Below are positions 1-39,681 of a stretch of DNA of 39,681 bases, piece after piece (position 1 is the first letter of the stretch; each line of letters starts with the position of its first letter). Under the pieces are notes generated by a model. The model ran no database searches. It was given only the letters and a program-made list of their open reading frames with translations, and was not told where the DNA came from. The position numbers and the translations under genes were made by a program. Source of the stretch: a virus (lineage: Duplodnaviria > Caudoviricetes); the IMG/VR virus record IMGVR_UViG_3300033067_000700, positions 1 to 39,681 of that record; one strand, written 5' to 3'.

Positions 1-3000
1 CCGTCCTCGTTGGTTGTCGAGAAGGTATTGTTGTAAGCATCATCAAGAGCAGACCAAGTTTTAACTCGCTCAGTTTCATCAAAATCACCTCCTTCTGGTG
101 GGTTTGCAGCGTAGAACGCTTTTTGCTTAGTAGTGAGATCGTTGTACCACTGTTCCTTTTTAAGAGCAGTACGGAGTGCAATATCATCACCTGTCGGAGT
201 ACTCTTAAGTTGTAAGACAGATCGAGCCTGATCATCAGGTAGATCGTAGAGAGGATCGTAAGCCTTACCAAGTCCACCTTCACTCTGAGGTTTAGCTAGT
301 TGTTTCTTGCGATCAGCCAGCATCTTAAAGGTAGTGAGGTCAATCTTGCCATCAGGACCGACAGGGGCTTTTTCACGCCACTGTTCAGGAGTAACGTGAT
401 TACCGTCCATTGAGGCAATGTAATTCTCATAAAGATCAGGTGAGTTTTTACGCAGATCATCGAGATATTTATTGTATTGGCGACCACCTTGAAGCAGTGC
501 TTTTTGAGCACCTTCTTGAGTTTCTTTGTAAGCCTTTGAGTAGTCCTCAGTTAGTGGACGAGTGTAATTCTTGTCCTGAACATTTATCTGTTCTTTAGCC
601 ATATCAGTGATAGCGGTAACAATATCAGTACCTTCACCAAGCCGTTGTGCTAGGTTTTTGTTGCCTGAGTACTCACGAGCGTTATCAGTCTGAGATTTAC
701 CGAAGAGGTAAGATTTAGCGATATTGTAGAAGTCCGTAGGAGCTTCATATTGAACACGACCATTATCTTGAGTGATACCTAAGCTGTCCTTCACCTCACG
801 AGCGAAGTTGTCATTGTTGTCGGAGTAGCCCTTAGTGTTCATATCGGTAGCACCGACAATGTTCTTAATAAATTGAGGGGTGTAGTTGTTAATAATGTCC
901 TCATCAAGTGCATTGTTCGCATAAGGGTTATAATCAGCATCTTTGTACTTATCAGAGTTTTTAAGCTGTTCTTTTTCCCATGATTGAATGATCGTGTTAA
1001 GAAGGCTTAGAGTAGTACTTTGGTTCGTAAACTGAGTTGTCTTATCGAATAGTGATTTGTCCTCATCTTGAATACCTGAGTAGTCGCCAGAACTCATACC
1101 TGTAAAGTCAGTAAGACCAAAGGCAGTAAGAATACCTGTACCCTTCAAACCGTTCGATGCAAGCCAGAACACTGTTTTAGCAGGAAGGTTAGCGTAGGCG
1201 TTACGAGCAATACGTTGTCCAGTGGTCATATCACTGAGCTTACCAGCATCAATCTTACCAGTGGCAAGTTTCAACTCTTTCTGAAGGTTACGAACACCCC
1301 ATGTCATGTACTGAGTGTAAAGAGGAGCATTATCAAGGAATGTCTTTGTAAAGGCATCAACAGGTAAGGCAAGAGTACGATAATCATCAAGTACGGCTTT
1401 TGTAAGTTCATCACCAGTAAGACCCTTAGCGATGTAAGAGTTCTTAGCAGAAGTACCAACCACCGCAGCCTTGTAGTGTTCCACGAACTTGTAGAGGTTA
1501 GTTTTGTCATTGATGCTTTTAAGCACATCAGCTACCTTTGCACCGCCCTCAAGTTGGCGTACATACGGTTCGATGGCAGCATCTATATCACCAAGACCAA
1601 ACTCTTTAATAGTGCCAAAGTCAGGCTTGAGTGCAGTGTTGCGACCATAGACAGAGAGGAATGAGTTAAGATCTGAAAGCTCGTTAAGTGCAGAGCTTAC
1701 GTTCAATTTACGGAAGAGGGCGTTTTGAGTACGAAGAATACCACGAGTAAGTTTCTCTGAAAGTTCACTCTCGATAGATCCTTCACGCAAGATCTGGTTA
1801 GTGAGGCTTGATACGTCTTTACGCAGTTTAGGGTTCTTAATATCAAGGTGTTGCAACTCTTCAAGTAGCTGTTGTTTCGCAGCGTTCTTGTAAGTAGATT
1901 GGACACGACTAAGTACTACCTCGTCAGGTAGGTTGTCAGCCATACGAGATATACCCCCGACAGCATATTCAATATCTTCAGGTGTAAGGTTGTAGTCATT
2001 CTCTAGGCGTTGGCGAACACTATCAGCAAGTACGGTACGATCACCGTTAGCAGCCTGTACCTGTGAACTTGAGTAGTTGCCAGCATCACGCCACTGGTTA
2101 AGACCAAGACGATCACCAAGCGTTTCATCACCAATGGTTACAGAGTTAATACGATCACCGTTAGTAAGACCATGACCTTCATCTACTAGCGTTTCAATAT
2201 CATGTCCGAGTGTACGACCAACTTCAGTGATCTCTTTAGCACTATCGACAAACTTACCGCTTTCATCAATCTGCTTGCGAGTACCAGCACCAAAGGCAGA
2301 GATCTTAGTTTTTACAGAGTTCACCTTATTCTGTACTTCAATCATCTTTTGTGCAGCATCTCTGGTTGTTTCTTCAGGTACACCTTCATTGTGTTTAGCC
2401 AATGCACGATAAAGCCGTTCTTCAGAGAGCAGCTTAGTATCACCATATCGAGTAACGTACTGACCGATAACATCAGGTGAGTAGTCAAGATCCTCAAGTT
2501 CGATCTTATTTGCACGTTTGAACTCGTTGCCTGGTTTTTCAGCCCTAAAGCCTTCAAACAGTTGATCACCTTCATACGCACCAACCTTTTGTTGAGGTAG
2601 GTACATTTCATCAAAGTTACCACCTGTTACTTCACGCTTACCGAGTGATGCCCTACGGCGTACATAGTTCATTTCAGCTTGAGCTTTACGCAGGATCGCA
2701 GCCTCAGCAGGGTTAAGCCCAGCCTCTTCAAGTGTTTTCACACCGTTTCGAGCAGCCTCTTGTACCTTACGAGCGACAGTAGCGTAGTCAGAGTTGATAG
2801 CCTTAAAGTCAGCATCAATCTGTTTAGCGATATTCTTACCAAGATTTTCAAGATCACGATACTTAATACGTTGGTTGCCAGTCTTACTCTGATAGAAGTC
2901 ATCAGCCATATTTCCAAGTGGCGTTTCAGGTACATCAGTAAGTGCCTCTTTAGGAGCTTGTACCTGTTCCTGAGTAGGACGAGTTACCTTTACAGTTGCC

Positions 3001-5444
3001 TCTTCAGGAATAGCTTGTGTAGGGTTTTCCACAGGTGTATCACTCTTAATAGCGACATTACCATTACCGTAAGCCTTCTTCGCCTCTGAGTACACAAAAG
3101 CGTCCATATCACGAATGTTCGTAGCATCAGATGATCGGGCAAGAATGTTGTCCACCTTAGCTTCACCCCATTTAGCGTACATACGGTTGATAGTGTCCTC
3201 TTGAACACCATACTTCTTAGCCTGTTCACTCACCTTAGTAACAGGGTTCTGTACTTGTTGAGCAGCCCTCGCCTCCATACGAGCTTGAAGATCAGGAAGT
3301 AAGTCGCCTATTGCAGACGTACTCTTACTGTTAATTCTTACTGTAGGTTGTTCAGCAATAACAGGTGCATTTTCCATAACTTTGTAGTTGTTTTGCACTT
3401 GAGTACCGCTAGAAATATGCCATACATCACCGTTAGCATCAGGAGTTCCAGCAATAGCATCAGCAGTATCACCGTTAGTAATTCGAGCATCATCAATTTT
3501 CTTCTGGTAATAAGCAAGTTCTTCAGCGTTCTTTGGTCGATATTGCTCTAGCGTACCATCAGCACGTTTTACTGACACAACAGGTTGAGGGGCGGTGTCG
3601 GTAACAGCTTTACCAGACCCATCTATAACTGCTCCATCAGGGTTATTGATCTTCAATGTAGGAGCATTATCACCAGTCTTGCCTAAGATTTTCACAATCT
3701 GATCCTTACCACCCTTGAGTGCAGCACCACCACCAGTAGCGACAGCACCGATACCAGCCCCTACACCAGCCTCAGTAAATACATCTTCCAACCTAGTGTC
3801 TTTACCTTCACGAAACGCACCAGCAGCCTCCCAAGCAGCGTTCTCGCCAGCGTTCTTAAAGATCTGAGTTGTAAGTGCAGACTTGAGTGATTGTTCACCA
3901 CCTTCAGCAGCTACCTTAGCTACGGTATAACCCTTACCGAGTGAGAGGAATGGTACGACTGTACCTGTTACGTCAGCAGCCACACCCAGTGAACGAAGGG
4001 CAGCATCACCTACTCCGCCAGAGCCATCGCCAACCCAGCCACGATCTCGGTTGTATTGATTGATCCATGCAGCGTATTGATCAGAAAGCTCGTTAAACTC
4101 TTTATCGCCTAGCTTACCATCATGGTGATCCTGAGTGGCTTTATTATAAGCACCTTCCATAACACTACGCATCTTTTCATTATCAGTTTGATTGTTAAGA
4201 CCAAAGACCTGACCGCTCTTCCACACCTCAGCAGCTTGGTTGAGTTTTTGGAATGGATCTACAATGCCTTTACCGAGTGATCCAACAAAATCACCAACAT
4301 CACCCATCTTAGTGCCAAAGTCGCTTTTCTTATCGCCACGATCATTGATCACCTCAAGCAGAATAGCAGCCTGTTGAGCCTTGCGAGATTGGTCGCCATT
4401 AACAGTAAAACCGCCAAAGTCATTGACGTACTTCTCTAGTTTCTTTACATAATCACGTTGTTTACCAGCATCAGCGTTCTTAAAGTCAGTCATGAATGAG
4501 TTGATCGTTTGACCTTCATCACCGACCTCAATACCATAATCACCGTAGTCCTTCATAAGAGTGTCAATGCCACGTTGTTTATCACGAACATCAGCCACCT
4601 TTTTAGCATCGCCTGAGAAGTCAGCACCCTTGCCGTTAAACGCCATAGTACCGCCATACTTCCAGCTATCTTTATTGACATTGTTCTTGCCATTATTAAG
4701 CATCAGACTGTTAATGTCTGAGTTAGGATCTTTCAACTGGTTTTTATTGATCTTAGTACGAGGTGTACCTTTTAGATCCGCCATGTAGTCAGCAAAGTCT
4801 TGAGCCTCATTAGCACCTACACCGTCCCAAAACTGCTTTAGTTTGGCACGTTCGCCAGACCAATCACCTCTGGTTTCCTTGATAGTTTTCTCAAGTTCAC
4901 GAGCAGATTTGAAAGTCTGGTTATTGCCACGCTCATCATGAAACTTCTTAAGTTCAGTACGGCGATTATCGAGTGATCGCATAAGCCCTTCAGCCTGTGC
5001 AGTATCACCCCTAGCAATAGCATCATTAAGACCTTTAAGATCTGTACCATAGTAGTTATTTACGTCCTGTACACCAGCGTTTTGATATGTCTGAGCTTTT
5101 GTCCTCAGTTCATTGATCTTGTTAGGATCTACGGCAGGGGCAGTCGGCTTTACAGATACAAGTTTCGTTTTGTCTTGGACAGTTCCGCTTTTCGGAGTGG
5201 CGAGTAGAGTTTGAGGCGTGGTGTTTGGTTGCGTGTTCCTGTTTTCGAGGGTTCGCATACCTGGCATCTCTAGTGGCGATGTAAGGGGCGAAGGTTTGAC
5301 TATCGTTACAGGTTTCTGAGGTGCAGCAACAACAGGCTGTTGAGGTGCAGCCTGTGTTGTTGTCTTTTGAGGTTGATTGTCCCACCATGTGAGGTCATCT
5401 ACTGCCTTAAAGACGTTCTTTTTGAAGTCGTCCCAGAACGCCAC
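1..5444 (-). CDS. Large internal virion / DNA ejection protein, N-terminal part (~1956 aa in total, continuing at 39681..39255)
   Basis: Missing from the ORF track because it runs off the window edge. GTG start at 5444 follows SD AAAGGAGG; I found no stop in this frame down to base 1 (MAFWDDFKKNVFK...). Contains Gly/Ala-rich hydrophobic stretches (GVGAGIGAVATGGGAAL). Size and position fit podovirus ejection proteins (inference). Confidence 0.8.
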   Translation of the reverse strand, partial: MAFWDDFKKNVFKAVDDLTWWDNQPQKTTTQAAPQQPVVAAPQKPVTIVKPSPLTSPLEMPGMRTLENRNTQPNTTPQTLLATPKSGTVQDKTKLVSVKPTAPAVDPNKINELRTKAQTYQNAGVQDVNNYYGTDLKGLNDAIARGDTAQAEGLMRSLDNRRTELKKFHDERGNNQTFKSARELEKTIKETRGDWSGERAKLKQFWDGVGANEAQDFADYMADLKGTPRTKINKNQLKDPNSDINSLMLNNGKNNVNKDSWKYGGTMAFNGKGADFSGDAKKVADVRDKQRGIDTLMKDYGDYGIEVGDEGQTINSFMTDFKNADAGKQRDYVKKLEKYVNDFGGFTVNGDQSRKAQQAAILLEVINDRGDKKSDFGTKMGDVGDFVGSLGKGIVDPFQKLNQAAEVWKSGQVFGLNNQTDNEKMRSVMEGAYNKATQDHHDGKLGDKEFNELSDQYAAWINQYNRDRGWVGDGSGGVGDAALRSLGVAADVTGTVVPFLSLGKGYTVAKVAAEGGEQSLKSALTTQIFKNAGENAAWEAAGAFREGKDTRLEDVFTEAGVGAGIGAVATGGGAALKGGKDQIVKILGKTGDNAPTLKINNPDGAVIDGSGKAVTDTAPQPVVSVKRADGTLEQYRPKNAEELAYYQKKIDDARITNGDTADAIAGTPDANGDVWHISSGTQVQNNYKVMENAPVIAEQPTVRINSKSTSAIGDLLPDLQARMEARAAQQVQNPVTKVSEQAKKYGVQEDTINRMYAKWGEAKVDNILARSSDATNIRDMDAFVYSEAKKAYGNGNVAIKSDTPVENPTQAIPEEATVKVTRPTQEQVQAPKEALTDVPETPLGNMADDFYQSKTGNQRIKYRDLENLGKNIAKQIDADFKAINSDYATVARKVQEAARNGVKTLEEAGLNPAEAAILRKAQAEMNYVRRRASLGKREVTGGNFDEMYLPQQKVGAYEGDQLFEGFRAEKPGNEFKRANKIELEDLDYSPDVIGQYVTRYGDTKLLSEERLYRALAKHNEGVPEETTRDAAQKMIEVQNKVNSVKTKISAFGAGTRKQIDESGKFVDSAKEITEVGRTLGHDIETLVDEGHGLTNGDRINSVTIGDETLGDRLGLNQWRDAGNYSSSQVQAANGDRTVLADSVRQRLENDYNLTPEDIEYAVGGISRMADNLPDEVVLSRVQSTYKNAAKQQLLEELQHLDIKNPKLRKDVSSLTNQILREGSIESELSEKLTRGILRTQNALFRKLNVSSALNELSDLNSFLSVYGRNTALKPDFGTIKEFGLGDIDAAIEPYVRQLEGGAKVADVLKSINDKTNLYKFVEHYKAAVVGTSAKNSYIAKGLTGDELTKAVLDDYRTLALPVDAFTKTFLDNAPLYTQYMTWGVRNLQKELKLATGKIDAGKLSDMTTGQRIARNAYANLPAKTVFWLASNGLKGTGILTAFGLTDFTGMSSGDYSGIQDEDKSLFDKTTQFTNQSTTLSLLNTIIQSWEKEQLKNSDKYKDADYNPYANNALDEDIINNYTPQFIKNIVGATDMNTKGYSDNNDNFAREVKDSLGITQDNGRVQYEAPTDFYNIAKSYLFGKSQTDNAREYSGNKNLAQRLGEGTDIVTAITDMAKEQINVQDKNYTRPLTEDYSKAYKETQEGAQKALLQGGRQYNKYLDDLRKNSPDLYENYIASMDGNHVTPEQWREKAPVGPDGKIDLTTFKMLADRKKQLAKPQSEGGLGKAYDPLYDLPDDQARSVLQLKSTPTGDDIALRTALKKEQWYNDLTTKQKAFYAANPPEGGDFDETERVKTWSALDDAYNNTFSTTNED

Positions 5445-5456
5445 TTAAAGCCTCCT

Positions 5457-6593
5457 TTACGCCGTTACTAATCTAGTATCTTTCTTGAATGGGTTTGCTA
5501 CGAGAGCATCTTCACGACCCTTAACATAGATCGGTAAACCGCCATTGCTTACAGGTGAGTTAGCACCTCCCATTTGTACGGTAGGATCAGCCACTTGGAA
5601 GGCGTTACCTGTTTGACCGAGAGCCTGTAGCCTTGCAGCCTCTTCAGCAATCTGTTGAGGTGTAAAGGCTTGTACACTTGATAGACGTTGATCACGCTGT
5701 TGAGTAAGACCAGTAAGGCGACCAAGTGCCTCATTAAGTACTTGATCAACAATTCCACGATCAGCCACACCACTAACTCCGTTAGAACTTGCATCAGCGA
5801 GCAGTTGATCAATCTTCGTACCAAAGTCGTTACGAACACGATCAAGCTCAGTTGCTCGGTTACGATCAAGAGTGCTAATGCCCTCTTCTTTCTTCCTGTT
5901 GAGATCCCTTTGAGATGTCGCAAGTTGATCAGATACCGTTGCAGCTTGAGTGTTAGCCTCAGCACTTTGGTTGTTACCTACACGAGCATAAGCACGAGTA
6001 AGTGCCTCAGCAGCACCACTATCACTAGCGTTCATACCAGCAAGTGATACGTTACCTGAACGAACACCTGTCTGAATACCTTTAATGATGTTAGCCATTG
6101 ACTGACGTAGGTTCAGCTCGTTCTGAGCAGACTTGCTGTTAATATCAGTCTGACCACTGGTGTAGTCATTGACGAGTTGGTTAATACTATCTTCATAGGT
6201 GTTACCAAGATCACGAAGGCTTGTCTGTGCAGCCGTTTTGTAGCCACCAGCTGTAATACCGTACTGACTAGCAAGTTTAGCTTTACGTTGAGCCTCCTGC
6301 TGTGCAGCGATACGCTGTGCTTTCTGTTGAGGCGTTTCACCTGTTGGTGGGGGGGTAGGGTTAGGTTTTGGGTTACTCGTACTCTGAGGTACAGCAGTTG
6401 GACCGATCCAGCCACTTGTAGGGTTACGATCACCACCAGCGACAGATACACCAGGTATCCAGTCGGCATCACCACCACTTAGCTGTGTAGCAGCTTTACC
6501 AGCAGTATCACGACCAGGTATAAAACCTTCTTGCCCTGATACATATTCGCCAATGTTCCTGCCAGCCCATTGAAAGAAGTTTTCTCCTGCCAT
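5457..6593 (-). CDS. Putative internal virion/ejection protein (378 aa, Q/A-rich coiled coil)
   Basis: SD AAGGAG; helical low-complexity composition; immediately upstream of the giant ejection gene. Confidence 0.6.
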   Translation of the reverse strand: MAGENFFQWAGRNIGEYVSGQEGFIPGRDTAGKAATQLSGGDADWIPGVSVAGGDRNPTSGWIGPTAVPQSTSNPKPNPTPPPTGETPQQKAQRIAAQQEAQRKAKLASQYGITAGGYKTAAQTSLRDLGNTYEDSINQLVNDYTSGQTDINSKSAQNELNLRQSMANIIKGIQTGVRSGNVSLAGMNASDSGAAEALTRAYARVGNNQSAEANTQAATVSDQLATSQRDLNRKKEEGISTLDRNRATELDRVRNDFGTKIDQLLADASSNGVSGVADRGIVDQVLNEALGRLTGLTQQRDQRLSSVQAFTPQQIAEEAARLQALGQTGNAFQVADPTVQMGGANSPVSNGGLPIYVKGREDALVANPFKKDTRLVTA

Positions 6594-6614
6594 AATTTTG
6601 CTCCTTTTTTATTT

Positions 6615-6878
6615 TTATCTCTTGAATAATTTTTCAAAGAATGATTTTTTTTCTTTCTTTAATAATATCACATACTTCTCTGTCTTTGCTTCCTCAGCCG
6701 ACAAAAATGAGTTTTGATATTCTTGTGCATATTCTAGCAATTTTTTTTCTCGCTTTTTCTTGTCAGTAGGCAAAATAACAGATTGAATAACCGTTCGGGT
6801 TTCACCATTAATCTCAAGATCGAGCTTTACTTCAGCATAGCCCTGATCAGTTATAGATAATACTTCAATACTAGACAT
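6615..6878 (-). CDS. Hypothetical protein (87 aa)
   Basis: Overlaps the upstream stop codon (coupled ORF). Confidence 0.6.
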   Translation of the reverse strand: MSSIEVLSITDQGYAEVKLDLEINGETRTVIQSVILPTDKKKREKKLLEYAQEYQNSFLSAEEAKTEKYVILLKKEKKSFFEKLFKR

Positions 6879-7902
6879 AATCAGCCTTTATCTTTACTTC
6901 ACCTGCAAGAATAGCAGTAGTATCATTATCTACTTCCACACCAGTAATAGCAAAGGCTATACCTGTAGCAAACCTCATACCTAAAGTGCCCGTTTCTAAA
7001 GTTGTCATCGAGTCAGCAGATAAAGGCACAACAAGTATAGGCACATCAGTACCAACAGTAGGTGCAGATGCTTTGTTGTACAATTTCAAGTACCTTATTA
7101 ATGCAGAGTAATTATAGGCATTTAAGCTAAATAATGTACCAGCAGATGCTTTCATAGATACGGCGTTTGTTGTTGCAGCAGAGTTTAAATTGTATGAAGT
7201 TGGTGTAAGTGGTGTGATTGTGAAAGTACCAGACTGTGTAACAGCGTGAGTTTGTGTAGCAGGTATAGGCTCAGTAGCGTATGAACCTAATACGAACCTC
7301 CAGTTTTGAGTACCTGAAGTCCTAGCAGTACACCTCACTCGTACCCATCTAAGAGCATTTACTGACATTTCCCATGCGTATACAGGTGCAGCAGATAAGC
7401 TACCTGTAGTTGTTTCTACAGTGTTAGCGTTTGACCGCACAGCCTGAATACCGAACCATGTACCATCAGTACCATTAGTGCTATCAAGTGAACCTTCAAA
7501 AATACAGTTCATAGCAGCAAAAGTACCAGTTACATAAGCCATAATGTTGCTAATCTGTGAAACTTCAGCAAAAGCAGTAGCATTAGCGACAGGTGTATTT
7601 GCAGCAGCCTGTACAGCACTAACCGCCATAACTACAGGATCATAGTATGCAGGAGCACCAGCAGTTTTAAGACGACCAGCCTCGTTAAACACAAAAGGGT
7701 GTAAATTGCCATCAGCAGCAACAGGACTACCTTGAGCATCTTGGCGAATACCGAGTATAAGACCGCCTTTTTCAGTACCGCTAGAGGCTGTATCTGGTGT
7801 GTATTCAGATCCTGACGTTACCTCATTGCCATTTACATCAACAGAAATAACCCTGCGGATTGCAGCGTTGTCGATAGATGAGCTTTGAGGCATTGTTCCC
7901 AT
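6871..7902 (-). CDS. Putative virion fibre/spike or decoration protein (343 aa, beta-rich)
   Basis: T/A/G/S-rich; motifs FEGSLDSTNGTDGTWF and YLKLYNKASAPTVGTD resemble phage structural beta-sandwich modules; SD GAAAGG. Confidence 0.55.
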   Translation of the reverse strand: MGTMPQSSSIDNAAIRRVISVDVNGNEVTSGSEYTPDTASSGTEKGGLILGIRQDAQGSPVAADGNLHPFVFNEAGRLKTAGAPAYYDPVVMAVSAVQAAANTPVANATAFAEVSQISNIMAYVTGTFAAMNCIFEGSLDSTNGTDGTWFGIQAVRSNANTVETTTGSLSAAPVYAWEMSVNALRWVRVRCTARTSGTQNWRFVLGSYATEPIPATQTHAVTQSGTFTITPLTPTSYNLNSAATTNAVSMKASAGTLFSLNAYNYSALIRYLKLYNKASAPTVGTDVPILVVPLSADSMTTLETGTLGMRFATGIAFAITGVEVDNDTTAILAGEVKIKADYV

Positions 7903-7908
7903 GTTTGT

Positions 7909-8199
7909 TTAACCTTTCATTCCTATAATACGAGTTATATACAAAAGTTCGTGTAGATCTATATATACTTCTTTTTCTGTTTCGCTTCCGCTATCTATCG
8001 TGATGCGAAAAATATCATCTTTTACTGCTTGCTCGTTTAGTTCCCAGTCAAGACGTACTTCATGGTTGCCTGATAAATCAGTGAGATACCCAACACCATC
8101 TCGTATAAGATCAGTAACTTTTGGCTTGTTGCGAAGGTTTGCCATAGATCTTGTAGCAGATCCAGCTCCTAAGCCACCACTTACTGCTCGACTAGACAC
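7909..8199 (-). CDS. Hypothetical protein (96 aa)
   Basis: ORF overlapping the end of groES, with GAAAGGA upstream. Confidence 0.6.
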   Translation of the reverse strand: MSSRAVSGGLGAGSATRSMANLRNKPKVTDLIRDGVGYLTDLSGNHEVRLDWELNEQAVKDDIFRITIDSGSETEKEVYIDLHELLYITRIIGMKG

Positions 8200-8435
8200 A
8201 AGATGTCCTTTTCTCGGATCAACTTCACGTTCTTATCAGATGTGTCTTGTACTGCGTAAGCATTAAACGTAACCGTTTGGTTTACATCAATAGAACTTAC
8301 AAGTGGACCTTTAGCTAATACCTTGCCTACATTCTTTGGCTTTTCCCATTGAGCCTGAGCTTTGTAAAGCCCCCCAACGGTTTTCTCTTCTTCAACAATT
8401 ATTTCTATTACGACTAGATCTCTTAGTGGTTGCAT
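8181..8435 (-). CDS. groES: Co-chaperonin GroES (Cpn10)
   Basis: MQPLRDLVVI start, mobile loop EEEKTVGGLY, GKVLAKGP and C-terminal LIREKDIL match the Cpn10 pattern. Confidence 0.9.
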   Translation of the reverse strand: MQPLRDLVVIEIIVEEEKTVGGLYKAQAQWEKPKNVGKVLAKGPLVSSIDVNQTVTFNAYAVQDTSDKNVKLIREKDILCLVEQ

Positions 8436-8472
8436 GATTAAATGTTCCTTTCTTATCTAGCCCTATTATAGC

Positions 8473-8493
8473 AAAAAGCCCCCGATTGGGGGC
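8473..8493 (-). terminator. Intrinsic terminator after the capsid operon, overlapping an extended -10 promoter (TGCTATAAT) for groES
   Basis: Minus strand reads GCCCCC-AATC-GGGGGC-TTTTT, immediately followed by GCTATAAT. Confidence 0.75.
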
Positions 8494-8499
8494 AAATTA

Positions 8500-9054
8500 C
8501 TATACGTTTGCACCACCTGAGTTTGCTTGCTTGCTTCTCTCTGTTGGTGTAGTTCCACTAACACCTGCTGTGGTATTAGCCCATGATCCGTTGGTCATCG
8601 TTTCGCTAGTAGTGATTGCAGTACCAGCAGCACCATACTCTTCAGCTCGAACAACTACAGTAGTAGCAGTCTTGCTTGATACGTTCACCTGTGGGTGTTT
8701 TGTCGTACCTAATGAGTAAAGTGTACCTCGACCAGTTGGGTTTTCCATGATCGCAGCTTGAAGGTTATCAAGTGTGTTCGTGGCAGCAGCCCCAATAAGG
8801 ACTTGGTTTGGTTCGGCGTTATTAACTGCTGTGGCGACAAAGGTGTAAACCTTGCCACCGATCTCAACTGTTTCGCCAGCTACAGCATTACCGCTAAGGG
8901 TAAGAGTTTTTACAGCACGAACTTCAGCCGTTGATGGCGTGAGGTTGTTTTCAGCATAGATAACAGCTTGTTCTAGCTTGCTATCATTTTGGTAGTTGGC
9001 AGCAACAACTGATGCGTTAGCAGCCCTGATTTCGAGTTCTCTACGGCTAGGCAT
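8500..9054 (-). CDS. Putative capsid decoration/structural protein (184 aa)
   Basis: Downstream of the major capsid gene; TLTLSGNAVAGETVEIGGKVYTF...VLIGAAATNTLDNLQAAI resembles a common virion beta module. Confidence 0.55.
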   Translation of the reverse strand: MPSRRELEIRAANASVVAANYQNDSKLEQAVIYAENNLTPSTAEVRAVKTLTLSGNAVAGETVEIGGKVYTFVATAVNNAEPNQVLIGAAATNTLDNLQAAIMENPTGRGTLYSLGTTKHPQVNVSSKTATTVVVRAEEYGAAGTAITTSETMTNGSWANTTAGVSGTTPTERSKQANSGGANV

Positions 9055-9056
9055 GA

Positions 9057-9365
9057 TTATTTGTCCTCCGCAGGTTTCTTGTTATCAATTTCTACGATAG
9101 GTGGGACAAGCTCACCCCATTCAGTGTAGAACCAACCTTTATCAAGTAGACCTTGCACTCGCTTTTTCTCATCACGTTCAAGACGTTCAGAATACGAAAG
9201 TTTTTCAACTTTTGTCTTTTTTACTGTTTCAGTAACAGTTGTATTAGGGTTTTTCTTTGCTTCTTTAGCAGAAACGATCTTACCAGTAACAGCACTACGA
9301 CTACGAGTAGCGGTTGTGCTTTGCTTGGCAGTTTTCTTTTTCTTGAACTTATCTAATACGCTCAT
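9057..9365 (-). CDS. Basic hypothetical protein (102 aa)
   Basis: SD AAGGAG; Lys-rich; contains RSAVTGKIVSAKEAKKNPNTTVTETV. Confidence 0.7.
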   Translation of the reverse strand: MSVLDKFKKKKTAKQSTTATRSRSAVTGKIVSAKEAKKNPNTTVTETVKKTKVEKLSYSERLERDEKKRVQGLLDKGWFYTEWGELVPPIVEIDNKKPAEDK

Positions 9366-9481
9366 AATGTAACTCCTTGTTTTTCTTCCTGTAGGACGAT
9401 ACTCGGACAGGCTATTGCCAGCTTTTCTCTCAGGAGGTTAATAATCTTAGTGGCGGTTTTAGAGATCCGCCAACTCCTCAA

Positions 9482-10321
9482 TTAAGAGTTTCGTTCGAGG
9501 TCTACGAAGGCAGCAGATCGTTCAACTGCAACACCATAGATGCTGTGAAGAACAGATTTAACACCGATGTAGTCTACGCTATCTTCCATCTTGTAGGTTG
9601 GCTTAAGTTGGACAGCGAGGCTAATTGCAGACTTGTGGAAGAACAAGTTGTGCGTGTTAGTCGTGTCGTCTACTACGTTGTTAGACATGTAGATGTCAGT
9701 GTTGTAGACGTTCGCAATGAGGTTGTCTTTACGGACAGCCACACCCTTTTCACCAGTTTGTGAGTATTCAGAGTACTTGTTCACGTTGCGGAAGTCGCCA
9801 GCAACCTTAGCACCTACGATACCAGCACGTTCAGTCTGAGGGACGTTAGCGAGGTCGAGGGCAAGGACAACTGCGAGCATATCTGCATCGTCAGCAGTTG
9901 CACCACCTGATACGTTAGTACCAGCAGATGCGTGAAGGCTTGCTACATCAGTGTCAATGGCACGAGCAACAGCTTCTTTTTGTGCTTCACGATACGCTTC
10001 TTGAACAGCGTAATGGCTCTGCACTTTAACGATGTCATCAATGATAAACGCAAGATACTTGTGTTTGTTGATGGTCATCTCAATTTCAGTTTCAGTGTTG
10101 TTATCGAACGTAACGGCAGTACCAGCAGCCTTATCACGAGCATCGTAAGTACTCATGAATGGAATGTTGATCTTGTTACCACCATCAGCTACGAGTTCAT
10201 CACGCCGTAGAACTAAGTCTGCGAAGTAAAGAGCCTTGTAGAACGGCTTTTCGATTTTGCGTGTCCATTTTTCTGCAATGAACTTAGCAGCGGTTGTTAC
10301 TGTAATAGGACCAGTTGCCAT
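9482..10321 (-). CDS. Major capsid protein (HK97 fold, P22-coat/N4-gp56-like)
   Basis: FIAEKWT start, GNKINIP, TINKHKYLAFIIDD, AVARAIDTD, LFFHKSAISLA and IYGVAVER; follows the scaffold gene; strong SD. Confidence 0.9.
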   Translation of the reverse strand: MATGPITVTTAAKFIAEKWTRKIEKPFYKALYFADLVLRRDELVADGGNKINIPFMSTYDARDKAAGTAVTFDNNTETEIEMTINKHKYLAFIIDDIVKVQSHYAVQEAYREAQKEAVARAIDTDVASLHASAGTNVSGGATADDADMLAVVLALDLANVPQTERAGIVGAKVAGDFRNVNKYSEYSQTGEKGVAVRKDNLIANVYNTDIYMSNNVVDDTTNTHNLFFHKSAISLAVQLKPTYKMEDSVDYIGVKSVLHSIYGVAVERSAAFVDLERNS

Positions 10322-10390
10322 AATGTTACTCCTTTTTGTTTTTTTCGTTTATAAGTCAATAATACATATTTTGCTTGACAAATACAATGT

Positions 10391-11431
10391 CTACATCATG
10401 TTGAGGATCTGGCGATCAATCTCTGCCTCGTTCGCCTCAAACTCTTCATCGGACATCTTTGAAATATCACCGAGTTGAATGTTGCCTACACTCTTGCGTT
10501 TACCGCTACCGTTAGGACGAACACCTTGACGTTTACGTTGCTTTGAAAGATTTTCACGAGTACGATCAACTTGTTCTTCAACCGTACTACTTGACCATTT
10601 TTCCATGCGATCTACATAACGGCGAGCGAACTTGTCATACGAGATGTCAGTACGATCAACCGTTGCATAGGTTACAGGCTTACCTGTTTCACGATAGAAC
10701 AGTGGTTGTCCATTTTCATCAGTACTCTGATGGACCTTAAAGCCTACAAACTGTAGGTACATCTCGTTAATCTCAGAAGTCTTATCAGCATCAAAGTGCT
10801 GTTTATCACTATCATCGAGAAACTTGTATTTATCTTCCTTCGAGAGTAAAGCTGCCTCATATTGTAGATCCCTAAAGAACCTATCTTGTTCAGCTTGTGC
10901 CTCAGCGAGTTGCTTACCCTTAGCAAACTGTATTGTAGCTACATTGTTACGATCTTCCGCTAACTGATCAGGAGTGAACTCTTGATCAGCCGAGTAGTCA
11001 ATCGGGTTATAGGAAGGTAACTGTTGCTTTTGGGACTGAGGAGTGTCCTTGCGGACTTCTTCTAAGAATGATTTTTGACGTTCCTGACGGCGTTCCTTTC
11101 GAGTTTTCTTAGGCTTAAGATCTTCATCTTCTTCCTCGTCATCATCATCTTGGTCGTCATCGTCAATATCGTCATCGGTATCATCTTGAGCCTCAGTAGG
11201 CTTTTTTTCAGGCGGTTTTTTGGACTTGTCCTCTTCATCGTCATCATCGTCATCGGAGTGATCATCGTCCTCTTCGTCATCATCATCTTCATCATCGGTA
11301 GGCTTTTTAGCACTGTCCGTTCCTAAGATTTCTTCACGAAGTTTTTTATCTTCCTCGTCCTCGTGTCCGTCATCAAGTAACGCTGCGAGTACGATTGGAT
11401 CTTCTTGGTTGGATTGTTCTAGTTCTGGCAT
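10391..11431 (-). CDS. Capsid scaffolding protein (acidic)
   Basis: Extremely D/E-rich N-terminal half and C-terminal ISKMSDEEFEA helix; directly upstream of the capsid gene. Start moved to ATG 11431 behind SD GGAAAGGA. Confidence 0.75.
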   Translation of the reverse strand: MPELEQSNQEDPIVLAALLDDGHEDEEDKKLREEILGTDSAKKPTDDEDDDDEEDDDHSDDDDDDEEDKSKKPPEKKPTEAQDDTDDDIDDDDQDDDDEEEDEDLKPKKTRKERRQERQKSFLEEVRKDTPQSQKQQLPSYNPIDYSADQEFTPDQLAEDRNNVATIQFAKGKQLAEAQAEQDRFFRDLQYEAALLSKEDKYKFLDDSDKQHFDADKTSEINEMYLQFVGFKVHQSTDENGQPLFYRETGKPVTYATVDRTDISYDKFARRYVDRMEKWSSSTVEEQVDRTRENLSKQRKRQGVRPNGSGKRKSVGNIQLGDISKMSDEEFEANEAEIDRQILNMM

Positions 11432-11508
11432 TTTGATATTCCTTTCCACCCGCTATTGTGGGGCGACACATAAAGTCCGTTTAGGGTAGGACATACACCT
11501 TAAGGTTA

Positions 11509-11781
11509 TTATACATCAACAAGCAGAGGTTCACCCCCTGAGCCTGTCCCTGTAAGTCTTTTCATCGTACCAATCATAAAACCATGACGGTAAGATCCTT
11601 CTTCACAATAGACTTCAGGTCCGACTTGATGCCACTTACAATGATGATCCTTGAGGTTAGTCCGTAACTTTTCCTCAATGTCATCTTCGGTCATGCCATG
11701 CGATTGTCGCTCAGGTGGCTTAACCCCTTTATAGAGATACCACTTATCATTCTTATCAACATAGTCTTGAAAACCTGCCAT
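11509..11781 (-). CDS. Hypothetical protein (90 aa, His/Cys motif)
   Basis: SD GAAAGGAG; HHCKWHQ...C...H may bind metal. Confidence 0.65.
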   Translation of the reverse strand: MAGFQDYVDKNDKWYLYKGVKPPERQSHGMTEDDIEEKLRTNLKDHHCKWHQVGPEVYCEEGSYRHGFMIGTMKRLTGTGSGGEPLLVDV

Positions 11782-12205
11782 ATAGCTCCTTTCTAGCTTT
11801 ATCAGCCTCTCTTATAGCATCATTTAACTCAGTAAAATTGCCAATATGTACAGACTTACCATTTTTACTCAACTTAACATTGTAAGTACCACTTTTTGTG
11901 CGATATATATTCTTTGGTAAACTTCTATACCAACCTCTACCAGCCATGATATTTTGTGCTTGAGTACAATTTCTTAAGTTGCTACAACGATTATCAAGTT
12001 TATTTCCATTCTCATGGTCTACTACTAGACCCTTCGGAGTATCTGCTATAACCCTGTGCATATAAAACCGAGTTATTTTTCCATTCTTTTTTACTTGCCT
12101 GTAAGAGTAGCCATTATTATGATATTGCCATCTGTAACCCTCTACTAAATGAGCATGGCACTCACATACTATTGCTTGTTTATTCTGAGGTAATTGAACT
12201 ATCAT
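11756..12205 (-). CDS. HNH homing endonuclease with C-terminal AP2-like domain
   Basis: YMHRVI...VVDHENGNKLDNRCSNLRNCTQAQN is an HNH_3 motif; IGNFTELNDAIREADKARKELYG is AP2-like. A TGGTACACT -10 box lies 6 nt before the ATG (leaderless). Confidence 0.9.
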   Translation of the reverse strand: MIVQLPQNKQAIVCECHAHLVEGYRWQYHNNGYSYRQVKKNGKITRFYMHRVIADTPKGLVVDHENGNKLDNRCSNLRNCTQAQNIMAGRGWYRSLPKNIYRTKSGTYNVKLSKNGKSVHIGNFTELNDAIREADKARKELYGRFSRLC

Positions 12206-12254
12206 ACATATAGTGTACCACAGTCCTCTTTTTCGTTGCCGTATAAAAGGCTCA

Positions 12255-12572
12255 TTATTTCACCTTCGTGGTGTTGATCCTATATTGCAACTGATCAAGT
12301 TCATCAACGATGGTACTTGCAAGTCCAGCCCACTGACCAGCTAGGGTAGGATCTTTAACCACGAGTTCACGAAGAGCCTCACCACCTGGTAAGAAGTGGC
12401 GATAGTACTCTTTACGGATCTCAATGTAATCATTGATCTGCTTATAGCTTTTCGCCCCTCGTAGCTTTTCCCAATCTGACTTAGGTACTGCTTTAGGTGC
12501 TGATGCTCCCTGAACTTCAGGTAACTGGTACGGTAGCGGATCGCTTAGTACGCCGTTTTTTGGTCCACTCAT
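12255..12572 (-). CDS. Hypothetical protein coupled to portal (105 aa)
   Basis: TAATG stop/start overlap with the portal gene. Confidence 0.7.
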   Translation of the reverse strand: MSGPKNGVLSDPLPYQLPEVQGASAPKAVPKSDWEKLRGAKSYKQINDYIEIRKEYYRHFLPGGEALRELVVKDPTLAGQWAGLASTIVDELDQLQYRINTTKVK

Positions 12573-14572
12573 TATTGTCCTCCTACGCTATTCATAGCCA
12601 TTTGATACATATCGTATGCTTGAGCCGCTAGATCAGGATCAGTAAATTGGTGCTGACCGAGAGTAAACGGTGTTTGTGGTGATGCTTGCAATACCTCTGG
12701 TGGGTACTCAGGCATCGGTGGTGCTTGTGGTGGTTGTGGTACACCCTCTGGCATAGGTACACCAGTCGGAGCAGGAGTGCCACCAGCAGGAGGTACACCG
12801 TTACCAGTTGGCATACCTTCAGTACCAGCAGGTGTAGCAGGTTGCTGAGGCATTTGAGGAGTAGTAAACATCTTGCTCATAAATGGAAGATCCATCAACT
12901 TGCCGATCTCACTAAAGGTGTACTCCCAATCAGGCACTTTACCAGTCGCCTCTTGGTACTGCTGAAGAGCGTTTGGCATTTTGCCGATAAAGCCCCAGAA
13001 GTCCATGATCGACTGAAGGGTTTGCTGTTTGTTCATCTTGTAAGTACTGTCGTGCTTGAGTTGGAAACGAGCAGTAATACCCTTAAAGGCATCAGGTCGT
13101 ACCTTGATACGCATTTGATTGCCACTCTCACTAAGTCGGAATGAGGCATAGCCCTGATCTTCAAAGTGAGTAAACATCTTGGCAAGGTCGGTATAACCGC
13201 TTTCGATGATCTCATTGATCTCTTGGCTGAACATATCTACAGGTATCTCTTCTTCAATCGTAGGAAGGATCGAGTACATAAGGTCGATAAGCTCAGTCAT
13301 AGCACTTTCAAGGAAACGGCGATCTTGGTTATCACGAGTACTTTCACGTTCTGCAATCTGCTTAAGTGCCTCTGGTGTTTTACCAAAGCCAGGATCACTA
13401 GCACTTTCGGCGTTACTTCGGGTATCAGTCGTACCAGCAATACTCTGAATTGCACCCTTACTCATACCCTTCGCTGCTTGGTAGGTAGAAAGACCAGCAG
13501 TAGAAGTTTCAAGCCTTCGTGCATCAGGCTGACCGTTGAACTCCCAGATAGAGCCTGGTTCGTTACTAATCGTGTGCGGTACAGCAGTTTGCATATTGAC
13601 CATCGTTGCAGGGAAGAGGTTAATCTTAATACCCTGAAAGTAGAAGTTATCAAGTCCATCGTTAGCGAACTGCATAGGCATAGATCGTTGGAAGTCGCCT
13701 ACACCGTAGTAGCTATCAAACTTAGGAATACAACGCTTAATGACAAACGGAATACGAGCATTCTTGTGTGGGTTCTTGATGTTACGAATAACCTTACAGC
13801 CAAAGGTAGGCAAGAAGGTGATCCATCGTCCATCTTTACCACTCTCATAACGAGTAGCAATCTCAACCTGTCGGACAGATTGTCGCATACGCTCACGATA
13901 GCCAACAGTATCACGCTTAGGATCTGTTTCACGAGTTGCCTCTTTGATCTGGCTCATAATCGAACGAATAGCATCTTTGTCATAGCTATCGTCATCTTCG
14001 TCATCAAGAATATCTTGAAACCAATCAGCACCCTTATAAATAATGGCGTGAACGTGATCCATGTCGGTAATACTTGTTTCGCCCGATTGAGGAATGAAGT
14101 TACGAGGCGACCACAACCAGCAGTCAGGACCAAAGTAACCAGTCGGGCTAAGGTTAAGATCCACGAACATAGGCATGACGTTGTACTCACTTGAGCCGTA
14201 CTGCCACATGTACATCTTCGTCAAGAAATCAAACTGAGCATTAGCGTTCGGGTAGATCCACTGCCTACGCAAAATATCAAGGAACATACCCTTGCCGTAG
14301 TCCTTCTTACCAAAAGCACGAGTTTCACCCTCTGGTAATTGACCTGCTACCCTAGCTGCTCGCTCAAGGTAAATGGTTGAAGTCATATTGTCGGTAAGTC
14401 CGTTACCAGTCTTTTTGCTTACAGGATCGTAGGTAAAGCCATTGTCCATAGCCTCATAAGCATCATAGTTCTCGATAGCATCATCATGTGCATCGACATC
14501 TTCAGAGTAATCACGATACAGTGCTTTCTCTTCGGGGTTCATTCTTTCTAATTCTGATAGCGTTTTAGCCAT
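12572..14572 (-). CDS. Portal protein
   Basis: 666 aa, follows terL; PFVIKRCIPKFDSYYGVG region and P/Q-rich C-terminal tail are typical of P22-like portals. Confidence 0.85.
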   Translation of the reverse strand: MAKTLSELERMNPEEKALYRDYSEDVDAHDDAIENYDAYEAMDNGFTYDPVSKKTGNGLTDNMTSTIYLERAARVAGQLPEGETRAFGKKDYGKGMFLDILRRQWIYPNANAQFDFLTKMYMWQYGSSEYNVMPMFVDLNLSPTGYFGPDCWLWSPRNFIPQSGETSITDMDHVHAIIYKGADWFQDILDDEDDDSYDKDAIRSIMSQIKEATRETDPKRDTVGYRERMRQSVRQVEIATRYESGKDGRWITFLPTFGCKVIRNIKNPHKNARIPFVIKRCIPKFDSYYGVGDFQRSMPMQFANDGLDNFYFQGIKINLFPATMVNMQTAVPHTISNEPGSIWEFNGQPDARRLETSTAGLSTYQAAKGMSKGAIQSIAGTTDTRSNAESASDPGFGKTPEALKQIAERESTRDNQDRRFLESAMTELIDLMYSILPTIEEEIPVDMFSQEINEIIESGYTDLAKMFTHFEDQGYASFRLSESGNQMRIKVRPDAFKGITARFQLKHDSTYKMNKQQTLQSIMDFWGFIGKMPNALQQYQEATGKVPDWEYTFSEIGKLMDLPFMSKMFTTPQMPQQPATPAGTEGMPTGNGVPPAGGTPAPTGVPMPEGVPQPPQAPPMPEYPPEVLQASPQTPFTLGQHQFTDPDLAAQAYDMYQMAMNSVGGQ

Positions 14573-14623
14573 AATAACTCCTTTTTTTGTTTTGCAGATC
14601 TTTTAACCTTATTTTACCACTTA

Positions 14624-16030
14624 TCATGACTGCATCATTCCATACTGGTTAAACTTAGGTTTTGGTACTGGCTTGGTTTTTTTATTGCTCGTGCCGTACT
14701 TCAGGTAGAGTTTCAGGTAACGAATACCGTCAGGGTGGTCATCGTCCTTTTTAACAGGATCTTCAGAAGGTAGACGGTTCTCTTTGATCTCTTTGTACTT
14801 GTAGTTTTCAAACTGGTAGATGGTCATCTTACAGTTCTCGGTAAAGTACATATCTGGCTCAGGCTCGCCTACCAGTTGGATCTTTGGCTTGATCATCGGA
14901 GCTACCAAAGCAATACCAGAGGCTACTGATCCTTGAGGCTTGTACGCAGGAATAATGGCGACAGTGTAGCCAAACACCGCAGGGGCTTTCTTCATCACTT
15001 GATCAATAAGGTCAGGTCTAGCACTATCGCAGATAATACCAGTGATCCTTTTATCGCCGTTTTTGAGCTTGATCTGTTCAAGACACTCATCAATGTCCAT
15101 CTCGTAGCCATGTACCTCATTGGTAACAAACCACTTGCCACGACCATCAATATCAACACAGTTAATAGCGGTAGGGTGTCCTTCAGCCCAACCAAAGTCC
15201 CAAGTCCAGTAGCGTACTCCCTCATCGTAAGGAATACGAGCATCAGTAGGACTAATGACGTTATACTTGCGATCAAACCATTTATAGACTGATCCTGCTG
15301 CTGTACGGAATTGCAACTCAACCTCCTGTAAGAATATATCTAACTCACCTTTATCTTCGGCTTCTTTACGCTCGGCAGCGATCCACTCAGGATCTACCGC
15401 AGGGTTATCTCGCCATGTCGCCTCAAGGTAGTACCAACGCTTGTGCTTTTCTTGCTTGGCGTATTCAAGTAACTCCCACCAGTGGTTGTAACCTTTGGCT
15501 GTACCCATGAAGGCAGCCCAACCCTTAGTAGTGGTAAAGAAGTATTTGTACACCGTAGCAAAGTTGTTCGGATCTTGATCCTGATACTCGTCAAAGATCA
15601 TACCGTAAGAGAACTTACCACGATGGTCATCTGCATAGTCTGAACCCAAAAGTTGAATGGTTGAACGTGCCTTTTCGGTATTGTGCTTGATAGCTTGCCA
15701 ACCGATACCTGGCATATTAAACGCCCCCTTCATGTAATTGAAGGTGATCTCAAGATCTGTGGCGTTCGTGTCGTACACCATATCTTTAGGGATCATGTGA
15801 AGGTACTGTTTCCACACAACATCTTTAGCGTGTTTGTGGGTATTAAAGACGATATGGTAAGGTCCTTGTCGATATGTCGCAGCCATTTCTAGGTGCTTAA
15901 CACTCCACAAGGACTTACCTACCTGACGACCCCAAAACAATGTGCCTCGATCATACCCATCAACAAGGAAGGCTTTGTGAGCCATAGCCTGTTTTACATG
16001 AGGGTTGTAAACGAAAGCACCATCGGACAT
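14624..16030 (-). CDS. terL: Terminase large subunit
   Basis: Walker A WGRQVGKS, Walker B MIFDEY, coupling motif MGTAKG, nuclease WDFG, CDSARP and KKDDDHPDGIRY. Confidence 0.93.
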   Translation of the reverse strand: MSDGAFVYNPHVKQAMAHKAFLVDGYDRGTLFWGRQVGKSLWSVKHLEMAATYRQGPYHIVFNTHKHAKDVVWKQYLHMIPKDMVYDTNATDLEITFNYMKGAFNMPGIGWQAIKHNTEKARSTIQLLGSDYADDHRGKFSYGMIFDEYQDQDPNNFATVYKYFFTTTKGWAAFMGTAKGYNHWWELLEYAKQEKHKRWYYLEATWRDNPAVDPEWIAAERKEAEDKGELDIFLQEVELQFRTAAGSVYKWFDRKYNVISPTDARIPYDEGVRYWTWDFGWAEGHPTAINCVDIDGRGKWFVTNEVHGYEMDIDECLEQIKLKNGDKRITGIICDSARPDLIDQVMKKAPAVFGYTVAIIPAYKPQGSVASGIALVAPMIKPKIQLVGEPEPDMYFTENCKMTIYQFENYKYKEIKENRLPSEDPVKKDDDHPDGIRYLKLYLKYGTSNKKTKPVPKPKFNQYGMMQS

Positions 16031-16037
16031 GAGATGC

Positions 16038-16982
16038 CTACAATCGTGGTGTTTTTACTGAGCCAACACCTGATTGTGTCGCAAGACTTTCAGCTTTTTC
16101 AACTCCGCTATCGTGATCAGTAATAGCCTCAGTATCAAACACTTCAACAGCTTTACCGTTAATAACTTGAGTTGTAGATTTGTTCTTAAACTGAACAACC
16201 TTTGGTGGCGTAAAGATGTCAAAGAGCCATTGTCGTAAACGCAGGTAACGGATCTCATCAAGTAACTGATCAACACTTTCAAACTGATCAAGAATACCCA
16301 TACGCTGTGCAGCGATCTGAGCAGTAACCTCATCTTCGTGTTGCATCTGTCGTGCTACGAGAGCAGCCTTACCTGTCGGTTCGTTGTTCTCATCGTACAA
16401 ACGGCGGAACAATGAAAGGGTAAAGCGAGGCTCAGAATACTTAACACGATCCTTCTCGTAAGTAACACCGTCCACTTCCCATTTGAAGATGTAGTTTTCA
16501 GCAAGAGCGAAACGCTTAAGTGAAGGCTCATCAAACAAACGCTTAGTAGGATCAGGGTAATGTGAGTGTTCAACAGGGTATTTAACAAGAATACCTTGCA
16601 CACCGTTCTCAGTAATGTAGGCTTTATTTAGCCCACGCCCGATCTCAGCAATCTTATCATCTGGTGCAGCGGTCAGAGCAGCAGGGTTGCCCTGTTGCAA
16701 TGCAATAATTGACTGTTGCATGTTGAGCATCATGCTCATAAGTTGTTCATTGGTAAATTGTGTTGGTGCTTCAAGTACAGGACTTCCGCCCTCTACAGTT
16801 GGCTCATCAACAACTTCATCTGTAACAGGAGGTTCAAAAGTAGCCTGAGCAGCTTGAGCTTCCTTTACTTCAGTTGGTTCAAACTCTTCGTCATCGACTA
16901 CAGGTTTCTTTTTTGCTTTCGCCATCTCACGCAAGCGTTGATCATTAGCGAGTTGTTTTTCAGTTCTAGGTTTTTTAGCCAT
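16038..16982 (-). CDS. Hypothetical protein (314 aa)
   Basis: Long ORF with SD GGAGG and its own extended -10 (TGCTATAGT near 17052-17060). Confidence 0.75.
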   Translation of the reverse strand: MAKKPRTEKQLANDQRLREMAKAKKKPVVDDEEFEPTEVKEAQAAQATFEPPVTDEVVDEPTVEGGSPVLEAPTQFTNEQLMSMMLNMQQSIIALQQGNPAALTAAPDDKIAEIGRGLNKAYITENGVQGILVKYPVEHSHYPDPTKRLFDEPSLKRFALAENYIFKWEVDGVTYEKDRVKYSEPRFTLSLFRRLYDENNEPTGKAALVARQMQHEDEVTAQIAAQRMGILDQFESVDQLLDEIRYLRLRQWLFDIFTPPKVVQFKNKSTTQVINGKAVEVFDTEAITDHDSGVEKAESLATQSGVGSVKTPRL

Positions 16983-17080
16983 AAGACCTCCATTCAGATA
17001 TTTTTATTTAAGTTCGCTTTTGTTTAGAGGTTTTTGTGTTCGTTCTCTAAACTATAGCATTTTGTCAATTAAAAGTGTAC

Positions 17081-17425
17081 TTATTGCAACAGTCTGTTTT
17101 TCTTCTCTTCGGCACGTTGAGCGTAGTGCTTACGCAACACCTTCTGTACCTTCTGAGTTGAGTTAAACTCAGTAGCAACCATGTGCCCTTCAAGTTCGGC
17201 GTATTGGCGTTGCTTGTTCTTCCACTTGCGACCATTAGGTAGTTTTCGGCGTTTCTTTGTAAACGGCTTATCGCTTACTCGCCCACGACCAGGAACAGTA
17301 CTATCGCTGCCCCATTCAGATTTATAGGTATCGTGAATAGCCTTACGAGTTCGGCGGTGTCTGAACCGCATCTGCTCATCGTTTTCTAAAGTCATTGCAT
17401 CTTGCAAAGATAGTCCCCTACCCAT
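17081..17425 (-). CDS. Basic hypothetical protein (114 aa)
   Basis: TAATG-coupled to groEL; R/K-rich. Confidence 0.65.
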   Translation of the reverse strand: MGRGLSLQDAMTLENDEQMRFRHRRTRKAIHDTYKSEWGSDSTVPGRGRVSDKPFTKKRRKLPNGRKWKNKQRQYAELEGHMVATEFNSTQKVQKVLRKHYAQRAEEKKNRLLQ

Positions 17426-18993
17426 TACTGTCTAGCTCCCATAATTAAGTTCATTTCTTCTTGACTTACTTTTTCTTCAACTATCGCACCGCCAACCGTA
17501 ACTGCAAGTCCAGCAGTCGTAAGCGAGTTACGAACTACCTCACAGGTAACGATCATCGGGTCAATAATTCCAGCTTTAAGGGTGTCTACTTTCTCACCAG
17601 TCGCTACGTCAATTCCTTCGCCATGCTTAAACTTATCAACATTGAGGTTATAGCCTGAGTTTTCAAGTAGTATTTCAAACGGTAGTGTAAGCGTGTCGAG
17701 TACCCACTGAGTATCAGCAATCGGCTTAAGCTCATTTGCTATATCTCGTAAGGTAACACCACCACCAGCGACAACACCACCCTTAAGGGCAGCACGAACA
17801 GCATTGATCGCATCGTCCACTCGGTAGCGTTTCTCTTTAATTTCACTATCAGTCGCACCACCAATCTTGATCACACCAACACGACCTTCAAGGGTAGCAA
17901 TTCGTTCACGCAACATTTCTTGTTTTGTGTCGCTTGCATCTTCAACTTGGTTTTTAAGCGTATCAACACGATTTGCAACATCTTCTTCAGCACCCTTACC
18001 ACCGATAATGATAGTATCTTCCTGTGCTACGACAGTCTTATCAGCAGCACCAGCGTAACTAATATCGAGGTTGTCTTGCCAACCAGCAAGGGTCATGTCA
18101 ATCAGCTTACCGCCTGTGAGAATTGCAATATCTTCTAACTGCTCAACTCGGTTCTGATCGTAACTCGGACCTTTAACGACAACGGTGTTCAACACACCCT
18201 TCACCTTATTCAAGATAAGCGTGTTCATCGGATCAGCCTCAACCTTGTCAGCAATAATCATCAGAGCTTTGCAGCCACTTTGAAGGAGGGGGTCAAGCAC
18301 TCCCTTAAAGTCCTCAAGATCTGTGATCGTACCATTAACGGCAAGGATCGCAGTGTTTTCAAGAATTGACTTGCGAGCGTTCTGATCAGTAATAAAGTAC
18401 GGCGACATAAAGCCTTTTTCAAAAGCATAGCCTTCAACAACTGAGCTTTCATCTTCTAATGCCTGAGTATCTTCAACGGTGATCGCACCATCAAACCCTA
18501 CCTGTTCCATCACATCAGCAATAAGTTTAGCGAGTTTTGGATCGCCACCGACTGAGATCTTAGCAATGTTTTCAACATCAGCGTGAGTTTTACGGATCTG
18601 TTTTGCTTGAGCTTTTACTGCCTCAGTGAGCGGTTTAATGTACGCATCAAGTTCACGCTTAACGACCATCGGGTTAATACCTTTATCAACCTGTTCCATC
18701 GCAGCCTTGATAAGATGGTAAGTCAGGATCGTAACAGAAGTTGTACCGTCCCCTACCTCGTCCATCTTCGCACTTGCCTCTTTCACAAGATCAACACCAA
18801 TACTTTCAGGATCGTTCTCAAGTTTAACCGCACGAGCTACCGTAACACCATCATGAGTGATACTAAACGCACCAAACTTATCTTTGATCAAAACGTTTCG
18901 CCCTTTTGGTCCGAAAGTCGTCTTGACTGCATCATAAATAATTTCAGCACCCTTTAGTACGTTCGTTCGTGTTTCTTGGTCTTTAGTGATCAT
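17425..18993 (-). CDS. groEL: Chaperonin GroEL (Cpn60)
   Basis: TFGPKGRNV, ITHDGVTVA, GDGTTS, KGFMSPYF, ERIATLEGRVGVIKIGG, DDAINAVRAALKGGVVAGGG and GIIDP; no GGM tail. Confidence 0.97.
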   Translation of the reverse strand: MITKDQETRTNVLKGAEIIYDAVKTTFGPKGRNVLIKDKFGAFSITHDGVTVARAVKLENDPESIGVDLVKEASAKMDEVGDGTTSVTILTYHLIKAAMEQVDKGINPMVVKRELDAYIKPLTEAVKAQAKQIRKTHADVENIAKISVGGDPKLAKLIADVMEQVGFDGAITVEDTQALEDESSVVEGYAFEKGFMSPYFITDQNARKSILENTAILAVNGTITDLEDFKGVLDPLLQSGCKALMIIADKVEADPMNTLILNKVKGVLNTVVVKGPSYDQNRVEQLEDIAILTGGKLIDMTLAGWQDNLDISYAGAADKTVVAQEDTIIIGGKGAEEDVANRVDTLKNQVEDASDTKQEMLRERIATLEGRVGVIKIGGATDSEIKEKRYRVDDAINAVRAALKGGVVAGGGVTLRDIANELKPIADTQWVLDTLTLPFEILLENSGYNLNVDKFKHGEGIDVATGEKVDTLKAGIIDPMIVTCEVVRNSLTTAGLAVTVGGAIVEEKVSQEEMNLIMGARQ

Positions 18994-19102
18994 TTCCTCT
19001 TAACCTTTCTTCTAATCTTAATTTTTCACTTGCTAGTAACATTTGTTCGATAGCGATGTCCGCTATTCGTTTTCGTAGATCTTCTCGTGTGGCTTCTGTC
19101 AT
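18983..19102 (-). CDS. Small hypothetical protein (39 aa, MTEATREDLRKR...)
   Basis: Below the track cutoff; SD GGAGG; overlaps the groEL start. Confidence 0.55.
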   Translation of the reverse strand: MTEATREDLRKRIADIAIEQMLLASEKLRLEERLRGNDH

Positions 19103-19137
19103 GACCTCCTGCTTAGTGAAGATGTCAATGACAGGGG

Positions 19138-19302
19138 CTACAAACTCGCCTCTTCCCATGATCGTAGGATCTCAAGAAGGTTCGAGTAAGCAATACGCTC
19201 ACGACCCTTGCCCTTCTTACCTTTAACTTTTGATTGCAAAACTTTCACCGACAAAATATCTTGGCGGATCTCATTCACTCGTTCTATGTTTTCTTCTTTC
19301 AT
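19138..19302 (-). CDS. Small hypothetical protein (54 aa, MKEENIERV...SWEEASL)
   Basis: ATGA overlap with the upstream gene; fills the gap. Confidence 0.55.
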   Translation of the reverse strand: MKEENIERVNEIRQDILSVKVLQSKVKGKKGKGRERIAYSNLLEILRSWEEASL

Positions 19303-19634
19303 GCTTTGAACCTCACCTTTCCGTTAGCAGTATCTAACAAACCATGATTAGCTTTGAATACGAACAACCGCTTTTCTTGAATGTCAGCGATAGCCGTAGC
19401 AAACTCTTTTTTAATATCTTCTTCACTCAGATCACCTTTATGACCAAAGATCCGATTTGCCTCAAGGTACTCGCAGGTAGTACCCCATCTTTTGTTTATG
19501 GCTACTCGGCACTTAACCATGTAGCCTTTGGTGAGCTTGTCGATCTTCACCTCAACAGGCTCATTAAAAGGAGTAAGATCTAGTACATCAAGGTTTGTAC
19601 CAGACATCTGTATCATTTCGGGTATAGAGGTCAT
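19299..19634 (-). CDS. Hypothetical protein (111 aa)
   Basis: ATGA-coupled ORF with SD GAGGA. Confidence 0.65.
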   Translation of the reverse strand: MTSIPEMIQMSGTNLDVLDLTPFNEPVEVKIDKLTKGYMVKCRVAINKRWGTTCEYLEANRIFGHKGDLSEEDIKKEFATAIADIQEKRLFVFKANHGLLDTANGKVRFKA

Positions 19635-19993
19635 TTGTTCCTCACAATCAAGTTCACATCACCAAGACGAGTATCTTGAATATCATCTATTGCAATAATC
19701 TTTGCATACTTCTTTCGTAGCTCAGTATGTTCTAACTTCGAGTGATACTTCACTCCATCAGGATCAGGTACAACTCTTTCAGTTATGGTTCGAGCATAAT
19801 TCGCCCCACCACCAGACCAAACAATAACATCAACATTCTTCCACTTTTGAGCAGCGAACACAGAGATCATAGTACTGATAAGAGTAAACGTCCCTTCGCC
19901 ATCAATAAGAGTGCCGTCTACATCAAAACAAATAGCCACTTTTTCCATGCCATCGCCAAACGGTAAACCTAGTTCTTCATTCTTACCCATCAC
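19631..19993 (-). CDS. Minimal HAD-superfamily phosphatase
   Basis: Motif I FDVDGTL, motif II WSGGG, a Lys, and motif IV IAIDD. Confidence 0.8.
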   Translation of the reverse strand: MMGKNEELGLPFGDGMEKVAICFDVDGTLIDGEGTFTLISTMISVFAAQKWKNVDVIVWSGGGANYARTITERVVPDPDGVKYHSKLEHTELRKKYAKIIAIDDIQDTRLGDVNLIVRNK

Positions 19994-20364
19994 GCTTCCT
20001 TCTCTCGACCACTGAGGCTATTAACGTAAGCCTGTTTGTTGCCGTCCCATTGCCAATGCTTACAGGGGCGAACACCTTTGCAACACTGCAACTCCCCAGA
20101 CGGATCAACACCAGCCTCTTGCCAGTTAGTAGTTTCCGCTTGCGGAAAAGAATTATTTTTTTGGGGCGTATGTAACTGAACTACGTTGCCTGGTACTTTA
20201 ATTTTTTCAATATCTTTAGGGTCGATGAAACCAACCTCTGTGTACCCTTGTGGGGGTATAAGCCTACGAACAGCATAGTCTTGCATCGTCATTCTAGCCG
20301 TTGCTGCACCTGTCTTGATTAACTGGTGCTGTTCCTCAGTAAGTTTGATATGTAATATCTTCAT
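19990..20364 (-). CDS. Putative ribbon-helix-helix DNA-binding protein with C-terminal Cys/His motif
   Basis: MKILHIKLTEEQHQLIKTGAATARMTMQDYAVRRL fits a strand-helix-helix pattern; C-terminal CCKGVRPCKHW. Confidence 0.6.
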   Translation of the reverse strand: MKILHIKLTEEQHQLIKTGAATARMTMQDYAVRRLIPPQGYTEVGFIDPKDIEKIKVPGNVVQLHTPQKNNSFPQAETTNWQEAGVDPSGELQCCKGVRPCKHWQWDGNKQAYVNSLSGREKEA

Positions 20365-20417
20365 AGTCTAAATATACTAAATAGTCTAAATAGTCGCAAT
20401 AGTCTTTTTAGTCTAAA
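20364..20417. repeat. Six tandem 9-bp repeats (consensus TAGTCTAAA) overlapping a leaderless promoter
   Basis: TAGTCTAAA, TATACTAAA, TAGTCTAAA, TAGTCGCAA, TAGTCTTTT, TAGTCTAAA at an exact 9-bp period. Minus strand reads TTGCGA-17-TATATT-6-ATG. Confidence 0.8.
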
Positions 20418-20583
20418 TTATACCTGCACACGAGTAGTGTATGTCTGGCTAGACACTCCCCCACAGGGTCATACATATATATACATATCGGACAGGGACC
20501 CAGCCACACAACAGAGGTGGGGGGGCTACAATGGCATTTATTTTTTTATATCTTCTAATGACTAACTACGAGTATACGAGTGC

Positions 20584-21096
20584 CTAAGCACTAGGATCAT
20601 CTGCTAACTGATCAAGGATCTCTTGAGGTACTTCCTCGCTAGTGCCACTAAGGTTATAGGTAACAGATACATGCTTACTTTGCATCTCTACCCTTTGAGT
20701 TGCCTTGCCGTTGGCTTGCTCATACATAAACATGGCTACATCTGCCACCTTATTACCCTTCGCCTGACTGTCATCATTGACTAGTATATCTTCAAGCCTA
20801 CCCTCAGCCAGTCTTGCTAGGCGTGAGGCTGTTTCTACTCTGACTGCTACCTCTGATACAATGTCAGCTTTTGTCATGAGTTCGCTTGCATAATTCCTAA
20901 TAGTGCCATAAGCAAGATCTTTCTTTGCAGGGAAGGCTTTGCGATAAGCTGTTACCATTGAATAGCCTTTACCTACTAATGCACAAAAGGTTTGTTCTTC
21001 TACTGTAAGATCCGACACAGACAAGGTTTGATCTTTTACCCTGCCCCGATCTTTTGTGCTTATTACTTCGCCTTCGATGGCTTGTGCTTTGCTCAT
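20584..21096 (-). CDS. terS: Terminase small subunit
   Basis: EEQTFCALVGKGYSMVTAYRKAF...IRNYASELM helix-turn-helix and GKATQRVEM tail; first gene of the leftward arm. Confidence 0.7.
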   Translation of the reverse strand: MSKAQAIEGEVISTKDRGRVKDQTLSVSDLTVEEQTFCALVGKGYSMVTAYRKAFPAKKDLAYGTIRNYASELMTKADIVSEVAVRVETASRLARLAEGRLEDILVNDDSQAKGNKVADVAMFMYEQANGKATQRVEMQSKHVSVTYNLSGTSEEVPQEILDQLADDPSA

Positions 21097-21249
21097 GGTG
21101 TAGCCTTTCTTTTTAAGTGGTATATGTCTATTGATCTAATTGTATAACAATGCTTACACTTTTACCCTCGCCCGATCTGCCATGCTTACAATCACTTGAC
21201 AATATAACAGTGGTAACAGATTAAATTATATAATTATGTAAAAAAGTAC

Positions 21250-21305
21250 TTGACAATATAGAAATGGTTTGCTATTATAAGAGAGTAAACATGAAAGGAA
21301 CTAAC
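21250..21305 (+). promoter_or_regulatory. Early sigma70 promoter plus conserved leader GAAAGGAACTAAC
   Basis: TTGACA(21250)-17-TATTAT with TG extension; 13-mer at 21293-21305. Confidence 0.85.
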
Positions 21306-21308
21306 CAC

Positions 21309-21500
21309 ATGCAATCATCAATAACTAATAAAAAGGTAATCAATACACTTGTTAATGCAGGTTATGGATCAACATCACTTGCATACATACTTTGCGAGCT
21401 TGAAGATCACCCGACACAACGAGAGTTTATCTTGTGTTACTGGTTGAACAAAAGTGCAGAGAGCCAGATCGTTAAAGAACTATTAAAGGAACTAGCATAA
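21309..21500 (+). CDS. Hypothetical early protein (63 aa)
   Basis: Start moved to ATG 21309 behind the conserved RBS. Confidence 0.65.
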   Translation: MQSSITNKKVINTLVNAGYGSTSLAYILCELEDHPTQREFILCYWLNKSAESQIVKELLKELA

Positions 21501-22249
21501 TGACACAGCAAGAAATAACCTATAAAGCACTTATTGATCAGATGCTTACATTTGAAGGATCAATGACAGATACTTACTCACGCTTTTATAATTACAGTTA
21601 TTACAATATGGCGTTGCTTTACTATCAAGGCGTTAAAACACCAGTTGCCACCTATAAGAAATGGCTTGAACTTGGACGACAAGTGCAAAAGGGATCTAAA
21701 GCTAAAGTTATCTGTATGCCTCGTATGTATAAGAATGAGGACAATGAAACAGAAATAGCTGGCTTTTCACTTCGCCCGACAGTGTTTGAATACTCACAGA
21801 CTGACGGTGAAGAACTTGAAATGCCACAGCCTAAGACTTGGCACATCTTAACCGCTACCGAAAAGCTAGGCATTAAAGAAGTATCTTACAATGCTTTACT
21901 AGGTAGCAATGGGAACGCTCAAGGCTACAGCATTAAGATGGAATATGCAGTAAGCCTGATGGCTAAATATCCTCTTAAGACCACACTTCATGAGATCGCT
22001 CATATCGTACTTGGACACACCACAAGGGACACGCAAGACGAAGAACACTCAGGCATCAGAGAGTTTCAGGCTGAGGCTACCGCTTACCTAGTCATGAAAG
22101 AACTCAAGATGACTAAGTGCATGAACGAAGGCGAAAGCCGAGCCTATGTGCAAAATTGGGTAAAGGGTACTCAGATCGAAGAGAAAGACCTTAAGCAAGT
22201 ATTCACAGCAGTAAACAAAATCATTAACGCAGGAAGGGAAGAGGCGTAG
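21500..22249 (+). CDS. ArdC-like protein (N-terminal ssDNA-binding domain plus zincin-like HExxH domain)
   Basis: YSYYNMALL...VATYKKWLELGRQVQKGSKA...VFEYSQT matches the ArdC N-terminal domain; TLHEIAHIVLGH...EFQAEATAY...Y..NW. Confidence 0.8.
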   Translation: MTQQEITYKALIDQMLTFEGSMTDTYSRFYNYSYYNMALLYYQGVKTPVATYKKWLELGRQVQKGSKAKVICMPRMYKNEDNETEIAGFSLRPTVFEYSQTDGEELEMPQPKTWHILTATEKLGIKEVSYNALLGSNGNAQGYSIKMEYAVSLMAKYPLKTTLHEIAHIVLGHTTRDTQDEEHSGIREFQAEATAYLVMKELKMTKCMNEGESRAYVQNWVKGTQIEEKDLKQVFTAVNKIINAGREEA

Positions 22250-22275
22250 AGCCTCAACCCTCGAAAGGATCTAAT

Positions 22276-22479
22276 ATGAAAAGCTATAAAGTCGGAACAC
22301 ATATCAACCTTAAAAAGAAAGATCATACTAAGTTATATATCTTCTTGGCAGGTGTAGCCGTTGCTTTACTCGCCCCCTTCTTGATTGATTGGGTATTGTT
22401 TGGAACGCCCACGCCTTGCCACACTGTAAAAGTATATGAAGATGGCTCAAGCCTTCAGGCTTGTAAGGTAAGGAACTAA
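22276..22479 (+). CDS. Small membrane protein (67 aa)
   Basis: Transmembrane segment LYIFLAGVAVALLAPFLIDWVLF; RBS GAAAGGATCTAAT. Confidence 0.7.
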   Translation: MKSYKVGTHINLKKKDHTKLYIFLAGVAVALLAPFLIDWVLFGTPTPCHTVKVYEDGSSLQACKVRN

Positions 22480-22480
22480 T

Positions 22481-22699
22481 ATGATCACACTTAAACGATA
22501 CAACGAGCAGAGCTTTACTCAAGCCGAAGAAGAGGCAGTGAACGCCCTTCACGACAATTTGACAGAGTTCTTTAAGGCTATGGGCTTTGAAGATGAAACG
22601 ATAGACTATGCCACCGAAGATCTGTATAACTTCCTTGATCCGAACATGGCTAAATATATAAAGTTTAATAATTCTGTAAAGAAACGCTTGACAAAATAG
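22481..22699 (+). CDS. Hypothetical protein (72 aa)
   Basis: RBS AAGGAACTAAT. Confidence 0.7.
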   Translation: MITLKRYNEQSFTQAEEEAVNALHDNLTEFFKAMGFEDETIDYATEDLYNFLDPNMAKYIKFNNSVKKRLTK

Positions 22700-22741
22700 A
22701 CCGAGCTTGCTATACTGAAAGAGTAAAAGAAAGGAACTAAC
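22688..22741 (+). promoter_or_regulatory. Early sigma70 promoter plus conserved leader GAAAGGAACTAAC
   Basis: TTGACA(22688)-17-TATACT with TG extension; 13-mer at 22729-22741. Confidence 0.85.
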
Positions 22742-22978
22742 ATGAACCGACAAGATAAAGCCGAGCTACTAGCAGATATTTGCGTGGAGCTTGCAAAACG
22801 AGAAAAGGCACAGCGTGGCAATGGTTGGCACGAGCTTATGGGAGTATCACAAGATCTTCTAGGCTTAATGATACAACGCCGACACCACGACAACGGCGAA
22901 ACATCTGTAGTAGTTTATGACAGCGTGGACGATTGGAAGAACAACCGAGAGCCACTTGTAGTGAGGAGTGAGCAATAA
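22742..22978 (+). CDS. Hypothetical protein (78 aa)
   Basis: Directly behind the promoter and conserved RBS. Confidence 0.7.
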   Translation: MNRQDKAELLADICVELAKREKAQRGNGWHELMGVSQDLLGLMIQRRHHDNGETSVVVYDSVDDWKNNREPLVVRSEQ

Positions 22979-23124
22979 TGGAAGAACACAGCCGTTTTGA
23001 TCCCGATCACTATAGCAAGTGCCAGCCTTGTTATGAAGATCATCTTGACTTCTGTATGGAGCAAGAGGACGAGGCAAGGCTTGATGCAATGATCGAGCAG
23101 GAAGAATACGAGGAGGTGTTATGA
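22978..23124 (+). CDS. Small acidic protein (48 aa, MEEHSRFDPDHYSKCQPCYEDH...)
   Basis: TAATG overlap upstream and ATGA overlap downstream; below the track cutoff. Confidence 0.6.
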   Translation: MEEHSRFDPDHYSKCQPCYEDHLDFCMEQEDEARLDAMIEQEEYEEVL

Positions 23125-23357
23125 GTGTATCACTTCTCGAAGTCATAGAGCATGGCGGTTATGATCTGAACACTCTCGAAGATGCTTACTGGTTAAAAAG
23201 TAAATCAAGCGAGTGGGACGAGTTACTTGAAAAGGCTGAAAAGTTGATCGAGGAACACGAAGAAGAAGAGAACCGCAAAGCCGAAGAAGAATATCAAGCA
23301 AAGTTTGGCGATGAGCCAGACGATGATTATCACAAAGATATGCAAGAAGAAAGGTAA
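23121..23357 (+). CDS. Acidic hypothetical protein (78 aa)
   Basis: SD GGAGG; very E/D-rich. Confidence 0.7.
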   Translation: MSVSLLEVIEHGGYDLNTLEDAYWLKSKSSEWDELLEKAEKLIEEHEEEENRKAEEEYQAKFGDEPDDDYHKDMQEER

Positions 23358-23362
23358 ACACT

Positions 23363-23548
23363 ATGAGTAAAATTGGAAACGTAAATCTAATGATCACCGA
23401 GATCGCTGAAGATCTAGGCATCGAAAACGATCCTGCAAACTTCACCGATAGCGAGAAGACAGCCGTAAAAGCTGAACTTGAAACGATCATCAAAACTAAC
23501 TCTTGTGAGGCTGATTGTCCACACCGAGCAGCACTAGGCTTACTATGA
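23363..23548 (+). CDS. Hypothetical protein (61 aa)
   Basis: SD GAAAGG; within the operon. Confidence 0.65.
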   Translation: MSKIGNVNLMITEIAEDLGIENDPANFTDSEKTAVKAELETIIKTNSCEADCPHRAALGLL

Positions 23549-23820
23549 AACTATCACGCCTAACACCTGCACAACTATTCAAGATCAAAGCCCCTGTATG
23601 GGGCAGCCGATCCGTTGGACTTGCTACCTATAAAGTAGGACAGCACAACGAGATCCGTATTGAAACAACTAACAAGGAAGGAGCATTGCTTTACCCTCAA
23701 CCGCTTTACATCAGTGGCGAGAAAGCACGATCATACCCGATTGAACCAGTAAAGAAGAACCCTAACATCAAGCTATACATCATACCGATCTCAGATCTTG
23801 AGGTGCTAGAGCGTGAGTGA
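23545..23820 (+). CDS. Hypothetical protein (91 aa)
   Basis: ATGA-coupled start at 23545 (MKLSRLTP...). Confidence 0.65.
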   Translation: MKLSRLTPAQLFKIKAPVWGSRSVGLATYKVGQHNEIRIETTNKEGALLYPQPLYISGEKARSYPIEPVKKNPNIKLYIIPISDLEVLERE

Positions 23821-23950
23821 GGTATTACAGAACACACTTATATTTTCAGGCATCGCACTATTTTTCATCACTTGGGGAGTAGTGAGTTGGTACATAGATA
23901 AACGAAAGGAAAAGAACAATGGCAGGACGACCAAAGCAAACGCAAGCTAA
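23813..23950 (+). CDS. Small single-pass membrane protein (45 aa)
   Basis: GTG start; LIFSGIALFFITWGVVSWYI followed by basic residues. Confidence 0.5.
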   Translation: MSEVLQNTLIFSGIALFFITWGVVSWYIDKRKEKNNGRTTKANAS

Positions 23951-24134
23951 CTTAGCAGCACTTAAGAAACTCGATAAACTTGAAACACCTATCGTAACAG
24001 TACGACCATTGATCGCTTATATCATGCGTGAGAGTGATTGCACCCTTCAAGAGATCGCAGACGTTTTTAACGTATCACGCCAACAGGCAGAAAATATCTA
24101 CAATAAAGCGAAAAGGGAACTAGGTGGTGAGTAA
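23919..24134 (+). CDS. Helix-turn-helix DNA-binding protein (sigma70 region 4-like)
   Basis: TLQEIADVFNVSRQQAENIYNKA. Confidence 0.8.
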   Translation: MAGRPKQTQANLAALKKLDKLETPIVTVRPLIAYIMRESDCTLQEIADVFNVSRQQAENIYNKAKRELGGE

Positions 24135-24636
24135 AACAGCAACAGCAGTCATATCATTTTTTATTGGTATGGGAGTAATCGTAGTCGGGCTAACTCTTGG
24201 AGTAGCATTGATCGTTAATGGCATAAGTGAACGAAAGACTTTTGTTATCGACAAAGAGTGGACCGTTGCAGTGAATGAATACCGTAAGCAAAACAATGTT
24301 GAACCAGTAAAAGAGGACTACTTTTTGAACACGCTCGCAGCAGCGAAATGCGATGATATGGTTGAACGTAACTATTACAGCCACTATGATCCTGATGGTA
24401 AGCGTATTGATGCACTAGCGATGAAACTATACTCATTTGATCTTAATAAAGAGGCTTGGGCTGAGAACATACATAAAGGTGCAATATATACGTCAAGTAA
24501 AACAATGCTCGATTGGTATAATTCGCCAGAGCATAGAAAAGCCATGCTTGATCCAGTTTATACACGAGTTGGACACGCTCAATGTTATTCAGGCAGCAGT
24601 TATACAATGGTGGAGGTTTTTACCGATGAATACTAG
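24124..24636 (+). CDS. Membrane-anchored CAP (SCP/PR-1) domain protein
   Basis: N-terminal transmembrane segment; VNEYRKQN, DMVERNYYSH, AENI, WYNSPEHRKAMLDPVYTRVG and VEVF. Confidence 0.88.
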   Translation: MVSKTATAVISFFIGMGVIVVGLTLGVALIVNGISERKTFVIDKEWTVAVNEYRKQNNVEPVKEDYFLNTLAAAKCDDMVERNYYSHYDPDGKRIDALAMKLYSFDLNKEAWAENIHKGAIYTSSKTMLDWYNSPEHRKAMLDPVYTRVGHAQCYSGSSYTMVEVFTDEY

Positions 24637-24970
24637 CATACCAGCAGAGCCGTTTGATCCTAAGACATTTGAGGATCTTGTGTTTCTGATGGACAAGACT
24701 GTTGAAACTCTGAGCAATAAATATCAGATGAGCGAAATGGACAGCATGATCCTAGTCAATACTTTTAAGATGGCTTGTGGTGAATATCACCGTATGGTTG
24801 AAGAAGGACTTGTGCCTTTTCAGTTTCAATACCGCCGAGATAAACCACGACAAGTTGAACATAATTTGACCGACATCAGTTTGTGTATGAGTTGTTTTGC
24901 TATGACACACTCAGTCGATATTAACGGAAGATTGTGTTGCGGTAAGTGCAAAGAATTAAAGCAAAACTAA
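24626..24970 (+). CDS. Hypothetical protein with C-terminal Zn ribbon (114 aa)
   Basis: Start at ATG 24626 behind GGAGG; CMSC...CGKC. Confidence 0.65.
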   Translation: MNTSIPAEPFDPKTFEDLVFLMDKTVETLSNKYQMSEMDSMILVNTFKMACGEYHRMVEEGLVPFQFQYRRDKPRQVEHNLTDISLCMSCFAMTHSVDINGRLCCGKCKELKQN

Positions 24971-25035
24971 AAGCAGAGGCGAAGAGAGTTGAAAGGAACT
25001 AACTTAAAACTTCTTGTGTGCCTCTGCTTTTATTA
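24966..25035 (-). ncRNA. Candidate ~70-nt anti-RBS sRNA (sRNA-1); the hairpin also acts as a bidirectional terminator
   Basis: TGTTATAAT at 25050-25042; perfect 13-bp stem 24968-24980/25020-25032; loop contains GUUAGUUCCUUUC; ends in a U-tract. Confidence 0.6.
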
Positions 25036-25065
25036 CTATACATTATAACAGATATGTGGAAAAGT

Positions 25066-25512
25066 TTACAGAGAACGCTTTAACTTTTTATATTTTATCA
25101 ATCTTTTAGTATCCCACCGACCATTTTTATCAAGCATATTGTACTCACGCAACACACCGAAAGCAGTCTCTAAAGTTGATAGCCCACCGCTCGTATATAC
25201 TCCAGGCTCTGGCTCGTAACCCCACTGATAGATAACTTCCATAGCGAAGTCAAGCATCTCACGGTTGCGTGGAACCGAGATCTCTGGCGTAAGCATAAAG
25301 TCTTCTATCAGCTTCCTAGTCTCTTCGACCGCTTCGCTACGATCATTCGCTGAGTTGCCTATCTCAAACATTTTGTTCATCATCTGATTAGCAACTCGTG
25401 CATACGTCCTGGTTGCTATACGTTGCTCTTCAGTTAGTAAACTTTTCATGCTACCCCCTTCTAAGGTTTCACTTTTATTTGTTAATCGTTTTTTATAATC
25501 TTCGTAATTCAT
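25066..25512 (-). CDS. Hypothetical protein (start uncertain: 25512 or 25449)
   Basis: Lone minus-strand ORF inside the early arm, downstream of a long non-coding region. Confidence 0.65.
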   Translation of the reverse strand: MNYEDYKKRLTNKSETLEGGSMKSLLTEEQRIATRTYARVANQMMNKMFEIGNSANDRSEAVEETRKLIEDFMLTPEISVPRNREMLDFAMEVIYQWGYEPEPGVYTSGGLSTLETAFGVLREYNMLDKNGRWDTKRLIKYKKLKRSL

Positions 25513-25549
25513 ACTCACCAACCCCCGACTGCTTCGCTGTGCTCGCAAT

Positions 25550-25990
25550 CGTCCCCATGCTTGGGGAGATTATAGTTTATTATTTATAGATTATAGTATT
25601 GCTTTATATCGGACAGGAGAGGAGAGGACACAGCCCCCCCTACCCCCCACCAGTTTTTCTGATGAGTAGGTAGGAGGAGCGGTATAAGCTATCGGCTCAG
25701 TGTCGGATCGGCTTACATGGTAGTTACCCCTCGCACCCCTGCGTTATCACTACCTACATCTACCCTCACTTACGCCACTGACATTTGATACTGTGTACCC
25801 GTCCTGTATAACGATCCCTATTGGACTTTGTGAATTGAAGTGTTGCAACTTCTCTACTTACGTTGGTAAATGTACCCTGACAACCCCTTGTGAATTGTAG
25901 TTGTCTTTGCTATCATAACACTGTGAATTGTAGTGAGGCAATAGCCTATCTCGATAAACATTGAACCGCCCCTGTTGGCGGTTTTTTGTT
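25550..25990. other. Large non-coding region; putative replication origin / regulatory RNA locus
   Basis: AT-rich patch 25570-25608, C7-TA-C6 tract 25634-25648, three TGTGAATTG repeats, overlapping divergent promoters; adjacent to the helicase operon. Confidence 0.45.
25964..25987 (+). terminator. Intrinsic terminator
   Basis: AACCGCC-CCTGTT-GGCGGTT-TTTT. Confidence 0.8.
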
Positions 25991-26012
25991 ACCTGTGGAA
26001 AACTTAAACAGA

Positions 26013-26066
26013 TTGAAAAATCAAGCCATTTTTGCTATACTATCAGCAGCACAGAAAGGAACTAAC
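26013..26066 (+). promoter_or_regulatory. Promoter plus conserved leader GAAAGGAACTAAC
   Basis: TTGAAA(26013)-17-TATACT with TG extension; 13-mer at 26054-26066. Confidence 0.8.
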
Positions 26067-26072
26067 AAAATA

Positions 26073-26348
26073 GTGCTTAGACCAACGGCATACCAGACGT
26101 TTGATGAATTGAGGGACTTTTACCTTGATTATATTCGTGTCAATCGTGAGGTTATGAAGGCATTAAAAGGCGGTATAGATCGCAGCAGTGATATACAATT
26201 TAAGAAAGATTGCTGGGAAAGCATACACATCACTCAAGAAGAGAATAAGCGTATCTATGAAGAACTGAAAGAGTGTCAGCGTTGGTGGATTAAAGATGGT
26301 AAATCTAAATACGAAGAGAGGGTAGAAAAAATAAATGGCAGGATCTGA
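26073..26348 (+). CDS. Hypothetical protein upstream of the helicase (91 aa)
   Basis: GTG start at 26073 behind the conserved RBS; the track's upstream start runs through the promoter. Confidence 0.65.
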   Translation: MLRPTAYQTFDELRDFYLDYIRVNREVMKALKGGIDRSSDIQFKKDCWESIHITQEENKRIYEELKECQRWWIKDGKSKYEERVEKINGRI

Positions 26349-27291
26349 TTATTGGAAAAAACGCTTTAAGGGCATGGAAGATACTGAGTTTCAGGAAGTT
26401 GAAAAGGCAGTTATCGAACGAGGGGCAGAAAGTGATATTGCAGAGCCGAACGATGGTTTGATTAGCATTGACGATATTGCAGACGATATTAAAGAAGAGT
26501 TTGAAAGTTGGGGCAAAGTACGAGGCTTACGATCAGGCTACACCACCCTAGATAAAAAGCTAGGCGGAATGGGTGAAGGTCATGTGATCCTTATTGGTGG
26601 TGAAACCAGTAACGGTAAATCAGCACTCGCCACTAACATTGCGGTCAATGTCGCAAAGACCGATCCAGTGCTATACATCACACTTGAGATGCAAGCAAAA
26701 GAGATCGGTAGTCGCATCATGCATATCTACGGTGAGAACGTGGGTGATCTTCAGATGCTATTTCAATCACAGTTTAGGCTTACCTATAAAGACGTAAAGC
26801 CTCTTCTTAAGAACGCTATGGAATATGCAGGGATCAAGCTCGTAGTATTGGACTACCTTCAATACTTAGGGCGTGGTATGAAAATGGAAGAAGTAGCGAT
26901 CATGAGCAAGGAAATGAAAACGCTCGCCCTTGAGTTTAATATACCTTTTATAGTGATCGTATCACTTCGTAAGGCAGAGCAGGGCAAAGGTAAACGCAAG
27001 TGGACCGATATTGAGATTGAAGATCTTATGGGTACTGGTAGCATTGGCTATGATGCAGATGCAGCAATTATTGTAAGCCGTAAGGATCTCAACAACGAGT
27101 ATGATGAGGACAATGTATATGTGAAGATCCTCAAAACTCGTAACGCTCGCTTGGACTACACTGATCGTTATGTTGCACTTAAATGGGATCGCACTCGTAT
27201 CACTGAGGACTTTGTTGAGGCTATCAACTCAGGCAAAGACGAAGGCTGGGAAGAGGCAGGAACACAGCAAAATATGCTTGACAAACACTAA
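26335..27291 (+). CDS. dnaB: DnaB-like SF4 replicative helicase (C-terminal ATPase domain only)
   Basis: SGYTTLDKKLGG, Walker A GETSNGKS, TLEM, VVLDYLQ, KTLALEFNIPFI, GTGSIGYDAD and KTRN. Confidence 0.92.
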   Translation: MAGSDYWKKRFKGMEDTEFQEVEKAVIERGAESDIAEPNDGLISIDDIADDIKEEFESWGKVRGLRSGYTTLDKKLGGMGEGHVILIGGETSNGKSALATNIAVNVAKTDPVLYITLEMQAKEIGSRIMHIYGENVGDLQMLFQSQFRLTYKDVKPLLKNAMEYAGIKLVVLDYLQYLGRGMKMEEVAIMSKEMKTLALEFNIPFIVIVSLRKAEQGKGKRKWTDIEIEDLMGTGSIGYDADAAIIVSRKDLNNEYDEDNVYVKILKTRNARLDYTDRYVALKWDRTRITEDFVEAINSGKDEGWEEAGTQQNMLDKH

Positions 27292-27334
27292 TTCGTTTGT
27301 TATGATGGGTACATCAAAGCAGAAAGGAACTAAC
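27278..27334 (+). promoter_or_regulatory. Promoter plus conserved leader GAAAGGAACTAAC
   Basis: TTGACA(27278)-17-TATGAT with TG extension; 13-mer at 27322-27334. Confidence 0.85.
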
Positions 27335-27335
27335 T

Positions 27336-27518
27336 TTGAAAAAGAATATTAAAGTAACGTTTTACGAAGAACTAAAAAAAGGCACAATCGTTAGAGCTAT
27401 CGCAACAGGTATTGGCACACACCCTTTTCTTGTTGTTCGTGATGATCAACCGATAGGTACGTTCGCTACTGTAACAAACATAAATGGAAAGACATATCTG
27501 GTATGGGATCAGGTATAA
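27336..27518 (+). CDS. Hypothetical protein (60 aa)
   Basis: TTG start behind the conserved RBS. Confidence 0.6.
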   Translation: MKKNIKVTFYEELKKGTIVRAIATGIGTHPFLVVRDDQPIGTFATVTNINGKTYLVWDQV

Positions 27519-27715
27519 GTTTCAATACCATTAAAGATATTGTCGTAGCTCATGACGGCAAGAGCAAAGATATACTGACCGCAAACCTTGTGAAAGTGTT
27601 TGCTGATGAACTAATCAAAGAAAGGGCGAGGGTAACTCAGGAACTATTATCATCGGGGTATATAAAACCAGAACATCAAGTTAATGCATATAAAATAGCA
27701 AAGGAATTGAAATGA
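27503..27715 (+). CDS. Hypothetical protein (70 aa)
   Basis: Overlapping operon ORF. Confidence 0.55.
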   Translation: MGSGISFNTIKDIVVAHDGKSKDILTANLVKVFADELIKERARVTQELLSSGYIKPEHQVNAYKIAKELK

Positions 27716-27876
27716 GTGAGTTTCAAGAACGACCTGTTGAGGGAACATCTGAGTACCACCTATACATGCTTAAAAAGCTCGCAGCGTGGCTACAACGTAA
27801 CCCTAAGCAAACTAAGTTAGTTGATGATGAACTTGCAGCAGTACGCTGGGCTATCGGACTAATAGAAGGTAAGTAA
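27712..27876 (+). CDS. Small hypothetical protein (54 aa, MSEFQERPVEG...)
   Basis: ATGA-coupled; SD AAAGGA; below the track cutoff. Confidence 0.6.
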   Translation: MSEFQERPVEGTSEYHLYMLKKLAAWLQRNPKQTKLVDDELAAVRWAIGLIEGK

Positions 27877-27881
27877 TAACT

Positions 27882-28901
27882 ATGTCAGAAATAAAAGTAG
27901 TTGGTTTAAGTTTCCGCCGAGTAACAAAGAAACTTCGCAGGAATAGCAAGGTAACACTTGTACCAGAGCCAACAAATAAATACGATCCTAACGCCCTCGC
28001 AGTTCACGCTGATGATGGTACTATGATCGGTTACATTGGTAAGGCTGATCCTTTCCGAGAAACACTTTTGAGCATGGCTAATAAAGAACCAGTAACCTTG
28101 AAGGTACTGATCGCACGACATCACAAAGAAGGTGATGACAAGCTATGGGAAAGCGTACAGGAAGGTGATCTTGTTCAGTTGTGGCTTGAGCCAGAAAAGA
28201 CAATGCGTAACGATAATCTATTCACTGAGGTTACGTCATTCACTGGTGAAAAGGTACTGTGGAGCGAGTTCTTACACGAGGCTACCGATCTTGAGGGTAA
28301 TACCCTTATGGGTGGATCTACCTACGCTAAACAGTTTGAGAGTGAGTTTGATGCAGTAAACATTGCTAAACGATACGCTAAGAAGAATGGCTATGATGCC
28401 GTTATGGTTCAGCAGTATTGGGAAAGCATGGGACGGCTATCAGCAGACTTTGGTACATCAGTACACAAGGCACTTGAACACTATGGTAAATATGCAAAGG
28501 TCTTTGGACACGAAGAGTGTATGCCTCGTATGCAACCGCTACGAGATGCAGTTGAGGCTTTTCTAGCCACCGCCGACTTTGAAGGCACAATTTCTGAACC
28601 GCTTATCACTGATGTTAAACAAGGTATGAGTGGTTGGGTCGATCTACTCAGGTTTACTGGTGATAAGGAAGTCTACATTGAGGACTTTAAGACCAACACC
28701 TTTAAGGAAGGCGACTATGCCACTAAGTGGAATAAGAGCCTTGCCATTTACCGCCACCAACTTAACTACTATGGTACGATCTTACAAAATCATGGCTATA
28801 CAGTTAAGGGCTTGGTAATCTGGCACTACCATGAGGGTAGTTGGAACAAGCACACAAGCGAGTTTACGCCTGTGGAAAACTATGTAAGAAAGGAAGTTTA
28901 A
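27882..28901 (+). CDS. HIRAN domain fused to a PD-(D/E)XK exonuclease
   Basis: VVGLSFR...LVPEPTNKYDPNALAV...IGYI is HIRAN; GTSVHKALE, GWVDLL, IEDFKT and QLNYY match a RecB/Cas4-like nuclease. Confidence 0.85.
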   Translation: MSEIKVVGLSFRRVTKKLRRNSKVTLVPEPTNKYDPNALAVHADDGTMIGYIGKADPFRETLLSMANKEPVTLKVLIARHHKEGDDKLWESVQEGDLVQLWLEPEKTMRNDNLFTEVTSFTGEKVLWSEFLHEATDLEGNTLMGGSTYAKQFESEFDAVNIAKRYAKKNGYDAVMVQQYWESMGRLSADFGTSVHKALEHYGKYAKVFGHEECMPRMQPLRDAVEAFLATADFEGTISEPLITDVKQGMSGWVDLLRFTGDKEVYIEDFKTNTFKEGDYATKWNKSLAIYRHQLNYYGTILQNHGYTVKGLVIWHYHEGSWNKHTSEFTPVENYVRKEV

Positions 28902-28902
28902 T

Positions 28903-29130
28903 ATGGTAAACCCAAAGGTAACAACCGAAACAGTTGAGGCTAATTCTACTCAAGAGCGTGATGCTCACATTGATGCAGAAACAGCTAAACGAACTGCAAG
29001 CTACGATCCTCTTTTGAAAGATCGTGCTAAGGCAGCAGGGATCAATCCCGACAACTTCGACACTGAGAGTTTACTCGGTGAGGCAGTTGAAGAATACGAA
29101 CGTAATAATCAAGAAAGTGAGAAAGAATAA
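28903..29130 (+). CDS. Hypothetical protein (75 aa)
   Basis: SD GAAAGGA. Confidence 0.7.
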   Translation: MVNPKVTTETVEANSTQERDAHIDAETAKRTASYDPLLKDRAKAAGINPDNFDTESLLGEAVEEYERNNQESEKE

Positions 29131-29131
29131 T

Positions 29132-29485
29132 ATGGCTGATCAAGAATGGACTGAGGCAGGTAATGGTGGTGAGGCTTGGAAGCCTGAGAACGTAGGTGAT
29201 ACGATCACTGGTACTTACAAGTCCCTAAAAACTAACGTAGGCATCAACAAGAGCAATATCTATGTGTTGCAAGAAGAAGGTAAAGACGAAACAACGTCTG
29301 TATGGGGTTCAACCGTACTTGATGGTCGTTTTGAAGAGATCCCTGTTGGTAGCCTTGTAAAGATTGAATATCTTGGTAAGGAAAAGGGCAAGTCGTCTCA
29401 ACCATACAAGAACTTCAAGGTCCTTTACAAAGCCGTACCTGGTGCTGTAGCTGACACCTTTCCTGGTGCAGAAGTAGCGAGCTAG
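29132..29485 (+). CDS. Putative single-stranded DNA-binding protein (OB fold)
   Basis: WKPENVGDTITGTY...VWGSTVLD...VKIEYLG...YKNFKV resembles a phage SSB family; start moved to ATG 29132. Confidence 0.7.
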   Translation: MADQEWTEAGNGGEAWKPENVGDTITGTYKSLKTNVGINKSNIYVLQEEGKDETTSVWGSTVLDGRFEEIPVGSLVKIEYLGKEKGKSSQPYKNFKVLYKAVPGAVADTFPGAEVAS

Positions 29486-29488
29486 TAT

Positions 29489-30031
29489 ATGGCTGATGGG
29501 GACTGGAAAGAGGCAGGGGGTGATACACCTCAAGCACCTGTGGGTGATAACTCCCTGCTCAGTTCTCTCAATATAGACGATTTTCGCTTAACAGAAAATG
29601 CTAAGTTTCAACAACTGAGTAAAGAACTTGCGGATCTTCAACAGAGGATCTTAAAGGACGAGAAAGAGGGGCGTTTATACAATTATGTGGAAAACCCCTC
29701 ACTACTCGGTGATTATCTTGGCAAGCTACGTCTTAGGTGTGCAGAGCTTTACAGCTTTTCTAACCTATACATTGACATCTTAAGTGATCTACAACGTGAG
29801 TACGCCTTAAAGCGACAGGAGTTGTATGTTGAAACTCTGAACAAGCCTAAAGGTTCGCCTTCAGGAGCAGAGAAACACGCACGAGAGATGACACGCATAG
29901 ATGAAAGTAAGATCGGCTTTATCGAGAACTGCTTACAACAAGTGAAAAATGAATATCAACGTTATGACGGTATTTGTATCTATCTGCAAAGTCGTATGAA
30001 AGAGTTTAACACTGAGCGTATGACCGCTTAG
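29489..30031 (+). CDS. Coiled-coil protein, possibly a UvsY-like recombination mediator
   Basis: All-helical; adjacent to SSB and nuclease. The functional call is weak. Confidence 0.45.
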   Translation: MADGDWKEAGGDTPQAPVGDNSLLSSLNIDDFRLTENAKFQQLSKELADLQQRILKDEKEGRLYNYVENPSLLGDYLGKLRLRCAELYSFSNLYIDILSDLQREYALKRQELYVETLNKPKGSPSGAEKHAREMTRIDESKIGFIENCLQQVKNEYQRYDGICIYLQSRMKEFNTERMTA

Positions 30032-30043
30032 AAGGGAATTGAA

Positions 30044-30268
30044 ATGAGTGATTTAACATTCGGACAAAAAGCTATGGGTGTAAAGTTTAACCCATCTGGT
30101 GATGAAAAAGTTGCACGATTAAAAGAGCTGTTTGCTGAAGTAGCAGACATCTTGAACGATGATCGGGGTGATAATCGTGATGAACGTGCAAGGCTGGCAT
30201 CGGTGGTGATCACTGAGGCTCAGACTGCTCAAATATGGGCTGTTAAAGCCGTAACATACGAGAGGTAG
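30044..30268 (+). CDS. Putative Acb2/Tad1-like helical-hairpin protein
   Basis: FNPSGDEKVARLKELFAEVAD...RLASVVITEAQTAQIWAVKAVT pattern. Confidence 0.55.
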   Translation: MSDLTFGQKAMGVKFNPSGDEKVARLKELFAEVADILNDDRGDNRDERARLASVVITEAQTAQIWAVKAVTYER

Positions 30269-30272
30269 TCGT

Positions 30273-30509
30273 ATGGGGGTATCAAGGAAACCAAACGGTA
30301 GATATGAGGCTCGTTACCGCCGTAATGGTAAAACGATCCATGTAGGGACGTTTGACACCGAAGAAGAGGCACGAGCAAACCTCAAGTTAGACCGACAGAC
30401 ATACGATGCTACTATGGCACAGCCTGTTGATCGCTATAAAGAAGAGCATTTAGATGCTCAAAAAGAACCTACATTGTGGGAACGAATTAAAGCAGCTTGG
30501 CGAGGTTAG
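30273..30509 (+). CDS. AP2-like DNA-binding domain protein
   Basis: GVSRKPNGRYEARYRRNGKTIHVGTFDTEEEA. Confidence 0.8.
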   Translation: MGVSRKPNGRYEARYRRNGKTIHVGTFDTEEEARANLKLDRQTYDATMAQPVDRYKEEHLDAQKEPTLWERIKAAWRG

Positions 30510-30510
30510 T

Positions 30511-30897
30511 ATGAATAGCTATCTTCAGCTAACCATTCATGGTCAGACACCAGCTCAGAAGAATAGTAAACAGATTGCACGTTTAAGAGATGGTCGTACC
30601 ATTCTCATAAGTAATAAGATTGTTCAGGCATGGCAGAAAGAGGCAGCAAAAGAGCTTGCACTACTTTACCAGCGTGATACATTCACTGAACGAGTAAGAA
30701 TATCTTACATGTTCTTTGTGAAGGACAATCGAGGCAGGGACATTGACAATATGATTGCCTCAGTCAATGATGCACTTGTTAAGGCAGGTATCATACTGGA
30801 CGATAAATGGCAGTTACTCGCCATAAGATCAGCAGATGCACAACTCGACAAGGAAAACCCTCGTGCAGAGATTGTCATAGAGAAGTATGGGCTATGA
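30511..30897 (+). CDS. rusA: RusA-family Holliday junction resolvase
   Basis: GQTPAQKNS, RDIDNMIASVNDALVKAGIILDD and NPRAEIVI; ATG at 30511 behind GAGG. Confidence 0.88.
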   Translation: MNSYLQLTIHGQTPAQKNSKQIARLRDGRTILISNKIVQAWQKEAAKELALLYQRDTFTERVRISYMFFVKDNRGRDIDNMIASVNDALVKAGIILDDKWQLLAIRSADAQLDKENPRAEIVIEKYGL

Positions 30898-31195
30898 GAA
30901 CGCAAGATGGGCGAGAACTCAAAAGCGGTGGAAACGTGAGAACCCACCAGTAAACGGTGAAACATGGACTTGCATCATAGGTGGTGCATCTCTCACCGAT
31001 AACCCGATGGCGTACCCTTACGCTTTACCGCTTACTCTCGACCATGATATACCACGTTCACGAGATCCGAAGTTGAGGCATGAACTGAGCAACTTACACC
31101 CGATGTGTGCATATCATAACGGTGAAAAGGGCAGTAGATCTCTTGAACAATATAGAAAGCAATTAGGTGGGAACTTCAGTCAATGTCAATTTTAG
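30887..31195 (+). CDS. HNH endonuclease
   Basis: TLDHDIPRSRDPKLRHELSNLHPMCAYHNGEKG. Confidence 0.85.
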   Translation: MGYENARWARTQKRWKRENPPVNGETWTCIIGGASLTDNPMAYPYALPLTLDHDIPRSRDPKLRHELSNLHPMCAYHNGEKGSRSLEQYRKQLGGNFSQCQF

Positions 31196-31197
31196 TA

Positions 31198-31254
31198 TTG
31201 ACATTCTATACCACTTATGCTAATATAGAATAGTCATAAACGAAAGGAACTAAC
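31198..31254 (+). promoter_or_regulatory. Promoter plus conserved leader GAAAGGAACTAAC
   Basis: TTGACA(31198)-17-TAATAT with TG extension; 13-mer at 31242-31254. Confidence 0.8.
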
Positions 31255-31257
31255 AAA

Positions 31258-31491
31258 ATGACTAAAGAAACAACTAACTCCCTTGAGGAGTACAAGACAA
31301 GTGTCTTAAAGCGAGAATATCGTTATAAGATCGGTATCACAGCAGTATTAACCTTTATGGCATCAATCACTGTTGGACTGATCGTAGGCTACTTTTGGGC
31401 AATCGGTATCATCACTGATAGCCAGAGTAAGGCAATGAACGTCATTACTTCTGTTAAAGAAACAGCAGAAGTAAAAACACAAGCTCAGTAA
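31258..31491 (+). CDS. Single-pass membrane protein (77 aa); zero-frame product of a predicted frameshift gene
   Basis: Transmembrane segment IGITAVLTFMASITVGLIVGYFWAIGII. Confidence 0.75.
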   Translation: MTKETTNSLEEYKTSVLKREYRYKIGITAVLTFMASITVGLIVGYFWAIGIITDSQSKAMNVITSVKETAEVKTQAQ

Positions 31492-31823
31492 TTCCGCCGA
31501 CTGAGCAGCCAAAAGAGGCGGAGGTCATACCTGTTAAGGTAGAGCCTCAGATCAACTACGAGGCAGAGGCTAAGGCTTTCATCTACACAAAGGAAAGTAG
31601 CAACAGGCTTGATGCAGTCAATGGATCTGGTTGTAAAGGACTAGGGCAGGACTGTAACAACGTACTTCATATCGAATGTCCTAACTGGCAAACTGACTAC
31701 GCATGTCAAGATGCCTTTTGGGAACGGTATATGCAGAAACGCTACGGTACTTGGGTGAAAGCTAAAGCCTTCTGGCTCGCAAGAGTACCTATAAATGGAG
31801 TAGATGTCGGTCATTGGTGGTAA
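31476..31823 (+). CDS. Lysozyme-fold lytic transglycosylase (Apf/SLT-like) domain in the -1 frame; predicted ~188 aa fusion with the ORF starting at 31258
   Basis: AKAFIYTKESSNRLDAVNGSGCKGLGQ...YMQKRYGTWVKAKAFW...HWW; no ATG/GTG/TTG upstream of the catalytic ES motif in this frame. Confidence 0.75.
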   Translation, partial: NTSSVIPPTEQPKEAEVIPVKVEPQINYEAEAKAFIYTKESSNRLDAVNGSGCKGLGQDCNNVLHIECPNWQTDYACQDAFWERYMQKRYGTWVKAKAFWLARVPINGVDVGHWW

Positions 31824-31861
31824 AATAGATGAGTGGGTCGTATAGGGGTTACGAGGTACGG

Positions 31862-31891
31862 AAAAGAGCAGTCTGCGAGGCTGTTCTTTTT
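31862..31891. terminator. Bidirectional intrinsic terminator ending the early arm
   Basis: AAAAGAGCAGTC-TGCGA-GGCTGTTCTTTTT. Confidence 0.8.
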
Positions 31892-31899
31892 CTTTGCCA

Positions 31900-32024
31900 A
31901 AACAAAAACACTCCCTTTCTAGGTAAGACGGTGGAGGGTAGAAACCATCTTACAGGAGTGTTAATGCCTAACATAAGTTAGAAATAGGGGGTATAAGGTA
32001 CTCATTTGACGCTAATCTAATGAT
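31900..32024 (-). ncRNA. Candidate ~125-nt sRNA (sRNA-2) with a loop antisense to the dnaB RBS
   Basis: TTGACA(32059-32054)-17-TACACT(32036-32031); nested hairpin 31907-31962 ending in a U-tract. Confidence 0.5.
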
Positions 32025-32067
32025 ACCTTAAGTGTAATGCTACCCCCTTATTATGTCAAGTGATACT

Positions 32068-32469
32068 TTACAAACCAGCGATTTGACGAGCTTGTGCAGG
32101 GGTTTTACCCTCTTTGATCGCTTTGTTGAAGGCATCAACCTTACTGTTACCAGTAGAGTTAGGCTTACCGTCCTCATCAGCCTCTAGGATCTTGAATGAT
32201 CCACGCATCTGAGCATCATGTTTCGCCTTTGCCTCAGCGTATTCCTTGCCGTATTCACGAACAAGGTAACTATCGCTACAATCTTCGTCATCACACTCAA
32301 GACCACCATAACGATCACCTTGAGATTTACTGATCATCTTCACCTTAATAGTGATAGTTGTCGTATCACCAACTTCGAGATCCTTCAGCTCAGGTAGAAT
32401 ACTCTCAGTGAGTTCTACTCGTGGGCGAGAAGGCTTAAATACTTTCTTGTTTCGAGGTTTATCAGCCAT
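32068..32469 (-). CDS. Hypothetical protein (133 aa)
   Basis: Follows the lysin gene; SD GAAAGG. Confidence 0.7.
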   Translation of the reverse strand: MADKPRNKKVFKPSRPRVELTESILPELKDLEVGDTTTITIKVKMISKSQGDRYGGLECDDEDCSDSYLVREYGKEYAEAKAKHDAQMRGSFKILEADEDGKPNSTGNSKVDAFNKAIKEGKTPAQARQIAGL

Positions 32470-32471
32470 GA

Positions 32472-33767
32472 TTATGCCTTTCTGATGTTAGCTATATTTA
32501 TTGCAGCCCATACCTGACCACGAGCTACCAGCACCGCACGATCACCCTTTACCTCTGAAACGGTATAAGTAGGATCGTACTGAGTGAGAGGTACACCATC
32601 GTAACTGATACGGTTGATCGGTACGACAGTATCACCTTGCTTAATGGCGGCAGTGTTAGGTTTAGGAGCAGGTACACCAGCGTTCACAATAGCCTGAATA
32701 GCATCATAGTTATAGCCAGCAGCTACCAGACGGTTTTTACGCTCAGGGTTATTACCCCAATCGCCACGAGCCACCTCACGAGCTATTTCCTCGTTACTCT
32801 TACGAGCAGGAGTTGTAGGTACTGGTTGAGGAGCAGGAGCAGGAGTGTTATTTACCCAACCCTTGTAACGGAACGCACCAGCGAAGGCAGATTTAGCCAC
32901 ACGAGTAACATTGAAGGCAGCACCACCATTAGCACCGACAGCACCTCCCTGATTTTGTCCTAAGATCTTCATGTAGTTACCGTCATAGCCATCGAAGAAA
33001 CCGATATGGTTAGGTCGCATAACAACGACATCACCGAGCTTAAGGCTATTTACATCGTACACAAGATCAAACTTATCGTATTTGTTTCGGTCCTTGTTAA
33101 GATCCCATGTACCAACCGCTAGACCGTTACCAGTAACCAGTGATAGTCCTAGCTGTTGCCAGAGCAGTGCAGCACCGTCCCAGCACTGCCAACCGTAGTA
33201 GTTATCTATATCGAAGCCTCGACCCTCAACAGCACTCTTAAATGCAGCGTATGATCCGATGGGCACTGAGTAGAACGTACCAACGCCACCTTCTTGCTCG
33301 TCAGCGATCTTTTGTTTTAGGTACTCCTCAGATGGTTTAGGTAGTCCAGCAATATCAAAGACCAGAGGCTTATCAGGATCAGTGTTTACAGCCTGTTCTT
33401 GAATAGCTTTCACCTGATCATCTGTTAGCCCTATTGTGATACCGAGTTTAGCGACAGTCTTACCAGCCATAACACCACTTGCGAGTAGCATAAGAGCGAA
33501 TATGACACGAGGAGCAATAGCCTCAACATTTTGTAGTTCTATGCCCTGTAGAGCAGACTGAGCGATCAGCAGGTAAGTACCGACAGCCAAGCCAACGACT
33601 ACACCACCGAGAGCAAGCCATTTTACCAAGCCATTGACGTACTTTCGCCAATCAAACTTCTGCTCGAATACATTGATATTCTGATATGCACCGACAACGG
33701 TATAGAGAACTACAAACAAGCTGTAGATCCCAAAGTCCGTAAGTGCTGTGAGTAATACGTCTATCAT
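32472..33767 (-). CDS. Endolysin with holin-like 3-TM N-terminus, CHAP domain, Cpl-7 (CW_7) repeat and SH3-like domain
   Basis: DIDNYYGWQCWD...GDVVV...NHIG...ILGQNQ is CHAP; KSNEEIAREVARGDWGNNPERKNRLVAAGYNYDAIQAIVN is CW_7. Confidence 0.88.
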   Translation of the reverse strand: MIDVLLTALTDFGIYSLFVVLYTVVGAYQNINVFEQKFDWRKYVNGLVKWLALGGVVVGLAVGTYLLIAQSALQGIELQNVEAIAPRVIFALMLLASGVMAGKTVAKLGITIGLTDDQVKAIQEQAVNTDPDKPLVFDIAGLPKPSEEYLKQKIADEQEGGVGTFYSVPIGSYAAFKSAVEGRGFDIDNYYGWQCWDGAALLWQQLGLSLVTGNGLAVGTWDLNKDRNKYDKFDLVYDVNSLKLGDVVVMRPNHIGFFDGYDGNYMKILGQNQGGAVGANGGAAFNVTRVAKSAFAGAFRYKGWVNNTPAPAPQPVPTTPARKSNEEIAREVARGDWGNNPERKNRLVAAGYNYDAIQAIVNAGVPAPKPNTAAIKQGDTVVPINRISYDGVPLTQYDPTYTVSEVKGDRAVLVARGQVWAAINIANIRKA

Positions 33768-33777
33768 ATAATCTCCT

Positions 33778-34101
33778 TTATTTCTTTTTCATTAAGTTAA
33801 GCGTTTCTTCACCAACAGTACGAATTGTACTGAGTTCAGATGCAATGTTTTGCAAAGGTACGTCTTTGAGAACGCTCACCTGTCCTCGTAGTTCGGCAAT
33901 TTCACCAGTGTGTTTAGTGTGATCATCAGTCAGTTTATTTATTTGATCCTTTTGTTCAGCCTTACCAGCCTGTAGTGTGGTGATCAGGTTTTTTTGTTCC
34001 TCAACTGTGGCGGTCAATGTCTTACTTTTTAGCACCAGCACCGAGCCAATGATGGTAGTAATACCACCCACAGTTGTTGTTACAATTCCCAATAATTCCA
34101 T
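33778..34101 (-). CDS. Membrane protein with coiled coil (holin/lysis accessory)
   Basis: N-terminal transmembrane segment then heptad repeats; directly upstream of the lysin. Confidence 0.55.
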   Translation of the reverse strand: MELLGIVTTTVGGITTIIGSVLVLKSKTLTATVEEQKNLITTLQAGKAEQKDQINKLTDDHTKHTGEIAELRGQVSVLKDVPLQNIASELSTIRTVGEETLNLMKKK

Positions 34102-34199
34102 ATTTTCACCCTTTCAGTCGTTTTTATTTTGTCAATCTTTTAACTTAATTATAACACCATAATAAATATAAGTTTGACCCTAATTTTTTAGGGGCGAAC

Positions 34200-34241
34200 C
34201 ACTACAAGTTACCTCCTATAATTTAGGAAAAAGAAGTGTAA
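34200..34241 (+). repeat. Left 42-bp inverted repeat of the tail-fibre invertible segment
   Basis: CACTACAAGTTACCTCCTATAATTTAGGAAAAAGAAGTGTAA is the exact reverse complement of 35028-35069. Confidence 0.95.
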
Positions 34242-34588
34242 GCTATCAAAACATCAAAGAAAGCACATACACTTTGGAAGAACAAGCAGTCGGTACATGG
34301 GTAGATGGAAAGACTATTTATCGCAAGTCATGGGTTGGCACAAGTTCACTACCAACTGCTCATGGTATTACAGGGCTAGATGTACCTCTAGCCCTTGAAG
34401 CATTTGTGTTTAACAACGCCTCTGGTAGTACATGGCGACCTATTCCCTGGACGTTTAACGCTGGTGCTTACGATGCAACATGGAATGGTGGTGTTTCTAT
34501 AAGCTCAACCACCTTCTCATGGCAACTTGGTACAAACTTGGGCGTGTTCAACAGGAATGTCGTAACACTCTACTACACTAAGACTTAA
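34202..34588 (+). other. Silent alternative tail-fibre C-terminal cassette (tip B, 115 aa after the repeat)
   Basis: In frame from the repeat: LQVTSYNLGKRSV|SYQNIKESTYTLEEQAVGTWVDGKTIYRK...LYYTKT*. GTWxDGKxIYRK...YTK is a common fibre-tip module. Confidence 0.85.
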
Positions 34589-36420
34589 AGTACCTCGTAC
34601 CAACCACCTATCATAAAGCTATCTGCACCATTAGCCCATGTCATAGGTACTGTTGGTGAGGTGGCTGATGGGCTAAGGTATGTACCTACCGCATTGAAAC
34701 AGAGTAACGCCATAGTTGTAGGCGAAATTAACTGTGCCTCAGCAGGGAATTGAGCTGTGCCACCATCTAAGATATAACCCTTACTGTTAAGAGGGTTAAT
34801 AGGCGATAGTTGAGCATGTTTAGGGCTTACTGGTACAGGTAATGAAAATGTATGCTGACCAGTAACCGATGCACCTTGTGTAACCTTGAGGTAGAAGAAA
34901 CAAAACTTACCAATTAAGGTGTATCTAGCCACATCTATCGTACCTGTAAAGTTTGTAAGTATTGGTGTCCAGTCCTGCCATTGAGAAGTTGAACCACTAA
35001 GACTTTCAAAATCAATATTTAAGCCCTTTACACTTCTTTTTCCTAAATTATAGGAGGTAACTTGTAGTGTCTGTGGTAAACCATAAGGGGCTTCACCAGT
35101 TGAGAAGAATAGTGAGTTGAGGGTCATGTTTGGAATGAAGTCATCACCAGCGTACACCTGAATAATGGTGTTAGGAGCAGAGTAAGTAACAGATACGATC
35201 CTCGCATAGCCAGTAGACTTAAAGACGTTACCAGCAGATACGGCAGCACCGCCTGACCCTGTGAGGTGGTTAGCGTTAGACGTAAGATCGTTTAGGTTAG
35301 TGCTGAATGGGTAGTAAGCAACAAGGTTAGTTTCGCTACCAGTAAGCATCTGACCCATATTGTCATTGATCTGAGTAGAAGTCCTGATAGTGTTCCATAC
35401 TCGCACCTCTTGTAGACGACCATCGAAGTATAGTGATGCAGCAGAGCTTAATGCACCTACACGAAGATCTGAAGTACCCTGAACGATAGCAGTGATCGTA
35501 CCAGTGGTGGTATTAGTGAAGGTTACGCTTTCACCGTTGATGTACATAGCATGTACGTTAGCTGAGTGATCCTGAGTAACAGCAACATGAATAGGCTCAC
35601 CAAGCGGTAGTACTCTGTTAGATGTAAGAACTCGGTTGTTTGCAGCGATACGTTGTGCGGTTGCGACTAACTGACCACTTGCATTAACAGATAGCGACCA
35701 GCCTTCAGTTGTACCATTCCTACGTCCCACGATGATCTGTTCAGCACCAGTATAGCTTTCAAGAGTAAATAGAGCCTCAAGGGTGTAGTCATCAGTAAAT
35801 GAGATACCAGCAGGAGTAGCTTTTGTAGCATATTGAGAGCTTGAGCTTTCAAGATCAAGTGAGTTAGCAGGTGGTGTTGTACCACGCTCATAACGAAGAG
35901 CCATACCCTGAGAGGCAATAGATGTTGCATCAGCGTTTGGTACGGTAAGGTTGTAGATCTTCGCACCTAAGTTATAGCCAGAGCTTACCTGTAGTACGTT
36001 AGGGAAAACCTCCCAACCAGCAGTTGAGGCAGTAGACAGATTAAGGGCTTCACGAATAGGATCAGCTTTAAGTGAGCCGTCCTGTTCCATAATCCCCTTG
36101 AGAGCTTTAGTAACAAGGTTATAGTGAGTGGCACTGTCGTAGTCCACAACAGGAGCACCAGAGGCGTGATCGGCAGATACGTTACCTTCTGTCCATACAC
36201 AGTCCTCAAACTGGTTTCCGTTTTTACGCCCGACAAAGGTAGCCTCATCGTTCGTACCAGCATCAACAGTGATAACAGCAATATCACCATTCACATATTC
36301 ACTAGCATTGTTCACTGGTACGATAACAGCACCAGCAGTAATAGAGGCACTAAGGTTGTCCTCAAAGGTTTCACTCGCAGTTGCGAGGAAGTTTGTTGTT
36401 ACTCCTGAAAGATCCGCCAT
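34585..36420 (-). CDS. Tail fibre / receptor-binding protein with LamG domain and variable tip (tip A)
   Basis: DYTLEA...HVAVT...MYING...LRVG...FDGRLQEVRVWNTIRT...LVAYYPF is LamG; C-terminal WTP...ARYTLIGK...FSLPV...GWYEV module. Confidence 0.88.
   Translation of the reverse strand: MADLSGVTTNFLATASETFEDNLSASITAGAVIVPVNNASEYVNGDIAVITVDAGTNDEATFVGRKNGNQFEDCVWTEGNVSADHASGAPVVDYDSATHYNLVTKALKGIMEQDGSLKADPIREALNLSTASTAGWEVFPNVLQVSSGYNLGAKIYNLTVPNADATSIASQGMALRYERGTTPPANSLDLESSSSQYATKATPAGISFTDDYTLEALFTLESYTGAEQIIVGRRNGTTEGWSLSVNASGQLVATAQRIAANNRVLTSNRVLPLGEPIHVAVTQDHSANVHAMYINGESVTFTNTTTGTITAIVQGTSDLRVGALSSAASLYFDGRLQEVRVWNTIRTSTQINDNMGQMLTGSETNLVAYYPFSTNLNDLTSNANHLTGSGGAAVSAGNVFKSTGYARIVSVTYSAPNTIIQVYAGDDFIPNMTLNSLFFSTGEAPYGLPQTLQVTSYNLGKRSVKGLNIDFESLSGSTSQWQDWTPILTNFTGTIDVARYTLIGKFCFFYLKVTQGASVTGQHTFSLPVPVSPKHAQLSPINPLNSKGYILDGGTAQFPAEAQLISPTTMALLCFNAVGTYLSPSATSPTVPMTWANGADSFMIGGWYEVL
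35028..35069 (-). repeat. Right 42-bp inverted repeat, inside the tail-fibre gene
   Basis: Encodes LQVTSYNLGKRSV of the fibre; exact inverted copy of 34200-34241. Confidence 0.95.
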
Positions 36421-36477
36421 GTTTGTTTTCCTTTCGTCTTGGGGTTATGCCCGACTACTTTTTCTTTTATTATATCA
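36421..36477 (-). promoter_or_regulatory. Duplicated late leader, copy 1: TATAAT promoter, CAUAAC hairpin and SD
   Basis: TATAATAAAAGAAAAAGTA-GTCGGG-CATAAC-CCCAAGAC-GAAAGGAAAACAAAC-ATG. Confidence 0.75.
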
Positions 36478-38481
36478 CTCTGTAAAAAGTTCCCAATCAG
36501 GAGGCAGACCACCATCAGAGGCAGTTCCGACAACCTGTAGGGTTCGTAGAATATATTGTGCATCAAGGGTATTCGTACTTACTCGGTATTGGTAGGCGTT
36601 GATGTCCTCGTTTACTCCGAAGAACCTCTTAAGAGATGGCTCAGAGTACGATACGACAGCGTTTTCAACATCGGTCCACTTGTGAATTGACCATTTACCA
36701 GTTGTCCACGACCTCTTAACACGAGAAGGACGAATGTACATCGGATCACCAAGACGGCGATAACCATCTTCACGAGTGATACCTGAAAGCTCGATCATCA
36801 GCGTACCACGAGAGTTAGCAAACTCTACCTCAGCATTGTCGATCCACATGAAGTCAAAGCGGTTTCGCTCGTTTACATGTCGCAGACCAGTAATAAGAGA
36901 GGTTGTAATTGGTTGTCCGTAGTCCCCTCGAATATCAGGACTGATCTCAGATAGACGGCTATCACCTGGTTTCCAGCAAAGCAGACGAATATCACCGTAC
37001 TGATCGGTATAGTTGAAGAACCTCTTAAAGCCTTTATCGAAGGCTTGAGGTAGCCATGCTTTACGTTCAGTATCGAATACGATTGTGTAGTTGTTCAATT
37101 CACTGTTGTACGGTACAGACATGTACACCTTAGCATTTTGGAAGTGAGAGGCAATACCGCTCGCAGCAGATGTCTTGATGTTCAAGATGTTAGGACGAAT
37201 GTTAGCACTCGCCTCATCTGTTGAAAGAAGGTTGAGGAATTGAGCACGACTACCTAAGTTGTAGAAAGCCTGAAGGTTGAAGTACATGTAATCGTTCAAC
37301 ACGTTCACAACAGAGCCAGGTGCAGATGTACCACGAGAGCCAGGCAATTTGTAGAAGTTTGGCACAGGGAATGTAACATCGCCAACTGTAAAACTTTCTA
37401 GCGTTCCTTGCCAGATACAGCCAAGACCATCAGGGCTATCACACCAGACTGTTGCCAGTGGCGTACCCTTACCATCTCGGTAATCGACAACCTTTACAGG
37501 TTTCGTAGGGTTATCACGAGTAGGCAGATCAATATAGGTTGCATCGTAGGCAGATGAGAAGTAACCGATGTATTTACCAGCAGCAGAGATCCATACTCGG
37601 TTTGAGAAGTCCCTATCACGAGTGGCATAGATACGAGTACCAACAAGGCTCATATCACCAACACGAGGACCTTGAGTGGTGTTCTGCTCAGGTACTTCGC
37701 CAGTGATCTGCTCAACAGATTGACCTTGATCTATATAGGTAAGTGCAGATGCATCAACACTATCAAGATATACTTCTTCGCCAGCAGTTTGACCAACATA
37801 GATGTCATAGCGAATAGCCCCCACAACGGCGTTCCATGTGAAGGTTGTTTTATTTGAGGCATCGAAAGTGGCACGAGTACGATCAGTCTGAATAGTTAAA
37901 GCGGTACTCGCCTGAGTGTAACCAATGTCGTTTACAGCACTTACTCGGTAACGGTAGGTATAAGCAGTACCACCAAGACCAGTCTTAGTCAGGCTTACAG
38001 GGGTAGGACTTGAGAGGGCGGTGTACACAGAAAGTGTCGTAGATCCTGAGTAACGAATAATGTTGTCCCAGCCATTAAAGATGTACATATAAGTATTAGC
38101 TTGTAAAAAGCCTACATCTTTGCCAGGAGTGAAAGCACCACCAGTACAGGTAGACCAGTTAAGACCGTCATTGGTTGATCGGTACACAATACCATTTACC
38201 ACCTTAATAAGATGAATACTGCCATCAGAGGCAGCGTACATTTCAGCCCCTTCGATCTCGTGAGCAGGATCAGCAGCCGTACCGTACCAGTCGATACCAT
38301 CACGCACCATTGGTGCTCCATCTTCTGCGAGCTTGATATTAACACCTTCTTTCAAGGCGTTTCGTGGGAGCTTACTCTGGTCAATAAGCGTGATAACACC
38401 ACGATCAAACTTGTCCTGTGTCAGAACTGCTTGATTAGGTGGGTTATCAGGTAGCCCACTAAGGGTAGAGGGCATTACCAT
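36475..38481 (-). CDS. Tail nozzle / DNA stabilisation protein (P22 gp10 / T7 gp12-like) with an Fn3-like insertion
   Basis: 668 aa, beta-propeller-like; YTYRYRVSAVN and NRVWIS; lies between adaptor and fibre genes. Confidence 0.7.
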   Translation of the reverse strand: MVMPSTLSGLPDNPPNQAVLTQDKFDRGVITLIDQSKLPRNALKEGVNIKLAEDGAPMVRDGIDWYGTAADPAHEIEGAEMYAASDGSIHLIKVVNGIVYRSTNDGLNWSTCTGGAFTPGKDVGFLQANTYMYIFNGWDNIIRYSGSTTLSVYTALSSPTPVSLTKTGLGGTAYTYRYRVSAVNDIGYTQASTALTIQTDRTRATFDASNKTTFTWNAVVGAIRYDIYVGQTAGEEVYLDSVDASALTYIDQGQSVEQITGEVPEQNTTQGPRVGDMSLVGTRIYATRDRDFSNRVWISAAGKYIGYFSSAYDATYIDLPTRDNPTKPVKVVDYRDGKGTPLATVWCDSPDGLGCIWQGTLESFTVGDVTFPVPNFYKLPGSRGTSAPGSVVNVLNDYMYFNLQAFYNLGSRAQFLNLLSTDEASANIRPNILNIKTSAASGIASHFQNAKVYMSVPYNSELNNYTIVFDTERKAWLPQAFDKGFKRFFNYTDQYGDIRLLCWKPGDSRLSEISPDIRGDYGQPITTSLITGLRHVNERNRFDFMWIDNAEVEFANSRGTLMIELSGITREDGYRRLGDPMYIRPSRVKRSWTTGKWSIHKWTDVENAVVSYSEPSLKRFFGVNEDINAYQYRVSTNTLDAQYILRTLQVVGTASDGGLPPDWELFTE

Positions 38482-39200
38482 TAGAGTTCAATCCTTCCTA
38501 CAGGTGTAGCTTTACCCCAGCCTGTATCAAGTCCGATATTGGCAGAATTGCCAGGAGTACCAGAGTAGTTTTCAATCTTCATATTGATCAGAGCGTTATT
38601 GGCATCTTTTTGTGATGTCTTGTAACCGAAACCGTTACGAGCGTTTGCATAGCGTGAACTCAGCATATCTTGAATAGCAAAGTTAGGATCACTCATTTCA
38701 ATGACAGTGGTAGACGGATCTGAGGTGGTAGGTAGCAGAGTAGGTTCTTTGTAGTAAACATAGTCGATATTCCAGCCGTCATACTGTACGGTCAGATCAT
38801 TTGCAACATGTAACTTAAAGCCTTTGTTCGCACCACCAGAGAAGAATACACCAGAGGTGATAGTTTCACCGTCCCTTAGTTGAGAGGTACGAATATCGGT
38901 ATGTTCGTTGCCATTGTAAAAGCGTACCCAAGTAGGAGCTTTGCGAATGTTTTTCATACCGTCATAGATCAGTGTACCGTTCGTGAGTACCAGAGTACCA
39001 GTGATCGGTACAAGTGCCTCTTCTTGAGCAGTGGTAAGTAGCTCGTTCCACAATACACCGTCAGCCCTCGCCCATTTACGAATAGCATTGATACAGGCAT
39101 AGGTCGCCTGAGTAAACTCACGATCCCCATAACTAGGAATGTTAGAGGCTTGCCCCCTGAAGAGGCTAAAGTATTCTGAAAAGATAGCTTTGAAGTCCAT
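38481..39200 (-). CDS. Head-tail adaptor / tail tubular protein
   Basis: 239 aa; ACINAIRKW...IDYVYYKEPTLL; TAATG-coupled to the nozzle gene. Confidence 0.6.
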   Translation of the reverse strand: MDFKAIFSEYFSLFRGQASNIPSYGDREFTQATYACINAIRKWARADGVLWNELLTTAQEEALVPITGTLVLTNGTLIYDGMKNIRKAPTWVRFYNGNEHTDIRTSQLRDGETITSGVFFSGGANKGFKLHVANDLTVQYDGWNIDYVYYKEPTLLPTTSDPSTTVIEMSDPNFAIQDMLSSRYANARNGFGYKTSQKDANNALINMKIENYSGTPGNSANIGLDTGWGKATPVGRIEL

Positions 39201-39257
39201 GTTTGTTTTTCCTTTCCGCTAGAGTTATGTCTGCGTACTTTTTCTTTTATTATACTA
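39201..39257 (-). promoter_or_regulatory. Duplicated late leader, copy 2
   Basis: TATAATAAAAGAAAAAGTA-CGCAGA-CATAAC-TCTAGCG-GAAAGGAAAAACAAAC-ATG. Confidence 0.75.
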
Positions 39258-39681
39258 CGCTTTAGATTTTCCTCTCTTGATCTTCACACCACCACCTGTA
39301 GCCTTCTTAACCACCTTAACAGTAGGGGTTTTAACCTGAATACGGTTGATCTTCACAGATCGTGCATTACCATAGTCAATACTACGTTTACCGCTATCAG
39401 ATGACTTACTGTAACCACCACTCTTACGGCTTGAACTACTATCACCATCAGTATCAGTAAAGGTAGTAGCCTGTTTATATTGTTCAGCACTCATTGGTGG
39501 GTAACCTTCGATCTCTCGCATCTTATTGATCAATGCAAGCTGTTCAGTCTTGTAAGCATCTGATTGTGCTTTCCATGCATCATAGTTAGCAGAGAACCAC
39601 GCTTTACTTTCAGGTGATCCATATTCAAGGCTTTTCTGTTGTGCAACTAATGGGTATCGGCTAGTCCACTCGGCAGGTGTT
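39255..39681 (-). CDS. C-terminal part of the giant ejection protein (continues from base 1)
   Basis: The junction reads in frame ...FSTTNED-G-TPAEWTSRYPL...; basic C-terminal tail. Confidence 0.85.
   Translation of the reverse strand, partial: TPAEWTSRYPLVAQQKSLEYGSPESKAWFSANYDAWKAQSDAYKTEQLALINKMREIEGYPPMSAEQYKQATTFTDTDGDSSSSRKSGGYSKSSDSGKRSIDYGNARSVKINRIQVKTPTVKVVKKATGGGVKIKRGKSKA

Follow-up and report, generated by a model that had tools for sequence, protein, structure and literature searches.

A 13-nt sequence forms the ribosome-binding site (RBS) of the lead gene in each of five early operons of a phage genome, and a sixth copy lies within a hairpin with no gene behind it. What is this sixth copy for, and on which strand does it act? 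An earlier note, made from the DNA alone, had proposed that a trans-acting minus-strand RNA silences the early operons through the shared tag. Here we weigh this proposal against its rivals.

Source phage and its probable host

The window analysed is a viral record in its entirety (39,681 bp; CheckV completeness, 93%). It carries minus-strand arms with terminase, portal-like, capsid, GroEL/GroES, and lysin genes, and a plus-strand block (21.2–31.5 kb) with ArdC-like, HTH, CAP, DnaB-like, nuclease, Acb2/Tad1-like, RusA, and HNH genes. A close cultured phage was not found, the best matches in phage collections being ~30% (DnaB and TerL) and 39% (GroEL); metagenomic homologues numbered 430 for DnaB and 472 for TerL. 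The phage was contained in 21 runs (18 wastewater, one aquatic, and two unlabelled). On indirect evidence, its host probably belongs to the Saccharimonadales: one DnaB contig lies inside a Saccharimonadales MAG (another in a Gracilibacteria MAG), TerL contigs occur in 5/401 Saccharimonadales-order genomes (one of the five unpublished), and a 32–35 bp host intergenic site is common to the phage window. No CRISPR spacer linking phage and host was found, and the short host matches G202, G095, and G196 were ruled out as spacers.

The earlier note had recognized neither a CI-type repressor nor an integrase. Indeed, neither was found among the 55 phage proteins scanned, where the one phrog_1 match fell on a 78-aa AP2/HNH-like ORF, but the note had left unmentioned two candidate DNA-binding transcription regulators, namely, an RHH-like (ParD/NikA) protein (19990–20364) and a small, sigma-region-4-like HTH protein (23919–24134).

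Several other features of the genome deserve mention. GroEL (17425–18993) and GroES (8181–8435) are both encoded in this 40-kb phage, and in the relatives G002 and L134 GroEL is located in the early block instead. The ORF-free region 25550–25990 before the helicase operon, with its three TGTGAATTG repeats and, at 25888, a promoter-like site, is a possible origin. Between the convergent early and late arms, a site at 31938–32002 (TGGAGGGTAG ... CCTAACATAAGTTAGAAATAGGGGGTATAAGGT) matches a single host intergenic site with 79–97% identity in 16/401 Saccharimonadales-order genomes; the host site is upstream of a ~285-aa gene, DprA-like by our reading, often followed by a topoisomerase-like gene. 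One arm of the phage site resembles the XerD half of dif, and via this site Xer could integrate the phage or resolve dimers with no integrase involved; the site had no tRNA or Rfam match and was absent from the related phage loci searched. A fluoride-riboswitch match at 2886–2973 was rejected because it scored below the gathering cut-off (29 versus 34 bits) and lies within a long minus-strand ORF at the left end.

The RBS tag and the five early operons

A genome-wide count bore out the description of the tag given in the earlier note. Thus, GAAAGGAACTAAC occurs exactly six times, always on the plus strand (21293, 22729, 24991, 26054, 27322, and 31242), and three further copies with two mismatches start at 21484, 22263, and 22468, the same sites as the near copies previously placed at 21485, 22263, and 22470. 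These nine matches at ≤2 mismatches compare with a mean of 1.29 and a maximum of 5 in shuffled sequences, none of 100 shuffles reaching nine. Each of the five gene-linked copies is followed by an ORF start and serves as RBS for the gene that comes first after a full sigma-70 promoter, TTGA(C/A)A-17-TG.-10; the promoter arrangement claimed before was found in 5/5 cases. In all five leaders (promoters at 21250, 22688, 26013, 27278, and 31198), the tag lies 12–16 bp behind the −10 box, and the leaders are common over 13–15 nt only, differing outside the promoter hexamers and the tag.

On the plus strand, early promoter 1 with its tag (21250–21305; tag, 21293–21305) precedes an ORF (21309–21500) that abuts the ArdC-like anti-restriction gene (21500–22249). 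The three near copies belong to the genes that follow in this operon, 21484–21496 being the RBS of the ArdC-like gene, 22263–22275 that of ORF 22276–22479, and 22468–22480 that of ORF 22481–22699. Early promoter 2 (22688–22741; tag, 22729–22741) stands before ORF 22742–22978 and drives an operon of small ORFs, the HTH gene, and a CAP-domain membrane protein gene (24124–24636), ending at the hairpin. Early promoter 3 (26013–26066; tag, 26054–26066) precedes ORF 26073–26348, overlapping the DnaB-like helicase gene (26335–27291), and early promoter 4 (27278–27334; tag, 27322–27334) precedes ORF 27336–27518 in an operon with HIRAN/PD-(D/E)XK nuclease, Acb2/Tad1-like anti-defence (30044–30268), RusA, and HNH genes. 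Early promoter 5 (31198–31254; tag, 31242–31254) is located before ORF 31258–31491. Late RBSs, already said to fit poorly, match the tag over 5–9 nt, the best being that of GroES with 9 nt.

A hairpin behind an antisense promoter

As the earlier note had described, the sixth tag copy has no ORF behind it and is flanked by perfect 13-bp arms (24968–24980 and 25020–25032). The resulting hairpin starts 9 nt after an extended −10 box of the minus strand, TGTTATAAT (25042–25050). On the minus strand, the 5′ arm of the closing stem is 25020–25032, and the 3′ arm, 24968–24980, is followed by a U run and overlaps the stop codon of the last plus-strand gene of early operon 2. Between the arms, 24991–25003 reads GUUAGUUCCUUUC, the exact complement of the tag and a putative seed, whose pairing reaches 14–15 nt on two leaders. 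The predicted sRNA would span 24962–25035 on the minus strand (~74 nt), its ends being placed ~7 nt behind the −10 box and within the U run. At the sequence level, the locus has its own promoter and no ORF. A minus-strand ORF of 149 aa (25066–25515) ends just upstream of this promoter, and the hairpin could be the 3′ end of its mRNA as well; the ORF had no tblastn match in 35 related loci, and an atlas search gave nothing usable. A scan of both window strands for a −10 box, a closing stem, and a CC-containing interior returned this locus only, and Rfam gave no match here at E ≤ 1.

The hairpin is more stable than shuffled sequences on either strand (z, −4.8 for minus and −5.9 for plus), with fold energies in the window of −24.5 for minus versus −28.7 for plus. 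The long minus-strand hairpin of the earlier note is thereby upheld as to stability, but its open loop is not the lowest-energy state: a weak 3-bp helix closes the loop and leaves 7 nt, and this helix must be opened, at a cost of 3.0 kcal/mol, to display the tag complement in a 17-nt loop. The −35 element is unusable (best 3 of 6 in the window; best 2–3 of 6 over the window and nine relatives, a comparison that leaves out L109), and late promoters score 2–4 of 6 and early ones 5–6 of 6. The lack of a −35 element, as in late promoters, fits late or steady accumulation of the RNA, a timing predicted from promoter class only. All 21 runs consist of contigs, and the eight examined have a flat depth across intergenic DNA that may represent DNA and is blind to strand, ends, and level. 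A DnaA-box-like TTTTCCACA beside the sRNA promoter was discarded as evidence, six being present in the window versus 5.25 expected.

Conservation of the unit in related phages

Relatives were collected by alignment searches with DnaB and TerL (18 + 80 viral and 50 metagenome loci; 23 viral records fetched, some partial). The unit of promoter, hairpin, and anti-RBS loop recurs in 12 lineages of a probable Saccharimonadales phage family, with a single hairpin in G001, G004, G006/G007, G024, L106/L120, L107, L108, L109, L111/L112/L129, L122/L131, L126, L127, L136, and L156. A variant that is longer and has two hairpins, a −10-like box, and a CCUUUC loop is present in G002, L138, and L133–135, and in looser forms in L114 and L115; it maps to L023:8655–8775, L138:1092–1212, L134:9015–9125, L114:8990–9090, and L115:1235–1350 and has a second conserved loop motif, GCCCACC. 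Among the 23 related viral records, the unit or the variant was found in only six; the unit was undetected in the remaining 17 and in L118, L121, L123, L132, and L145. Where the flanks are known, it usually stands last in an early operon, 0.7–1.4 kb upstream of dnaB, and in G001 unit and operon both have the reverse orientation with respect to dnaB.

Most elements were located through GAAAGG. A scan of 141 loci for a −10 box, a stem, and an interior matching RBSs gave four matches, all of them this element. The exact stem pattern had no match in viral contigs, and single-protein locus searches with DnaB and HTH yielded none that could be confirmed. A pattern scan with TGAAAGGAACHA..ATTATA returned 120 loci, nearly all by chance, with hairpins in G001, L282, L330, and L327. 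The last three (L282:10001–10050, L330, and L327; other viral contigs, one of 112 kb) have a similar −10 box and hairpin with a GTTCCTTTC loop, but were left uncounted because L282 matches one RBS only, over 10 nt, in 20 kb.

The closing stems consist of 6–13 Watson–Crick pairs with sequences unrelated between elements. Because they differ in both length and sequence, RNAalifold on a MAFFT alignment gave no consensus structure; hence there is no covariance model, and stems were compared individually. The promoter is what distinguishes the strands: a −10 box 5–14 nt from the stem scores ≥6 on the antisense strand in 12/14 elements (14/14 at ≥5) and on the sense strand in 0/14, against a background of 1.6%. 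The antisense box is also present in 6/6 single-hairpin elements found by stem alone. Fold energy does not choose the strand (antisense more stable in 6/14, sense in 8/14), nor do U tails, present on either side (11 versus 9 of 14), L126/L127 having none on the minus strand. Moreover, close strains retain the hairpin and TG.TATAAT despite changes in both flanks, namely, a ~210-bp extra segment at 24964, just before the hairpin, and an upstream flank that changes at 25047 or 25068.

Co-variation of loop and tag

The earlier note had proposed examining in relatives whether the loop and the RBS motif change together, and they do. The loop follows each phage's own tag: the window has GAAAGGAACTAAC in loop and leaders, G001 and L112 have GAAAGGAACTAC, L136 has TTGAAAGGAACTA(TCG), L109 has TGAAAGGAACAA, G004 has GAAAGGACA, G006 has (C)GAAAGGAT, L108 has GGAACGCAAAA (in a single leader), and G024 has AAATAACTGGAGG (in two leaders). 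When leaders were called automatically (10 lineages), the mean shared length between loop and promoter-proximal RBS was 9.56 for own pairs versus 8.03 for foreign pairs (permutation p = 1.2e-4), and the duplex energy −24.3 versus −20.2 (p = 4.5e-5). With hand-picked leaders in 12 lineages, the values were 10.96 versus 7.98, and 0/300,000 permutations reached the observed sum (p below 4e-6). Since the lineages are related, these p values overstate independence, and the result rests on about four independent changes of the core.

With the hand-picked leaders, the phage's own RNA was the best or tied in 9/12 lineages. Co-variation failed in L106, where the loop GAAAGGAACA mismatches the leaders GAAAGGAACT, and in L127 and L122, where loop and leaders match over 8–10 nt only. 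A conserved hairpin with an unrelated loop, named beforehand as counterevidence, was absent among the single-hairpin relatives. The cleanest case is G024, which was found independently of the window motif, has no DnaB match and a TerL identity of 44%, and carries a different replication module and tag, matched by its loop over 13–14 nt. The unit turns up in at least three DnaB clades and on each of the two deep TerL branches; G004 is sister to G006. In phages with at least two leaders called, leader uniformity (mean pairwise match) was 10.1 with the unit (n = 8) versus 4.3 without it (n = 11; p = 4e-4), L118 being a counter-example with a uniform tag and no element in the 14.9 kb available.

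Predicted targets and resemblance to the 16S rRNA tail

The five tagged leaders rank 1–5 of 54 genes by duplex energy and again 1–5 of 38 genes with opening costs included (net, −13.4 to −17.6 kcal/mol). The near copy of the ArdC-like gene is the sixth-best predicted target (−12.6 kcal/mol), and GroES is the best late gene (−10.1 kcal/mol). Plain co-folding produced no seed pairing; as it cannot form loop duplexes, it was replaced by the opening-energy calculation, which predicts an accessible seed (opening, 3.0 kcal/mol) complementary to translation starts elsewhere.

In 4/4 Saccharimonadales-order genomes read, the 16S 3′ tail is GGAUUACCUCCUUUCUA, and the sRNA loop (GUUAGUUCCUUUC) is identical to this tail (AUUACCUCCUUUC) at 10/13 positions. 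The likeness makes the tag a Shine–Dalgarno core with a private extension. On the tagged leaders, the predicted duplex is about −21 kcal/mol for the sRNA versus −10 to −12 kcal/mol for the 16S tail. Hfq was found in 0/151 genomes of the likely host order, as was CsrA.

Proposed mechanism

Collectively, these comparisons lead us to regard 24962–25035 as probably the gene for a ~74-nt minus-strand trans-acting antisense sRNA that would pair with the early-operon tag and jointly block translation. The trans-acting RNA of the earlier note thus gains support, at the level of prediction, from the strand-specific promoter conservation, the co-variation, and the target ranking. Host sigma-70 polymerase would initiate ~7 nt past the extended −10 box and terminate at the stem and U run, and the paired ends would stabilize the RNA. 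The loop would then base-pair over 13–15 nt with the RBS tag heading all five early operons and, being 16S-tail-like, would out-compete 16S rRNA on the tagged leaders. Hfq may be dispensable, presumably because a long perfect loop pairing needs no chaperone, and a block at the lead cistron would be polar on coupled genes (ArdC-like and DnaB-like).

If such an RNA is made, its most likely role, somewhat more probable than the others together, would be to shut off the anti-defence and replication operons with a delay, as its level rises; alternatively, it may hold down lytic genes in a carrier state or confer superinfection immunity. The early-to-late or carrier-state switch of the earlier note is a prediction from the promoter class only.

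Alternative explanations

Could the hairpin be nothing but a bidirectional terminator, for operon 2 on the plus strand and the 149-aa ORF on the minus strand, with its tag copy a relic of a lost gene start and the tag a strong extended Shine–Dalgarno sequence? Its start coincides with the stop codon of the last plus-strand gene, T runs flank it on both sides, and in the window it folds more stably as the plus strand; part of the tag is plain Shine–Dalgarno sequence, and the 16S tail AUUACCUCCUUUCU can pair with its GAAAGGA and UAA. However, with an interior of 39 nt the loop is far larger than that of an intrinsic terminator (a short GC stem with a 3–8 nt loop), the locus is absent from the terminator scan list although U runs are present, the 149-aa ORF is not conserved, and no orphan copy has a start codon behind it. 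Nor would a relic explain the antisense −10 box at a fixed distance in 12/14 elements, or a tag that changes beyond 16S pairing and yet is followed by the loop. We therefore judge this explanation unlikely; a terminator function on the plus strand can coexist with the sRNA role. The earlier note itself had offered a decoy for an RBS-binding protein; here, the plus-strand copy, 3′-terminal in the early mRNA, would titrate a tag-binding protein (a phage translational repressor or activator, or a CsrA-like protein). Co-variation is equally expected for a protein site, and the sense fold, the more stable one in 8/14 elements, displays the GGA core in its loop. This alternative has nonetheless lost ground and appears quite improbable: there is a single site, a plus-strand promoter is found in 0/14 elements, the antisense −10 box is left unexplained, CsrA is missing from all 151 genomes, and no RNA-binding regulator is seen among the 55 proteins scanned, though most small ORFs are without a family.

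The regular spacing of all five leader copies, 12–16 bp behind the −10 box, and the presence of candidate DNA-binding genes would also suit a DNA operator just downstream of the early promoters, the sixth copy controlling the minus-strand promoter or acting as a sink for a phage repressor (the RHH protein, 19990–20364, or the HTH protein, 23919–24134). Against this, the tag is non-palindromic, single, and centred on the Shine–Dalgarno sequence; a stem that varies in sequence and is conserved in pairing around the sixth copy has no place in it; and RHH occurs in lineages without the unit while HTH is missing from G004/G006, which have it, making an operator very improbable. Finally, the RNA might be made and yet act elsewhere, its 16S-like loop mainly hitting host mRNAs in a translation shut-off, or it might be a long antisense transcript into early operon 2, as the elements without a U tail would allow. 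The loop tracks the phage tag rather than a constant host sequence, and GAAAGGAACT stands before ATG only twice in five host-order genomes versus 21–37 times per genome for AAAGGAG, so that we give hardly any weight to this possibility.

Comparison with known regulatory RNAs

Among phage antisense RNAs, c4 of P1/P7 has the antirepressor operon as its target. It is a phage-encoded RNA of ~77 nt that acts in trans via its loops and partly occludes an RBS, changes together with its target between P1 and P7, and consists of three stem-loops cut from a precursor by RNase P (PMC5320573). The predicted sRNA likewise has a loop that is complementary to the target RBS and co-varies with it, but forms one long hairpin with the promoter directly before the stem, and its tag is on every early operon. 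The Rfam model of C4 antisense RNA had no match at the locus (E ≤ 1) and none at the gathering score in five relatives, and membership in that family was rejected on this ground and for the single hairpin in place of three with a′ and b′ loops; the predicted sRNA works like c4 and is not a member. In satellite phage P4, the lysogeny/immunity factor is a small RNA, CI, in place of a repressor protein; it acts on its own operon leader by premature termination, whereas the predicted targets here are five separate RBSs. Csr/Rsm protein-sequestering RNAs have several GGA loops; with one GGA loop and no CsrA in the 151 genomes, an RNA of this type was ruled out.

The PeSL of T4-type phages are homologous, recombining promoter–terminator cassettes with stem-loops (PMC2839356), and resemble the present locus in their repeated early promoter cassettes and stem-loops. 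A PeSL cassette was ruled out since the leaders share 13–15 nt only and the hairpin is single and antisense. Phage sRNAs that, like the predicted one, repress translation or steer development by base pairing include the cis-encoded, single-target sar (P22) and OOP and aQ (lambda), and the Hfq-dependent PreS, VpdS, and DicF, which mostly hit host genes; in the consulted part of the source, none of these is directed at a tag common to the early operons of the phage itself (PMC12197685).

Parallel with start-associated sequences

Start-associated sequences (SAS) are 13-bp RBS tags of non-structural genes in cluster K mycobacteriophages and cluster EF Microbacterium phages, conserved beyond 16S pairing and often behind a promoter (PMC3203893, PMC11373665, PMC7302621); their role is stated as unknown from 2011 to 2024 (PMC3203893, PMC11373665). 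The window tag shares with SAS the length of ~13 bp, the position at RBSs of non-structural genes, the single orientation, and the conservation beyond Shine–Dalgarno, but its sequence, GAAAGGAACTAAC, is neither the K consensus GGGATAGGAGCCC nor the EF consensus GGGAAAGGACCCC. Pope and coworkers described in 2011 four K1 phages with one geneless SAS copy in the opposite orientation (PMC3203893). In Anaya, CrimD, AlishaPH, and Enkosi, we found this orphan copy to be the loop of a hairpin with paired stem changes, which would read as anti-SAS on the plus strand (L331:31871–31883 in Anaya, L332:30836–30848 in CrimD, and L333–L336), in a conserved, structured intergenic region behind a TAGACT −10-like box. 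The gap holding it is conserved in 193 records. Late transcription of Adephagia starts between genes 92 and 93 (2024; PMC11373665), a gap that, by synteny, we infer to be that of the orphan SAS.

The cluster K hairpin differs from the present one in lying within a longer RNA behind a plus-strand promoter-like site, with another sequence and in unrelated phages. Co-variation failed in cluster K: in Ellie and Bryler, the SAS is kept and the loops have drifted to partial complementarity. Best-match searches of Hurricane, Omnicron, AlleyCat, and Nibb gave no K-type hairpin, and the orphan copy was absent in 49 of 56.7 kb of AnnaSerena. The K1 anti-SAS hairpin is a culturable lead, not support for the sRNA reading.

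Implications

It is conceivable, and we put it forward tentatively, that phages build RNA-addressed regulons, in which every early lead gene bears a private Shine–Dalgarno extension and one chaperone-free 16S-mimic RNA is the off-switch for the class, the pair being re-coded jointly and having arisen more than once, with the K1 anti-SAS late-leader hairpin as a second case. In the mainly open-access literature consulted, we found no account of this RNA or of an anti-SAS RNA. If true, RNA-addressed regulons would explain SAS and provide an early-gene off-switch or immunity system without a repressor protein. In phages of Saccharibacteria, where neither Hfq nor CsrA was found in the host-order genomes, it would be a regulatory RNA; it would also offer a compact programmable part, with one 74-nt RNA and one 13-nt address to co-repress several operons. 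How early genes are shut off in phages without a repressor or their own polymerase is poorly known, and this locus, whose tag and antisense loop have changed together in evolution, gives a specific, testable answer.

What the first reader, a model, noticed from the sequence alone, without database searches (positions are those of the whole stretch)
34200..35069. Invertible tail-fibre tip cassette with no recognisable invertase in the genome
Seen: perfect 42-bp inverted repeats (34200-34241 and 35028-35069) flank two convergent, unrelated fibre tips whose stop codons overlap in TTAA (34585-34588). Both repeats read LQVTSYNLGKRSV in frame, so inversion would convert the 611-aa fibre (464 constant + 147) into a 579-aa fibre (464 + 115). 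Established: the Mu Gin and P1 Cin systems switch host range this way, but encode an adjacent serine invertase. I recognise no serine or tyrosine recombinase in this apparently complete genome. Inference: flipping uses a host recombinase (the repeat has a TCCTA-N5-TAGGA dyad) or the phage nuclease/SSB/RusA recombination set.
Basis: partly seen in the sequence, partly recalled or inferred. Interest (0 to 1): 0.85.

Follow-up and report, generated by a model that had tools for sequence, protein, structure and literature searches.

The report
Recombinase-free swappable phage fibre tips
A complete phage genome keeps a spare, backwards-facing tip for its likely tail fibre between two identical 42-base repeats; close relatives plug seven different tips into that same site and one places a spare-type tip in the active slot, yet no flipping enzyme is recognisable, so ordinary homologous recombination likely does the swapping and would likely change which cells the phage can bind.

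Summary
Confirmed: a perfect 42-bp inverted repeat (34200-34241/35028-35069), both copies in frame, flanks two unrelated convergent tips; flipping gives 579 aa instead of 611. The genome is complete (a relative spans the join) and has no tyrosine, serine or IS110 recombinase in six frames. The silent tip is an intact β-domain (pLDDT 92.6) with 1,410 relatives.

The cassette occurs in 3 of 3 close loci and 0 of 31 distant ones; repeats are 41-51 bp. Close fibres diverge at this site into seven tip types. One relative (run X6) joins the constant part to a B-type tip, and another keeps an A-type remnant silent. So both tip types occupy both slots across strains. Flipping within one population was not observed: the available contigs cannot resolve it.

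Most likely mechanism: general homologous recombination at a shared anchor (0.5); rival: a borrowed site-specific recombinase (0.25).

It works like Mu G/Gin but is not a member. A recombinase-less phage inversion is in print (PMC6109161), and this scan noted the design in at least six other genomes. New variant of a known kind.

The parts
35029..36420 (-). Constant part of the likely tail fibre / receptor-binding protein (codons 1-464), with a LamG lectin-like domain at residues 196-352
   Evidence: 464 shared residues; Pfam PF13385, E 2e-17; 414-445 of the first 451 residues identical in 8 close relatives
35028..35069 (-). Right copy of the 42-bp repeat, in frame inside the fibre gene (LQVTSYNLGKRSV); the point where relatives swap tips
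   Evidence: relatives diverge 1-10 residues after the site
34585..35028 (-). Expressed-slot tip A (147 aa) and its stop codon
   Evidence: same tip type in L005, P0002, P0004, P0123 and at the C-terminus of unrelated fibres P0144 and P0145
34585..34588 (.). TTAA in which the two convergent stop codons overlap
   Evidence: Same overlap in 3 of 3 assembled loci, involving six tip sequences; in X6 the two stops are adjacent instead
34241..34588 (+). Silent-slot tip B (115 aa), intact, with no start of its own upstream of the repeat
   Evidence: 1,410 relatives at E<=0.001; model pLDDT 92.6, seven strands; fold matches phage proteins, one named tail fiber protein, E 5e-5
34200..34241 (+). Left copy of the 42-bp repeat, outside any upstream gene
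   Evidence: same outer boundary in L004 and L005 and in runs X7 and X8
34172..34199 (.). Conserved hairpin just outside the left repeat, possibly a terminator
   Evidence: Folds at -12.0 kcal/mol, kept with changed loop in L005 at -10.3; not called by the terminator scan
34148..34156 (-). Possible extended -10 promoter element for the lysis genes
   Evidence: Read by eye, kept in L005; not called by the promoter scan, so unverified
27882..30897 (+). Phage recombination module, a candidate helper: PD-(D/E)XK exonuclease with HIRAN (27882-28901), probable SSB (29024-29485, my inference), 180-aa ORF (29489-30031, UvsY lead only), RusA resolvase (30454-30897)
   Evidence: Exonuclease and RusA. 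SSB has no database support. UvsY: atlas cluster with 13% of members carrying the family, but the Pfam UvsY search was negative

Best explanation
This is a two-slot tip cassette in which a shared 42-bp in-frame anchor joins interchangeable end domains to one constant likely tail fibre, and general homologous recombination between anchor copies likely both flips the cassette and imports tips from related phages. Shown: the geometry, the intact spare tip, seven tip types joined at the anchor, both tip types in both slots across strains, and no recognisable recombinase. Inferred: host RecA, possibly helped by the phage exonuclease and RusA, crosses over within the anchor. A crossover between the inverted copies on one genome would invert the 786-bp inner segment; one between genomes in a mixed infection would swap tips. 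Switching would probably be rarer than Gin-driven switching, and selection on available hosts would set which form is seen. That the tips bind different receptors is inferred from position and fold, not tested.
For: (1) Perfect repeat length is at least 41 bp in every two-copy strain where it could be measured: 42 (window; X1), 51 (L004), 43 (L005), 41 (X7), 47 (X8). This is above the minimal pairing segments of 31-34 bp for RecA and 23-27 bp for Red-beta given in PMC3945230 (passage). (2) In L005 both copies share a substitution at position 5, near the outer edge, while the outer flank is homologous to the window's. That needs conversion between copies, which homologous exchange gives readily (inference). 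(3) The inner boundary varies with whatever the two tips share. (4) No dyad above chance. (5) No recombinase. (6) The same site is the swap point between strains: 8 close fibres keep the constant part and fall, with the loci, into 7 tip types by BLASTP. (7) X6 record 11 runs constant part, repeat, then a B-type start: 19 of 30 nt and 6 of 9 aa match tip B, a level reached by 5 of 79,302 window 30-mers. X6 record 10 has a B-type end convergent with tip A. L004's silent 23-aa stub is the end of an A-type tip (E 5e-5 to 1e-3). (8) Other modules are also exchanged between these strains: L004 has a different lysin and L005 a different holin.
Against: No population was seen with both orientations: all 8 runs laid are contigs; in X23, X24, X1, X7 and X8 they break at the repeat. 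The two X6 contigs are not joined, differ in depth (13.4 and 4.2), and the B-type tip is a diverged homologue, so X6 shows tip placement, not a flip of this allele. The repeat is somewhat more conserved at DNA level than nearby coding sequence (L005: 1 of 13 codons changed against 32 of 92, P=0.03; L004: 0 of 13 against 57 of 451, P=0.17), which a sequence-specific enzyme would also give. No ERF, RecT, Sak or Sak4 annealing protein appeared. The spare is sometimes decayed (L004) or absent (X13 joint 34142-34583; X7 loose end at 34193), so it is not always maintained.
Confidence: 0.5

Rival explanations
1. A site-specific recombinase supplied in trans (host chromosome, a resident prophage or a co-infecting element) recognises part of the 42-mer and flips the cassette, as in Gin/Cin systems that lost their own enzyme.
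For: Fixed outer boundary and near-invariant sequence across strains; modest excess conservation in L005 (P=0.03). PMC6109161 proposes exactly this for a bifidophage locus without a flanking recombinase (passage). Genomes of the best-guess host class carry such enzymes: tyrosine recombinases in 59 of 61, serine recombinases in 40 of 61.
Against: No dyad above chance. The 25-bp core with up to 3 mismatches is in 0 of 301 genomes of that class. A 12-bp half-site is in 7 of 151, fewer than the reversed control. No match above shuffles near 30 tyrosine and 30 serine recombinase genes. The dif-like motif beside that class's Xer gene does not resemble the repeat. None of 31 more distant fibre loci has the cassette, so no invertase-bearing sister was seen. 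The host is uncertain, so these negatives are limited.
Confidence: 0.25
2. The cassette is effectively static: the spare tip is a by-product of occasional recombination between strains and flips too rarely to matter within a population.
For: No mixed population observed; a decayed spare in L004; single-tip forms in X13 and X7. Among assembled loci and proteins the A type was seen expressed 5 times and the B type never; the only B-expressed case is X6.
Against: Full-length intact spares in the window and L005, with different tips. Two identical copies kept in every two-copy strain measured, including a shared change in L005. Stop codons overlap exactly in 3 of 3 loci. B-type in the expressed slot in X6.
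Confidence: 0.17
3. One of the phage's unannotated ORFs is an unrecognised recombinase.
For: Several ORFs of 100-314 aa have no family hit.
Against: No gene of any kind flanks the cassette except the lysis and tail genes; six-frame searches for four recombinase families found no candidate. These ORFs were not folded.
Confidence: 0.06
4. The inverted repeat is an assembly artefact.
For: Short-word assemblies break at the repeat.
Against: The repeat contig has about the summed depth of two copies in X24 (453 against 214-246) and X8 (63.5 against 34-36). The same layout occurs in independent assemblies L004 and L005.
Confidence: 0.02

Closest known systems
Mu G segment / Gin, P1 C segment / Cin, p15B Min (serine-invertase tail-fibre switches; described in passages of PMC6109161 and preprint 10.64898/2026.02.14.705889; site anatomy recalled)
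   Same: Constant N-terminal fibre part, in-frame crossover repeat, two convergent alternative C-termini between inverted repeats.
   Different: No invertase anywhere in the complete genome, no dyad site, no integrase, one fibre gene with no visible chaperone partner inside the segment, repeat length varying 41-51 bp between strains.
Second inverted locus of Bifidobacterium prophages Bb423phi2 / 689b-1 (PMC6109161, passage read)
   Same: Two-way inversion of about 500 bp at the 3' end of a structural gene, no flanking recombinase, opposite orientations in two relatives.
   Different: That site is 8 bp, too short for general recombination, and the authors propose an invertase in trans; those are integrated prophages. 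Here the repeat is 41-51 bp and the phage has no integrase.
Rin shufflon of Bifidobacterium prophages (PMC6109161, passages)
   Same: Variable receptor-binding C-termini joined to a constant part at a short repeated site.
   Different: Rin has an adjacent tyrosine invertase, 11-bp sites and five cassettes per genome; here two slots per genome, with the tip library spread over strains.
30-kb genome isomers of Anabaena cyanophages (preprint 10.64898/2026.02.14.705889, passages)
   Same: Inversion between inverted repeats in phages, both orientations real; the authors leave open a site-specific enzyme versus general genome fluidity.
   Different: Repeats of 400-700 bp around about 30 kb; no gene fusion is switched in the passages read.

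Membership tests
Gin/Cin/Pin/Min serine-invertase fibre switches | Alternative fibre C-termini between inverted repeats, fused in frame to a constant part | tested here: met
Gin/Cin/Pin/Min serine-invertase fibre switches | Serine invertase gene next to the segment | tested here: not met
   PF00239 and PF07508 six-frame: 0 candidates
Gin/Cin/Pin/Min serine-invertase fibre switches | Crossover site with dyad half-sites around a 2-bp core (recalled) | tested here: not met
   Best axes have spacers of 5 or 1 nt and are at chance level
Gin/Cin/Pin/Min serine-invertase fibre switches | Fis-bound recombinational enhancer (recalled) | not tested
   Host unknown
Gin/Cin/Pin/Min serine-invertase fibre switches | Both orientations coexist in a population | tested here: inconclusive
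   Only contigs available; opposite slot use across strains
Gin/Cin/Pin/Min serine-invertase fibre switches | Orientation changes host range | not testable with these tools
   Inferred from unrelated tips and fold matches
Tyrosine-invertase shufflons (Rin) | Adjacent tyrosine recombinase | tested here: not met
   PF00589 six-frame: 0 candidates
Tyrosine-invertase shufflons (Rin) | Several cassettes with short repeated sites in one genome | tested here: not met
   Only two copies of the repeat in the genome
Xer/dif-exploiting elements | Site resembles the host dif (two 11-bp arms, 6-bp centre; PMC5357621 passage) | tested here: inconclusive
   No likeness to the dif-like motif beside the Xer gene in the best-guess host class and no enrichment there; the true host is not established

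The most novel reading that the evidence does not exclude
A phage lineage uses a short in-frame homology anchor as an enzyme-free socket: each genome carries one active and one spare receptor-binding tip and flips them by general recombination, while the population shares a library of at least seven tips through the same anchor. Programmed host-range switching without any dedicated recombinase would then be a distinct and, going by this scan's other notes, widespread strategy.
Probability: 0.4. Interest if true: 0.7.

Novelty: new variant of a known kind. Interest (0 to 1): 0.5.

Why it matters
Phage tail switches are usually found through their invertase gene, so enzyme-free cassettes would be missed. 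If general recombination over about 40 bp is enough to make a spare tip worth keeping, non-integrating phages can hedge host range at the cost of about 440 bp. The exact swap point and the seven natural tips give a direct way to test what drives fibre mosaicism. The outcome is the same as in Mu, a recombinase-less case is already in print, and flipping is not yet observed, which limits the surprise.

Tried and rejected
Direct orientation counts: all 24 runs listed were kept as contigs, not reads; 8 were laid. No joint changed strand, but contigs that break at the repeat cannot show one, so this is no evidence either way. Search for a long protein ending in tip B: none among 331 candidates, weak evidence; none of the 150 best tip-B relatives carries the site motif; the window fibre's own cluster has no 579-aa member. 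Dyad as recombinase site: rejected. Host dif or host recombinase neighbourhoods: no match. Single-sequence fold of tip B failed (pLDDT 42.8); the alignment-based fold worked. No solved-structure match at E<=0.001 by fold or profile; the wider structural search did not run. Tip A was not folded. No Pfam or PHROG family for any tip; no tip B match in cultured phages. UvsY and SSB labels not confirmed. The 6-bp direct repeat at the X13 joint as a target-site duplication: considered and set aside, as the region is AT-rich and the case is single. The L004 codon comparison was faulty and was redone. Host: best genome hits lie in bins labelled Peribacteria (52%) and Saccharibacteria (37%), third an Anaerolineaceae bin; 2 of 401 genomes of that phylum hold a tail-protein relative. 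These may be co-binned phage contigs, so the host is left open.

Full report
Observation. The window holds a perfect 42-bp inverted repeat at 34200-34241 and 35028-35069, 786 bp apart; the next best pair is 38 nt at 71%, and chance expectation is about 1e-16. The right copy lies in frame in a 611-aa gene (36420-34585, minus strand), the left copy heads a 115-codon open frame on the plus strand, and both read LQVTSYNLGKRSV. Inverting the segment in silico gives 579 aa, 464 shared plus 115. The two stops overlap in TTAA at 34585-34588.

The genome. It is a 39.7-kb phage with terminase, major head protein, GroEL and GroES, DnaB-like helicase, exonuclease, RusA and a CW_7-type endolysin. IMG/VR lists it as linear and 93% complete, but the large ORF reads through the joined ends and relative L004 continues from window 39681 into window 1 with no gap, so the sequence is whole. 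No recombinase or integrase was found: 61 ORFs against Pfam and PHROGs, 30 ORFs including antisense frames against NCBIfam, and six-frame searches for PF00589, PF00239, PF07508 and PF01548 with zero candidates while control genomes rang. The single PHROG integrase hit is a 78-aa AP2-like ORF matching only positions 116-189 of a 611-position profile. Sequence runs holding the region are mostly wastewater, sludge and soil metagenomes (8 of 24 laid). The host is not established.

The gene and its tips. The 611-aa protein has a LamG lectin-like domain at 196-352 and sits between tail genes and lysis genes; calling it a tail fibre or receptor-binding protein is inference. Tip B is a real, intact domain: 1,410 relatives at E<=0.001, often C-terminal or in tandem, a confident seven-stranded model (pLDDT 92.6), and 10 fold matches at E<=0.001 among phage proteins, one named tail fiber protein. 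No solved structure matched at that level. Tip A also ends two otherwise unrelated proteins at 57-58% identity. A and B are unrelated.

Relatives. A search with the constant part returned 235 proteins, 120 listed. Five were 94-98% identical, and cluster look-up added three more full-length ones. All 8 keep the constant part (414-445 of 451 residues) and the site (one has K to E), then diverge within 1-10 residues. A metagenome scan for the repeat gave two loci, each with two inverted copies. L004 has a 51-bp repeat, a different expressed tip and a 23-aa silent stub that is the C-terminal end of an A-type tip. L005 has a 43-bp repeat whose two copies share one substitution, an A-type expressed tip and a full 125-aa silent tip of another type. 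By BLASTP the 13 tips compared fall into seven types. The cassette is in 3 of 3 close loci, each with the TTAA overlap, and in 0 of 31 more distant fibre loci, L006-L036 (the other 71 genome loci, weak LamG-domain matches, were left out).

Orientation. Contigs of X23, X24 and X1 break at the repeat, which forms its own 42-nt contig at about summed depth. That confirms two identical copies but cannot show orientation. One search adds X7 (41-nt repeat, B-like start, other partner) and X8 (47-nt repeat, other tips). The key case is X6: one 1,795-nt contig runs through the constant part and the repeat into a B-type start (19 of 30 nt, 6 of 9 aa; 5 of 79,302 window 30-mers score as high; tip A scores 11 of 30), and a second contig has a B-type end convergent with tip A (17 of 29 nt). 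This is the layout expected from the inverted state. Against over-reading: the two contigs are not joined, their depths differ (13.4 and 4.2), and the B-type tip is a diverged homologue. With the A-type remnant silent in L004, both types are seen in both slots across strains. Single-tip forms also exist: X13 has a joint that skips 440 bp holding tip B and the left repeat, and X7 has a minor contig without the left repeat. Flipping inside one population was not observed.

Mechanism. In the best-guess host class the core was in 0 of 301 genomes, a 12-bp part in 7 of 151, fewer than the reversed control, and flanks of 30 tyrosine and 30 serine recombinase genes matched no better than shuffles; the dif-like motif beside their Xer gene is unlike the repeat. 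These negatives depend on an uncertain host. For general recombination: every measured repeat pair is 41-51 bp of perfect identity, above the 31-34 bp (RecA) and 23-27 bp (Red-beta) minimal segments quoted in PMC3945230 (passage); the shared change in both L005 copies implies conversion between them; the inner edge varies; and the same point is where strains exchange tips, in a lineage that also swaps lysin and holin genes. Against: modest excess DNA conservation of the site (P=0.03 in L005, 0.17 in L004), and no recognisable phage annealing protein (UvsY is a lead only). I give general recombination 0.5, a borrowed site-specific enzyme 0.25, a static by-product 0.17, a cryptic phage enzyme 0.06 and artefact 0.02.

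Comparison. It works like Mu G/Gin and P1 C/Cin but fails two defining tests, the invertase and the dyad site, so it is not filed as a member. PMC6109161 (passages) already describes a roughly 500-bp bifidophage inversion without a flanking recombinase, at an 8-bp site, and proposes an enzyme in trans. Preprint 10.64898/2026.02.14.705889 (passages) shows 30-kb phage isomers with an open mechanism. [quoted passage not shown] PMC13501310 (passages) reports 16 candidate viral invertons without mechanism. PMC5357621 was read in passages for dif anatomy. Other papers were seen as search listings only; no supplements were read. In eight searches of the open library I saw no listing for a fibre-tip switch driven by general recombination in an integrase-free phage; subscription papers are not covered. 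This scan has noted invertase-less tip cassettes in at least six other genomes (unchecked notes), none on this DNA or its look-alikes.

Verdict. It is a real, lineage-specific two-slot tip cassette with a strain-level library of tips and no dedicated enzyme, most likely driven by homologous recombination. New variant of a known kind; interest 0.5.

Noticed in passing
window 8181-8435 and 17425-18993: The 39.7-kb phage encodes both GroES and GroEL, unusual for so small a genome (from my own knowledge).
   Followed up: no
window 30044-30268: Acb2/Tad1 hairpin-domain protein (PF24729, E 4e-9), a likely anti-defence nucleotide sponge.
   Followed up: no
window 21500-22249 and 24124-24636: ArdC-like anti-restriction protein and a CAP-domain protein in the early region.
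   Followed up: no
window 32472-34101 against L004 5327-6499 and L005 1269-2412: The lysis module is exchanged between close strains: L004 (about 95% identical elsewhere) has a different lysin; L005 has a different holin plus an extra 254-aa gene, and run X13 shows the L005-type holin start.
   Followed up: partly
window 34143-34582: Run X13 has a joint that skips the silent tip, left repeat and hairpin between two 6-bp direct repeats; this is either a deletion or the ancestral single-tip state.
   Followed up: partly
L123, L126, L132, L139, L141, L143, L144, L149 (position 1125-1144 in gene direction): A conserved dif-like motif sits at a fixed place near the start of the single Xer-type recombinase gene in 8 of 30 loci from the class of G001; a candidate dif site for that class.
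   Followed up: partly
window 36417-36484 and 39197-39264: A 68-nt direct repeat (75% identical) upstream of two tail genes, probably a shared promoter and ribosome-binding element (D9).
   Followed up: no
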